Source: Octopus vulgaris
Lineage: Eukaryota
NCBI GenBank assembly: GCA_951406725.2
Contig: OX597820.1
Coordinates: 28,396,001 to 28,460,000, forward strand
DNA length: 64,000 nucleotides
Reading direction: 5' to 3'
In this document: one piece after another, positions 1 to 64,000 of the stretch
Layout of the letters: each line of letters opens with the position of its first letter
How positions within the stretch are numbered: the first letter of the stretch is position 1
Made by a program: the position numbers and the translations under genes
Notes under the pieces: model-generated
What the model saw: only the letters and a program-made list of their open reading frames with translations
Database searches by the model: none
What the model was told of the DNA's origin: nothing

Positions 1-358
1 CCATGCTGGAGCACCGCCTTTAGTCGAGCAACTCGACCCCGGGACTTATTCTTTTTGTAAGCCCAGTACTTATTCTATCGGTCTCTTTTTGCCGTACCGC
101 TAAGTGACGGGGACGTAAACACACCAGCATCGGTTGTCAAGCAATGCTAGGGGAACAAACACAGACACACAAACACACACACATACATATATATACGACA
201 GGCTTCTTTCAGTTTCCGTCTACCAAATCCACTCACAAGGCATTGGTCGGCCCGAGGCTATAGCAGAAGACACTTGCCCAAGATGCCACGCAATGGGACT
301 GAACCCGGAACCATGTGGTTGGTTAGCAAGCTACTTACCACACAGCCACCCCTGCGCC
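1..358 (-). mobile_element. tRNA-derived SINE, family A (3' end cut by the window edge)
   Basis: The minus strand starts GGCGCAGGGGTGGCTGTGTGGTAAG...GGTTCAGTCCC (A/B-box-like), has an internal (TA)/(TG) tract and ends GGCGGTGCTCCAGCATGG. Many other copies are in the window. Confidence 0.85.
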
Positions 359-3300
359 ATACATACGTATGTATGTATGTATGTATGTATGTATGTATAT
401 TTGTAAGCCTCTATGTTTGTTCTCTTCTACTTTTAAATATTTTAATTTTTTCTCTGATACAAAGCTTTGCCGTTAGAAGGTAGACAACATAAACAATTTT
501 ATACTTTAAGCCTGAGAAAAGTCTTGCATATCTTTACTATCACACCTCCAAATTGTATGTGTTCGTACAGCGCGAGGTTTTTGATTGATTTCTTTTTCTA
601 AAAATCCCTAGTTAATCTAGGTTACCGTAGCTTACCCAGATTATGATTCAGACACTCATAAAACCAAGTGCACCAATTATTATTTCCATAAACGTGAATG
701 CATAATCTGGATGTAGAATATGCAGGTTTCGAAGTGGTTGTGTATGCTCATTTTCTTCCTCTTCGATTTTCTTAGAAATATTCATATCACCGAGATAGTT
801 GGTCTCTATGACGGCACATACTTTTTCTTATTCTTTCCTAAACTACAATATCCATCCTGTTGTGTTTACATTTAACAAAAGTTTTGATGGGAATGTTGTA
901 CCAGTATTCCTTATTTTGATATTTGTATATGCATTCAATAAGAAGAGGTTTCCCTATGTGTATACCCGGACAGTGTGGATGTATGTACATATATATGTTT
1001 GTATGTTTGCATGTACAGGTAATTGAAGTTGACTCATTTTCCGCAATGCTCTTAACTTTTGCACATCTTTTTCCGCGGTGCATTTCTTTCGTTTAGAGTC
1101 CATGAAAATAAGTACTGGTTGAGGAATGGATCCGATGTAATCGATCTCATCTCCTCTGGCTTATTGTGATTAATTGAAAAGTATTTCCACTATTCAAAAA
1201 AGAACTAAACCAATATATCTACAAGCTCTAGTTTGTTGAGCGACCTAACATATTACCAATACTATAGGACACATTAACAAATTATATTTTTCATTCATGT
1301 TTTAAAACAGGAAATTTTATACAAATCAACTCAGCTAATGTGGTCTAAACGGTAGAATACACGGTAAAAAAAAAAGACAACAGCAGTTATTTGTGTTTAC
1401 TGACAAAATATGAATCTTTAAATTTACTTTACTCTCTACATTCATTTTGTGGTTCGCTAAAAGTGTGTCAATGCTTTGTTTTACTAAATATTTCCCCCTT
1501 TTTGTTATCATATATCTGTTTGAATACACTTTGTGTTATTCAGTCAATTTGGAAAATGATGAAGAAATTGGTGAAAAAACTTTGTTAAGCTGGGGTTTGC
1601 TACTTAAATTTCGACGAAATTTTGCTGAAAGACTTTAATTTAGACCACTTTCCAAGCATGAAGCTTGTGTTAAAGAACCAGCAGCAGTCTCAGGTGGATT
1701 TGTATCAAAAGGGGTTATATTCTAGTCATTTGAGCAATAAATTTTCCTTGAATCTCAGTCTTGTTTCATACATAGAACACATCATCGTAACATATTTTAC
1801 AGAATACATTGAAACATATCAGTATATGTTAACTTTAAAATACGAATTGAGCCAGCGATAATGTAGTCACATTTTTCAGTATGAGATGTATAGCTTACTT
1901 TCTGTTGAACACAAAATTAAGCAGATTAATAAAAGAAAATAATTAAATTCTCTTAAATCAAATTATAATTTCTTATTGGAATAAAGTATATTAAAATTCA
2001 CGTGTGTGCATAATAAATTTCACTTAAAACTAATATTGTTCGAGTTAATACATATTGAAACATTATATAATTTTAGACAACTTAATTTGATTTCAGTCTC
2101 TTTTCTTTAAACTGTTCTCCAAAAGCGGCAACAGTATTCGCATTTTCGACCAGTAAATTGTCTGGAATTTCCAATTCTGAGTTACGATTTGTCACCCCTT
2201 CGAGGACCGAGTGAATATTTGATACTGTAAATTGGGAGAAAATAAATAAAAATACACAAGTGAAAGTTTAATGGCTACAAAACCAAGGCAACAGACATAG
2301 TCTTGAATATCTGACATCCTTACAACACCGTGTAAGCATTGTAACAGTGTTGTCGTTACAAGCTTTTGATTTATAATTGCACACCGATCAGGAAATAGAA
2401 AGTTTAATGGTTGTTAATCACATAGTACAACAATACTGTTCTATTTTCTTCGACAGTATAGCGTAATGAAGACTCAAACTTTTCAAATAAATAAAATTAA
2501 AGAATGACTATCGTGTGAGCCAACGTAATAAAGACAATAGATACGTCGTTATATTAGAACTAAGGCGATGGCACCTCTATATCATAATGGCAGGCGAAGA
2601 ACCTAATTACTACTTTACAGTTGGCGTCATAGTGACAAAACAGGATGTCTTAATTTTCTATATTCATACACAGGGGCTGCTTTGAGTTATAACACGCCGA
2701 ATTGCATATAATATATAAAATACTTTGTTTCTGTATTAAACGAGCAATAGACAATTTCAAATCGAAAACAAGTCTTAAGTTCACGGCACACACATACACA
2801 CTAAACACACGCACGAACGCATACACTCACACATACGTGTGTGTGTCTGAATGTCTGTCTGTTATATTCGTGTAACATCGTCTGTTTTTCTGTCCTTGTT
2901 TCGTATACATTCGATCCTTTTCCCAATAAATCTAATGCTCGTAGCTTAGTTTTTCCTTGAGGCTGGCCAGATTGGAGCAATCAAAAGATTAATAAGCCGA
3001 ATTTGCGGGGGTGATCCGGTTCTTGACTGAAGATTAGAGGCTTCGAATGATCCGTCCATTATTTTTGTATCGTCTATTTGAATGTTTTGCGTTCTTGTCC
3101 CATTTTGTATATATATACACACATATATATATGTATGTGTGTGTATGTATGTATGCATGTATGTACGTATGTGTATGATATATATGTATGTGTGTGTATG
3201 TATGTATGCATGTATGTACGTATGTGTATGAAATTCTGAATTTTGTTGACGGACTCCCAGTACAACCATTGCGGATCACCGAGGGTTTGCGGACCCTAGG

Positions 3301-3409
3301 TTGGGAACCGCTGATGTATGAAGATACAGTTATTTTAAATTGCACCATGACTTTATGGACACCCCGTAAGTGTGTGGGGGTGTATCAGTGCGTGCGTGCG
3401 CGCGTCATT

Positions 3410-3454
<45 letters not shown>

Positions 3455-3457
<3 letters not shown>

Positions 3458-3530
3458 GGGACTATAACTCCAAACTTACAGGGAAAAATTAAATTTAGTA
3501 TTAAATCAAATTTCATAGTATAAATATATA
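3455..3530 (+). repeat. Fragment of a dispersed repeat next to microsatellites (same family as 60470-60620)
   Basis: TCCAAACTTACAGGGAAAAA...ATTTAG.ATTAAATC recurs at 60490-60535. Confidence 0.6.
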
Positions 3531-3575
3531 ATATATACATGCATACACACAGGGGTACATGTATATCCATCTATC

Positions 3576-3638
<63 letters not shown>

Positions 3639-4154
3639 TGTGTATGTGCGTGCGTGTGTGTACATATATACGTATAAGTTGTATGCAAATATATATATAT
3701 ATATCTATCAATATATGTGTATATTTATATGTGCACATGTGTGTGTGTTCGTGTGTATATATGCGTATACGTTTGTATAATAATGTCAAAGTTATAAAAT
3801 ACATCAGAAATATTTTTATATAGTGTAAATAATCCAAAAGAGCACAGCTTAGTGGCGAAAGCGCAAAATAAACACAGACACATTCACACACATATTCATA
3901 CCCACAATGGTTCACACACTCGTACACACACATACATCATTCTTTCATTTCAGAGTGCAATCTTACTCCTTGTCTTGAATATTGCTCGGTCTTGATATAC
4001 ACCGCCTTCTTTGTCATGCGCTATAAAATCTACTACATTTAGTACTTCGTTCACAATTGTGTTTTTCTTAACCCTTTGGCATTCAGATTTTTCTGTCAGT
4101 ACTCATAATACGCATTCATTTACATTGTTTTTAATTATTCATGCATTAATTTGT

Positions 4155-4438
4155 TGTTTGTTCCTCCTCGAGACACGCCTGGCTCTTAAGCGCCGGTTTC
4201 CCGGTTTCCTTGGTGTATAGGTTCCCCACCTGGATGGGATGCCTGTCCGTCGCAGTTGAGCTGGTGAGAGAAAGTTGTGGCGAAAGAGCCAGCAGAGGTT
4301 CGCCATTACCTTCTACCGGAGCTGCGCGGAGTTTAGGTGTTTCGCTCATAAACACAAACATCGCCCCGTCTGAGGTTCGAACCCGCGATCCCTCGACTGC
4401 GAGTCCGCTGCTCTAACCACTAGGCCATGTGCCTCCAC
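4155..4438 (-). mobile_element. tRNA(Arg)-like SINE, family B, with a 13-bp target-site duplication
   Basis: Head GGAGGCACATGGCCTAGTGGTTAGAGC...CTCGCA...GGTTCGAACC. TSD TGCATTAATTTGT at 4142-4154 and 4439-4451. Confidence 0.9.
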
Positions 4439-5829
4439 TGCATTAATTTGTAGCTTCAAGATTTTGACAATGTGATTGTCTACATTTAGAAGGACATTGT
4501 GTATGTGTAAGAAGCCAAATCCGGCTGTTTAGAACATAAAACAAGAAGATTCAGACGTAATATGGTCTTTTTAAATTTTGAAAGGATTCTCCACAAGTGT
4601 TTGTGAAGTAAAACGTGCTACTGGTTTGTGGCAAGTGTAACAAATTTATCTGAACTTTTTTTCCCCTATTTCCGGTTGATGATTGTTATCCAAATTTCTA
4701 ATGTCATTGATCCCCTTTAGCCAACCAATACAGGGAAATCTCCTTTGGTAGTCATTCATGAATGTATGCACCTTCCTACGTGTGGTCTTCGTAATGCCCA
4801 TAATTCTTCCATACAATTCCGATTAGTGTAGAAGACCTGCTGGTAACGTGCATGTACTTCCACAATCACATCAAGAATCTTCTTTCTTTCTTTTTTCTAT
4901 ATTGTCGTGTTTATTTTTCTTTCTGCCCATGGCATTTTAATATCTAAATCTTAATGAAGTTCTAAGAATAGCCTATGTTATTTTCTCTGAATAAAATTAA
5001 ATTATAACAGTATATTTTTGTATTTATTTGCACTGGATGATTCGATTTATTCGTGTATACGTGAGTGCGTATGTATATGGATATGTATATACCTCTCTCC
5101 ATCTATCTATTTATCTCTCTCACTCACTCTTACTTATATATTTATATATATATGGGTGTGCGTGTGTACATACACACATACTTATAAACATATATATATA
5201 TATATATATACAGAGCTAGAGGTAGATATATAGATCTACATATATACATATATATATACATATGCTTAAAATATAGAGGCATATAATATATATATATATA
5301 TATAAATACATACATATATATATATATAAATACATATATATATATATATATATATGTATATAAATACATATATATATGTATATATATATATAAACATGTA
5401 TGTATGTATGTATGTATGTATGTACAATAACCAAGCATTTCCGTTATACAAAGATTATTTTTACAGCAGAAACAATTAAGTACATACATTTTCGGTTTTG
5501 TTTCCGATTGCAGTATAGTCCTAATAAAATTTTGCCAATATCATTGTTCAAGTTTTGTTTGACAATTGAAGTGAAACTCAGTGGAACCAAATGTGAATAT
5601 ATGGCTAAAAATATATATTCTAATACTCTGCTAACAGTAGATGTTCATGTATTTGCAATACACACACATACACAAAGGCAAATATATAGATATGTGTGAT
5701 TTCATATGTAAGTAGGTATATATGCATGTACACACACACACACATGCACACACACACAGACAAGTATACACACAAGCACACACACACACACACTAACACA
5801 CATATATCTGGCAAGTAAGTAAACAGGTT

Positions 5830-6125
5830 CAGCCGTAGCTCTGTGGTGCTTGCTTCCAAACTATATTGTTCCAGGTTCAGTCCTTCTTCGCGACAACTTG
5901 AGCAAGTTTCTTCTACTATAGCTTCCAGTCGGCCAGAGCTTTGTGAGTGGATTTCGTAGAGGGAAACTGAAAGAAGCCCTTCATATATATATTTATATAT
6001 CGATTTGTGTGTGTGTCTTTGGGTCTGTGTTTTTATCCCGCACTACATGACAACCGGTACTGGTGGGGTTCGGCAAAGGATTCGATAGAATAAATGGCAG
6101 GCTGTAGAAAATAATAAGTACTGAG
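5830..6125 (+). mobile_element. Degraded SINE, family A
   Basis: GGTTCAGTCC...TTGTGAGTGGATTT.GTAGA.GGAAACTGAAAGAAGCC matches the copy at 1-358. Confidence 0.75.
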
Positions 6126-6727
6126 TGTACGTGTTTGTAGACATACATACATACATACATACATACATGCATACATACATATATGCATGCATACATACAT
6201 ACATATATACATACATGTATATCTATATGTATACATAGAAAACAAACCATATTTTCCAACGGAATGTAGTAACTTGAACGTATTGAACATATATAGCGTG
6301 ATTATACGTGCATGTGTGTGTGTGCGTGTGTGTGTGTGTATGTGTGTGTGTGTGTGTAGTGCCTTGTACTCTCACCCGACTATATAGTCTTCGAGTTTAG
6401 AAACAAATATAATATCAACAGAAAATTTCCAGTTTCTACATATCCAACATATAATCGGTGTTATAAAGCCATATTAATGTGAAGAGTAGTACATGCAAAA
6501 TTAAAGAGCTAAATACTGTGTATATTTGAAATTAGAACAAGTCGTTTTGTGTTTGGTGGCAGGTGATCTTTGAAATATAATTCGGAATGAGTAATGTGTT
6601 AAAAGAAATGTCTGTGAGGAATTATATTTCTGAATATACAAGTATACACGTATATCAATATTTTATTAATTATTTTATATCTCATGATGACGGATATCCT
6701 CAACACTACATGGCACAGTATGTGCGT

Positions 6728-7140
<413 letters not shown>

Positions 7141-8015
7141 CTTAATTTTTTTATATACCCGTGTGACGCTCTCTCTCTCTCTCTCTTACACTCTCTCTCT
7201 CTCTTGCCTTCATTCTTCCCCCTTTTTTCTCTCGCCCTGTCACTTCTATTCTAGCCTTTCTACATACTCCTTTTCTCTCCCTACCTCTTTTATTCCGAGC
7301 CTTTCTTCTTCCCCTTCATCCCTTTCCTTTTTTTTACTCTATCGCTCCCTCTACCTGCTCTTTTCTCCTCTGCTTGCTGCTGTCATGTGACCAGCGGTCA
7401 GTTCCCTTTTTTTTTTCCTTTCTTAGACTAGTCCCGTAGCCAAGTAGTCGCAAATTCTCTGTCTCTCCGTTCTCCATCCTTCAAGACATTTAATTTTCTA
7501 AGCGTTATGCACTAATCCTTGGCCTCCAAGGCCGTATTTTGTTCGACTATTTGCCCTGGTCCACCGTCCTAAATCACACTATGTGTCGTTTGCTTGCTTT
7601 GTTCTGTTTTCTTTGCAGTTATCCCTAATTCTACGTAAGAAAATTTCTTGCGTGCACCGCCAATCGGGAAGCACCCAAGCTTAGCGTTAAAGGCTCGAAA
7701 CTGAATATTACTATCTGATGAAGAATTACGGAACTTCTGTTTGTTTTCCGTTCGTTTTTACATTACGTCGTTTGTTTATACGGGGGGGGGGGGGTACTAT
7801 AAGATGAAAGAGAGGGTCAAATTCTCCTTTACGAGAGAGAACTGCTTGAGGGTTTGTATCTTATATTTTGTTTGTTCTTCTTGTCAAGAGTTGTCTTTCC
7901 TATGAATGTAAGATATTATTTTCCATATTTCCATAAAATCCACATGTGTGCGTACGTATTTATGCTAGTGTATGTGATTTTCTCTGCGAGTGTGTGTGCG
8001 TCTGTATGTGTGTCT

Positions 8016-8050
<35 letters not shown>

Positions 8051-8944
8051 ATGTGCGTGTTTGTCTGTGCATGTGCGTGTTTGTGTGAGTGTGTGTGTTT
8101 GTGTGGGTGTGCACATGCTTCACATTAATTGATGCTAGGGATCTCAAATCACTTTTGGAGTTAATTATCTTCATTTCAAATCAGCGTTTGCTGGATCTTA
8201 GAGAAAAAAACTTATAGAAAAATTGCATTAGTGCTACAGCTCTCACTTCGCCATTGGATATTATACGTTTCTTTTCATCACCAAAACTGACGAATGCTTT
8301 GAGAGATGATGTGGGAGATTTTGATGGGGTTCATACATTTATGAAAGCCTTAGCAGTATATGTGGATTAAAATTACTTTAAATGAAATTAAGCCATTGTC
8401 AAAATTTATTATGAAAATTAAAATCACCTCGATATAGGCCAACAAGGGAGCTGATATGAAGGTACTTCAAAATACAACTTATTAAGAGAAGAGAAAAAGA
8501 ATAGTTCACGTTCGAGTGTCAATTCGTATTTGACAGAAATAATTTTTGACGCAGTGATGTAAGATTAGGATTCCACTGCGATGTGACGTCTGGGTAGCGC
8601 TATGCTCTGACGTCACGAGTACTACCAACGCAATTAGTTTTGAGTGAAAGCCTCTTATTAACTCATCATAATTTCACAAGCTCACGCAAAAGGATTAGAT
8701 TAATTAATTAACTTGAATTATCATCTATATACGCGACGTTTATTGATCCGCTACAGGTGGTTTATGGCAGTCTTCAAAACTTCTATTTGAATTTATGAAA
8801 GTTTCATGTCGTACCCACGTATTACAAAACATTTCATACATGTTCAAATCAGTCCTAGCTCTAGCGATAGATAAACTAAAGGAAACATTGTTTCGGAAAA
8901 GCTCGTATTAAAATGAACATATATATATATATATATATTTAGAT

Positions 8945-9620
8945 TATATATATTATTATCATTATTATATATTTATCACTGTATAAAAATAACTTTCGCA
9001 TTCGCCTTTCCTCTGTAACTTATCAAGTTTCCGAGTTTGTTTACAAAATATTATATGTAATTCTCGACAGTTATATTATCTGTGCATCGATTTAACTGAA
9101 AATGTATGGGTAAGTATTCAGGCTCAATTGCAAGGAACCATATTAGCGTTGATTTGTGGGTTCGATTCCAGCCGGGAATTAGCTCATCCTTTTTCAGTAA
9201 GTTATTTAGTTAAATGTTGCTTTAATCGGAGTATATATATATATATTATTATTATTATGATGATATATTATTGTATAGTTATTGTATAAAAGTGACCTTC
9301 GCAGTCGCTTTTCTTCCCTAACTTATCAAGTTTCCGAGTTTGTTTACAAAATATTATATGTAATTCCCGACAGTTATATTATCTGTGCATCGATTTAACT
9401 GAAAATTTATGGGTAAGTATTCAGGCTCAATTGCAAGGAACCATATTAGCGTTGATTTGTGGGTTCGATTCCAGCCAGGAATTAGCTCATCCTTTTTCAG
9501 TAAGTTATTTAGTTAAATGTTGCTTTAATCGGAGTATATATATATTATTATTATTATTATTATTATGATATATTATTGTATAGTTATTGTATAAAAATGA
9601 CTTTCGTAGTCGCTTTTCCT
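8945..9620 (+). repeat. ~303-bp tandem repeat (2 full units plus a partial) containing a tRNA-like B-box
   Basis: AACTTATCAAGTTTCCGAG at 9017 and 9320. GGTTCGATTCC occurs in each full unit. Confidence 0.9.
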
Positions 9621-11037
9621 CCGTATATAAATATATATATGTATGTATATGAACATATCTATGTATATGAATATATCTATTATGCTTACGTATTCATTTT
9701 GAAAGATTTCTGATGCAAAATCGTGTGTAGAAACATATATTGTTATATGACGGAATGAAGACCCGAGGAATGGAGAGTTGCTGAAGGGGACACAGGCTGT
9801 GAGACGAAGAGTGCAAAACATTACATCCCGAAATATATATATATATGCATATATATACCACTCCCATTTACACATTTGCACTATGACACCCTTAATATAT
9901 GTATATCATTGAAAAGTCTGTCTGTATTGGTGTCTAGGAAGTAGACCTTATTGAGGGGCAGACGAGAACGACTGATGCGCATTTCGCCTTTGCAGTCTGA
10001 CATGAAATCGCATCGTCCTACATTTCCACATATGCAGCAAGTTTCAAAATTTGACATGACTATTAAAGCACTATTCAGTCGTATGGTATAAGAAACAGAA
10101 GATACATTGATAAATATTTTGTTTCTATATTTTACTTCAATCTTACTTTACTTTGTCCGTAAATTATACATTCAGAACCATTATGTCCTAAGTATTATTC
10201 CATGCATTCATTTAACACCATATATATATACATCTACTACATATGTGAGAAATTCTGTCTGTAGGTGTGTTTGTGGAGTTGTTAGCTACCTCCTCCTACA
10301 CCCTCCTCTCTGTGTGTTTTCGTTTGTGTGTGTGTGTATGTGTGTGTGTTTGTGTGTGTGTATCACCGTCTGATAATGGTAAGTACTCAACAATATATAA
10401 GTGTTGTGTATCGACAAAAGAGCTGAAACGTCAGACAAAATAAAGTATTATACATGTACTCCCTCCGGTTTATTCAAATATCCATTGCCCAGCCAAATCT
10501 TTAGCTTTTTTAGCAATGTAAGAAATCAATAATAGAGAAAATAAAATATTTTCATCTAAAGAATACGCTTGCCCTTGCCAGCAATTATTTTTGTTATTGA
10601 ATAAAAATAAAAGGTGATAAATTCATTCTCATACAGTAATATATTTAATAACATTTGAACGTCAGTTTTGAGACGACTGCATTAAATATGAGTGCAAGAC
10701 ACTTTATTTCGACTACTAACTGGATAATAACAACACACCTGCATAATAAGACAGACAAGTCGTTTATAATTCGTCTATAATTTACTCCACTTACAAAGAA
10801 CCAATATATTTCACTGTTCCTCGTTGTTCATCTATATTTATTCCGGCAAGAGACATCGCTATGGTTTTCAAATAAATCTACATATAACTACATTCTGTAT
10901 ATACGAGTGTGTGCTTGTGTATTTATATGTGCGTGTGTGTCTTTGTGTATTTGTGTGTATAATATTTATTACATATATGTATACATGTGAATTTATATAT
11001 ATTTATAGATTTACATACTTCTTATATATCTAATATA

Positions 11038-11079
<42 letters not shown>

Positions 11080-11081
<2 letters not shown>

Positions 11082-11358
11082 TCGAGTCCGTTGGTCATAA
11101 ATAACCATGGGTGCCTCTAAGGGGTTCTCCTCCGAGGTACAACCTAGAGTTGTTTAATGGAAGACCAGTATTCGCCCATACATGCCAGTCAAGGTAAAGT
11201 TAAATGCCGATACAGCTTGGCACCTGTGACGTCGCTGAGTGAACTGGAGTAACATGAAATAAAGTGTCTTGCTCAAGAACTCAACACGCAGCCCGGTCCG
11301 TTAATCGAACTTACAATCTCACGAGCGTAAGCTCGATAACTGAGCTATGCTGCTTCAC
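11080..11358 (-). mobile_element. tRNA-derived SINE (family C core, another tail)
   Basis: Minus strand TAGCTCAGT...GTTCGATT...TCTTGAGCAAGACACTTTATTTCATGTTACTCCAGTTCACTCAGC. Confidence 0.75.
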
Positions 11359-12896
11359 ACACACACACACACACACACACATATTGTTTTATATGCAGAA
11401 ATTTGTTGTGTTTTGAAGCTGTTCGAAACTTAAGATTTTAGGTTGTGTCACACAGTGCGATAAATAGAAGAAATGTTTTATACTATAGCCCTGAGGAAAT
11501 TTGTCAAATGGTAAATTCATTATTGTTCTCAATAGTTGCATTCTAGAATTTCTGGCCTCGACCAATGATGCTTCTTACTACTTTGCTATTTTCTAAAATG
11601 TTTTAAATTATAATTCTCTTTACATCTAGGATATATTATAGCTGCGTGTTACATAGAGAAAAGTGATTAGCCGGGCATGTAATTACTGTGTGATTATGCA
11701 GTGTGATTTCAAAAGTAGGGGAGAAATAACCATGTTTAAAAAAATCTTTTAATTATTTCAGTTGGTACACTCTGGCAATTATCTTTTTAACGTAAGTAAT
11801 GTTAATATTACATTGCTATTAGATATATTCTTTCTCTTCACTTCCATTATGTATGTAACAATATTTGATTATGTTCCTGCAGGTTAAATACAAACAAACA
11901 ATACACCACATTTGTTTTGTTTTCTTCAAAAGGGAAACAATGATCTCCATGACATGGATGTGCTTTTCAATACACATAAACGTAGATAGGATTTACGATG
12001 ACATTGTGTTTAATAACAAACACTAGCCGTATCAAAAATGCATCGAAGTATGTGTGTGTGTGTGTGTGTGTCTCTCTCTCACTCTCTCTCTCTCTCTCTC
12101 TCTCTCTGTATATATTTATTGACTGTATTTAGGCAGTAGCTTTTCGTTGTTTTCTAAATGCAACTTCTTTGACGTAATTTCGTTTCATTTTGTAGCTATA
12201 TATATATATCGGATCCGACAGGGAGAGTCGTGTATCGTCTTTGCTCTGTTTAAAAAAGCAGAAAGTGTGCATAAATCGGTGAAATAATCTACTGAAAGTC
12301 ACAAATTCAACTCATAAAGCCCACTACAACACTTCGGCTACAAATATATTAATCAAAAACGTAATATATTTTGCCTGAAGCCAAACACAGTAATAATTTT
12401 TTCTTTTCACCGAAAACGCACATGGTGGAAAAAAATCCACTGTAGAAGGAAAAAGAAACATCTCCTGGAAAATAACCACGAAAAAAACCCACGAAAAATC
12501 CAGACCACATCGTTGGATTAAGTATCACTTTCATCTTCTATTTCATATTTTGTTTATTATCCTATTTTATATAACTTAAGCCCACATCTCCGTTAAAGTT
12601 TACGATCGCCATTTTTTTGTTTGTTTACATTTCAATAACTGTCTCGAACTTGGCTTCAAAATTAAATAACCCTTTCTTCACACTTTAAAATATATATATA
12701 TTTTAATATATTTTCACTCATTTTCTTTCTTTTTTTTTTCCACCTTCCTTCTCTCCCCGTCGGTGTATATGTGTATGTGTGTGCACGTGTATGTATGTGT
12801 GTGTGCGTGTATGTATATATGTATGCGTATATATGCATGGACGTGAACTTTCACGAACTTTATATAGATAACTAATCTTTCCCCTCTTTCTTACCT

Positions 12897-13552
12897 CTTT
12901 CAGATACTCCATCTTCTAATTAGCCTTAAGATTAAATAACGTTTAATACTGTTTATTGTTAATAATTTTTCAGATACTCTATCTTCTAATTAGCCTTAAG
13001 AATAAACAACGTTTATTACCCACACTTTAACATCTAATTTTTTACCCACACTCTAATATCTTTCTAATTAGCCTTTTTACCCACATTTTAAATATTTGTT
13101 AATATATTTTCAGATACTCTATCCTCTGATTAGCCTTAAGATTAAATAACGTTTTTACCCACACTTTAACTTTTTCACCCACACTTTAATATATTTTTGA
13201 ATACTCTACCTTCTAATTAGCCTCAAGATTAAATAACGATTATTACCCACACTTTAATATAATTGTAATATTGTTAACATATTTTCAGATACTCTATCCT
13301 CTAATTAGCCTTAAGATTAAATAACGTTTTTACCCACACTTTAATATATTTTTGAATACTCTACCTTCTAATTAGCCTCAAGATTAAATAACGATTATTA
13401 CCCACACTTTAATATAATTGTAATATTGTTAACATATTTTCAGATACTCTATCTCCTAATTAGCCTAAGATTAAATAACGTTTTTACCCACAAACTTTAA
13501 TATTGTTAATATTAATAATACTCTATCCCATAATTAGCCTTAAGATTAAATA
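12897..13552 (+). repeat. Tandem monomer array in the presumed 5' UTR of the LINE
   Basis: The core ATACTCTATC(C/T)TCTAATTAGCCTTAAGATTAAATAACG starts at ~12904, 12974, 13114, 13201, 13289, 13356, 13444 and 13518, with a partial copy near 13061. Linkers carry TACCCACACTTTAA. Confidence 0.92.
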
Positions 13553-13611
13553 TCTTCTTGTCTTCTCTCGAACATAGTTAAATAGATAAACAAATAGACA
13601 GATCATCCAGC

Positions 13612-14520
13612 ATGTCCAGAGCATGGAGACCTGACGAGCTGGATTTATTCGTACAAGCATGGGAGTGCGCCGGCGGAGATAGTCCTAGCGAGGTGATTGC
13701 GGCTGCGCTGAAGAGCAGAGGCTACAAGAGGACAGCGGCTCAGATGGAGCGAAAGAGACGGGAATTCGTGCGCTCATATGCGCTTGTACGGTCGCACATT
13801 GGCGCATTTGATGCCATCTTTGAGAACGAGCGGGGCAAAGATGACAAGAATGGAGACGATGAAAGAAGTCACCCCCACCTGGTGGATGCCCGGGAGGAGG
13901 TTTTGAATGAGAAACCTGCCCGGGAAGTGAACCCAGGTGCAAGTTCTCCAACCGGCAGCAAAGGCCATGGAGACGGAGAACCCGGTGAAGAGGTAGAGGG
14001 AGGGGGAAGAACTAAAAGAAGGGCTGGTAGAGCTAAAGGAAAAGCTCAAGCAGGACCAAAGGGTGAAAAAACCAGGAATAGAAGTGGAACCGCAAAAGAT
14101 GGAAACGGACAGCGCACACGGGTGTGTAGGTTCTACCTGAGAGGTTCCTGCTGGCATGGAAAGGAAGGTGCAGGCTGCCGCTTTGCACATCGGGGACCCT
14201 GCCACAGAGACACGAGGCAGATGGACAAACCATCAACACAAGGAAAAGGGATGGACCACGCACCACTTGCCCCAAAGCGGAGGTACGCAGATGTTGTGCG
14301 TGCCACAAACCACCAACATGATGTTGTCGAAAGGGCAGCTGCTGAGCAACAATCTTTTTTGTGCATGGCACAAAAGATTGTACAGCAGCTGACCTGGCTT
14401 CATCAAACCCAAGCCCGCAGGTGGGACTACCCACTATACACCAGACCACCACCACAGCAAACAGACCCAGGATGGACACCACCGGCAACAACGTACACCT
14501 CACCTCGATGCTCCTACTGA
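13612..14520 (+). CDS. LINE ORF1 protein (302 aa): N-terminal Myb/SANT(trihelix)-like domain, charged low-complexity linker, CCCH zinc finger
   Basis: WRPDELDLFVQAW...IAAALKSRGYKRTAAQMERK...Y resembles the Myb_DNA-bind_4 pattern. CRFYLRGSCWHGKEGAGCRFAH is C-x7-C-x8-C-x3-H (14125-14190). A YADVV motif follows. The ORF lies directly upstream of, and overlaps, ORF2. Confidence 0.85.
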   Translation: MSRAWRPDELDLFVQAWECAGGDSPSEVIAAALKSRGYKRTAAQMERKRREFVRSYALVRSHIGAFDAIFENERGKDDKNGDDERSHPHLVDAREEVLNEKPAREVNPGASSPTGSKGHGDGEPGEEVEGGGRTKRRAGRAKGKAQAGPKGEKTRNRSGTAKDGNGQRTRVCRFYLRGSCWHGKEGAGCRFAHRGPCHRDTRQMDKPSTQGKGMDHAPLAPKRRYADVVRATNHQHDVVERAAAEQQSFLCMAQKIVQQLTWLHQTQARRWDYPLYTRPPPQQTDPGWTPPATTYTSPRCSY

Positions 14521-17467
14521 ACATCAGAGGACTGCAAACACTCAGTAACAGGACAAAAATCCCGTTCCTGAGAGATTTTGTTGCATGCAATCAAGCCTTA
14601 TGCATAGCACTAACGGAAACGCACCTGAAACCGGATATAGCAGATGCGGAGTTACACATACCACAGTATGCTGTACTACGGACCGACAGGAAAGAAAGGA
14701 GTCATGGAGGTGTTGCTATGTACATCCGTGAGGACCTCACACCCCAGGTCCTCTTGTCATACTCAAACTCGGTGTGTGACACACTAATTGTACATATTAG
14801 GCAACTTGATGTAGTTGTGTGTGCTACATATCGCCCTCCAGATGCCCCAAGCCACGTGGGCAAGTTTGAAGACTGCCTTATAAAAATAGAATAAGTTCTA
14901 ACCACATTAGAACAACACATAAGTGTACTTCTTATGGGAGACTTCAATCTGCCAAATGCCAGATGGCCCGAGGGCCTTTCTCTCCCAGGAATGACAAGAT
15001 GTGAACGAGGACAGGCGAGGCCCCTCCTGAACCTCATCAACACCCTGTACATGGAGCAGGTAATACTCCAACCAACCAGGGCAGGTAACACACTGGATCT
15101 CTGCTTCACAAATGATATGGATCTCATCCATAATGTGAAAGTGACACCGACACTACTCTCGGATCACAACATGATAGAGCTGACCATGTACGGGCCAAAA
15201 GAGAGCACGGACATGCAGCCTACAAGAAACCCCAGAATCTTTCCAGCTTGAACTACCATAAGGCAAACTGGAAACAAATTGAGAAAGAGATCCTCAAACA
15301 AAACTGGCCTAAATGTCTCTCCTCGCCAGACATCGACGTGAAACTTCAACAATTCATGTCTGTAATGCAAGCCATATGCTACAAATATGTCCCAGAGAGA
15401 AAGGCCACTGTACACAAGAACAAAATCCCCAGAGAGAGGAAAATTCTAATGAGACGGCGTACAAAATTTTCAAATCGCCTAAACAAACAGATTGAAAGCA
15501 GTGAAAAGTCCCGCCTAAAAATAAAACTGTTGGAAATCGAAAAATGTCTGAAACTCTCCCATGAAAAGGAAAGAGCAGACAAAGAAGCCTGGGCTATAGA
15601 CAACATAAAATCTAACCCCAGAGCTTTCTACAGGTATGCCAAAGAAACAGCTACGATGCACTGTAGAATAGGGCCACTCCTCGAAAAGGATGGCACACTT
15701 ACAGGAAAACCAATGAGGGTAAGTGAAATACTGAATGAGCAATTCAAGAGTGTTTTCACTCCACCCCTTGGGCATCTCCAAATCACCAATCCAACTGACT
15801 TTTTTACCACTGCAGATATAAAATCAGAGGCGGCGACGATAGATTACATCGATATAAAGGAAGACGATGTAATCAAGGCTATAGATGAAATGAAAACAGA
15901 CTCAGCTATTGGCCCCGATGGATTCCCGGCAATCCTCCTAAAAGCATGTAAGAGAGTCCTAGCAAGACCACTGCAGTTCCTCTTTCAGAGCTTCCTTGCA
16001 GCTGGCAAACTTCCAAGAAAACTGAAGGAAGGTAAAATATGCCCCATTCATAAAGGAGGTAGCAGAGCGGAAGCCAAGAACTATAGACCTATCTCTCTGA
16101 CCTCACACATCAGCAAGGTCATGGAACGAATAGTCAGAAGGAAGCTGATCACCTTCCTTGAAGAAAATGACTTGCTGCCCGACACCCAACATGGTTTCCG
16201 ACCAGGGAGAAGCTGTTTAACTCAGCTCCTACAACACTATGACTGGGTGCTGAAACGGCTGCTCAACCACTCAAATGTGGAAGTGATATATCTCGACTTT
16301 GCAAAGGCCTTTGATAAAGTCGATCATGGAATGATATGTCACAAACTGCGTGATCTCAACATAGTTGGAAAACTGGGAGAATGGCTTCATGACTTTCTGA
16401 AAGATAGAAGTCAGGTGGTAGTGGCCAATGGGGCCACTTCCATTAACACGCAAATAGTGAGCGGTGTTCCGCAGGGCACTGTTCTGGGACCACTACTGTT
16501 CATAATGGCCCTCTCAGACATGCCCTCAGCCACGCAGAGAGCCACGATCACAAGTTATGCAGATGATACAAAAGTTTCACAAGCAATACAGAACCCTGAG
16601 GACACTAAACACCTGCAATGTGAGCTAGACAAAATATATAAGTGGGCCGAAAAGAATAGCATGCAGTTCAATGCTGAAAAGTTTCAAGCTCTATACTATC
16701 AGCATGCAAAACTAAATGCAATACCCAATGAATACACTGGACCCGGAGGAATAGCAATCCCAGAGGCACAATCAGTGCGTGACCTAGGTATTTACATGAG
16801 TGATGACGCGACCTTTCGTGTACATGTTGCTAAATTGGCAATGAAATGTAGACGACTGGCCGGATGGATCCTCAGAACCTTTAGAACAAGAGAACAAGAA
16901 ACCATGATGGTCCTCTGGAGGACACTTGTCCTAAGCCACTTTGACTACTGCTCTCAGTTATGGTCACCATCCAGTGTCAAGTTGATCACAGAGCTCGAAG
17001 CGATCCAACGTAGCTACACGAAGAAGATAGCCTCTATGCAGAATGTAAGCTACTGGGAAAGACTCAGGAAATTAAAATTATATTCCCTGGAGCGTAGGCG
17101 GGAAAGATATGCCATAATATACATCTGGAAGATCCTGGAGGGAAGTGTCCTGAACTTTGGCATCGAGAGTTACGCAAATGCCAGAACTGGGCGCCACTGC
17201 GTGGTGCCTAGGACTCCAAACTTGCCATCAAGATGTAGGACAAGATTCTGTGATAGCCTGGGCTTCCGAGGCCCACAGCTCTTCAATATCCTCCCGAAGA
17301 ACCTGAGAGACCTGCATGGGGTGGATACAGATGTCTTTAAAATGAAGCTGGATCTCTTCCTGTCAGGTGTCCCAGATGAACCAACTTCACGGCAGGAGGG
17401 GCAGATGATGGCAGCTGCATCGAACTCTCTCATTCACCAAATAGCAGTTGCTAGAAAGCCTTCATGA
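14472..17467 (+). pseudogene. LINE ORF2 (apurinic endonuclease + reverse transcriptase), disrupted by a TAA at 14892-14894 and a 1-nt frameshift near 15240-15248
   Basis: APE motifs LLNIRGL, ALTETHL, GGVAMYI, YRPP, MGDFN, LDLCFTN, SDHNMI. RT motifs NYRPISLTS, QHGFRPGRSC, YLDFAKAFDKVDH, GVPQGTVLGPLLF, YADD. CR1-type C-terminus LYSLERRRERY. Confidence 0.93.
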
Positions 17468-17651
17468 AGTGAAACCAAGTAGCAACACCAAATGGCGTTG
17501 CCCCAGCATGGCCACAGTTCATAAGCTGAAACTGGAAAAATCAAAATCAAAATCAAATCAAATCAAAATCAAATCATGTTTTACGGTTTCCACATTTGAG
17601 GTTCGATCTTTCTTCATGATGCATACAACGCCGCCGATCTTTCCACATGTA

Positions 17652-17800
17652 GGCGCAGGGGTGGCTGTGTGATAAGAAGCTTGCTTCCGAACCACATGTT
17701 TCCGCGTGGCAACTTGGGCAAGTATTTTCTGCTATACCCTAGGTCCGATCAATGTCTTGAGGGTGGATTTCGTAGGACAAAACTGAAACAAGCCCACCAT
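17652..17800 (+). mobile_element. SINE family A, 5' half
   Basis: GGCGCAGGGGTGGCTGTGTGATAAGAAGC...AAACTGAAACAAGCCC. Confidence 0.8.
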
Positions 17801-18297
17801 ATATATATATATAAACATGTGTGTGTGTTTTTTATGTGTGCGCGTATGTGTGTATGTCTGTGTGTGTGTGTGTATGTGTATGAATAAATGAAATAATAAT
17901 GAAATACTTTATTTGCAAGATGTAGCTATGTATAATTATCGCCGAGGAGAGAAAACATAACTTAACATTCGTTTTATTTTTATTTCATTATTATTTATCA
18001 TTATTATTTCATTTTTATTTTGCATTTGTTTATTCGCAACTCTTTATTCGTTATTCGTAACTTTTATTCGTAATTTTTACTCCAACTTTTTTCTCTTTAA
18101 TTTCTTTCCTTAAATGTTTATTCCTTGAATTTTTATTCCTTAAATTTTTACTCCTTAAATTTTTAATTTTCAGTTATCATTTTTATTCATTATTTGTATT
18201 TCTATTTCTATGTATATGTTGAGAAGATTATACTGAAGATATAGACTATCATGGAGGTATATAAGAGGTAGAGGTAGCGAAAAATGGTGAGGAATCC

Positions 18298-18397
18298 AGA
18301 CCTGAAGATTGGGAGTGTGTCGACCCGATTAAGAACTGAAACTAGATATCTCGTATCATATCAATACTGACGTACTTTCATGAAACACGTGTAGTCT
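18298..18397 (+). ncRNA. Type I hammerhead ribozyme motif with an extended stem II
   Basis: AGAC-CTGAAGA-T(TGGGAGTGTGTC...GACGTACTTTCA)T-GAAA-CACGTG-TA-GTCT. Stem I AGAC/GTCT, 12-bp stem II including GU pairs, palindromic stem III, GUA triplet. Confidence 0.7.
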
Positions 18398-18488
18398 TAT
18401 AAACGGAAAATACGGAATTCAGAATAATATAGTTAGTATGAGATTTGATATTTAACATTTTATGGAGTGTCGGGTATAATATCTGTTA

Positions 18489-18543
<55 letters not shown>

Positions 18544-19173
18544 CATATATATATATATACATACATACATACATATATACATACATACATACATACATGT
18601 ACCTCAATATTTGTAAATGCATACGTACATATGTATGTTTACTAAGATAGATAAAGATATACATACATATATGTATATATAGACACACATGTATACATAC
18701 ATTCATACATACATACATTGAAGCCAAAAAGCTTCGTCCCATTAACCAATATGCCATACCATCAAGGTACAAAACAACTCTACATAGCATCCCTAACAGC
18801 GATGTTGAAAGCAACACAGTGGAATATCTATTTGCACATCAACCCGTCTTTTAACATAATTGAATGTAGGTAGTTTATAGTATATGGCGATTTGGACACG
18901 GCTGGAATTCTTATAACGAAATGTGTTCGCGTAGAAATATAACAGATCGGTTTAGACTCATCAACCTTATATCTTTCTCTCTTTCTCTGCCACTTTCTCT
19001 CCGCCTGTCTCCCTCTCCTCCAAATTCTCAGTAATGAAAATATTCTACTACTCTTTAGAGGCCACTCAACATTATTATTAATATTTTTTTCAACCAACAA
19101 TTTACTGTTCTGTTAGATACAGGAAATCTCACATTTGTTCAGAAAAAGATAATAAAACATATGCGCTCGTTAA

Positions 19174-19226
<53 letters not shown>

Positions 19227-19470
19227 TACACGTATGTTTATATATATGTATATATACATGCATATATATATATATATATACTAAAGTATGTATGTATACA
19301 CACGCGTACGTATATACATATATATATACACATGAATGTATGTACATACATATATGTATATTTAAACGTGTGTGTGTATATACTTATAGCTATATATATA
19401 TATATAGCTATATATAGCTATATATATATATAGAAAAGTATGTATATATACACACACATATGTATATACA

Positions 19471-19506
<36 letters not shown>

Positions 19507-20471
19507 CATGAATGTATGTACACACATATATGTATATATAAACGTGTGTCTGTATATATTTATAGCTATATATGTATATATGTGTGTGTGTGTGTGTATA
19601 GTTTTATTTATATACATACATGTGTGTGTATAAGTGAGCGCGTCTGTAAAATATATATATGTGTGTGTGTGTGTGTGTTTGATTATACATGTGTGTGTGT
19701 GTTCATTGTGTGGTTATGTGTAGGTGTGTAAATGTGTCAATACCAATATTCTTGTGAAATTTTCAATAATTTCTTTCATTATTTTACAGCATCAAATCTA
19801 CTTCCCACACACATACACGAAGCCGAAGGCACATTTGAATATAAAAGATTTTTCCCCCTCTTAACACATATGTTTATATATTAACACATTCATGTGTATA
19901 TATATATGTATATACGTACGCGTGTGTATACATACATACTTTAGTATATATATATATACATATATATAAAAACGTTAATGTGTTAGCGATGTGATGACAG
20001 ATCTGAAACGTATCCATAGCAGATTTTATATAAACCTTCTCTCACTGCTATGTATAACGTTTAATTGATACGCCTTGATAAAATTTGTCGTGTCTTCTAT
20101 GAAACGCTTATGTAGCAAGGTTAGACTTCCCTATATGTATGTTTAAGTTCTATTTTTAACTTGTTGGTCTCTTCCCGTCAGAAAGATGTCGGTTTCAAAT
20201 GGGATCAAACAAAAAAAAACCTTTTCCAGAGTTTTTTGCGTAACCTGCGGAAGTTGAGGTAAAAAGTAGCAAAATGCATGTATATTTCCCCTGTGCGTGT
20301 GTTGTGTGTGTGAAGTAATTATTGATGGGATGATCTGCTTCAGGTTTTAGGCCTTGTGTTGCGCGTGAATAGGAGATTCAGTGTGTTATCTGCGTGCGTT
20401 GCGTCCTATACGTGTGGACATGAGTATAGATATCTGCATTCAGTAGCGTATTATCTAGAGTTGCTTTGTGA

Positions 20472-20625
<154 letters not shown>

Positions 20626-20719
20626 GAAATAGGTTTCAAAGAAAAAGACTACACGTGGTATAAATAAGGGGAAAGTAGGAAGAATGTAAAGACTTTTTAA
20701 AATCTGGTGTAGTATTTCG

Positions 20720-21860
20720 GTTAACTTACTTAATGTTTGTATGTCTATTTGCTTTGCTCGTTTCATGCCATCATTTATTAATGATGTTGGGTAATGTCTC
20801 CTGATTAGTGTTGATTTACGTTCAAGGTGTCTTCGTTCACGATTATTGGTATCTGAAACTTTTCGCTAGGTTATAAGGTATATTAATTTTTATGTGTTTG
20901 GGTTAACATGATTTGAATAATAGGTATTGTTTTGAATCTGTGGGTTTATAGATGTCCGTTTCGGTGTGGTTATTGGTTATTTTAATTAGGATGTCAAGAA
21001 TGGAAGTTTTTTATTGTTGTATTCCATTGTGAATTGTATATTGCTATTGATATTGCCGATCATTATTTTGAAATCGACGAGTTTGTCCATGCTGTTGTTC
21101 CAAAGTAGGAAGCAATCATTTAAGTATCTCTTCCAGTTCTCCTTAAAATAGCAATGCAAACGAGGTACCGCATTTTGTAATGATAATTGGTATATTTTAA
21201 GTTCTATATAACCCATTACAACGTTCGAAATCACTGGGGCAGCTCGAGTTCCCATTGCTATTCCACATTTGTCGATAGTAAACTATATCGAACATGGCAT
21301 AGTTGTTCTGTAGGATAAATTTCACTGCTGCAATTATGACGTTATGGTTGATGTCTCGTGGGATCTCTTCTTGGTATTTTTCTAGCTAGAAAGTAATTGC
21401 TTCTATACAAAAATCGTGTGGGATATTAGCGTACAAATTTACCACATCGAATGATACTAACAGGGTTCCTTCATTTATTGTTTTCGGGACGTGGTTAAGA
21501 ATGTCTAAATCATCCGTGATGAAGCTTATCACATATTTTTTAAATGGTTTAAGATGTCGAGGCAATAGCTCCAACGGTGGGTTTCCAAGCAGGCTCAGCA
21601 CTGCTGGGTCTTAGATTGAGGTCAGTAGTGGGAGGAACATTAATGTATAGGCTTGGAAAATGTTTGCAAGCTTTACTAATATGTGGATTTCTGTGTATTT
21701 TAGGTAATCCGTAGAATAGACATTGTCTGCATTTAAAAATGGATAAATAGTCAATTTATGTTTTAGTGAGGCCCTTCCCATGTATTGGAAGTAAGAAGGA
21801 TATGTTTTTAAAGTTCTTTAAGTGTTATAGTGCTCTATCTTCTCATAGTAAATATAGTTT
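20720..21860 (-). mobile_element. Penelope-like element RT fragment (degraded)
   Basis: LVSFDVVNLYANIP, MGTRAAP, WKRYLNDCF, IQFTME...[23 protein letters not shown], with stops and frameshifts. Confidence 0.85.
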
Positions 21861-22420
21861 TCCACACACAACCATAGAAATAATGAGACCTTCAACCTCA
21901 TCATCCGAAACCTACCCATTCTCACTGGAGATAAAGCAATGAACAACATTTTAGGCTTACACAAAATTATCAAGAACAAAACGCGACCGATATCATCGAA
22001 AAAATATTAACCAGCGAAAGACTATATCCATTAACAACGGCACCAAAAGTGTAAAATACGGGCGGCTTAACTGTGGCACATGCCCCTACCTTTTGAAAGG
22101 TACAGAGTTTCACCTTCAAGTTTCTCCTGCACCTTTGAAAACTGCTATTACCTCCTTAGGGTGCAGAAATTACTATATAGACCAAACAGGTATGCCATTC
22201 CGACGAAGAACAACACTTCACAAAGAACAATTCCGCTACGCACAATATATACAGGTCAGTGGGTGCATAGGAAGATGTGCTAGGAACCTTAAACCGAAAT
22301 TCCTAATTTTCTCTTTTTATCAATGTTCACAGAACACCTCTGTACAGTAAATAGGCAAATTTCATTATTAAATATTATCCACTACTCAACATGAACACCC
22401 AGCTTAATATAGGACACTAC
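21861..22420 (+). mobile_element. Penelope-like element linker and GIY-YIG endonuclease fragment, inverted relative to the RT
   Basis: FNLIIRNLPIL linker, CGTCPYL zinc-knuckle and NYYIDQTG (YIGQTG-like). Confidence 0.7.
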
Positions 22421-23897
22421 TTACCAGACTAATACCAATAATCTCCATAGATACCATACACCATTCATATTCCAGTATTTATAACTAACTTAATTGTAAC
22501 ACTTTAAGAACTCCTTACATACATTGTATGTAATCTTTTCACTCGGGTACTATTAGACCGAACAACGTTTGGAAATCGGTGTACATTTAAAGTCAGAGAT
22601 CAGCTCTGACGATACCGATATTACATTGAATCTCTATACTGATTCATAATAATGATTTTTATACTTCATAATTCCCCCTCAAATAATCTAATTGTATGTA
22701 TATATCTTCGCTTTTCTTAAACAGCCTTTATTTTTTATATCTAATGTGTATTTTTGTTTTCTTTTTTCCCCCCCCCCATATATATATATATATATACATA
22801 CATACATACATATATTCATATATATATACATTAATAATTAGGAATAGAGTATCTGACATCTTTATATATATTACAATTATATTACAGTGTGGGTTGTTCT
22901 CAAACACATGTCTACTTAGACCTAAGGTAGGTAATTCAACATATCACAAGGTGCACACACACACACACACACAAAGGTACACACACACACACACACTATT
23001 AAGGCTTAGGATAATATCAAATATTCTTAAATAAATAAAACCTAATTAATATTGTTCATTGAGTCTGTGAAAATAGATGTTTCAGTGTGAGTTGACAGGT
23101 TGTGTGTGGATTCTTACTATGAGAAGATAGAGTATCATAAAATTAAACAATAAACATATCCCTTTACTTAATCAAGGCTCACTAAAACATTTTTATCCAT
23201 TTTAAAGAGACAAGGTGTCATAGTTACCTAAAAACAGAAAGTTCACATATGTGGCTTGCAAAATATTACATACTCGCACACACACATACATGCAGTGCAC
23301 ACACAACATACACAGACCGGAGAGAAAACCATGGAAAAAAAGAAGAGAAAATGAGTGAAAATACAATAAGAATATATAGTATCATTCGATGTGGAAATTT
23401 GTCTCCACGACACATATAAACATTTTCAACAAAATACCATATCAATACTTTAACATATACATAGATAATTTATTCTTATATATATTTAGGTTTACTATAA
23501 ACAAAATATGAATATAATAAAGGAAACATAGAACTTAAAATATACCAATATCATTACAAACAAATGCATATTTACATTGCTATTTAGGAGAACAGAAGAA
23601 TAAATATATTCCTACTACAACAGCATATAACTCACACAAAATACATGATCACAATATCACATATAATATACATATATACACATATATATGTATATAAACT
23701 TCCATTCTTGACACATATATTATATAAACAAACAACCACATATCATATAGATAAACACAATATATTATTCAAATTTAACAAACACATAAATAATAATATA
23801 TTATAGCTGAATGCAGAGACTAAATCAACACTAATCAGGAGACGCCACCAACATCATTAATGTTAAATAATGACAACTGTGTTATACAAACATTATA

Positions 23898-23943
<46 letters not shown>

Positions 23944-24123
23944 GTGTACCTATACATACCTACACATACACACATATACATACACTACAAACCCATTCCC
24001 TTATTTTAATTTTATTATTATTTTCATTTATTACTTTTGTTATCTTTGACCGCGGTCAGAAGCATCTTGGCTATCGTATATATCATATCGAAACTAACTA
24101 TGACTTAACTATCCTCTCACACC

Positions 24124-24175
24124 GTCTCCGATGAAGGGATATAATTAATGAATATCATAGAAACCGCTGTATGAC
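24124..24175 (+). ncRNA. Decayed type I hammerhead motif
   Basis: GTCT-CCGATGA-...-GAAA-CCGCTG-TA-TGAC. Single substitutions separate it from CTGATGA and the palindromic CAGCTG. Confidence 0.45.
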
Positions 24176-24301
24176 CTTCTATCTATAAATGCTCTAATAT
24201 CTACACAGCCTTGGTTTTTTTATATTATTAAGCAAAAAATTCTTACATATATGTATATATATATATATGTGTGTGTGTGTAAGAATATATATATATATAT
24301 A

Positions 24302-24580
24302 ATAACAGGTCCTGCCCTACTTAACATTGTCCCGAAAGAGATCAAAGAGGAAAAGGATCCCATCAACTTTAAACGGAGTCTGGATAGATTCCTTCAAAGA
24401 ATACCAGATAAGCCACCCATAATTGGATACAACTCGCCCAACAAAAACTCACTACTTGAATGGACCATAAACAAACTTGACTTAAACAGGATTCAAATAA
24501 TCCTATCAGGTGGTGCTATTAAGTTAGACATGGCCTGGACCAATCTTTAATCGAAACATATCTAAGTTTATCTAAGTTTA
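24302..24580 (+). mobile_element. CR1-group LINE 3' fragment
   Basis: GPALLNIVPKEIK...FKRSLDRFLQRIPDKP...NSLL parallels the ORF2 C-terminus at 17270-17440. Tail is (ATCTAAGTTT)2. Confidence 0.75.
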
Positions 24581-25325
24581 TATATGTAAGAATATATATA
24601 CGTGAGAGATTATCAAGAATCGTGAATCTAGGATGTTTTAGCTGCACCTGTAGTTATAAAGCAATAGACACCCTAAAAATATTCTACACACACATACACA
24701 CACATTCATATTATGGGATTAATCACTAAATTAAAATCTTGACTCTCTTCTAATATGTGTATCCATTCCATCTTTCTTCTCCTATCCCGTATGTATCTCT
24801 TCACGTCCATGTAGCATTTACTATGAGATTTAGGTTGGTTAAAACATTTTTGTGACACATTTTAACCTCTAAAGTCAAATTCACTACAGTTAAAGCGGAG
24901 AAAAGAATTCTCACTTATATTTATAGTTGTAAAAACACCATATTTGCCCATTGTCGGAATACCAGAAGCGGCTCTTCTAACTCTCTAGCCGTTTCTAGTC
25001 CCGACTAATGGAAACATTGGGCAGATGTGTTATTTCACGCATATTAACATAAGAGACAATTTTCCTCCATGGTTCCTATTGTAAGTTTGCCATTGGAACT
25101 TGAAATATATATCAAACTTATTGTAAGTAAGCTGAAGATCACCTATCCCTAAACACTTTAGCGCTGATACAGTTGAATTCTTTAATATTTTGATTAATGC
25201 CTGTCCTCCTAACACATTACCATTCAGGGTTATATTGAACAAATCAAATAAATCGAACGAATCGAAGCCAGTACACACAAACACACACACACACACATAC
25301 ACACACATACATCCACACACACACA

Positions 25326-25390
<65 letters not shown>

Positions 25391-27955
25391 TAAGTCTGGT
25401 AGATATTCTATCGATTTTCTGTATCGAATCGTCAGGTTGCAGCCAGATAACTTAATCTAAACCTGTTATCAAGCGTTGGTAGGCAACCACAAACACAATG
25501 ACACAGACAAATACACCCATAAAAGTGCACACATGCAAATACATATATACAATGAGAATCCACACATTTTCTCTCGACCAAACTCACTCACAAAGCAAAA
25601 GTTGTTCCAGAGCGATAATGAAAAAACAAAGTTTTGGCTCAGTGTACCTGAACATGAATCCACAAGGAGATGAACGAAGTTCTCTTAACCACGCATCTAT
25701 TAAGACTAAGTATACATACATACATACATATATACATACATACCTCATAAATACAAACATACATACAAATCTACACAAAATCTTTCAGACAAGAATGAAT
25801 ACGCTGACTTGGCAGGAAACCTGTGGTTTATTGATTGCCTAAACTCTATGTATAAACTTTACACAATCTGACACAATCAATACTTCCGAGACCGTTACGA
25901 ATCCCAAAAGGTATGTTCGTTATGAATACGTAAATGATGTTGGGAGCGAAGGGTATGTTCTAAACTCAAATAAATAAATAAAACTCCGCTTTATGAAATT
26001 AAAGGGAAATCACCACTGAATCTTGTGTCGGTATGTCTTGATTATAGAAAGACGTTTACATCTATTCTAGAACCATGTTTGTTGGAAACAATGCAGTTGG
26101 CAAATGTAGCTGCTGTTCTAATTGCTGCCATTGAAAAGTTCACAAAGACTTAGTCAATAATCGCCAATGTTATAACTGAATGCAGAATGATCGTGTCCAA
26201 CGTTATACAGTCGTTTAAAAGGAATATTCTCTGGAGACATTCCGCTTTTATTTTTGGCACCAAATTCACTGTCATTTCTTTGACAAAAGTTCAGTTGTTA
26301 TCTGTTAAATCCTACAACTGCAAGAGACATTAATGTAACGCAATTTCTTTGCCGACAACATAAAGATCTATTTTCTATATGTTTACAATGCTGAAAAACG
26401 CCTGTATTTGTTAACGACATTTTCAGCGGATTTCGGCAAGGAATTTAATGAAAAGAAATCGTATTTGGTTATTGAAAGTAGAAACACCCTTTACGGGACA
26501 TAAACTACTTTTACATTCATAGTTTCTACTTCCTACATTCCAAATAATAGTGCAACAAATATTCAAGTATTGATGAAAATGTATCATACAAATGTGCTAT
26601 GAAAAAAGACAAAACATCGAATGTGTACTACAATATATCTGAAATGTTTATGCCAGAATTTCCTTTTCACAGCAGGACAAAAATCCCGCCTTGGTTTTGA
26701 AATTCAAAAAGGAACAAATCTATATAATTTGTTGGTGAAATACTCTTAAAACACCACGCAATCAGTTTTGTCGCATAACTTTAATGAAAATATAATTCTT
26801 TCCCAATTTTCGTGCGATTTCAGCCAATCTGATCGTAGCGGCAAATCGATTATATCTACTGCAGTGTTTAGTTCGAACTTATTTTGGCGACCCTGTAAAT
26901 ATAAATGAGAAAGGCGAACTTGGCGAAATTTGAACTCAAAGCTTTAAGATCAAGAAGAAATAACTCTAAACAGTTTGTCCAATGCGCTGACCATTCTGCC
27001 AGCTTACCACCTTTATCGGCAGCCAGAGATAAATGTCATTAGCCACTTCCTTTCGACACGGCCATTCTATAGATACTAAGACAATAGTCTACGCTTTCAT
27101 TAGGAAAATCCTTTAAGTACATACATGCGTTCATACATATGCAGGTAATACATTTCCACTAAAAGAATATTGATCGAACTCACCAGTCAATTCTTTCCTT
27201 TGTGCATATTCAACATTTCTGGACAGCAACAGCATTTAACTGTCGTGCAAATATGAAGATTTCTTACACCGAAATATAGATAAAATATAATTGTGGCTAA
27301 CTGCTTCTGAAGCTATAGATTCCTTACTGAGATCATATAGATTTACATATTATTTTACCTTGATTATTATTAAAAGACGTCAGTGCTTTAATAGTAATCT
27401 CGAAACGCTGGAGTATGATCAGTTAACACGTGCATTTCGAAAGTTCAAATTGTAATCAGACTTGCGCTAATAAATCTCACCATGTAATGCTTTAATTTTG
27501 TCTGTTTATGAATTCAATGGAGCCTGTTACTTTGCTAGTAGTTATTCCTTTCATTGGATTGAAACTTAAACAAAACCATAATATAGACATAACCACATGC
27601 TTTAACATATCTCTAGGTCTCACAAAACACTTGATGCTTTTGGGTTGTTATTAAACCCTACATGGACTCGAGTTGAGAAGAACTATACTCAAGGGTTTAT
27701 ATACGTAACCACCTCATGCTTTTATTCATCTTATCAGATCAGTGACTAATTGTCAACATGTGAAACGATAGACGATGTGCGTCAGAGAATATTTGGCCGC
27801 AATGCTTCCAAATAGACGAGTATCATTGAAGATGTTCTCAACGGCAGTAATCATATTTTCTCAAAGGTTCATAGAAAGAACAACTTTATTCACTGTTTAT
27901 ATGTTACTCTCTGATAATGACCTGCACATAATTCAAGATGAGTATCAACCACATG

Positions 27956-28206
<251 letters not shown>

Positions 28207-28499
28207 ATATCACCATGCACCTCAAAATCAATATATCGTGGACAATGTATCTATGTTTCTGAGATAATTATAAGATTTCAGACCAGGCACAAATTTCAAA
28301 GAGTAATTTTGTAAGCTACGACGTTTTTAAGACTGGAAAAGTGTGGCATGAAGGTAACCAAAACAATAAATAGTACCATCGAGAAACATTGTAGAGGACT
28401 CATAGCTAGTTATCTCACAATATATCTTTCTATGTAACTTTTCGCGACTCAAAGCACATTTGAGAAGACGTTGTAATGCGGCGATGAGAACATTATATG

Positions 28500-28690
28500 T
28501 ATCTCTTTACTCTTTTAATTGTTTCAGTTATGTGACTGTGGCCATGCTGGAGCACCGCCTTTAGTCGAGCAAATCGACCCCAGGACTTATTCTTTGTAAG
28601 CCTAGTACTTATTCTATCGGTCTCTTTTGCCGAACCGCTAATTTACGGGGACGTAAACACACATCAGGCGATGTATGTATAAGTCAATAT
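28500..28690 (-). mobile_element. SINE family A, 3' half
   Basis: The minus strand ends GGCGGTGCTCCAGCATGGCCACAGTCACATAACTGAAAC...GAGTAAAGAG. Confidence 0.85.
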
Positions 28691-28717
28691 ATTATTATTA
28701 TTATTATTATTATTATT

Positions 28718-29273
28718 GAGTGAGCGAGCAGAGCATGCCATCAAAGTGACACTGGGGTAAAATATACGAAGCCCAGTATACCCATCATGACTACCCGTCT
28801 GATAAGGGTACACCAGGCACATGCATCACAACCATATGTGCGCGACATGGTGATCTCATATCAAGACAAACAGCACATGACCTTGCAGGTGGAGCCCAGT
28901 TAGAATTTTCTTCAGATCGAGTAACCCATCCCGCTCAAAAGGTCCCTGAATAAGGGTTGTTTAGGGACGTTGAACGAAACACCCATGTTTCCAGAGGTGA
29001 ATTATTCAAACCCCAAAGAATCCTTCTCAACACATGGCTATGATGCTCCCCCACTACTTCTGCTCGTGATCAGAGATGCACATATCGCCAGACACTAAGG
29101 GACATGCTCAACTGGTTAAGGTCAAACAACTGACAAGCAAATCTGTGGTATTGAGTAGAATATTTGCTGTAGCCCATCTTTTATACCAAGACAAAACAAT
29201 GTACATGATAACACTTCCAATCAGTTAAGATCAGAAGCCATGAGAGCCACTGCCTGGTACTGCATCAGGGCAT
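28718..29273. mobile_element. Non-coding interspersed element embedded in (TTA)n
   Basis: Flanked on both sides by (TTA)n. Its terminus CCACTGCCT..ACTGCATCAGGGCATTTATTATT recurs at 49790-49870. Confidence 0.6.
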
Positions 29274-29339
29274 TTATTATTATTATTATTGTTTCTGTTG
29301 TTATTGTTGTTGTTGTTGTTGTTGTTATTTTTACTACTA

Positions 29340-29635
29340 TATGAAAACTCACAGCTTATTTTACTGGGTAAGATGGAAAGTGTCAGCTATCCATAGCCAA
29401 CAGGCTAAGGTGACACTTGTATCCTCGTCAAACTTCAAAAAACACTGCGAAGAATACTTGCATTTCCAAGCCATGCTGATTTTTGTAGGTGTTCTACCTT
29501 TACACGTGCACCGATATTTTTCGCCCTCATTGGTAGTTGAGTGCTGATACTTCCATGTGCATCAACAATTATTGGTATCTACTTTCTTCATTGGCCATGA
29601 CCTTCGTATTTCCCAATTCAAATCGCCATAGTTGT
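29340..29635 (-). mobile_element. R4/Dong-clade (RLE) retrotransposon 3' end, degraded
   Basis: The minus strand reads WEIRRSWPMKKVD..PIIVDAHGS...LQKSAWLGNASILRSV across frameshifts, like the LQKxxLLGTARILR C-terminus. It is followed by (CAA/TAA)n. Confidence 0.7.
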
Positions 29636-29674
29636 TTATTTTATCTTCATTATTATTATTATTATTATTATTAT

Positions 29675-29675
<1 letters not shown>

Positions 29676-29708
<33 letters not shown>

Positions 29709-29721
29709 TGTTGTTGTTGTT

Positions 29722-29815
<94 letters not shown>
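29676..29815. repeat. (GTA)n/(GTT)n microsatellite
   Basis: Direct reading. Confidence 0.95.
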
Positions 29816-29816
<1 letters not shown>

Positions 29817-30761
29817 TTTCTTTGTAACAGGTTTTGTTGGAGGTTCTCAAATCTTCCATGCGTAGCGGGCTTGCTCCTTGCCGCCGACGGTACCAAGCTA
29901 TCCGTTCTTTTCAGCTGTCTTGTACTTTCTTGTTTATTCTGGCCGTGCCAAGGCGGTAAACCTTTTATAACAGTTCTACTGAGTACGATATTCTAATTTC
30001 CATTATGTTCCTCTCCATGCCATCTGATACTGCCCCAAGGACCAAACAATATTTTGCACTATCTTCAACTTCTTATAAGAGGGTTGGTTTGTAGAAATTA
30101 GCGTTCAAATCTAAGGAAGCATCTAAAAAATTCAGTCACCAGTTAATGTCAATAGAAATAACAAATCCTATGGAGCTACAGGTTGAATTCACCTGGTTTA
30201 TTTTATTTTATTTACTATAATATTTTAACATACTTAATTGATCGAGTGCTGTACAACTTGTTGAAAATTCTTACCACACAATATATGTGTGTATGTATGT
30301 GTGTAGGCATTATGCAAGCGTACACGCATGCATGAATGTATGTATGAATACATGTACATGCTTGTATTGTATATGCATGTATAGATATATAAATTATATA
30401 ATATATATGTGTGTATATATGAATTAATATACATTATCACATATGCATATCAACATATGATGCAAGGATACTCTCCCATATATACATATACTTTCCCATA
30501 TATATATACAGAGAGAGGAAGAGAGACAAAGAACTCCATCATTTTGGTTGTACAATACTGAGAAATATCTATGCTATAATGAAAGAATGTGCTGAAATTT
30601 ATTCTACTAATTATAAAACGCTCAATATATATATACATCTATATATATATATCTTTATATATATATATATACACACACATATATGTATGTATATATATAT
30701 ACATATATATACATCTATATATATATATATCTTTATATATATATATACACACACATATATG

Positions 30762-30828
<67 letters not shown>

Positions 30829-31886
30829 TTACTTGGAAACGGATATATATTTATATATTTTTATGTGTGTGTGTGTTTGCATATATATATATACATACCT
30901 ACACTTTCATGAATGTATATAAACGTATACTTAGGTATGGCTGTCACTATGTACGTATCTATATACATACAATCATTCATACGTGTATATATGCGTGCAT
31001 TGATGTGTGTGAGGAAGACAGATTGGGAGAAACAGAGAGAGAGATGAAAATGACAACGAATATCGTCACGTCTTTAAAATATTAATTTCTCAATGCTGTG
31101 TAATGTAATTTCGATGACACAAGGAAGCTTGTTGTCTGCGAGAAAGCTGAAGAAACATAAAAAGTAAAACAAAAAAAAGTATATTAGTACAATCTATACG
31201 AAGTACAACAACAGTTGTCAAGAAGATTCAGCAAGAACAACAAAAACAATAACAAGAGCAATGCTGAATATAATCAAGCAACAGAAAGCACTGAAAAACC
31301 GAAAGAAATGAAAATTAAGCATTTATCAGATTTTTGTCTCTTACGAAATTGGAATGCATTGAAACTGGCTGTGGTAAAATAAGATTAATCTTTGACAAAC
31401 TTGTGTAATTACGTTTGTCGAAAATTATCCTCGTATATTTCGTTCGGCGAACACTTGAGATTCCGAAATTTGATACGTATAATGTTATAAATTTTATCGT
31501 TTGCTAGAAATAATGCAGACGAGAGGAAAATGAAAGAGCAGCAGATACGCAACTAGAGTCGCATAACTACTCATTTGAAATCACTTCGATACACGTACAA
31601 GTGCACAAGAATGAACACATATTTATACACAGAAACACACACATATATATGTAGTTATATATATATCTACAAACATATAAATATAGAGAGACGCGCACAC
31701 TTACAGCCCCACCATACACACACACGCATACAAGCATAATATATATATATATTATACATAGATATATATAAATTTTTCTATATATATTTACATATATATA
31801 AAGCTTTCTATATATATTTATAATTATAAGCAAATATACTTATAAATGTTTTATATTTATATATTTTATATATGTGTCCATGTATA

Positions 31887-31922
<36 letters not shown>

Positions 31923-31928
31923 AATATA

Positions 31929-31973
<45 letters not shown>

Positions 31974-32404
31974 GGGGGTGCAATAATACAACGATACATA
32001 CTTAAATAAGGTGATACATATCTACAGAGGCCCTATATATATGAGGTGTATATGTGTGTTGTGTGTGCAGGCGTGTGTGTCTATGTGTGAGAGAGAGAGT
32101 ATGTGCGTGTGTGTGTTCAACATAGTTAAAAGATCGATTGACGCCTGAACGGAATCAATAAAACAAAGAAATTATCAACACTAGCAATTGTGGAACATCT
32201 GAGTTAAAAAAAAAAACTGTTGAGCAAACAGGAAAAGCTAAAGTAAAACAATGATTGTTCAGATAATCATATATACTGCTTGCAACTGCAAATAAGTTTG
32301 CTGTTTTAGCTACTTAGCGAGTTTGTCGCGCTTGAGTCTGAGCACGTTTATGCGTATATCTGGTATATGCGTGCCTGTATGTACATATGTATGTATACAT
32401 AGAT

Positions 32405-32670
32405 GAACTGTGTGCGATGGATAATTTGTCGTCATTTTATATTCTTAATTTCGCGTTTGCGCATTGTTTGTTTTTTTATATTTTGTCGGCTGCATAGTAT
32501 AGTAGGGTCAGTTGGACAGCATCTGTGAGAAAAACAGCAACATGATGTAATTCAATCTGCCAAAAATTTGGAAACGACATGCTGTACTGTTTGGCATTAG
32601 TGCTGGAAGCTCCAATACGAACATTTCAGAGTGCTTGTGTGTCAATCTGAGGACATGTACCGAGAGTGAA
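32405..32670 (+). mobile_element. Tc1/mariner-type 5' remnant
   Basis: A TIR-like start followed by the degraded N-terminus IWKRHAVLFGISAGSSNTNISECLCVNLRT (HTH-like). Confidence 0.45.
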
Positions 32671-32675
32671 TAATA

Positions 32676-32906
32676 CAGGTTTGGCCAAATGTCACCCGGC
32701 AGTAAATCAAAATTCCATGAATACTATCCGTAATTCTCTAGTGACTCACATAGAAAAAATTGTGCTGCTCAAGGACTTCAGTTTGAACTATTTTCATGAT
32801 GTTTCATATTTAGATGCTTTTATTAAATCCATTCAGTTGTTAAACATAAATAAATCTTGGAATTAAATGCTTTTGATTTACTGTCAGGTGACTTTGGCCA
32901 ACCCTG
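32676..32906. mobile_element. Tc1/mariner-derived MITE with ~36-bp TIRs and a TA TSD
   Basis: Left TA-CAGGTTTGGCCAAATGTCACCCGGCAGTAAATCAAAA; right (reverse complement) TA-CAGGGTTGGCCAAAGTCACCTGACAGTAAATCAAAA. Confidence 0.85.
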
Positions 32907-32910
32907 TATG

Positions 32911-33103
<193 letters not shown>

Positions 33104-33767
33104 AAGATATATATATATATATATACATAGACAGATAGATGTGTACGTGTGTGTGTGTTGGTTGCTTTGTGACTTTTCTCCCACACATCTCAGCTGTGTT
33201 TTCAAATTCTGCTTTGTTCTATTATGTGAAAAGTCCCTTGAGAGAGGACAACACACAGTATCAATGTCAGGTCCAACAACTGGAATTTTTCTTGCGTCAC
33301 TTGAGAAACCTCATTATATTCTTCACTGTAATTTACATCAGTATATATAATAAGGTTATGGCGACGCGCAGTAACTTGCCCATTTACAATCGCGTATACT
33401 AGGGTATCATTGGTGAAGTGTAAGCATTTGTTATACATATTTTATACGTTTCGTACATTTGTACTGTGATGTGAAACCCCATTTGTCTTCGTGGTCGATA
33501 AACAGTGAAATATAGGGGCCAATACATATCTCATTTCCACTGTATTTTCCCTTCTTTAGACTAAACATACTTTCTTCAAGGTTTGCACAGCGATTGTCTA
33601 CCTATGGTTTAAAATAACAAATTCCTGCAGGATAACGGTGTGGTGAACCTACAAATCTATTTCGAATTGCAGTGGAGTTCAATGATAGCAGCTGGTGGGA
33701 AATGTAAGTGGATTTTTGCAGCTGGGTCCATGAGTTGTGCTTCTGTTAATATAGTATGTAAAATTAA

Positions 33768-33982
33768 GGCGACGAGCTGGTAGAACTGTTAGCACTCCGG
33801 GCAAAATGCTTAGTGGTATTTCGCCCGTCGTTACGTTCTGAGTTCAAATTCCACCGAAGTCGACTTTACTTTTTATCCTTTCGGAGTCGATGAAAGAAGT
33901 ATCAGTTGAACATTGGTGTCGATGTAATTCCCTTATTCGCTGCCTTAAAATCGCTGGCCTTGTGTCAAAATGTGAAACCAAT
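33768..33982 (+). mobile_element. SINE family D
   Basis: GGCGACGAGCTGGTAGAA...GAGTTCAAATTCC...GTCGACTT...ATCCTTTCGGAGTCGAT. Related degraded pieces at ~2150-2225, 26910-27015 (-) and 49875-49920. Confidence 0.7.
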
Positions 33983-34011
33983 ATAGTGTGTGGTATAAGT
34001 AGTATTTTATG

Positions 34012-34323
34012 TGGAGGTGCAATGGCCCAGTGGTTAGAGCAGTGGACTCCCGGTCGTAGGATCGCGGTTTCGATTCCCAGACCGAGCGTTGTGATTGTTT
34101 ATTGAGCAAAAACACTTAAAGCTCCACGAGGCTCCGGCAGGGGGTGGTGACGATCCCTGCTGTACTCTTTCGCCACAACTTTATCTCACTCCTTCTTCTG
34201 TTGGCCTGCTCGCTTAGCCAGCGGAGTGGCATCGTTTGAAGGCTAAAACAATGCGAATCGCATTGTGACCAGCGATGTGCAGCAACATCTGATAGCCTGG
34301 TCGGTCACGGTAATCCCGGTGAT
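34012..34323 (+). mobile_element. SINE with family B head and body and an alternative tail
   Basis: GGAGGTGCAATGGCCCAGTGGTTAGAGC...TTTCGATTCC...CTCTTTCGCCACAACTTT is shared with the 4155 and 56820 copies; the 3' part differs. Confidence 0.85.
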
Positions 34324-34774
34324 AAGTGCTATTTTAGATAGGATGAAGTTATCTGCATTATACAATCATGGATCTACGTCGCTGTTTGATTTCTTTGAAT
34401 TCAGCCAAAAGTCACTTCTTTCTGACGTCCAGAAACCGAACCTTATGAGTACGCTGGCGTTTGGCTTCGATTTTGCTGGGAGACTCAGTTTGATGATGTT
34501 AACTTCTCTCGGCTTACTAAGGTCATGGAATTTCGTTTGTTCCTCAACTAGATGATGACGTATTAATCTTTTCTTGAATTCAACAGCCCACGTACTACTA
34601 TAATTTTCTTAACGATCATCTGGCTTAGCGTGTTTGATATAACATCAGCTTCGTACACAACTGTCATTACACTGCGAGCTTGACATGATGGACAAGAATT
34701 TGCATCTCTGTTGATGCGTTGATCTGTTTCACATATTTGAAATTAGAACTTTATCTAGGCATGGTGACGCGCAG

Positions 34775-35040
34775 TCATGTTTGTTTGGTTAAGAAGCATG
34801 CTTTGCAAACACGTGGCTTCGGTATCAGTTCCACTGTACAGGTGACTGTATGCCTGTGTTTGTCTCTCTAACACCACTCCACGACCGCTGTTCATTTGTT
34901 TACCTCCTGATAACTTAGACGTTCAGTAACAGAGACAAGGAAGATAATACCAGACTTGAAAATAAATGCTCCAGCATGGCCACAAAGCAATGTCCCAGCA
35001 TGGCCACAGTACAATGACTGAAACAAGTGCAAGATAAAAT
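34775..35040 (+). mobile_element. Degraded SINE family A with a duplicated 3' motif
   Basis: CCAGCATGGCCACA occurs twice (34971 and 34995), followed by CTGAAAC. Confidence 0.7.
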
Positions 35041-35535
35041 ATTAGTTGTACCTCAACAGACAAAAGTTTTCATCTAAAACTTTGAATCAGTAAACATTTA
35101 GTTCTCATTTAAAATTAGAAGCCAGGATTATGACGCTGAAATGTTCAGATATGCTTTCGGCTCTATTTCAGGTGTTAGGTTATCGTCTAGCTGAAATTTC
35201 TCACACGCATGGAGATCTTCACGTTCAGGCACTTGAGTACGATATATTCAGTATATAAATCAATTAATATTGCTTTATATTTGAATCCGAAAATATTAAG
35301 CTAGAAAAGTTCTTAGTTCAGCAGAAGTTGGTTCTTGATCTCATACTAAAGCTACAGGGATTTTAATACATCATTTTGCTACTACTTTGTTACAAGCGAT
35401 TGCGCATAACCGGTTCCCGGTGATGTCAGAGGACAAATTAAGATTACATACACACACATCACAAATATATATATATATATACATACACACACACACATAT
35501 ATAAACGTATGTATATATTTGTGTATGTGTGTAAA

Positions 35536-35611
<76 letters not shown>

Positions 35612-35877
35612 TGTATGTATGCTTGCATGTATGTATGTTACTATGTTATTTTCCAAGAACGAGAGATACAGGAAATACAATGGGAAGTGTTAAAAATCAT
35701 CCAGTTTATAAATAACATAGTTTCATCGATTTCTTCGACGCTATTTTAGCAACATTTTATGACATTCTACCATTATCTGAAATTCTACAGAGCGTAATAA
35801 AAGCGTCAATAAAGACGGTTGCATTAAATTGAATGACAACTGCGGAATTGTCGAGCTTAAAACTCATATATAATTAT

Positions 35878-35924
<47 letters not shown>

Positions 35925-35969
35925 GTAAGCATATGTAAATACTTATGCATATATATCTATATCTATACA

Positions 35970-36009
<40 letters not shown>

Positions 36010-36010
<1 letters not shown>

Positions 36011-36175
36011 TTTCACTTTTTATACTTTTACTTGTTTCAATCATTTGATTGCGCCCATGCTGCAGCAGCGCTTTTAGTCGAACAAATCCATCCCAACACA
36101 TATACTTTATAAGCAAGAACACCAACATCACCTCTGAAGCGAACGTGGCGGGAACAAATACAGACACACAAATAC
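36010..36175 (-). mobile_element. Degraded SINE family A, 3' part
   Basis: TGTTTCAATCATTTGATTGCGCCCATGCTGCAGCAGCGC...TTTAGTCGAACAAATC. Confidence 0.65.
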
Positions 36176-36247
36176 ATACATACATACATACATACATACA
36201 TACATACATACATACATACATACATACATACATACATACATACATGC

Positions 36248-36282
<35 letters not shown>

Positions 36283-37018
36283 CAAACATGTGTGTTTGTC
36301 TACGTATATATATATACGCATATACAAAGTAAATGCTTACATATGTATTGCTATATAAACATAGATTAACACGTTTGTATATATGTGTATATGTATAGGT
36401 ATATATGTGCGTGTATATGCGTGTGTACGTGTGTGTGTGTGGAAAAAGAGACAAAGGTATACATATGTCTATACATACTTTTATATATACATACACACAT
36501 GCATGCATATGCATATATACATACACACATGCATGCATATGCATATATACATACATGCATACATACACGCATACATACATAACTATATATATACGCACGT
36601 ACAACATACGTAAGTACGTATGTACAAAAACGCATACATGCACGCAGCCACGTATTTACTGACATATCCACGCATTAAATAATTATAATTTGTGTCTGAA
36701 CATTTGAAATTCCTGGTCAATCCGGTCGCGTATATTTATGTTAGCGAGTTTGCATATAAGTATGCGAATATATATTCATAGTTGAGACAACGACTATTTA
36801 ATTTCTCTGCGTGTCTGTCCCTGTGAACACTAGTAAATCAATCAGTGAATGTGCACCTATAAACATATAGGTAGGTGTATTAAGTAAATGGTTATGTAAA
36901 TAAATCTACATGAACAGTCTTTTAATTTTCGTTATCTCTTCGTATATATATGTATGTATGTATGTATATATGTATGTATGTATGTATTTATGTATGTATA
37001 TATGCATGTATGTATGTA

Positions 37019-37120
<102 letters not shown>

Positions 37121-37216
37121 CATTTATATATACATATAAAAAGAGAAAGAGTGTGTATTTGCGAGAGACAAAGACCGACAGTCAGCAAAAGAGACTCACA
37201 CAAAATTATATGTGTC

Positions 37217-37298
<82 letters not shown>

Positions 37299-37419
37299 GT
37301 ATGTATGCATAGAGAGATACAGACATACACAATAATACATGCATGCATACATATTCATATACTTTACATATAAGTACATATAAGTACGTATCATGTATCT
37401 ATATGTAGATAAATGTGTG

Positions 37420-37454
<35 letters not shown>

Positions 37455-38033
37455 ATATATATATGTATGTATTATACATATATATGTTTATATATGTAAC
37501 ATACATATATATAGATAGATACGTACTTATAAATACATATGTATATATATATACATACACACACGCACATGTGCATACCTATGGTACGTTTCTGTGTAAT
37601 ATTGCAATATGTTATAAAATTTGATAAAATGACATTACAAAATCAAATTTCTAACTTTTAATTGATTTGATGTATATTAGATTCTCACACGCAAGGCTTG
37701 ATAACCGCACAGTTACATACACACTTTACATGTGTGTGTCTGTGTATGTGTGCGTATGTATATGTATATGCATGTATGCTTTCCTCATGCCATGCAACTT
37801 ATGTTGCTATTGAAGAGTATCTGTATAGCGCTTGTGAGCTTATAAAATTCATTATACACAGTAATGGGACAAGGTGAATGTTATACATTGATTAATAAGT
37901 TTTCATAATTGATTAAAATTCGGTCCATTTTTCTACACTAGCCAATTGTAAGATAGAATGATAGCGAGTTGTTTACTGCAACCTATGAGCTCCCTATATA
38001 TTGATTCACACACACACACACACACATATTCAT

Positions 38034-38077
<44 letters not shown>

Positions 38078-38099
38078 TTATATATGTATATATAATCAT

Positions 38100-38315
38100 T
38101 TATTCTTTTGTTTGTTTCATTCACATGACTGCAGCCATGCTGGAAAATCACCTTAAACGATTTTGGTGGAATAAATCAACACCAGGACTTATTGTTTGTA
38201 AGCCTAGTACTAATTCTATCAGTCTCTTTTGCCGAATCGTTACGTTACGGGGACGTAAACACACCAACAAGTGATGGTGGAGAGACAAACACAGACTCAA
38301 AGGCACAGACACACA
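38100..38315 (-). mobile_element. SINE family A, 3' part
   Basis: GCCATGCTGG...GGACTTATT.TTTGTAAGCCTAGTACT...ACGGGGACGTAAACACACCA. Confidence 0.75.
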
Positions 38316-38332
38316 CTATATGTGTGTACCTT

Positions 38333-38411
<79 letters not shown>

Positions 38412-38682
38412 TAAATTAGAGATAAAACCACTATTAGGCAAATCAAACAGTGAAAATCATAAACCAATACATTTAATTATACAATTAAACCAATACAATT
38501 AATTAATACTCTTTATCTTATATTAAACTTTTAATACTTTTTGATAGTTATATATAAAAAAAAGAATAAATAAATAAATAAAATAATAACCATATATATA
38601 TATATACATATATTTAAAACTTATAACTTTAAATTATTAATTAAAATAATTTTTAAAAATTTTAACTTTAAACACTGAAAGT

Positions 38683-39692
38683 AATTGTTGAAATTATAAT
38701 TAATCTCCCTCTAATTAATGCTTCGGATTTTACCGAAATAAGCATAGCGTTTGATGATTTTAACCCACGCTGGTGGAAAGGGGAGAACAGAAATTCTTCA
38801 CTTGCTTATTTGGGTTAGTTGGCACTGTTAGTTACGAGCGGATCTTCGAAAGGGTATGTTCTTACTTTCAGTGTTTCCAAATCCAAACCAAGGAGTTGTT
38901 GAGCTGAAGATAGAAATGTTGTTTTGACTAATCTTGAAACGTACGTTCTCAAATAACCTTAGCATTTGATTTTTTAATGTCCTTACCCCCAAACTTTTGT
39001 GAGTTGAATTAAGCAAACGCTATATATGAGAGAGATTTTCTTTAAGTATTAGAAATAGCTTTAAAAAAGTTTTTTAGCTGCTATTTCTAATGAGTTCAGT
39101 ATGCGGCAAAGTAATTTATTTTACTAAGCCCTTTTATATAATGTAATAATTTGAATTCGCCTTAAATGGTCCCTTTGCATACTGAACACTTGGTGAAATT
39201 GATTAATAATTAATTAATTTTACCCTCAATTGTTGAAATTATAATTAATCTCCCTCTAATTAATGCTTCGGATTTTACCGAAATAAGCATAGCGTTTGAT
39301 GATTTTAACCCACGCTGGTGGAAAGGGGAGAACAGAAATTCTTCACTTGCTTATTTGGGTTAGTTGGCACTGTTAGTTACGAGCGGATCTTCGAAAGGGT
39401 ATGTTCTTACTTTCAGTGTTTCCAAATCCAAACCAAGGAGTTTTTGAGCTGAAGATAGAAATGTTGTTTTGACTAATCTTGAAACGTACGTTCTCAAATA
39501 ACCTTAGCATTTGATTTTTTAATGTCCTTACCCCCAAACTTTTGTGAGTTGAATTAAGCAAACGCTATATATGAGAGAGATTTTCTTTAAGTATTAGAAA
39601 TAGCTTTAAAAAAGTTTTTTAGCTGCTATTTCTAATGAGTTCAGTATGCGGCAAAGTAATTTATTTTACTAAGCCCTTTTATATAATGTAAT
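38683..39692. repeat. 545-bp near-identical tandem duplication (~1.85 units), probably a Penelope-derived terminal repeat
   Basis: Units start at 38683 and 39228. The ORF-track peptides at 38828 and 39373 differ by one residue. Confidence 0.85.
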
Positions 39693-40098
39693 ATATATAT
39701 ATATGTATATGAATATGTAATGATATATATATATATATATATATGTATATGAATATGTAATGATATATATATATATATGTATATGTATATATGTATGTAT
39801 GCATGTATGTATGTATGTATGCATGCATGCATGTATGTATGTATGTATATAAATTGAAAGAAAAGAGAAAGAAATAGGACAAGATTTCCATCCTAGTCAT
39901 TTCGCCTGATGAAATTCTAATGGAGTATTACCTAAAGATGTCTCAATTTATATAAGCATGGTATATCATAGTGTTATATGGTCTCGTACGCTATTACTTG
40001 TTGAATTATATGATTCATTGTGTTAATTATAAATTTTATCTCCAAAGCGCGTATAGTAATGGCGAAATTATGAATTCGTTTCATGTTTAGGACAATAT

Positions 40099-40139
<41 letters not shown>

Positions 40140-43100
40140 CGTATGTATTTATATATTTAAATATGTATGTCTGTCTGTATGTATGTATGTCTCTGAAGTA
40201 ATATCCGTATTTGTTCTTTGTGTGATGATAAATAGCTTACATATATTTATATTGTGTAGAAAATGGGAATCACTAATCTACAACCCCTCGGAGGGAAGTT
40301 GAAATTTCATACTTCTAACATAAAGAGCATTTGCTTATTTCAACGCACACACAAACACACACACACAACACGCACATATGCTGTTCTATCGAATTCGACG
40401 AAACATTGTTGCTTAACTTTGTCTACAAAATAAAATCGTACTTTCATGTGAATATCTTTATTACCAAACTTATATAGTTTTAGACGATGTCTCCACACTT
40501 TGTTAACAGTGTATCATTGATTTATTTTAAAGACTAGTTTTTGTGACATTCTACCATGTTTTTATTGTTTTAGATTTCCAGCTCATTCTTATTTATATAT
40601 TTTGTATAGGTGTCTAGTTCACACTTTGAAAGAAGTGAAATGCGTATAGTCTAGCGGCATCCGTGAATTGACATCATACCTAAAGCGCCGTCTTCAATTC
40701 TCTTAGCTTGTATTACTAATAGATATATCGAGTAATTTTTTCGAGTGAATTTCCTGTATAAAATGTCAACATGGGGCAATGAATTATATGAAGTAAGGAC
40801 AATTTATAGCTCTAGATTTTTTTTATTAGCTTTCAACCTCGTTTAATTGTGATATATATATATCAGACACTCAGTAACTGAGCTGCATGTCTAAAATTGT
40901 ATTGAACAAGAAATCAATGGATGTATATATGTCGCTGACCAAGCTTTAAGAAATAGCAGCCAGATGTCGCTCTTACGCAGCAGTTTGAAAGGCAGGTGAG
41001 TATACAGATATACGTGATCGTAGGAAAGTTCATGGTGAAGAGGTCTTCATTATAAGTCTGTTAATGAGAGTTAGCCCAGTTAGTAAGTGGCAACAATAAA
41101 ATGGTGTCTAGGAGGTCTATCGTCCGCGCTACAGAATACGTATAAATATTTATAGATCTTTTATGCAATTGTAACCCATGACGATATATTCATTTTTCCC
41201 CTATTCTTCCCTATTCTTTAAGCAACCTCAAAAGTCTGTCCGAAATATAGCAATAGTGATTCTGAAATATTCTCTTTATATCGTATATTCTTAACATAAA
41301 CTTCCTCGTCTCAATATCCAAAAATATTAGTAGAAATATATAGAGATTTTTAAGAGGAAAGATATAAAGCTTGAATGACCTAATATATCACTGTTTCTGT
41401 ATGAAAACAGATTCATTTCAGATGATCGCCATATCTCTCTAAGATTTATTTGCTTCGATGGACTAAGGTTCGCGTCAACTAGACACTTTTAAGAAAATCA
41501 CTAAAAAAAATAAACAAATAAAAAGAATTGGCAAAGAGATTAATTGGAAAATCAGTTGTGTGCGGTTTATCATCAATTATTCGTTTTATTTCTTCTTCTA
41601 AGATTTATTCAAATAACGTTAAATGTCGTCTTTATCAATTCTTTCTACTTCCGGAACAGACATTGTCAAATGTTCTCAATAAAGTGAATTATTTGAATAA
41701 CGGTTGCCGTCTAAATTTGGCATGTGTTGTTACTTGACGGAATAAATACGAATAATTTGATTTCGCTTGAGCCGAAAACTATTTTCGTCTTGGTTAGATT
41801 TCTGAACCTGCACTATACATCATTGTAGAATACATTTCTTACACATTCATTCCAATCTATAAATTGAAATTTCAATAGAAGAGTAACACAAGTTTTTCAA
41901 ACGTTGTCGTCACTGTCTATCTCAACAAAGTGATTTCTGTAGCCACTGATTAATAAATCTTTAAACAAATGATTATACAATTGAATTAATAGAAGCGAAT
42001 ATCTCTTGATTTTAGGTAGAACTTTTTGTTACTTGTTGAACAATGACCGGGTCTTCTCCTTCAATGCAGTGTATTATTTCCAGTCGATATAAATGAACGC
42101 TATGGTTATGTTTCAATAGCGAGTACATCCATGTACGAAGTGTAATCTATTATACGGTAAGCACTTCATGTGTGCTAAGAGGTAAGTTCTAAATAGTAAG
42201 ATATTGAAAAGAATAATTAGTTATTATTGACTGACCTCAACAACATGCAAATATTTATATTAAAGTCACAACCTCAACAGCATGCTATACATAAAATGAG
42301 CCAAAATGTGAAGCGCTATTTAGTTATTCATCTTCTTAGAAATTTCACAAAACTCTTCCGAACATCACACGTATTTGTCTCAAAGAAATGGAAGATAGGT
42401 CTAAAAAGAAGAAGTCTGATTTGTTTTGGAAGGAAAAGTGGAATGATCGTGCTATAGGAACAGTGGAAAAAATATATTCCATTCAAAGTATTTCATGATC
42501 TGCAGCCAAACACAATCACACTCACCAACAACAAGTATTACTAATACATTTTTCAATGCCAAAACAACGTTATACTCTTGCACTTCTGCAGTCTATTAAA
42601 TGTTCTATTGAAACACGACAGCAAACTCTATACACTTAGAGCAACTCTAAATTCTACGAGATAGTAAACTTACGCAAGAAAGAGAAAGATCATTTTTCAA
42701 GAATGGTATTTCCCTTGTTACTAGAAATCAATTTAAGGCAGTAAGATCTACGAAACATATTCACAAAACAGTTGAAATAACTAAATTTATTTTCAGTTTA
42801 CTGATGGTTGATAACCAATATATTTTTAGAAGTTTTGGAGAAGTTTTAATACGTTGGTTTTATCATTATTTTTTTAGATATAATTCGGTTCTATATAATT
42901 CCTCAGACGACATTACCTTTTATCGTATTAACAGAACAAAATCTTCCATTATACAGCTTATTATTATATGAAATTGTACGAACCGTTCCTCTGTGTAATG
43001 GTCTTCATTTTTTTCTCAGTTAATAACGGAATTGATATCCAGCTGAGGATGCAATGCACAGATATTCCTTAAATTCAACAACACTATTCGAATTATACTT

Positions 43101-44150
43101 CTCGTCTTAGATCAGAGAGACGGCTGAAGAATTTATGAATCGAATTACATCACTGGCACACGGTAATTTTCCATGACACAAATGACTTTTAATTTTTATC
43201 TTGCTTCTTGTAGAAAATTGACGCCCTTTTGACACAGCAAAAGTATGTAGAATCTTCACATGGGTATACTAACTGCAAGCAACAAAGATGTTCATCGATT
43301 TGAAAAAAACATCGCATCGTTTTGGCAATGGAAGTATTGTTTGGATACATTACTTAAATAATAGGATGAAATATGTATGGCTGGCATGCCCAGCATGAGC
43401 ACAGATACTCGAGGTACACGAACGGACACAATGTTAAATATTCACGAATAAACTTCATGTAAGCTACAAATGTAAGTCGTATGATGTAGGAGAAAAACCC
43501 TATGCTCAAATACATCGGAATAAACGTAGAGATTGTGTTTGGAAGTGTTATGAGAGTGTCTCTATATCTCTAAACATGTTTCTCAAATAAACGTCCATTT
43601 TATTTAAGCTGACAGGAATTACCCAATATTTCAGAAATTACAAGTGGAATTTCAATTAAACATACCGGTTCCATTGACTTATATAGCCTAAAACAAGTTT
43701 GAATTTTTCAACTGATAAAGGAATCAACATTCAGTACTGGGTTCGCTAGCTAAATTGTGTAGGTTAAGCTTGTGGTTATAATATAAAGAAACTAAACATG
43801 TGAGCTTACGAGGTATCAAACTTTCCCAGCTGTAGTAAATACCGTTATGTGACATAGATTCAACAAGGAATCGCTTCACCAGCAAAATCGTCATGATTTT
43901 AATTTTAGAATCCAATAAGCTTATAACGTCAATAATTGGTGTCATGAATGCGAGATTGATTTGAAATGGATAATTAAAGAAGCTTGCAAAATGTAAGCTT
44001 TTCTCTAACCGAGATGTCACATAAACAGAAGAAGGCGCTAATAAATTTATAGCAAGTGATTCTTTGGGAAGTGCGAAGGAATCCTCTTAGATGAAATTGA
44101 TATTTAGAGTGTGCGATATTCATACTTAACTTAACAAATATTATATATAC

Positions 44151-44189
<39 letters not shown>

Positions 44190-44215
44190 AGTGTGTATGT
44201 GTATATGTGTGTGTG

Positions 44216-44257
<42 letters not shown>

Positions 44258-44363
44258 CATACATACATATATATGTATGTATGTATGTATATATATATAT
44301 ACATACATACATATATATGTATGTATGTATATATATATGAATATATATATATATATACATACA

Positions 44364-44399
<36 letters not shown>

Positions 44400-44439
44400 T
44401 CGTCAGTATATCATAAATCCGAAAGTGAGGCACACTCTA

Positions 44440-45590
44440 AGCTATAGAGCAGTAGAGTTTATATATGAAGATAGTTATGGTCGGTCTATGGGGTTGCCCA
44501 GAGTTTGCGTCCATAAAACGCTTAGCTTTACAGCCTAATGGCCGGTGGCCTATAACCTTTCTTCAAAGTGGGGGAAGAAAAATGTTGTGCCTAGTTGTTG
44601 ATGGACGGACAAAGGAGAGGGTTAAGAGCGAGGGATTGTCTCCCGCAGACCGGTATCCGAAATGGACCCGGTCGGCTTCTGGGTCCCAGGATATCTGTAG
44701 GAATCTCCTGAAGTTTAAGCAGAGTCTGAAGTCTTCAGTCGTGGAATTTAAAATGTTACCCTGGTTGAGGGAGGTCTTTGATATTCACAATCTAAGAGTC
44801 TTCAATATTAAGAGTATTTTATTCAACAGCCCTAGACCACGAGCGGAGGCGGGATGCTCGTGCAGGGACTACAGCGGATGCCTAGTGGGATAGCATTGCT
44901 AGACCAAGAGGGTCGTTAGCGACGCTGAGGTAGAATGTGACCCTAATATCTATAGCAGATTTCCCAACTACTGCTCCAGTCTCGGGAATGGCAGTATTAA
45001 TGGCAACGGCAGCAATTCTAACGGAAATACCAGCAACTCAATCGCAAATGATAATGCTAATAATGATAACAACAATAACAACAATATCACCAACGGCGAT
45101 GGATATACCTGCACCAACAGCGCCAACACTAACAACGCCACCGATGATTCCCCTGCGCCAGCATTATCGACACCAGCACCAGCACCAACAACAGCAGCAC
45201 CAGCAGCAGCAAAAGTAGCATCGTCAACATAAAAAAAAGCAGCATCGCCAGTTTCAGTATACGAACATAAACTGGGTGTTCCAGAAACACATTCAAACAA
45301 CGCCTCTCCTACAACAGATGCTCGTTTAGGACCCCAGAAAGGCTATACACCACATATTTGGCCAGCCATGTGTGACACCTGAAGGACGAAGGGATTCCAT
45401 ACGCTATCTCATGGAAGATCCTAGACAAACCGAGCCCCTACATCCTATCAGATGCTACTAGTCCGGAGAAGAGTAGACCTAAACCGTAGTTCCGTACTCG
45501 TCAATACCCGGGAACTCACGTCCCTAAGCCCCACTACCGGATGAATTGTTATGCCATTCCCACGACATAAAGATATACCTGCCAGCATAG
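44440..45590. mobile_element. Degraded Penelope-like element with an Asn-rich tract and a GIY-YIG C-terminus
   Basis: The + strand reads LASHV*HLKDEGIPYAISWKILDKPSPY (~45358-45442), typical of PLE GIY-YIG C-termini. An Asn-rich frame lies at 44965-45150. Confidence 0.55.
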
Positions 45591-46101
45591 TGGTGATTTG
45601 AATGAACTTAAGTGAAACACTAAAAAATAAGCTACAATTTTTCTAAAGTTCAATGTGTAAATTTTATCGTCGTTGATAAACAAATTTCAAAGATGCAACT
45701 TCTCTTTCTTTGTCACAACCAGTTTCCACTCCTACGAAAATACTAAAAAAGTAGAAAGAAGCAAAGACCACAGACGCATATACTCCCAATCTCATACACA
45801 CACACAGACATATATGTATATATACACACAAGCTCACGCAATGACGTATATGTATATGAGGGCATACATATTTATGTGTCTATTTCTCGTTTTTCTTTTC
45901 TCTCTTTTTCTCTTCCTCTCGCCCTACACACACATATATATGTATGTATATGAATATATATGTACATATGTAAGTATGTACGTGTGTATGTATGTGCGTC
46001 TATATAAATATAAATAACGTTGGTTTTGTGTGAAAATGTACTTATGATGTATGCATGTATCACTCTATGTATATATATATACATAGGTATATATATTTGT
46101 A

Positions 46102-46162
<61 letters not shown>

Positions 46163-46688
46163 ATATTTATATGTACAAAGACAGAATAGTCACAGCACAT
46201 ACATATGTGTATATATGTTGCTATGCCTGACTGGCAGTCCCTGAGATTGTTAACCTGTAAAAACCGGCAAAATTAATGTCAGCTCGCATCTTTGTATCTC
46301 AAAGGGTACTTAGCATTTCGATAAACAGAAATCGATGGAATAAGTAAGCGACTTAAATAGGTACAATGGTTTATTATGAGTGGCTAAAATTGTAGTTTGT
46401 GCCCCATCATGGCCAAGTTCCAGAAGCTTACACAAGCAAATTGTGTATGTCATCGACCCCAAGACATCCATAAAAGATCACGTTGTTTTCTTTCTGTGAA
46501 CACTTCTTACAGATGAGCAGCTTAAGAAAATCCTTAATCGATATGTAATAGCTCTATTGATCTATCGTCTTACATCACATATTGATAAATATTTGCACCG
46601 AATCTAGTTTACGTGTATCTAAATTCTGTTCTGTTCTTCATAGCCATTGCTCTTTGCTGCAATATATTGTCACTTTCTTGGTTAAACT

Positions 46689-46740
<52 letters not shown>

Positions 46741-46775
46741 ACACACACACATTCATACACACGCGCACGCGCACA

Positions 46776-46813
<38 letters not shown>

Positions 46814-46883
46814 GAGGGACAGAGTGAGAGACGGATACATATATACATGTATTCTTACATACAACGTACACAAATACATACAT

Positions 46884-46990
<107 letters not shown>

Positions 46991-47570
46991 TATATTTTGA
47001 TACATACAATGTATTGAACAGTTTATCTATATATTTATCTGCCTCCTTCTGTCTCCAGATCTCGCAACTGTGTTTCCACTCACACATTATGCACATACCA
47101 CACACAACCTTAAAAATTGGAGCTCAGACTAGAAGATAAAAATGTTAAGAATTGTTTAATAATCTTTTCTGCAAATCCTCTCCTACGGCATTAAATTCAA
47201 ATCAGGTTAAACATGTAATGCCATATATTGACACAGAGACTAAAGCGATATATTTTTTTTTATTGTTGACGTTTAAGCAGAGATCTAAATACACACACAT
47301 ACACAAATTTATATACACATAAATACATACATACACATACATACACAAATTTATATACACCTGCCATTATTACATGTAAAAATACATACATGGGGATATG
47401 CATAAACCGTGATATATATTAATGATTACTACCCTGTATAGTTACGTATAAGAGCAGTCAAATATTAATGGAAGTATCTATCACTCAATATGTCCAAGTA
47501 TAGGATCACCTGTATTTTGCTAGAGAAAATAGTCGTGTTCTTCGAAATTTAGCTGGTATTTCGCTGCATG

Positions 47571-47673
47571 AGACTGAATGATAAAGCCAAGACTGAATGA
47601 TAAAGCCAAGACTGAATGATAAAGCCAAGACTGAATGATAAAGCCAAGACTGAATGATAAAGCCAAGACTGAA
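47571..47673. repeat. 19-bp minisatellite (GACTGAATGATAAAGCCAA) x5.4
   Basis: Perfect tandem copies. Confidence 0.95.
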
Positions 47674-47713
47674 GAAAATTTAATGCCACTGTCAGGCTTT
47701 TCTTATTAAAAAG

Positions 47714-48008
<295 letters not shown>

Positions 48009-48032
48009 GCATACATACACGCATGCATACAT

Positions 48033-48370
48033 AAGAGACCTGATATTGTTCTGTGGGACAGGGAACAAAAGTCATGCAATTCTGTAGAGGTCAGCTGCCC
48101 AGCAGATGTCAAAGAAAAATCAAAAGTCCAGGAACATGAGAACATAATGAAAAAGAGAACATTTCAACCGGAACCTGCACTCTTACTATGAATTCTCATT
48201 TGTATCTATCATCATATGTGCATCAGGTTATGTACAAACAAATTTACACAAAGACCTAGAAATACTTAGTTTCACAGAAGTGGAGCAAGAGAAACTAACG
48301 CGGATTCTCCAGTTCCAATCTATAAGTGACGGAGTGAAAATTTGTAGACATTTCAAAATTTCTTATATGA
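48033..48370 (+). mobile_element. RLE-type (R4/Dong-like) retrotransposon 3' fragment
   Basis: RPDIVLWDREQKSCNSVEVSCPAD (PD-(D/E)xK restriction-like endonuclease), then FVSIIICASGYV...LQFQSISDGVKICRHF. Confidence 0.75.
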
Positions 48371-48929
48371 GATTCTTATGCGCACACATGGATGCATGCA
48401 CTTGGGTGTAATTCAACCAACACATCAACTACTCAACCACATATTTACAAACACAGGCAATTCTTATCTCAAAAATCTTTTGTTAACCACTGGCATGAAA
48501 CTCTCTCTCTTTCTCTCTCTCTCGAAAAGAAAACATACATATAATTGGGAGTATGGTGGTCACCACAGTAGCATTTAATTCAAGAACCATGGTAGAGAAA
48601 TCTTTGGATATTAGTGTAAAGGTTACACCTTTTCATTAACCAAAGAATTGCTGGTTATATTTCATTCGATTATTATAAGAAAACATTGGCAATCGAATGT
48701 ATATCAAATAAGTATGCGAACTTCCTCACAAGCAGAATAACAATAGTTTTGAGGAAAACAGAACTCACATCAATGTTAGGACCGTTTCTTTGAACGAACA
48801 TCATTTATATTTTATTATAAGTAAAATTTTATTACATATAAAAGTTGTGTAAATTTATGACACAAATTTTCAGTTGATTTACTTCTACAGATATTGTAAT
48901 ATCATGACGGAAGCCATACCCTATAATCT

Positions 48930-48993
<64 letters not shown>

Positions 48994-49816
48994 CAGAAGT
49001 AGTCATAGTGATACTATTATTCTCAGTAGTCTGATTGTTCCCGCCGTATCTTCAGTTCTTATAAGCCTTCGATCCATGGTCTGTGGCGCAACCCTGCACA
49101 CAGCAAGTTAAAAGACCTATCAATTATGATGTCGATTGTCACTCGCTATGTTACGCCTCAGTGAGGTCTAACCTCTCTGGCCTGATTTCCACGCACAAAA
49201 CTTTCTCTCATCACCTTAAATCCTTAGGATTCTAACGTGAAAACTACCTTCCGCTTTTTACTTATTCTTTAATGCTTACTTTTCAAGTTTTAATTTTTTC
49301 AAGTTTTAATTTTTTCGAGTCTTACTTCTAACATCTATAACCTAGTTTCGCAACTCTCTGACTTCTGTGTCTCCTCCTTCCTTTACCAGCGCGCTATACA
49401 ACCGCTCCCACTCTGCTGACATGTATCCTTGCTTGACAGCCCTGTTCTCTGCGTCGAGTTCATCTCCTTCTATCATTATTCATATCTATATAATCATTGT
49501 CACCGGCTGAGTTGAAGTGGGAGGTGAAGAGAGTGAGAGAGATAAAGTGGTGGTGTTCAGCAGTAAGAGAAAGACATTGCTGTAATGTTGTTTAAATGGT
49601 GAGTGGATTGGAGAGGTAGATAGCAATAGAGACAGAGAGAAAGGGAGAGATAGAGACAGTGTCTCTGAATGTGTGTTTGTGTGTGTGAGTGCGCGCGCGT
49701 GCATTTACTGTGGTTACATAGACAATGCTACCTATGTGGTCATTGTCACCATCTCAACAACTAAATGCTTCAGAAAAATATAAAGTGAACCACTGCCTAG
49801 CACACTGCATCAGGGC

Positions 49817-49874
<58 letters not shown>

Positions 49875-49924
49875 CCCTCCTCCAAAATTGGTGGACTTGC
49901 GCCAAAATTTGAAACCATTATTAT

Positions 49925-49966
<42 letters not shown>

Positions 49967-51040
49967 CAGCAGCAGCAGCAGCTGTAGTCATAGTGATACT
50001 ATTATTCTCAGTAGTCTGATTGTTCCCGCCGTATCTTCAGTTCTTATAAGCCTTCCATTCTGCGCCTCGAAGGAATCTTTCAGATATATGGATTCGTATT
50101 TATATCTTTGCTTCTCTAATATGTGCGTGTGCCTATGTGGGTATATGTGTGCGTGCATGTAAATGTGCGTAAGCATGTGTCTGCGAGAGTGTGTTTACGT
50201 ACGTGTATATGTGTGCACGAGTCTTTTAATAAACACCAGTGTTTGCTTGTGGCGAAATGACAAGAAAAAACACCTTTGACAATGCAAACAGTATATTATT
50301 CACTCAAACATAATAGACGTTTGCGTTTATTGAGAACAAAGATAAATATTTAGACGTACACATATAGCAAAGTGAAATCATTTTAAACTAAAATCCTCTG
50401 TTTCTTTTTGTGTATTTTTTTAATCTTTCAAAGTAAACGTCTGTTGGAAGACATAAAATGGGATTCGAATTCTAATGTAGGAATTGGAAATGCAATGATA
50501 TGATTTAGAGCTTCGAGCACAACATGATTTTTTCCTATTTTTTTTTGTTTTTTCTTTTTCTTTCATCAACCACCTTCTCATGATAAATGCGAAATCACCG
50601 CTGCTTCTCAGGTTACAGTGTTGAGGCTGGGGAAAACGTAATGTTGCTAGAAAATATAAAAATGCAGCTGCGTATATGTTGATTATTGATTGGTGGATTG
50701 AGCTGGAGATTGTGTAAATGATGGCTGTAAGATTCAGAATTAAAGGGGGGGGGGGGGGAAATGGACGTAATTTAAATGGCAAAGACTTTGATAAATAATT
50801 TAGTAAAATCAATTTTTTTTATTTAATATTATGTATTGGAATCTGAGAATGTAATCAAAGAGAGATCAAAATAAATAGATTAATACGTAATCAGCATATA
50901 AATATATCCACGTGTGTTTGTGAGTGTGCGTGTGCATATACGTGCGCATATATATATATATACATACGTATATATGTAGATTTATATACACACACACATA
51001 TGTGTGTGTATATGTATGTATGTATATATATATATATAGA

Positions 51041-51078
<38 letters not shown>

Positions 51079-51234
51079 CGCATTGTCCTGACTAGTGCTG
51101 ACAAACAATGAATATATATGTCTGTTTGTCTCTTTCTCTCTCCCTCTCTCTCTCTCTCCCGCTTTCTTTCTTTCTCTTTTGTGTGTGTATACACACACAC
51201 ACGCACGCACATACGCACACATATATATAATTGT

Positions 51235-51525
51235 GTGTTAAGAAACTTATTTCCCAATCACATCGTCATGTGTTCAGTCCCATTTCGTGGAAGCCTGGGC
51301 AGATATCTTCTACTATAGACTTGGTCCGATGACGAGCTTGCCAGAGTATTTGGTAGACGAAAATTGAAAGAAGCCCGTCCTACATGTGTGTGTGTGTGTA
51401 TGTTAGTGTGTGTGTGCGTGCGTCTATGTGTGTGTGTTTGTGTGTTTATGTCCGTGTTTGTCCTTTACCAACTTTGTGTTTACATCCCTTAGTAGTTCGG
51501 CAAATGTGATTGATATAAGTACATC
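51235..51525 (+). mobile_element. Degraded SINE family A
   Basis: GTTCAGTCCCATT...TTTGGTAGACGAAAATTGAAAGAAGCCCGTC...GTGTTTACATCCC. Confidence 0.7.
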
Positions 51526-51534
51526 AACATAAAT

Positions 51535-51850
51535 CATGCATAATTTAGGAAGAAGATTCTCCAAGGGTATAAAGAATAAAGCCAAACAAACATACATAAC
51601 ATGTAAAAATAATGAAACTTTAATTAATTTTATACCAGGTACCAAACCTCAATCTAATGATATTAAGAATGCTGGAAATATAATTAACAACAGTAACAGT
51701 AGGACGCAAGTGAATAAAATGTGTAACTGTAGAGCCCCTAAAACCTGTCTGCTTGCAGGATAATGTCTTCGATACAATGTGGTGTATAAATGTATAGTTA
51801 ACGAAAATATGCATACAAATGCATGTGCCTTTGTTTGGAGCTACATATTT
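51535..51850 (+). mobile_element. Penelope-like element fragment (linker and start of GIY-YIG)
   Basis: KMCNCRAPKTCLLAG*CLRYNVVYKCIV matches the CNCR...CPL.G.C...VVY pattern. Confidence 0.7.
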
Positions 51851-52103
51851 TGTTAAATATATAACTATACATACCTAGCAATTTTTCATATATCACGTGC
51901 CTGTGTGCGCGTGTGCGTGTTTTTGTATGTGTTAGCTACTGTATATAACGAAAGAGCATGACAGGACAAGGAAGAGCAGCAATTGGTAAAGATTGTAAGT
52001 TCTATATAAATGTTGCCTGTTGATGTACGTTATGACATAAATATAATAAACCACCTTGTTAATGTACCTTATAATTATAAGACAGCGTAGCCATATGTAT
52101 TTT

Positions 52104-52366
52104 GTGGAGGCGCGTGGCTTAGTAGTTAGGGTGTCAGCACCATGATCGTAAGATTGTGGTTTCGATTCCTGGACCGGGCGACGCGTTGTTTTCTTGAGCA
52201 AAACACTTCATTTCAAGTTGTTCCAGTCCTCTCAGCTGGCAATAATGAGTAACGCTGCAATGGACTTGCGTTCCATCCAGCTAGGGAACACATACGCCAT
52301 AGAAACCGGGAAACCGGGCCCTTGAGCATGGATAGGCTTTAAAAGGGCGCAGTTATGTTTTATTTT
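52104..52366 (+). mobile_element. SINE with family C head and core and a family B tail, 11-bp TSD
   Basis: TSD ATATGTATTTT at 52093-52103 and 52367-52377. The tail GAAACCGGGAAACCGGGCCC..GAGC is shared with the 4155 and 56820 copies. Confidence 0.88.
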
Positions 52367-52879
52367 ATATGTATTTTAGGCGAGGTTGTTACCTGCTGGC
52401 TGAGAAAGAATTGTTTTTCCACTTAGTTGCATGTGCGTATTCAATGCAACGCAGAGTGGGCTGTTGCATTCAATCTGATTGTTGAATGTTTTATTTTTCG
52501 TTCTCTCAGAGAAGTATTTGCAGCACCCGTAAAACTTCTCCAGTCCTCATTGACAGACAGGTCAAAAGATGTAAATTGCTGTGTACAGATGACCTAACGT
52601 GAATGCTTACAACACAGCTGAAATCGCAAAATGCACCCAGGACTCAGGTGGTTAACTTAAAACTGATGTCGAATTATGTTTGCCATCCTCTAATAGGTTT
52701 CAACACAGTTTCCATCCATCAAATTCACTGACAACGTTGTGGTGTCCCTAAAGGACATTTAACAGATAACAGAATGACGCTGAGAAATTTTGGAAAATTT
52801 AATGTGACGTCGTTCAATAATTTCAAAGGCGGTCATCTCTATAAAACAAAGTATTTTCACAGAGATTTTGAGCCTCCAA

Positions 52880-53200
52880 TACACAAGTCAACTTCTAATT
52901 CTTTATCTGTTAGATAATTTCCTTTCGCCAACATACATATATCTGCAGGTTGTACGAGCCAACGTGAAATCGTTTACAGGGTCATATGAACTGCCTGAAA
53001 GTGTAATCTAAATTCCATCTTATTTTCTTAAGACAGAAACGACACCCGGTTATTCTAATCGTAAAGATATCGTCGTACGCATGATTGACGATGAATGCGC
53101 ATGGATTTTAATTTTTATAGATCCACGTGGGTCAATATAGAGGCCACAGCTTGAGTGGCAAACTGCATCGTGAAAAGATAGTGGTACACTGAATCACTAA
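52880..53200 (-). mobile_element. Possible highly degraded GIY-YIG (Penelope-like) remnant
   Basis: The minus strand reads RTTCRYMYVGE, resembling CxxC...YVGET. Nothing else is clearly readable. Confidence 0.3.
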
Positions 53201-54350
53201 AAAAGATTACAGAGGCCATTATGAGAAAGAGACCGAACAACATGAATCTGAATGCGATATATTTCACCACGATATTACTCGACTGTATACACTTCTGGTA
53301 ATAAATCATGCAATCGGTAAGTACGTTAAGTTGTCAGTGGTTTCCCATCAAACGTACAGCCCAAATATAACACCACTCAACTTCCAACTGTTTGATGCAA
53401 TGAAAGACAGTCTTCCAATGGCACAGAATATGTGAAATTGTCTGTAATTAAGTGAGTAAGGTAATACTCACCAAAAACTTTTCAAAGAGGTTTTTAAAGA
53501 TTAGATCAATGATAACGCTTGGGATAGAGAATTTGAAGCGTAGAATCTTTATATAGACTAAACTGAACAATTTGAACGTCTCGTGTCACTTAATTAACAA
53601 TTCCTTCCAACGTTTGCAATATTTTTAGCATAATATTCACATACAGAAAGGTACTCCTTCACTACGTATTTTGCTTATTAGCTAACTACGACATCATTTC
53701 CTCAGAGGAGTGAAATTTAATTGTTTTTAATTTTCAAATTTCGTTTAAAATATGTTTGATCTGCCTCTTTTCCCTGGGGGTGAGATATTTTTGCTATTCT
53801 GCCCAAGAACTTATTGTATAGAGGACACGTAGTGTGCATTTTGTAAGATATGGCCAGCCAGTCCGCTGAATCTGATGTCGTGTAACGGTATCGAAGCGGG
53901 TAGTATTAGGTTGTACGAAAACATTCGCATTTCTTTCCTGCTATACCAATGGAAACGTACAACTGAGATATACGCAAAATGTGGTGAATCATATCACTGC
54001 GCAAAAATATATATAACAACTGAATCTACGTTGCAGTGATTCATACATGAATCAATGGTTATTTATGTAACCTACCTAATTTGTATATAAATTGAAAAGA
54101 TGGATAGACATCAGCAGAAAATCTAATTGAATATGAAGCATCTTCAATACTACTTACATATACTATGGCGTATTGAGAATTTTGAGCTGATTGTTTACCT
54201 AAAATACAGTATAAGTAACGTATCATGAGGAATGGGGGAAATATTTATTATATACAAAGTGAGATAGCTTTCAAACCGGAGAAGTTTTTCAGTAAACAGT
54301 AACACTATAAAAGGTGAAACATAGAAATAAAAGTGAAATTGGGAACAATG

Positions 54351-54393
<43 letters not shown>

Positions 54394-54566
54394 AATAACA
54401 AGTCAAATATATTTGTCTGTATAGGTGTTAGTAAGAGAGATCTGGGTGTCTTATTCATATGTGTGTATATATACATGTATGTATGTATGTATATACATAG
54501 AGAGATAGAAAAAGAGAGAGAACAAATAGTGAGGGATTATATGCCATGACCATTATTTTTAACTTG

Positions 54567-54643
<77 letters not shown>

Positions 54644-54917
54644 TATGTATATTTACAAATAAATCACACAGATATATATATGCGCGCGCGTGTGTGTATG
54701 TTTATGTGTGTGTGTGCTTATATGTCTGTATACATACAATAATTCGGCACGGTATTGCAGAAGAAGTACTTTTCCAAATTATATGATAAGTATATATTTG
54801 CAAATACTATTCAGAACATAACGTCTGGTAACTAAAAAAACACGCAACTAGGTCTCCGATGGACAAACACATAAATATATATATAAATATATGCATAGAT
54901 AGGTCTTTAGATTTATG

Positions 54918-54974
<57 letters not shown>

Positions 54975-54977
<3 letters not shown>

Positions 54978-55027
54978 CTTCCTGATGATTTCTCTTGAAT
55001 GAAACAGTTCTAGTCCTGTAGAAGCTC
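54975..55027 (+). ncRNA. Type I hammerhead ribozyme, copy 1
   Basis: GAGCTTC-CTGATGA-T(TTC tctt GAA)T-GAAA-CAG ttctagtc CTG-TA-GAAGCTC. 7-bp stem I; predicted cut after A55020. Confidence 0.8.
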
Positions 55028-55109
55028 CTTCTATATAATAAATTAATTTTACTCTGCTATGTATTGAGTACCTTATTTACTGTGGTTAACCCCGAATCAA
55101 CCCGGGACC

Positions 55110-55154
<45 letters not shown>

Positions 55155-55168
55155 TTATTTTATAGAAG

Positions 55169-55221
55169 GAGCTTCTACAGGACTAGAACTGTTTCATTCA
55201 GAAGAAATCATCAGGAAGCTT
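55169..55221 (-). ncRNA. Type I hammerhead ribozyme, copy 2 (inverted)
   Basis: Reverse complement of copy 1 with loop II TTCT. Confidence 0.8.
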
Positions 55222-55268
55222 CCTGATGATTTCTTTTGAATGAAACAGTTCTAGTCCTGTAGAAACTC
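55217..55268 (+). ncRNA. Type I hammerhead ribozyme, copy 3
   Basis: Same core with loop II TTTT and one stem I substitution (GAAACTC). Confidence 0.75.
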
Positions 55269-55349
55269 CTTCTATAAAATAAATTAATTTACTCTGCTAT
55301 GTATTCAGTACCTTATTTACTGTGGTTAACCCCGACTCAACCGGGGACC

Positions 55350-55400
<51 letters not shown>

Positions 55401-55568
55401 GTATATGTATAAACACATACACATATATATATATATATATATTATTCATTTCTATAGCTATGTATATAAATTAAATCGTATGTATGCATAAATATAAGTA
55501 TGTATGTATATATATGGATATATATGAGTGTGTGTGTGTTATTATCAATATATCTATCTATACATTTG

Positions 55569-55635
<67 letters not shown>

Positions 55636-55654
55636 GTTTGTATATGTATATATC

Positions 55655-55685
<31 letters not shown>

Positions 55686-55866
55686 ATGTATATGTATATA
55701 GATATATGTATTTATACATATATACATACACATACATATATACATACATACATACATAAAAATACATACATACATACATACAGACAGACAGACATACGTA
55801 CATACATGCATACATACGTACATACATACATAGATGTTTGTGTATCAGGATGTACGCTCTTTGTTG

Positions 55867-55897
<31 letters not shown>

Positions 55898-56286
55898 TGC
55901 ATTGTCCGAAAGTAAATATAGGAAACTTGTTGTGATGTCCAATGAAAGGAAGCAACGGTAAGCATCGAATGATTCGAGTGGAAAGAAAAAAAAAAGACAG
56001 AGAGAGACTACATTAAGGAGAAGGGTTGAGAGTAACGGAAAAAAAGCATGGCCTGTGCAGGAAAAATAAACACAAATTTTACAGTAGAAGCGTTTGCCAA
56101 ATTTTCATCATCTTCACCGCTAGCACCACCATCTTAATAGTCGTCGCCGTCGTTGCCGTCGATGTTATAATCATCATCATCATCATAATCGTCGTCATCA
56201 TCATCATCGTCATCATCATTATTATGAAGATTGTTATTGTTATTTTCGTTGGTACTGTTTCGTTGTCATTATTATTAATACGATTA

Positions 56287-56311
56287 TCATCATCATCCTC
56301 ATCATCATCAG

Positions 56312-56352
<41 letters not shown>

Positions 56353-56386
56353 CCATCATCATCACCATCATCATAACCATCATCAC

Positions 56387-56457
<71 letters not shown>

Positions 56458-56597
56458 CCATCATCATCATCATCTCATCATCATCATCATCATCATCATC
56501 ATCACCACCACCACCATCATCATCTTCATCATCATCACCATCATCATCACCATCATCATCATCATCACCACCACCATCGTCGTCATCGTCGTCGTCG
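56287..56597. repeat. (CAT)n/(CAC)/(CGT) trinucleotide tract
   Basis: Direct reading. Confidence 0.95.
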
Positions 56598-56819
56598 TTC
56601 TTAGAGCATATGGAGAAGAAATTTCCCACTTCGTTCCATGTTAGTTTACTTATTAAATACTTTTTCCTCAACTTTATTTGGAGCACGTTTTCTTATTAAG
56701 CAGCAAAACTAAGATAAATGTCGAGAAATTTGAAGACGTGCCAAGTTTCACCATGAGTGATATATAGATACATACATACAATGATGTACGTATGATTGTA
56801 TGTATGTATGTACGTATGT

Positions 56820-57128
56820 GTGGAGGGGCAATGGCCCAGTGGTTAGGGCAGCGACTCGCCGTCAGAGGATCGCAGTTTCGATTGCCAGACCGGGCGTTGT
56901 GTGGGTTTATTGAGCGAAAATAACTAAAGCTCCACGAACTCCGGCAGGAGGTGCTGGCAACCCCTGTTGTACTCTTTCGCCTCAACTTTCTCTTACTCTC
57001 TCTTCCTGTTTCTTGAGTAACGATGCGATAGACTGGCGTTGCGTCCAGCTGGGGGGGGGGACATACGCCACAGAAACGGGGAAACCGGGCCCATGAGCCT
57101 CGCTAGGCTTGAAAAAGGGCGCATAAAT
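56820..57128 (+). mobile_element. SINE family B
   Basis: GGAGGGGCAATGGCCCAGTGGTTAGGGC...CTCGCC...TTTCGATT. Body and tail as in 4155-4438. Confidence 0.88.
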
Positions 57129-57514
57129 ATATAATGTATGTATGTATGCATGTATGGATGGATGGATGGATGGATGACGGATGGATGGAATGATGGATGG
57201 TTGGGTGGATTCATGTAAGTTTATATGTGTATAAACGTAATTCTCTAGCTAATATGTACATACATGTCTGTGTGTGTGTACGTTTATGTATGTGAAACGC
57301 TAGTTTAGATATATTCTCAATATCATGCATGTATAGACAGGTATTTCTGTGTATGTGCATGTACACAAGTGTTTGCATTAGTGTGTATGTATGCGTGTGA
57401 TTATGTGATATCTTTATTTGAATACGTGCTAGTTTGGTACAATATAAATGTGAATGGTAGTAGTATACGCATATATGTCTGTGTATATAGGTACACACGC
57501 ACACACACACACAT

Positions 57515-57547
<33 letters not shown>

Positions 57548-57583
57548 ATACTGTATTATGGTATATATAAATATACATTATAT

Positions 57584-57638
<55 letters not shown>

Positions 57639-57699
57639 ACGATGTAAAGTTGGGTGTTACCGCACGAATAAAAATATTTGAAAATGCAGGAGTATTGTA

Positions 57700-59430
57700 A
57701 ACGTATTTATTAAATTTATTAACCGTGTTCACTTATTAAAAAGATTTTCAGAAGTAAAGTGTGAGGTTCTGTGTAACCTCCGTGGTATCCAAAATTAGTT
57801 TACAAAAATGTATTCAAGTCAAGTGATGGAGTCTTTTGTAATTATAAGAAAAGTTTTAAGGTTTTGTGTATCCTCTGTGATGAGTCAAAAAAATAGTTTA
57901 CATTAAAACATTTGATCAGGTAAACATTTTTCAGGTGTAAAACCTGTGAGGGTGGCTGATGGTCACAGTTCACAACTGTAGTTGACGAATGATAAGAATG
58001 TTTTGAGTGCGTTTATATGTCTCGCATTTCGCTGGAGTTTGGCAGTTATAAACAGAGTGGTAAATTTTCTGTATAAAATCTTCCTTCTATCTAAAACCTC
58101 TCGAAAGAGCTGTTCTTCACTGCTGCTCCAGAGCGTCGGCTGCGGGGTCATTCCGAAAAGCTCTATCTGCGACGATTTCATCTCAATCGAAGGAGAGGGG
58201 CTTTCTCCGTCCGGGTTGCGGATCCGTGGAATAAGCTGCCAGACGAGATGGTGAAGATGCCGACGACCGCTCGGTTCAAAGTCTCCCTTGACCTCAAGTG
58301 GCCTGAACTCTTTACATGAACACCACCCTGAACATAACTCCATGTCCCGCTACATGGCCTTACTTTTTGCTTTTTGAGCCAAAAAATTAACTAACTAACT
58401 AACTAACTAAAAATGATAAATGCTAATAATATATCCCTTAAATAACAATGTCATCTAGTATTCGTTTTCAGGTGTAAAAACAGTGTGGGTAGCTGATGGT
58501 CACAGGTCACAACGTAGTTGACGATTGATTACAAAGTATGCGTGTAAGTATGCATGTTTTTCCCGGGAAATGTGGATAGAAGGTTGTGTGTGTGAACGTA
58601 TCTGCGTTTATCGAGGTGTTCCATGTGTGTATGTGTATGTGTGTGCCTGTGTATCTATGCATGCCTGCGTGTATGTGTTGCAGTTGTCAGGCCAGATGCG
58701 AGATATAAACTCACTCAAAACCTTATTATCAATCGTCAATTACATTGTGAACTGTGACCATCAGCCATCCCCCCCACACACACACACACTATTTTCACAC
58801 CTGAAAACAAATACTGGATGGCAATGTCATTTAGGGGTTATATCATCAACATTTATCATTTTTGGATAAAAAAATAATTTTATACAGAAGAATTGCAACT
58901 CTTTTTATAACTGCCAGACTCCAGCCTTATGCAAGACATTAGAAGCCACATCCAAGAACTTTAAATAGTCTGTTACAAATTTTATTTTCTTGCCAAAAAC
59001 TCTATTACTTGATCGGGATGTATTCATGTAAACTAATTTTCATCTTATCATTATAAAAGAATTTTATTATCTGATCTGAATGTTTTTATGTAAACTATTT
59101 CTTGACTCACCGCAGAGGATACACATATTTTATCTTCTTGTCGAAGACTATTATTTGTTCGAGATATATTTATGTAAACTAATTTTTTCTTCTTATTATA
59201 AAAACATTTTATTATCGAATCTGAATGGTTTTTATGCAAACTAACTTCTGACTCATCACATAGGATACAGAAAGCCTCAAACCTTTTCTTATCATTGTCA
59301 AAGTCTCTATCACATGATTTGAATACATTTTTTTAACTATTTTTCATACCACAGAGGATACACATAACCTCACATTTTACTTTAGAAACGAAAATCCTTT
59401 TAAATAAAGAAAAACGGTTACGTTAACAAA
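57700..59430. repeat. Two diverged copies of an AT-rich repeat in inverted orientation
   Basis: 57721-57925 is approximately the reverse complement of 59200-59420. 57927-58095 plus 58410-58530 is approximately the reverse complement of 58700-58925. Confidence 0.65.
58097..58410 (+). mobile_element. CR1 LINE 3' fragment with a (TAAC)n tail
   Basis: Reads RLRGHSEKLYLRRFHLNRRR..FSVRVADPWNKLPDEMV...FKVSLD, a canonical CR1 C-terminus. CTAAAA on both sides is a likely TSD. Confidence 0.85.
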
Positions 59431-59513
59431 TACTTTTAGAGGACTTTTGGATTTTCAGATATTTTCTTTACACACACACTTATATATATGTGTGTGTATG
59501 TATGTATACATAC

Positions 59514-59567
<54 letters not shown>

Positions 59568-60076
59568 TATAAACATATATATATACATATATGCACACAT
59601 ATACAAATGTGTGTCTATGTTTACAGCTATATAAGACGGAGCATTTGAATGTGTGCGCGTACGCATGGTTGATAATGATATGCATGTATATATGCGTGTG
59701 TATGAATGAAAAAAATTAATGCCATGTATAACTATATTTTACTTAGTTTTATATTTCTTTGTAACTATAACTATATCTACGGAGATATCGATATCACTTA
59801 CACTCAAATTTCTAGCTCAGTTTCAGGAAGTGATATCCCGACAGGTGACTCTATGAATGCAGTTGATTGTTTCGAACAAACATTCAATACTCTGGGAATA
59901 ATGTGTCTACTTTGATAATGCATATATAATCATCTTCAAAATGTACCGATCTTTTGATTGTTATAATCGACACACATAAGATTTATATATATAAATACAA
60001 AACATAAAAAAATATATAAATTAGACTTAGCTATATGTACCTTTACACGGATACTCTAACTATCTATCTATCTATC

Positions 60077-60143
<67 letters not shown>

Positions 60144-60161
60144 GTATATGTATACACACAT

Positions 60162-60193
<32 letters not shown>

Positions 60194-60407
60194 TATTCAT
60201 TTCTATAGCTACGTATACAAATGAAATCGTATGTATGTATGTATATATATGGATATATATATGAGTTCGTGTGTCTCTGTGTTATTATCAATATATCTAT
60301 CTATATATTTGTCTATATATCTATCTATCTATCTATCAGTCTATCTAGCTATGCAATTATCTAACTATCTATCTATTTTTCATATATCGAACCATCTACG
60401 TAGCTAT

Positions 60408-60471
<64 letters not shown>

Positions 60472-60549
60472 ATAAATATTAGGGAATAAATCCAAATTTA
60501 CAGGGAAAAAATCAGATTTAGGATTAAATCCAATTTTATAGTAAAATAT

Positions 60550-60608
60550 TATATAATATTAATTCGAGTCAAAACCACTATTTTGCAAAATAGTGGTTTT
60601 GTCTCGAA

Positions 60609-60621
<13 letters not shown>
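60550..60621. repeat. 72-bp palindrome centred on TTTTGCAAAA
   Basis: TATATAATATTAATTCGAGTCAAAACCACTATTTTG|CAAAATAGTGGTTTTGTCTCGAATTAATATTATATA, one mismatched pair. Confidence 0.9.
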
Positions 60622-60669
<48 letters not shown>

Positions 60670-60707
60670 CATACATACATACATACATACATACATACAT
60701 ACATACA

Positions 60708-60740
<33 letters not shown>

Positions 60741-60837
60741 GCACACACACATGCACACACACGTATACATATATTCTACATCCGACATATAACATATGCA
60801 TATATCAATATTTCACTTTACATTTAAAACTTCATAT

Positions 60838-62080
60838 ATATAGGGTGTTCCATAAAGAGCGTCGAATTTGAATCGGGCAACACTTTTGTGTTTTAGAGTT
60901 TGAAGGCAAGCTTTAATCATGTTTGCTATCTCTCTTATCTCCGATTAATAGTTTTTTGTTTGTTTTTTCAGAATAGTTGCAGTGTTTCGTGGAGCAGTTT
61001 ACAATTGAGCAACGCGTTTTCACCGTGAAGACGTTTTACCAAAACGGAGAAAGTGTGACGCAAACAGCTCGAACTCGGGGGAGAAATGAAGCACCCAACG
61101 GCCAAATCGGCTGAGTCGAATCGTTCTCGTAGGACAGAACAACAAATTGTTGTTGTTTGAGACAATATCACTGAGTCCGGGAAAATCTATTCGTCGATGT
61201 TCGCAGCAGTGGGACATCCCGACCACTTCATTACATCGAATTTTGCATAAAGATCTCCATATTCAAGCTTGCAAAATTTATCTTATGCATCATCTTCAGC
61301 CACCTGAGCATGGGAGGCGGAGGAAATTGTTGACTGGGTTGTGGAGAGACTTGCAGCTGACGAAAATTTTGGTAAGAAAATCACCTTCAGTGACGAGGCC
61401 TACTTCCGCTTGAGTGGATTTGTCAATAAACAGAATTTCCGGATTTGAGGAAATGAATATCCCTAAATAATGCAGGAGCGTAAAATGCATCCACTGAAAG
61501 AGACTGTGTGGTGTGGTTTTGGGACAGGTGGAGTGTTTGGGCCGTACTATTTTGTAAATGATGAGGGGAATGTACTTACCATTAACGAAGAACTGCTATC
61601 CACTCAGTTGTGGCCGAATTTGGAAGATACGGAGATGGACACCCTCTGGTTTCAGCAGGATGGAGCGACTTGCCACACTTCGCGCCAAAACGATTGCATT
61701 ACTCCACGAAAGCTTTCCGCAACGATTGATATTCTTTGCATGGTGACCAGCAATGCCCACCAAGGACATCTTACCGGTTGTGATTTCTTCTTATGGCGGA
61801 ATGTGTAATCAGAGGTATATGTCAAGAAACTATGCACAATGTTTGAACTCAAGGCTGAAATCAGGCGTGTAATTGAAGGCAAAGGGCCAAACATCTTTGA
61901 GAGAGTTATCGGAAATTTTGGGGAGAGCATAAATGTATGCAGATTCAGTACAAGTGGACATATGACAGACAGTGATTCATACCTAAATGTGTGACATAAT
62001 TTATTAGAAATATGTAGAATATAACCCTGCTTATAATATTTCGTTTTAATTATTCACCTTTCAAATTCAGCCCCTGTATA
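60838..62080 (+). mobile_element. Degraded Tc1/mariner-superfamily DNA transposon (transposase pseudogene ~60988-61960)
   Basis: EQFTIEQRVF, SPGKSIRR, FSDEAYF, VNKQN, HPLKETVWCG, GPYYF, WFQQDGATCHT, CDFFLW. Partial TIRs share GAATTTGAA and have TA ends. Confidence 0.88.
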
Positions 62081-62092
62081 TATGGCTGCACA

Positions 62093-62150
<58 letters not shown>

Positions 62151-62247
62151 TGTATAAATGTATGTATGTATGTATAAATGTGTGTGTGTGTATATAAAAT
62201 TTATACGCGGAGGGAAGGCCATTACGTGCTAAAACGTGCTAAAATAT

Positions 62248-63007
62248 CAGTTAATTCTATACTTCGATGTTTCACCATTAATGATTAAATAAATCAATTA
62301 ATTAATCAATCAATTGATCTTCAGTAGAATGATGGGACATATAATTTTAAAACTTGAATATGTACTAAACACAAAGGAAGCAAGTGCATACTGAAGTTCA
62401 TTGTAACACATCAAGAATCCAAATCAAATGATCTCAATCATCGTGCCGAGCCAGAATAATACAGCAGAGAATATATATTCAACAGTGAATTATCTGACCC
62501 AAGATGCAAAATATTTATATATAAATATAAAAGGTAAACATTCTAAAGAATAATAATTTATACTAGTGGCTAGTATAAGTAACACATTCAGTAGATGTAA
62601 ATATGTTTACAATATATATGAGTGTACAAAATTTATACATGGAGAGAAGAATACTATGTGGTCTTCTTGCATGCGAAAAAGGGCAGTCAAATTTCCAAAC
62701 CACGAAGGAACATTTTTATTTAGAGGACTTTGAGTGTAAACCAACAGGACAATTTGAAAGAATTGAAATATCAGTTAGTTCTATATTCCGAGGTTTCACT
62801 ATTAATAATTAAATAACTCAATTAATCAATCAATTGATGACTTAACCATCCGTGGATCTTCAGTATAATAATGGGATATATAATTATAAAATTCGAATAT
62901 GTACCGAAACACAAAGGAAATACGTGCATACTGAGTTTCATTGTTACACATCAAGAATTCTAATCAAACGACTTCATTCATCATGTTGAGGCAGAATATT
63001 ACAGCAG
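62248..63007 (-). repeat. Diverged direct repeat (period ~520-540 bp); each copy carries a hammerhead-like core on the minus strand
   Basis: 62248-62467 matches 62771-63007. Minus strand ATTCTA-CTGAAGA-...-GAAA-CATCGAAG-TA-TAGAAT at 62254-62330. Confidence 0.65.
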
Positions 63008-63011
63008 TTGA

Positions 63012-63330
63012 ATTTACAAGATACTGTTGAATTAGCATAGCGTTCAAAAGCCCACAACTCATCAATGCCCTGCCACAATAATTAAAGAACTAGACATCCA
63101 CCTTTCCACAATACTGGATGAAACAAGTGTCCGACATGAGGTACAGGCAAGGGCAGCGGAATCAAACTCCCTTATGCACCAAATTGGTCAACAGCTAGGA
63201 CAAAAGCACATACAGGAGTGGAGATGTGAAACACCCCAGACTAAAAACAATAGAACGACCACAGAGGTACTCTAGCATGACGGCAAAGGCATGGCTGAAA
63301 CGAGTAAATGTGTAAAGGAGTAAAATAGTA
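63012..63330 (+). mobile_element. Degraded 3' fragment related to the 13-17 kb LINE
   Basis: AFKSPQLINALP...DETSVRHEVQARAAESNSLMHQI parallels GFRGPQLFNILP...DEPTSRQEGQMMAAASNSLIHQI. 3' motif CTAGCATG...GCTGAAAC. Confidence 0.75.
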
Positions 63331-63339
63331 TATGTATGT

Positions 63340-63463
<124 letters not shown>

Positions 63464-63496
63464 GGAGTTAAACGCAGGTGTTATTCAAATTCTTTT

Positions 63497-63586
63497 ACTT
63501 CCGACACATATTTCGAAGATATCACTGGTATTATTCCAAAGGAATTAAAATGGTGTAAAACAATGTAATCTTCTCTTCAGGGAAAT
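63497..63586 (-). ncRNA. Type I hammerhead ribozyme motif with a long stem II
   Basis: ATTTCC-CTGAAGA-GAAGAT...ATCTTC-GAAA-TATGTG-TC-GGAAGT. GUC triplet, 6-bp stem I and 6-bp stem II base. Confidence 0.7.
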
Positions 63587-63706
63587 GAAGAAATGAAACT
63601 CGTCAATAAGACATTTTAACAGTATATTTACTTGTGTGATTTTTTGCTACCCTGGTAACTATTTATCTATTTTCCCGTGTTAATTGTAAACAAGGGAAAA
63701 ATCCAC

Positions 63707-63794
<88 letters not shown>

Positions 63795-64000
63795 GCGTGT
63801 GCGTGTGCGTGTGCGTGTGTGTGCGTATACACACACATTAACCTATCTATAACCACAGATGTACATATTTCTCTAGCTTTCTTTCGCCAATATACATGTA
63901 TACATACATACAATCATACATACATACATGAATGCACACAAGCGAGTATATATATATATACACATTAATATATGTATGGGTATGTATACAGGTATGTGAA

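Follow-up and report, generated by a model that had tools for sequence, protein, structure and literature searches.

A predicted Myb/SANT-like domain joined to a CCCH zinc finger in the ORF1 of an octopod LINE family

Non-LTR elements of the R2 group carry an N-terminal zinc finger and a Myb domain, for DNA recognition, in one polypeptide with the RT and a restriction-like nuclease, and the 5' monomers of mouse L1 are promoters used by host factors. The octopus LINE described here shares with the former a Myb fold in a non-LTR element and with the latter tandem monomers before ORF1, but in contrast to the R2 group its Myb is located in ORF1, apart from the RT, and the element is of the APE type, and the acceptor-like junctions are a feature of the octopus array. 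A further transposon-encoded accessory Myb is the Myb/SANT (MADF/trihelix-like) protein of PIF/Harbinger, with which the octopus domain has Myb_DNA-bind_4 as best Pfam family in common and which is a possible donor of the Myb. Unlike PIF/Harbinger, the octopus element presents a retroelement context with neither a DDE gene nor TIRs seen, and its domain stays under the Pfam cut-off, misses two Trp and the Cys and is fused to a CCCH finger.

Shuffling of ORF1 domains is established for CR1/L2 elements, whose ORF1 types I-V (Khazina & Weichenrieder; Metcalfe & Casane 2014, PMC4120745), as presented in the available text of the latter survey, resemble the octopus case as two-ORF APE-RT LINEs with a modular ORF1, a shuffled N-terminal domain and relatives with a PHD-like finger. 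None of the types I-IV (RRM+CCHC, Tnp22, PHD and esterase) as given in this text fits the octopus ORF1, and RRM, CCHC, Tnp22, PHD and esterase are all absent from the nine Pfam families that ORF1 matches at E ≤ 10. In the available main text of the survey (PMC4120745) the words 'myb', 'sant' and 'ccch' occur 0 times, with none in Table 1, and the list holds no cephalopod element. The nearest precedent is one HTH_1 ORF1 in an algal L1, from a paper with no Myb or CCCH in the available part of its main text (PMC5203782). Octopus CR1 families have been counted, with 13 recently active in O. vulgaris, in papers that in their available parts do not describe the ORF1 domains of these families (PMC9115989, PMC13282606, PMC8967140, PMC10294476) and whose repeat libraries probably contain the present LINE family. 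The two ORF1 layouts treated below, Myb+CCCH and PHD+triple CCCH, are absent from the surveys searched, and a Myb+CCCH or PHD+CCCH LINE ORF1 is not described in the literature covered (Repbase, Dfam and subscription papers lie outside this scope). The ORF1 architecture is real and, as it appears, undescribed, in a system known for ORF1 shuffling.

The element and its ORF1 relatives

The window, the whole stretch of 64,000 nucleotides from Octopus vulgaris that was analysed, contains on its plus strand a two-ORF LINE in which ORF1 is followed by an overlapping ORF2 (Table 1). The initial annotation had described an ORF1 open for 302 aa, and its extent is borne out. Pfam recognizes APE (E 7e-10) and RT (E 3e-31) in ORF2. 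In comparison with P0003, an intact ORF2 relative with 88% identity, this ORF2 is interrupted by a stop in frame at 14892-14894 and shifted in frame near 15224-15250; the named ORF2 relative nearest to the window copy is from Argonauta hians (59%). The element belongs to an octopod LINE family, as a copy that was broken recently, and shows the layout of the CR1 group, with APE and RT in ORF2, ORF1 upstream and a short 3' UTR with a repeat tail. No target-site duplication longer than 8 nt surrounds the whole element, and no further long coding frame was found to adjoin it, the neighbouring ORF being the APE-RT frame.

Table 1. Features of the LINE and of related sequences
Feature	Position	Strand	Remarks
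A-rich stretch, possible first exon / 5' start	12210..12520	+	AT skew +0.08 to +0.47, like the ORFs
T-rich intron-like leader	12540..12903	+	homology to 23516-23190 (-) above shuffled controls
Tandem array, 8 monomers	12904..13552	+	units 67-88 nt, one compound 140-nt unit
Unique leader before ORF1, 59 nt	13553..13611	+	second acceptor-like site at 13577
ORF1	13612..14520	+	ATG 13612 to stop 14520, 302 aa, intact
Myb/SANT-like domain (predicted)	13618..13833	+	ORF1 residues 3-74; helices 7-19, 25-35, 42-74
Single CCCH finger, C-x7-C-x8-C-x3-H	14125..14190	+	ORF1 residues 172-193
Conserved C-terminal amphipathic helix	14314..14424	+	ORF1 residues 235-271
ORF2 (APE endonuclease + RT)	14346..17467	+	overlaps ORF1 end; broken
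Short 3' UTR	17468..17576	+	two small hairpins, (AAAATC)n tail ending at 17576
Second, decayed leader + monomer copy	22835..23516	-	without ORF1 behind, without TTACCC
Outgroup ORF1 loci	L003:3-2753, L005:3-530, L006:958-2556, L007:247-1686		also P0152, P0156

A full search with ORF1 retrieved 35 proteins at E ≤ 0.001; the word-indexed protein search gave nothing among 2434 candidates and its profile version just 5 proteins. The 11 ORF1 relatives that are named all come from Octopus vulgaris or O. sinensis. Besides the query, the Myb-like domain and the finger region are present in six proteins (P0123, P0125, P0127, P0128, P0132 and P0158), although the profiles used for scoring derive in large part from the proteins themselves; the finger ligands C-C-C-H are intact in five of the six, with one Cys lost in P0128. 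Three unrelated CCCH proteins (P0133, P0153, P0155) were kept out of the alignments. Among the seven near-full-length proteins, identity amounts to 36% (24-51%) in the Myb, 56% in the finger and 39% in the C-terminal helix, far above the 15-18% of the linkers, which indicates that the three modules are under constraint, and the combination of Myb and CCCH can be regarded as a conserved family trait. The Myb ORF1 is physically joined to an ORF2 in the window only, while for the relatives the link is deduced from the ORF1 ends: the last codons of P0123 and P0158 are compatible with an overlapping 'VLLLN' ORF2 start, as in the window copy, which suggests that these two are LINE ORF1s as well.

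Family DNA was absent from viral contigs, and the prokaryote genomes gave one 29-residue match at chance level. A run search with the element stretch gave 24 rows, of which 20 contain the whole or part of it, five at no less than half of the words, and no RNA run is among the 24. The end of a lipin gene model of O. sinensis (P0135, XP_036355764.1) matches ORF1 residues 71-133 at 59%, a piece that is either an exonisation or a prediction error.

The Myb/SANT-like domain and the CCCH finger

Sequence and predicted fold agree on a Myb/SANT-like domain at the N-terminus of ORF1, with each test modest by itself. Pfam Myb_DNA-bind_4 (PF13837) matches residues 3-61 of the first 73 aa with E 2.4e-4 and 21.9 bits, short of the gathering cut-off of 27 bits, and the whole protein with E 6e-3. 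At E ≤ 0.05 the family is matched by 4 of 34 ORF1 relatives, each under the cut-off, and at E ≤ 1 by 5 of 17 N-domain family members, with no other Myb family turning up. The model predicted from 24 sequences is a three-helix bundle (pLDDT 84-97 over ORF1 residues 1-70), and its comparison with 48,161 chains, in which no best row reaches Z 8, places the DNAJC2 SANT domain at the top (Z 7.7, rmsd 4.5 over 68 residues), followed by TEAD4 (Z 7.3), the RAD Myb (Z 7.2, rmsd 2.6 over 58), GT-1 (Z 6.9, rmsd 2.7, 59 residues), LUX (Z 6.7, rmsd 1.9 over 55) and ARR1 (Z 6.7), with Zeste, Tbf1 and further SANT/Myb domains in lower rows. The N-domain profile has 0 matches at E ≤ 10 among PDB sequences, and in the ESM Atlas the best value is 0.86, a lead only, with Myb families at 0.78-0.83. 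The call is kept modest because of the sub-cut-off Pfam score, the few family members matched, the top Z value and a Foldseek search with the ORF1 model that returned nothing at E ≤ 0.001; the domain may alternatively be a generic helix-turn-helix bundle rather than a Myb.

The initial annotation had recognized the Myb_DNA-bind_4/trihelix pattern in this region. The fold and the Pfam match below the cut-off speak for it, while the gathering score and the Trp/Cys motif do not. In the family, W5 is retained in 13 of 16 and W17 in 15 of 18 sequences, position 26 is mostly N, position 45 is I/V/M/L and position 49 is K/R in 20 of 21; we take positions 26, 45 and 49 to be those of two of the three trihelix signature Trp and of the Cys. 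The three spaced Trp with the Q-C-x-x-K-W motif are thus not found in the family. The substitutions, which had been ascribed to this copy, are real but common to the family, and decay of the window copy as their cause is ruled out. As two Trp and the Cys are replaced throughout, the domain passes as Myb/SANT-like but cannot be counted among the trihelix domains. Plant GT-1 shares with it the fold and a long third helix, but with 17% identity, and tied with several other Myb/SANT/TEA folds, its target motif is not transferable.

Turn and helix 3 together have a net charge of +3 or higher in 15 of 16 sequences, and among 21 sequences helix 3 conserves R40 (19), Q44 (19), K48 (20), Y56 (20), R47 (17) and E46 (16). 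As helix 3 is basic and conserved, DNA binding by the predicted Myb-like domain is plausible.

The C-x7-C-x8-C-x3-H finger turned out to be exact in position and spacing as initially annotated. It scores 24.4 bits against Pfam zf-CCCH (PF00642) as a 30-aa fragment and 16.7 bits in the whole protein, with the cut-off at 20.5. By analogy with its family it would bind RNA. Its best sequence match among solved structures, a weak one, is Muscleblind (MBNL, E 0.015), whose CCCH fingers are however tandem pairs, while the ORF1 finger is single with an 8-residue second spacer. The linker between the modules is disordered and basic.

Probable exchange of the N-terminal module and possible roles of ORF1p

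Judged by its motifs, the RT looks CR1-like. In RT trees of 85 rows and of a chosen 36-row subset, calculated with a midpoint root and without named references, the element groups with four close ORF2s at 100/100, and in the 36-row tree this group is nested in a 100/100 clade with the marine loci L003, L005, L006 and L007. The lineage is placed on a 0.98 stem, apart from other CR1-like loci, and may belong to Proto2 or another clade rather than to CR1; no Proto2 paper was usable as a source of a clade reference, the available parts of PMC4758252, PMC7846101 and PMC3849965 not being decisive. Metagenome contigs contained no DNA of the family: of 464 related loci in their scan 80 were kept (best identity 49%), and the Myb profile had 0 matches in these.

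The ORF1s of the marine LINEs L003, L006 and L007 and of P0152 and P0156 have a helical N-domain and a PHD-like finger together with a triplet of CCCH fingers and an 'FL'-led coiled coil, while L005 displays the CCCH triplet on a sequence that ends before the PHD region, so that three of the four L loci have the PHD-like region. In L003 the helical/PHD module is doubled. The ORF1 C-terminus of L002, which is in a group nearer to the element, is also of the PHD+CCCH type of P0152/P0156. Besides the RT clade (100/100 for the L loci), the marine LINEs share with the octopus element a homologous first finger, the 'FL'-led C-terminal helix and the ORF1/ORF2 overlap, but they have three fingers instead of one and an N-terminal module that is not Myb-like by profile. 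When the profiles of the two ORF1 types are compared, only the first finger aligns (96%), and 0 of 9 outgroup ORF1s score with the family Myb profile. The predicted model of the outgroup N-domain has five helices; in the fold search with the outgroup ORF1 model the coiled coil filled the rows, with no Myb entry among the 50, and the nearest ESM Atlas clusters of P0156 are unnamed, some of them zf-CCCH.

Most likely, the CCCH finger is inherited and the Myb replaced the PHD module, as the nested RT clade, the alignment of the finger alone and the absence of Myb scores in the outgroup make this replacement the parsimonious one. We infer an ancestor with a helical domain, a PHD-like finger, three CCCH fingers and a coiled coil; in the octopod branch the helical/PHD module would have been swapped for a captured Myb, with the first finger and the C-terminal helix kept and two fingers lost, a direction that depends on the midpoint root, on few outgroup ORF1s and on a Myb present on DNA in the window copy only. 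Against the same background of RT clade, finger and C-terminal helix, the lineage offers a natural exchange, with PHD in marine relatives and Myb in octopods, and the ligands and insertion preferences of both forms would show directly whether such domains target chromatin; we know of no test of a chromatin action of PHD fingers in LINE ORF1s.

With respect to function, we consider it an even bet that ORF1p packages RNA and that its Myb stands in for the PHD module of the ancestor by engaging a DNA or chromatin ligand that is shared. The finger and the basic linker would bind the element's RNA, the C-terminal helix would oligomerise ORF1p, and the Myb would take over the job of the replaced module by recognizing a ligand that all subfamilies have in common (a DNA motif, the DNA backbone or chromatin), a contact through which the particle would reach the nucleus or target chromatin. 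A common ligand fits better than private arrays because helix 3 is nearly invariant in subfamilies that are only 24-51% identical.

Somewhat unlikely is a Myb fold that no longer reads DNA sequence but contacts RNA, nucleic acid in a non-specific way or proteins (host factors, ORF2p or further copies of itself) and also provides a nuclear localisation signal. LINE ORF1ps are RNA chaperones, the top fold match is the SANT domain of DNAJC2, helix 3 contains an RKRR-type run, and the family-wide loss of two of three signature Trp and of the Cys, presuming our mapping, would agree with such a role. On the other hand, E46, R47, K48 and R54, presumably the positions that read bases in Myb proteins, are strongly conserved, and the surface is basic, not acidic.

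The 5' array, the leader and neighbouring repeats

Upstream of ORF1, eight monomers start between 12904 and 13518, and the array ends at about 13552. Within it a 155-nt dimer repeats at 96%. In alignment with a second, decayed copy in the window, which is roughly 67-86% identical to leader and monomers, the repeated 5' unit begins near 12540, about 350 nt upstream of the initially annotated array start. Monomer-like sequence (62-71%) occurs also at 12650-12694 (+), upstream of the array proper, and the word CGCCATTTT near 12608 resembles what we take to be a YY1 site. The A-rich stretch at the 5' side has no second copy within the window. The RNA fold of the monomer is not better than that of shuffles (z -1.06), and an in-frame peptide upstream of ORF1 resembles that of P0140.

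The array opens on the base after a CAG at 12903. A branch-like CTAAT lies before the polypyrimidine tract of this CAG, which ranks second among the 1568 YAG sites of the plus strand; the junction TTTTCAG|ATACTC is repeated in four monomers. From this acceptor-like site to ORF1, 708 nt are free of ATG (P 0.006 versus shuffles, 0.16 with redundancy removed), and at about 12520 the strand composition turns from A-rich to T-rich, a change that is reversed at ORF1. Acceptor-like array start, lack of ATG and composition flips suggest a layout of exon, retained intron and array exon, i.e. a spliced 5' leader, although all donor candidates are weak and the acceptor-like site is decayed in the second copy. 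Most likely, the array is the 5' leader/promoter region of the element, run by host factors and possibly spliced, and not the dedicated target of the Myb.

It is unlikely that the array is foreign to the LINE, as a separate leader and array repeat adjoining a LINE truncated just above ORF1. In LINE fragments it is usually the 5' end that is missing and not the 3' end, and such an origin would account for the other leader and monomer copy of the window having no ORF1 behind it, for the missing target-site duplication around the whole and for P0154, called on a 1180-nt contig, in which a decayed Myb follows 176 open codons of CA/CT-repeat-like sequence in place of this array. However, neither a tail nor a junction separates the last monomer from the 59-nt leader and the ATG, into which it passes directly, the acceptor-like sites and the ATG-free stretch face the ORF1 strand, and the Penelope-like fragment and microsatellites that closely border the second copy could have cut it. 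An array copy without ORF1 and a Myb copy without array, both old, are thus on record, and P0154 may be 5'-truncated. The array as a Penelope pseudo-LTR gained no support, as Rfam found no hammerhead on 11000-25000, where it gave sub-threshold microsatellite matches only.

Returning to the array as the element's own leader, the initial annotation had proposed that ORF1p is an autoregulatory or targeting module with a Myb that reads GGGTAA(A/T) in the array. Targeting fits the evidence better, while autoregulation, by which the Myb would bind this or another repeated motif of its own array and feed back on transcription, is quite improbable. The motif is indeed repeated on the minus strand, with eight copies in the array and 12 in the whole window (13.5 expected from shuffles), and the array lies directly upstream and is recently homogenised; helix 3 is basic and conserved, and GT-1 is among the top fold matches. 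Harbinger Myb proteins moreover bind terminal or subterminal sequences of their own element, according to the available text of PMC13668399. However, the monomer itself repeats, and as a consequence 26 hexamers recur at least seven times in the array, GGGTAA(A/T) being one among them; the dimer also carries AGAT, TAAC and TAATTA, presumably other Myb-class words, so that the match is not discriminating. TTACCC occurs 0 times in the second array copy (n = 1, a decayed copy and thus a weak point), the Myb of P0154 has no such array before it, and GT-1 is tied with DNAJC2 SANT, TEAD4, RAD, LUX and ARR1 (Z 6.7-7.7). LINE 5' regions usually turn over fast, but helix 3 hardly varies between subfamilies, and ORF1 differs at the residues that trihelix factors presumably use around the third Trp. 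Reading of GGGTAA(A/T) by the Myb has thus gained no support, and for self-regulation adjacency to the array is the sole positive support.

Very doubtful is a LINE with a 5' leader intron under the control of one protein, with the array as a spliced ATG-free exon, the Myb on array DNA and the Muscleblind-like CCCH finger on nascent RNA switching between spliced (translated) and unspliced (packaged and copied) RNA, the copying of the latter accounting for the intron-like segment in both genomic copies. If true, self-regulation or such a splicing switch would be a feedback circuit new for LINEs in the literature searched.

At the opposite end of the element, 17490-17531 (+) matches the tails of SINE-like repeats at 28562-28521 (-), 34991-35024 (+) and 46400-46428 (+), with 86% over 43 nt and 82% over 34 nt, and LINE 3' end and SINE-like tail form the same pair of small hairpins (z -0.9 and -2.6). 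The shared 3' tail makes the LINE family a candidate autonomous partner for octopus SINEs. A second LINE lineage, from within this broad clade, is represented by a 3' fragment at 24161-24547 (+) that is nearest to L003-type ORF2 ends (about 41%), and a related LINE whose tail is similar has left an old 3' fragment at 63040-63330 (+).

The second array copy is flanked by a decayed element at 20700-22700, with RT remains on the minus strand and a frame at 21955-22350 on the plus strand, and by a second, inverted RT fragment at 23528-23875; the labels Penelope-like for the element and GIY-YIG-like for the frame are assigned by motifs and are presumptive. Further tandem repeats are present at 8924-9622 (303-nt period) and 58975-59273 (146-nt period). 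Identical stretches 545 nt apart, at 38770 and 39315 (-) and at 38904 and 39449 (+), suggest a recent local duplication, and at 54982-55223 hammerhead-like CTGATGA...GAAAC units occur in both orientations.

Follow-up and report, generated by a model that had tools for sequence, protein, structure and literature searches.

Hammerhead units in a (TA)n microsatellite of Octopus vulgaris probably derive from truncated Penelope-like element ends

A (TA)n microsatellite in a 64,000-nt stretch of Octopus vulgaris DNA (the window) holds three copies of a hammerhead-bearing unit, two of them direct and one inverted. Judged by analogy with described Penelope-like elements (PLEs), these are very probably 5′-truncated, dead-on-arrival copies of the hammerhead end of a PLE, whose parent we infer. 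The motifs and the palindrome that they form are of a known kind, namely truncated PLE-type pseudo-LTR (pLTR) ends, accompanied by an inverted copy and tailed on one side. The features of the locus are given below, with positions counted from the first letter of the window.

54924..54973: (TA)25 tract, left target flank
54975..55112, plus strand: copy 1, element 3′ end consisting of the hammerhead and 92 nt, long 'tail' end
54975..55027, plus strand: type I hammerhead of copy 1, core 54982-54988, predicted cut after 55020
55084..55112, plus strand: terminal stem-loop of copy 1 with an A/C-rich loop, just 5′ of the long 3′ end, −7.6 kcal/mol
55113..55149: (TA)n tract separating both insertions
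55149..55220, minus strand: copy 2, inverted, with the short 3′ end (23-27 nt past the cut) and no tail
55220-55170, minus strand: hammerhead of copy 2, helix I of 6 bp, predicted cut after 55176
55217..55220: self-complementary AGCT, palindrome centre and helix I 5′ end
55217..55352, plus strand: copy 3, element 3′ end with tail
55217-55268, plus strand: hammerhead of copy 3, private C·A mismatch at 55265, nominal cut after 55261
55153..55284: 132-bp palindrome, predicted RNA hairpin of −99.5 kcal/mol
55324..55352, plus strand: terminal stem-loop of copy 3, −10.8 kcal/mol, loop holding two common family variants (55335, 55336)
55353..55399: (TA)n tract, right target flank

The two direct units were aligned by blastn. 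The original prediction had described a direct repeat of about 137 bp, and this is borne out: 54975-55112 and 55217-55352 share 94.9% identity over 137 nt, with 6 substitutions and 1 indel (E = 1e-57). The palindrome that had been placed at 55153-55284 and centred on AAGCTT was recovered as well. It is 132 bp long and head to head, its 66-bp arms contain 2 mismatches, and its centre lies between 55218 and 55219. Four nucleotides, AGCT at 55217-55220, are common to inverted copy 2 and direct copy 3, and the first base, an A, is identical in all three copies. Between the palindrome arms there are 2 private substitutions, and the arms stop at two different points, both typical of the family. Two of the differences between copies 1 and 3 are common variants of the family (55036/55277 and 55096/55336), and the others are private. 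Copy 1 is preceded by one G before helix I that is absent from the upstream variants of other copies. All outer ends at the locus adjoin TA, which is reached 61-65 or 130 nt past C3; a target-site duplication is not readable in this TA, which counts against the reading as PLE ends. Unconstrained folding of the units gave z-scores between −0.96 and +0.82, which are not significant, and the ATGs within the ribozyme of the locus, as read from the sequence, meet a stop codon within 5 codons. The right flank (55395-55600) has a close paralog at 60140-60330, whose (TA)n tract contains no element. As a clean empty site this paralog was rejected, because the left flanks do not match.

The element family is a high-copy repeat. 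We surveyed it in contigs from public runs; 20 of the 24 listed runs, under four organism codes, contain part of the stretch. Four were aligned: X1 (9517 contigs), X2 (2137), and X10 and X18 (132 and 62). Depth in contigs is not equal to copy number, and the loose ends and contig records considered are 24 of 110 and 32 of 11,907, respectively. X10 and X18 are possibly RNA runs, and none of the listed holders is on record as RNA; the small number of A>G and T>C rows in X18 did not enter the analysis. The upstream body of other copies was read as 30-letter loose ends, which in all four runs continue upstream of helix I into non-TA sequence; one of the contigs listed continues for 382 nt. TA directly 5′ of the unit makes up less than 1% of the depth in X1 and X2. 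Since other copies run on upstream, the copies in the window are shortened at their 5′ side. At the 3′ side two ends recur in the four runs. The short end, 23-27 nt past the cut, is seen as loose (TA)n behind 55042-55047 or 55284. The long end lies 91-92 nt past the cut, and the TA depth directly after it amounts to 48-87% of the last unit bin. At the locus, the inverted copy carries the short end and the direct copies carry the long end. Most family depth adjoins TA at the outer ends, and most of it comes from non-palindromic copies with the upstream body.

Joints resembling the palindrome centre were also found in these contigs. The centre is crossed with 1-5 gap letters by 5 of the 32 contigs listed (of 11,907), and 3 of these 5 have 31 or more letters on each side. 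X1 has four further inverted-to-direct joints, whose centres lie 14-25 nt past C3. At least three bridged centres and the four further joints differ from the centre at the locus, and head-to-head junctions with differing centres indicate that such junctions are made repeatedly. The exact junction of the locus without gaps had no match among the 32 of 11,907 contigs listed, and no head-to-tail joint occurred among the joints listed for the four runs. DNA pattern scans for the family gave 0 matches each in viral, metagenome and prokaryote contigs.

The three hammerhead cores that had been predicted (CUGAUGA, GAAA and GUA) are present in every copy. All three copies additionally have a U·U pair plus a 3-bp helix II, and a 4-bp helix III with an 8-nt loop. 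A strict hammerhead descriptor matched 2 sites in the 64-kb window, namely those of copy 1 and of the inverted copy, against 0 matches in 200 approximate dinucleotide shuffles. Copy 3 fails this descriptor, since it has an A at 55265, where the other copies have G, and thus a C·A mismatch in helix I. As G is found at 55265 in 96.7-100% of the contig depth of the four public runs, the A of copy 3 is a private mutation. Copy 1 has a helix I of 7 bp; that of the inverted copy measures 6 bp, and that of copy 3 is reduced to 3+2 bp. The ribozyme differences had been assigned mainly to loop II, which is correct for two of three, and the third (55265) falls in helix I of copy 3. In both large runs, the ribozyme variants exceeding 20% of depth fall at N7 and in loop II only, a result from contigs with few variants. 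Single contigs of X18 hit the core and helix III at 55017, 55018 and 55245 (4-7% of depth) and at 55211 (11.3/38.3). Two common tail variants fall in the loop of the terminal hairpin. At these small numbers, the distribution of variants would fit a structure that is kept. In run X2 (organism B), the loose ends at 54976, 55217 and 55269 show both helix I arms seemingly 5 nt longer, which would make an 11-bp helix I; the two arms were not found together on one contig.

We also carried out the Rfam search that had been suggested as a check, and obtained no hammerhead match to the stretch at the gathering score or at E ≤ 10. The same search missed 12 of 12 control PLE loci carrying hammerhead motifs, so the null result at the locus is uninformative. 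Matches to miRNA families at E ≤ 10 were set aside as generic hairpin or TA matches that lie far under the gathering score.

Other repeats lie elsewhere in the window. A decayed Neptune-type PLE at 20623-22780 carries RT to thumb on the minus strand and a Cys linker plus GIY-YIG on the plus strand (tblastn E to 1e-36), with TA at both ends. It contains an internal inversion and a worn hammerhead core near 22607 and looks like a product of twin priming. Its fragments had no Pfam match and none in word-indexed protein searches, whereas a search of the full library matched; a PLE protein search of viral contigs gave no relative. A second worn RT piece is located at 23528-23875. At 38683-39690, a second hammerhead family forms a 545-bp head-to-tail partial tandem (463 bp at 99.8%) ending in TA. 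Each of its units has a minimal hammerhead (cores 38904 and 39449) with a palindromic helix III and a GUU site, and this arrangement suits a non-LTR retrozyme, or a partial pLTR tandem, more closely than the locus at 54975-55352 does. Inverted repeats of 128 bp (28082-28209 and 28562-28689, 96.9%) enclose a 350-bp core between (TAA)n tracts and are part of a SINE-like family that is also found at 1-124 and 38099-38264. A 303-bp tandem with 2.3 copies at 91% (8961-9625) lies between AT-rich tracts and had no hammerhead core in our scans. At 60486-60615, a short repeat, also present at 3464-3534, is followed by a 60-bp palindrome between simple repeats. Finally, 13582-17467 is an almost full-length LINE that carries ORF1, an endonuclease and an RT (PF00078, E = 3e-31).

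For comparison with PLEs we used a control set. An alignment of ten relatives of the PLE remnant at 20623-22780 led to 83 PLE loci, of which the 57 that have an ORF end and 150 or more nt behind it are referred to as Neptune-type loci. A sense hammerhead was found 68-372 nt behind the ORF in 24 of these 57 and an antisense one in 2, with a shuffled mean of 0.5; these counts include 3 of the 24 that nearly duplicate other loci. A (TA)4+ tract lies 60-170 nt after C3 in 14 of the 24 hammerhead controls and before C3 in none of them (0/24). The locus has the same layout, with a sense type I hammerhead and then (TA)n within ~60-170 nt. It also shares the targeting of (TA)n microsatellites, which is seen at the locus and in most of the family depth. 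In contrast, the minimal hammerhead with a short palindromic helix III that is found in 24 of 24 controls (palindromic, 0-6 nt) is not found here. Helix III of the locus measures 4 bp, that is, 3 pairs beyond A-U, with a non-palindromic 8-nt loop, and more than 2 such pairs occur in 0 of the 24 controls. Nor is there DNA similarity: the unit had no significant match to the 83 PLE loci (best E = 0.29), scored 41 against the 3′ UTR of the PLE remnant in the window (shuffled mean 36), and showed no DNA similarity to the second hammerhead family at 38683-39690. Given this and the longer, non-palindromic helix III, assignment to the Neptune clade would be tentative. A Cys-rich linker was seen solely in the remnant at 20623-22780, which is not linked to the unit. 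Palindromes within six control loci (L041, L043, L055, L069, L071 and L076) include none centred on a hammerhead and so give no support for a preferred centre. Some control loci have peculiarities of their own. The hammerhead core of L010, L015 and L056, all Neptune-type, has a covaried U3-A8. Animal-type PLE ORFs in two bacterial MAG records (L081 and L082) are on short contigs and probably represent host contamination. In L028 (1-60), where the hammerhead lies upstream of the ORF, TA-like letters at the contig start directly precede helix I, as they do in copy 1; this is an isolated case, located at the end of a contig.

Published work on PLEs describes insertions of the same build. According to the accessible text of PMC8557442, the insertion unit comprises a 5′-truncated copy and an adjacent inverted copy with a tail of 30-40 bp that is often one-sided, and is biased towards microsatellites. 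Available parts of PMC3846280 describe head-to-head, often palindromic junctions in which an inverted pLTR overlaps the direct one. The locus resembles such endonuclease-positive PLE units (PMC8557442; PMC3846280) in its head-to-head junction with a short overlap, its optional 3′ extension of one arm, its microsatellite target and its pLTR hammerhead. A hammerhead near the element 3′ end, 5′ truncation with a head-to-head inverted copy, and a one-sided tail were all found here. It differs in that its two ends lie ~65-69 bp apart, a longer one-sided tail than the 30-40 bp given in the published parts, and in that the insertion has no ORF; the ORF of a parent was not found. TA targeting is also described, in the text available to us, for Naiads, which lack canonical hammerheads (PMC8557442). 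Pairs of hammerheads on opposite strands have been read as truncated PLEs before, in Schistosoma Cercyon (PMC4209133, as far as its available text goes). These Cercyon pairs are close like those of the locus, but lie 100-700 bp apart and are without helix III, whereas ours are back to back with a 4-bp helix III. The main text of a paper on octopus repeats lists PLE families and leaves hammerheads unmentioned (PMC13282606).

A further parallel is provided by the Poseidon element PAc of Anolis (PMC11167929, accessible parts). Its RT starts internally in vitro at two tail-defining sites on an uncut RNA template. The internal start is given at 111-118 nt of the ORF and the cut at 26 nt; by our own arithmetic on these values, the start lies 85-92 nt past the cut, near an AC-rich stem-loop. 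The long end of the locus lies 92 nt past the cut, just after the hairpin with the A/C loop, and the ribozyme is kept whole. Both systems have an element end at 85-92 nt near an A/C-rich stem-loop, two ends, AT-rich targets and an uncut RNA template, which for the locus is proposed, whereas the PAc ORF, in the same accessible parts, starts inside the ribozyme. Taken together, the upstream body, the two 3′ ends, the (TA)n targets, the head-to-head junctions and the Neptune-like layout of hammerhead followed by TA support the part of the original prediction that called the locus a Penelope pLTR-like unit.

The other part of that prediction was a retrozyme: a plus-strand transcript of a tandem would be cut after 55020 and 55261, and the resulting 241-nt RNA would circularise. 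The cuts predicted here confirm the spacing of 241 nt. Same-strand cores at this distance fall inside the 150-450 bp range given for animal retrozymes in the available text of PMC7229834. Further likenesses to animal non-LTR retrozymes are the type I hammerhead, the non-coding nature, the low GC and the high copy number (PMC7229834; bioRxiv 10.64898/2026.07.22.740005; both from their accessible parts), and axolotl HHR_Amex2, as far as it is described there, shares the U·U pair at the base of helix II. The same sources define non-LTR retrozymes by a head-to-tail tandem. The units of the locus are not head-to-tail, since (TA)n and the inverted arm lie between them; the stretch from cut to cut is not a repeated monomer, the joints listed for the four runs include no head-to-tail one, and the second ribozyme is mutated and, by prediction, sequestered, unlike in those retrozymes. 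Folding was computed with nearest-neighbour energies, a treatment without tertiary contacts, proteins or kinetics. Copy 1 is merely +1.7 kcal/mol from the ribozyme fold until the antisense arm is transcribed, and +73.7 kcal/mol once the arm is finished. No other copy is predicted to fold, and this one would do so solely while the nascent RNA ends before ~55150. In an RNA starting at the first cut, the ribozyme fold of copy 3 costs +60.6 to +67.4 kcal/mol, and to have both ribozymes folded at once in uncut RNA costs +78.7 kcal/mol. Copy 3 alone, with its broken helix I, is +9.8 kcal/mol from the ribozyme fold, and on the minus strand the fold of the inverted ribozyme costs +68.4 kcal/mol.

As each of the sense copies is a possible pairing partner for the antisense arm, one ribozyme is always blocked in these calculations. 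The two cuts are therefore predicted, by energy and with a large margin (+60 to +79 kcal/mol), to be mutually exclusive, and double self-cleavage to a monomer was not found in computation (+60.6 to +78.7 kcal/mol). The release of a circularisable 241-nt RNA is accordingly not supported, and we give it next to no credence. In particular, the second cut after 55261 is argued against by the broken helix I of copy 3 and by the predicted sequestration of its ribozyme. The long competing hairpin that had been proposed is real in folding, but its predicted consequence, abolition of the second cut, had been missed. Should there be any transcription of the locus, copy 1 alone could cut, and read-through would give a 66-bp RNA hairpin of −99.5 kcal/mol.

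How the copies were inserted can be proposed from their anatomy and by analogy with the published PLE work, and the following steps appear most likely. The TA tract would be nicked by a PLE protein with RT and GIY-YIG. Reverse transcription would begin inside the RNA, just 3′ of the A/C-loop hairpin and 92 nt past the cut, and uncut RNA would be copied, which would retain the ribozyme whole. Copying would halt after ~137 nt at the 5′ end of helix I. For the right-hand insertion, the cDNA end may fold back on AGCT, or anneal there to a second cDNA, and the mirror arm would then extend as far as the AT-rich position 23-27 nt past the cut and join the TA target there. With a mirror arm that stops at this short point, the product would be an inverted copy with just one of the ends tailed. 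Copy 1 likely goes back to an insertion event of its own, probably from another source copy because two common family variants distinguish it from copy 3. Trimming of long tandem transcripts would be the task of the ribozyme in the parent element.

The common start base of the three copies is a more speculative matter. One proposal, to which we assign a rather low likelihood, is that the stubs are complete 'strong-stop' cDNAs instead of random truncations and that transcription starts with the first ribozyme base. This start would be set by a TATA box located 29 nt before helix I, and the RT, primed internally 92 nt past the cut, would run off the capped 5′ end, leaving the extra G of copy 1. 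Normally the RT would jump to the RNA 3′ end, where the ribozyme of a second pLTR would leave a terminal redundancy of 45 nt, similar to the R region of retroviruses. Failed jumps would anneal or fold back on AGCT and give palindromes. The shared first base, a TATA at −29 and the G of copy 1 suggest a start at helix I and run-off cDNAs. TATAAA begins at −29 in four of the loose-end rows listed (X1, X10 and X18; counted by hand), and a fifth row has the variant TATATA at −29 by homology, with intervening bases that vary; the TATA-bearing rows are related copies and not independent. Against the proposal, no TATA was found at −27 to −33 before helix I in the 24 Neptune-type controls, TG comes after 16 of the 58 TA tracts in the window in any case, and other junctions are centred 14-25 nt past C3, inside helix II. 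In the accessible parts of the literature, the D. virilis promoter is TATA-less and starts more than 120 nt before helix I (PMC2377424, PMC4209133), and A. vaga pLTRs have a putative TATA box (PMC3846280). Our literature search, mostly at the level of listings, found no earlier strong-stop proposal. A splice acceptor as the source of the shared 5′ end (the D. virilis intron ends at helix I) was set aside, since the copies include the AG.

The shared start is explained equally well if copy 1 is the surviving arm of a second palindrome, or of a local duplicate, whose mirror arm was lost by cleavage at the hairpin tip. Arm loss from a second palindrome would give a shared start base without any special 5′ end, in line with the same first A in all three copies and with the scarcity of TA directly 5′ of the unit in X1 and X2, and palindromes are generally unstable. 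The common and private variants that separate copies 1 and 3 speak against the local duplicate only, and we consider such a history of copy 1 possible, though doubtful. The palindrome could also be a self-contained mobile unit, MITE-like or fold-back-like, that moves whole. Similar palindromes do occur at other loci, but their centres vary between loci, the arms are unequal, and most family depth is non-palindromic with an upstream body, which makes this reading very improbable. Slightly less probable still is an assembly or amplification artefact. It would account for the missing gapless match to the exact junction among the 32 of 11,907 contigs listed, but hardly for arms that carry private substitutions and stop at family-typical points, or for similar junctions with other centres in other runs.

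A different question is the nature of the parent. Instead of a PLE, it may have been a non-coding, non-autonomous element of at least 0.5 kb, a pLTR-derived retrozyme or SINE-like element that borrows the PLE protein. The insertion chemistry would be the same as for PLE ends, and the parent is the only difference. The very high copy number, the upstream body of 382 nt in one contig and a ribozyme of monomer type, unlike the minimal hammerheads of Neptune, are consistent with such a parent, and animal retrozymes are reported as pLTR-derived in the available portion of bioRxiv 10.64898/2026.07.22.740005. On the other hand, 382 nt is close to the distance of 68-372 nt between ORF and ribozyme in Neptune-type loci, and the 3′ ends lead into TA and not into a next unit. 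We regard the non-autonomous parent as a minority possibility and retain truncated PLE ends as our preferred reading.

The locus itself is ordinary transposon debris of modest value. The family, in contrast, is young, very abundant, TA-targeting and of PLE type, and its ribozyme is predicted to be monomer-capable, unlike the typical minimal hammerheads of Neptune. Read-through of the palindromes, if they are transcribed, could feed small-RNA silencing, by analogy with flies, where inverted Penelope copies yield siRNAs (PMC3681739, accessible part). Thousands of family insertions record the points at which reverse transcription starts and stops. The formation of the pseudo-LTR, the tail and the inverted ends, and the purpose of the hammerhead, are left open in those parts of the PLE literature that were available. 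If transcription starts at helix I, this family would make the question of pseudo-LTR and hammerhead directly testable, and the strong-stop proposal, if true, would account for how pseudo-LTRs, tails and inverted ends originate and would assign a function to the PLE hammerhead.
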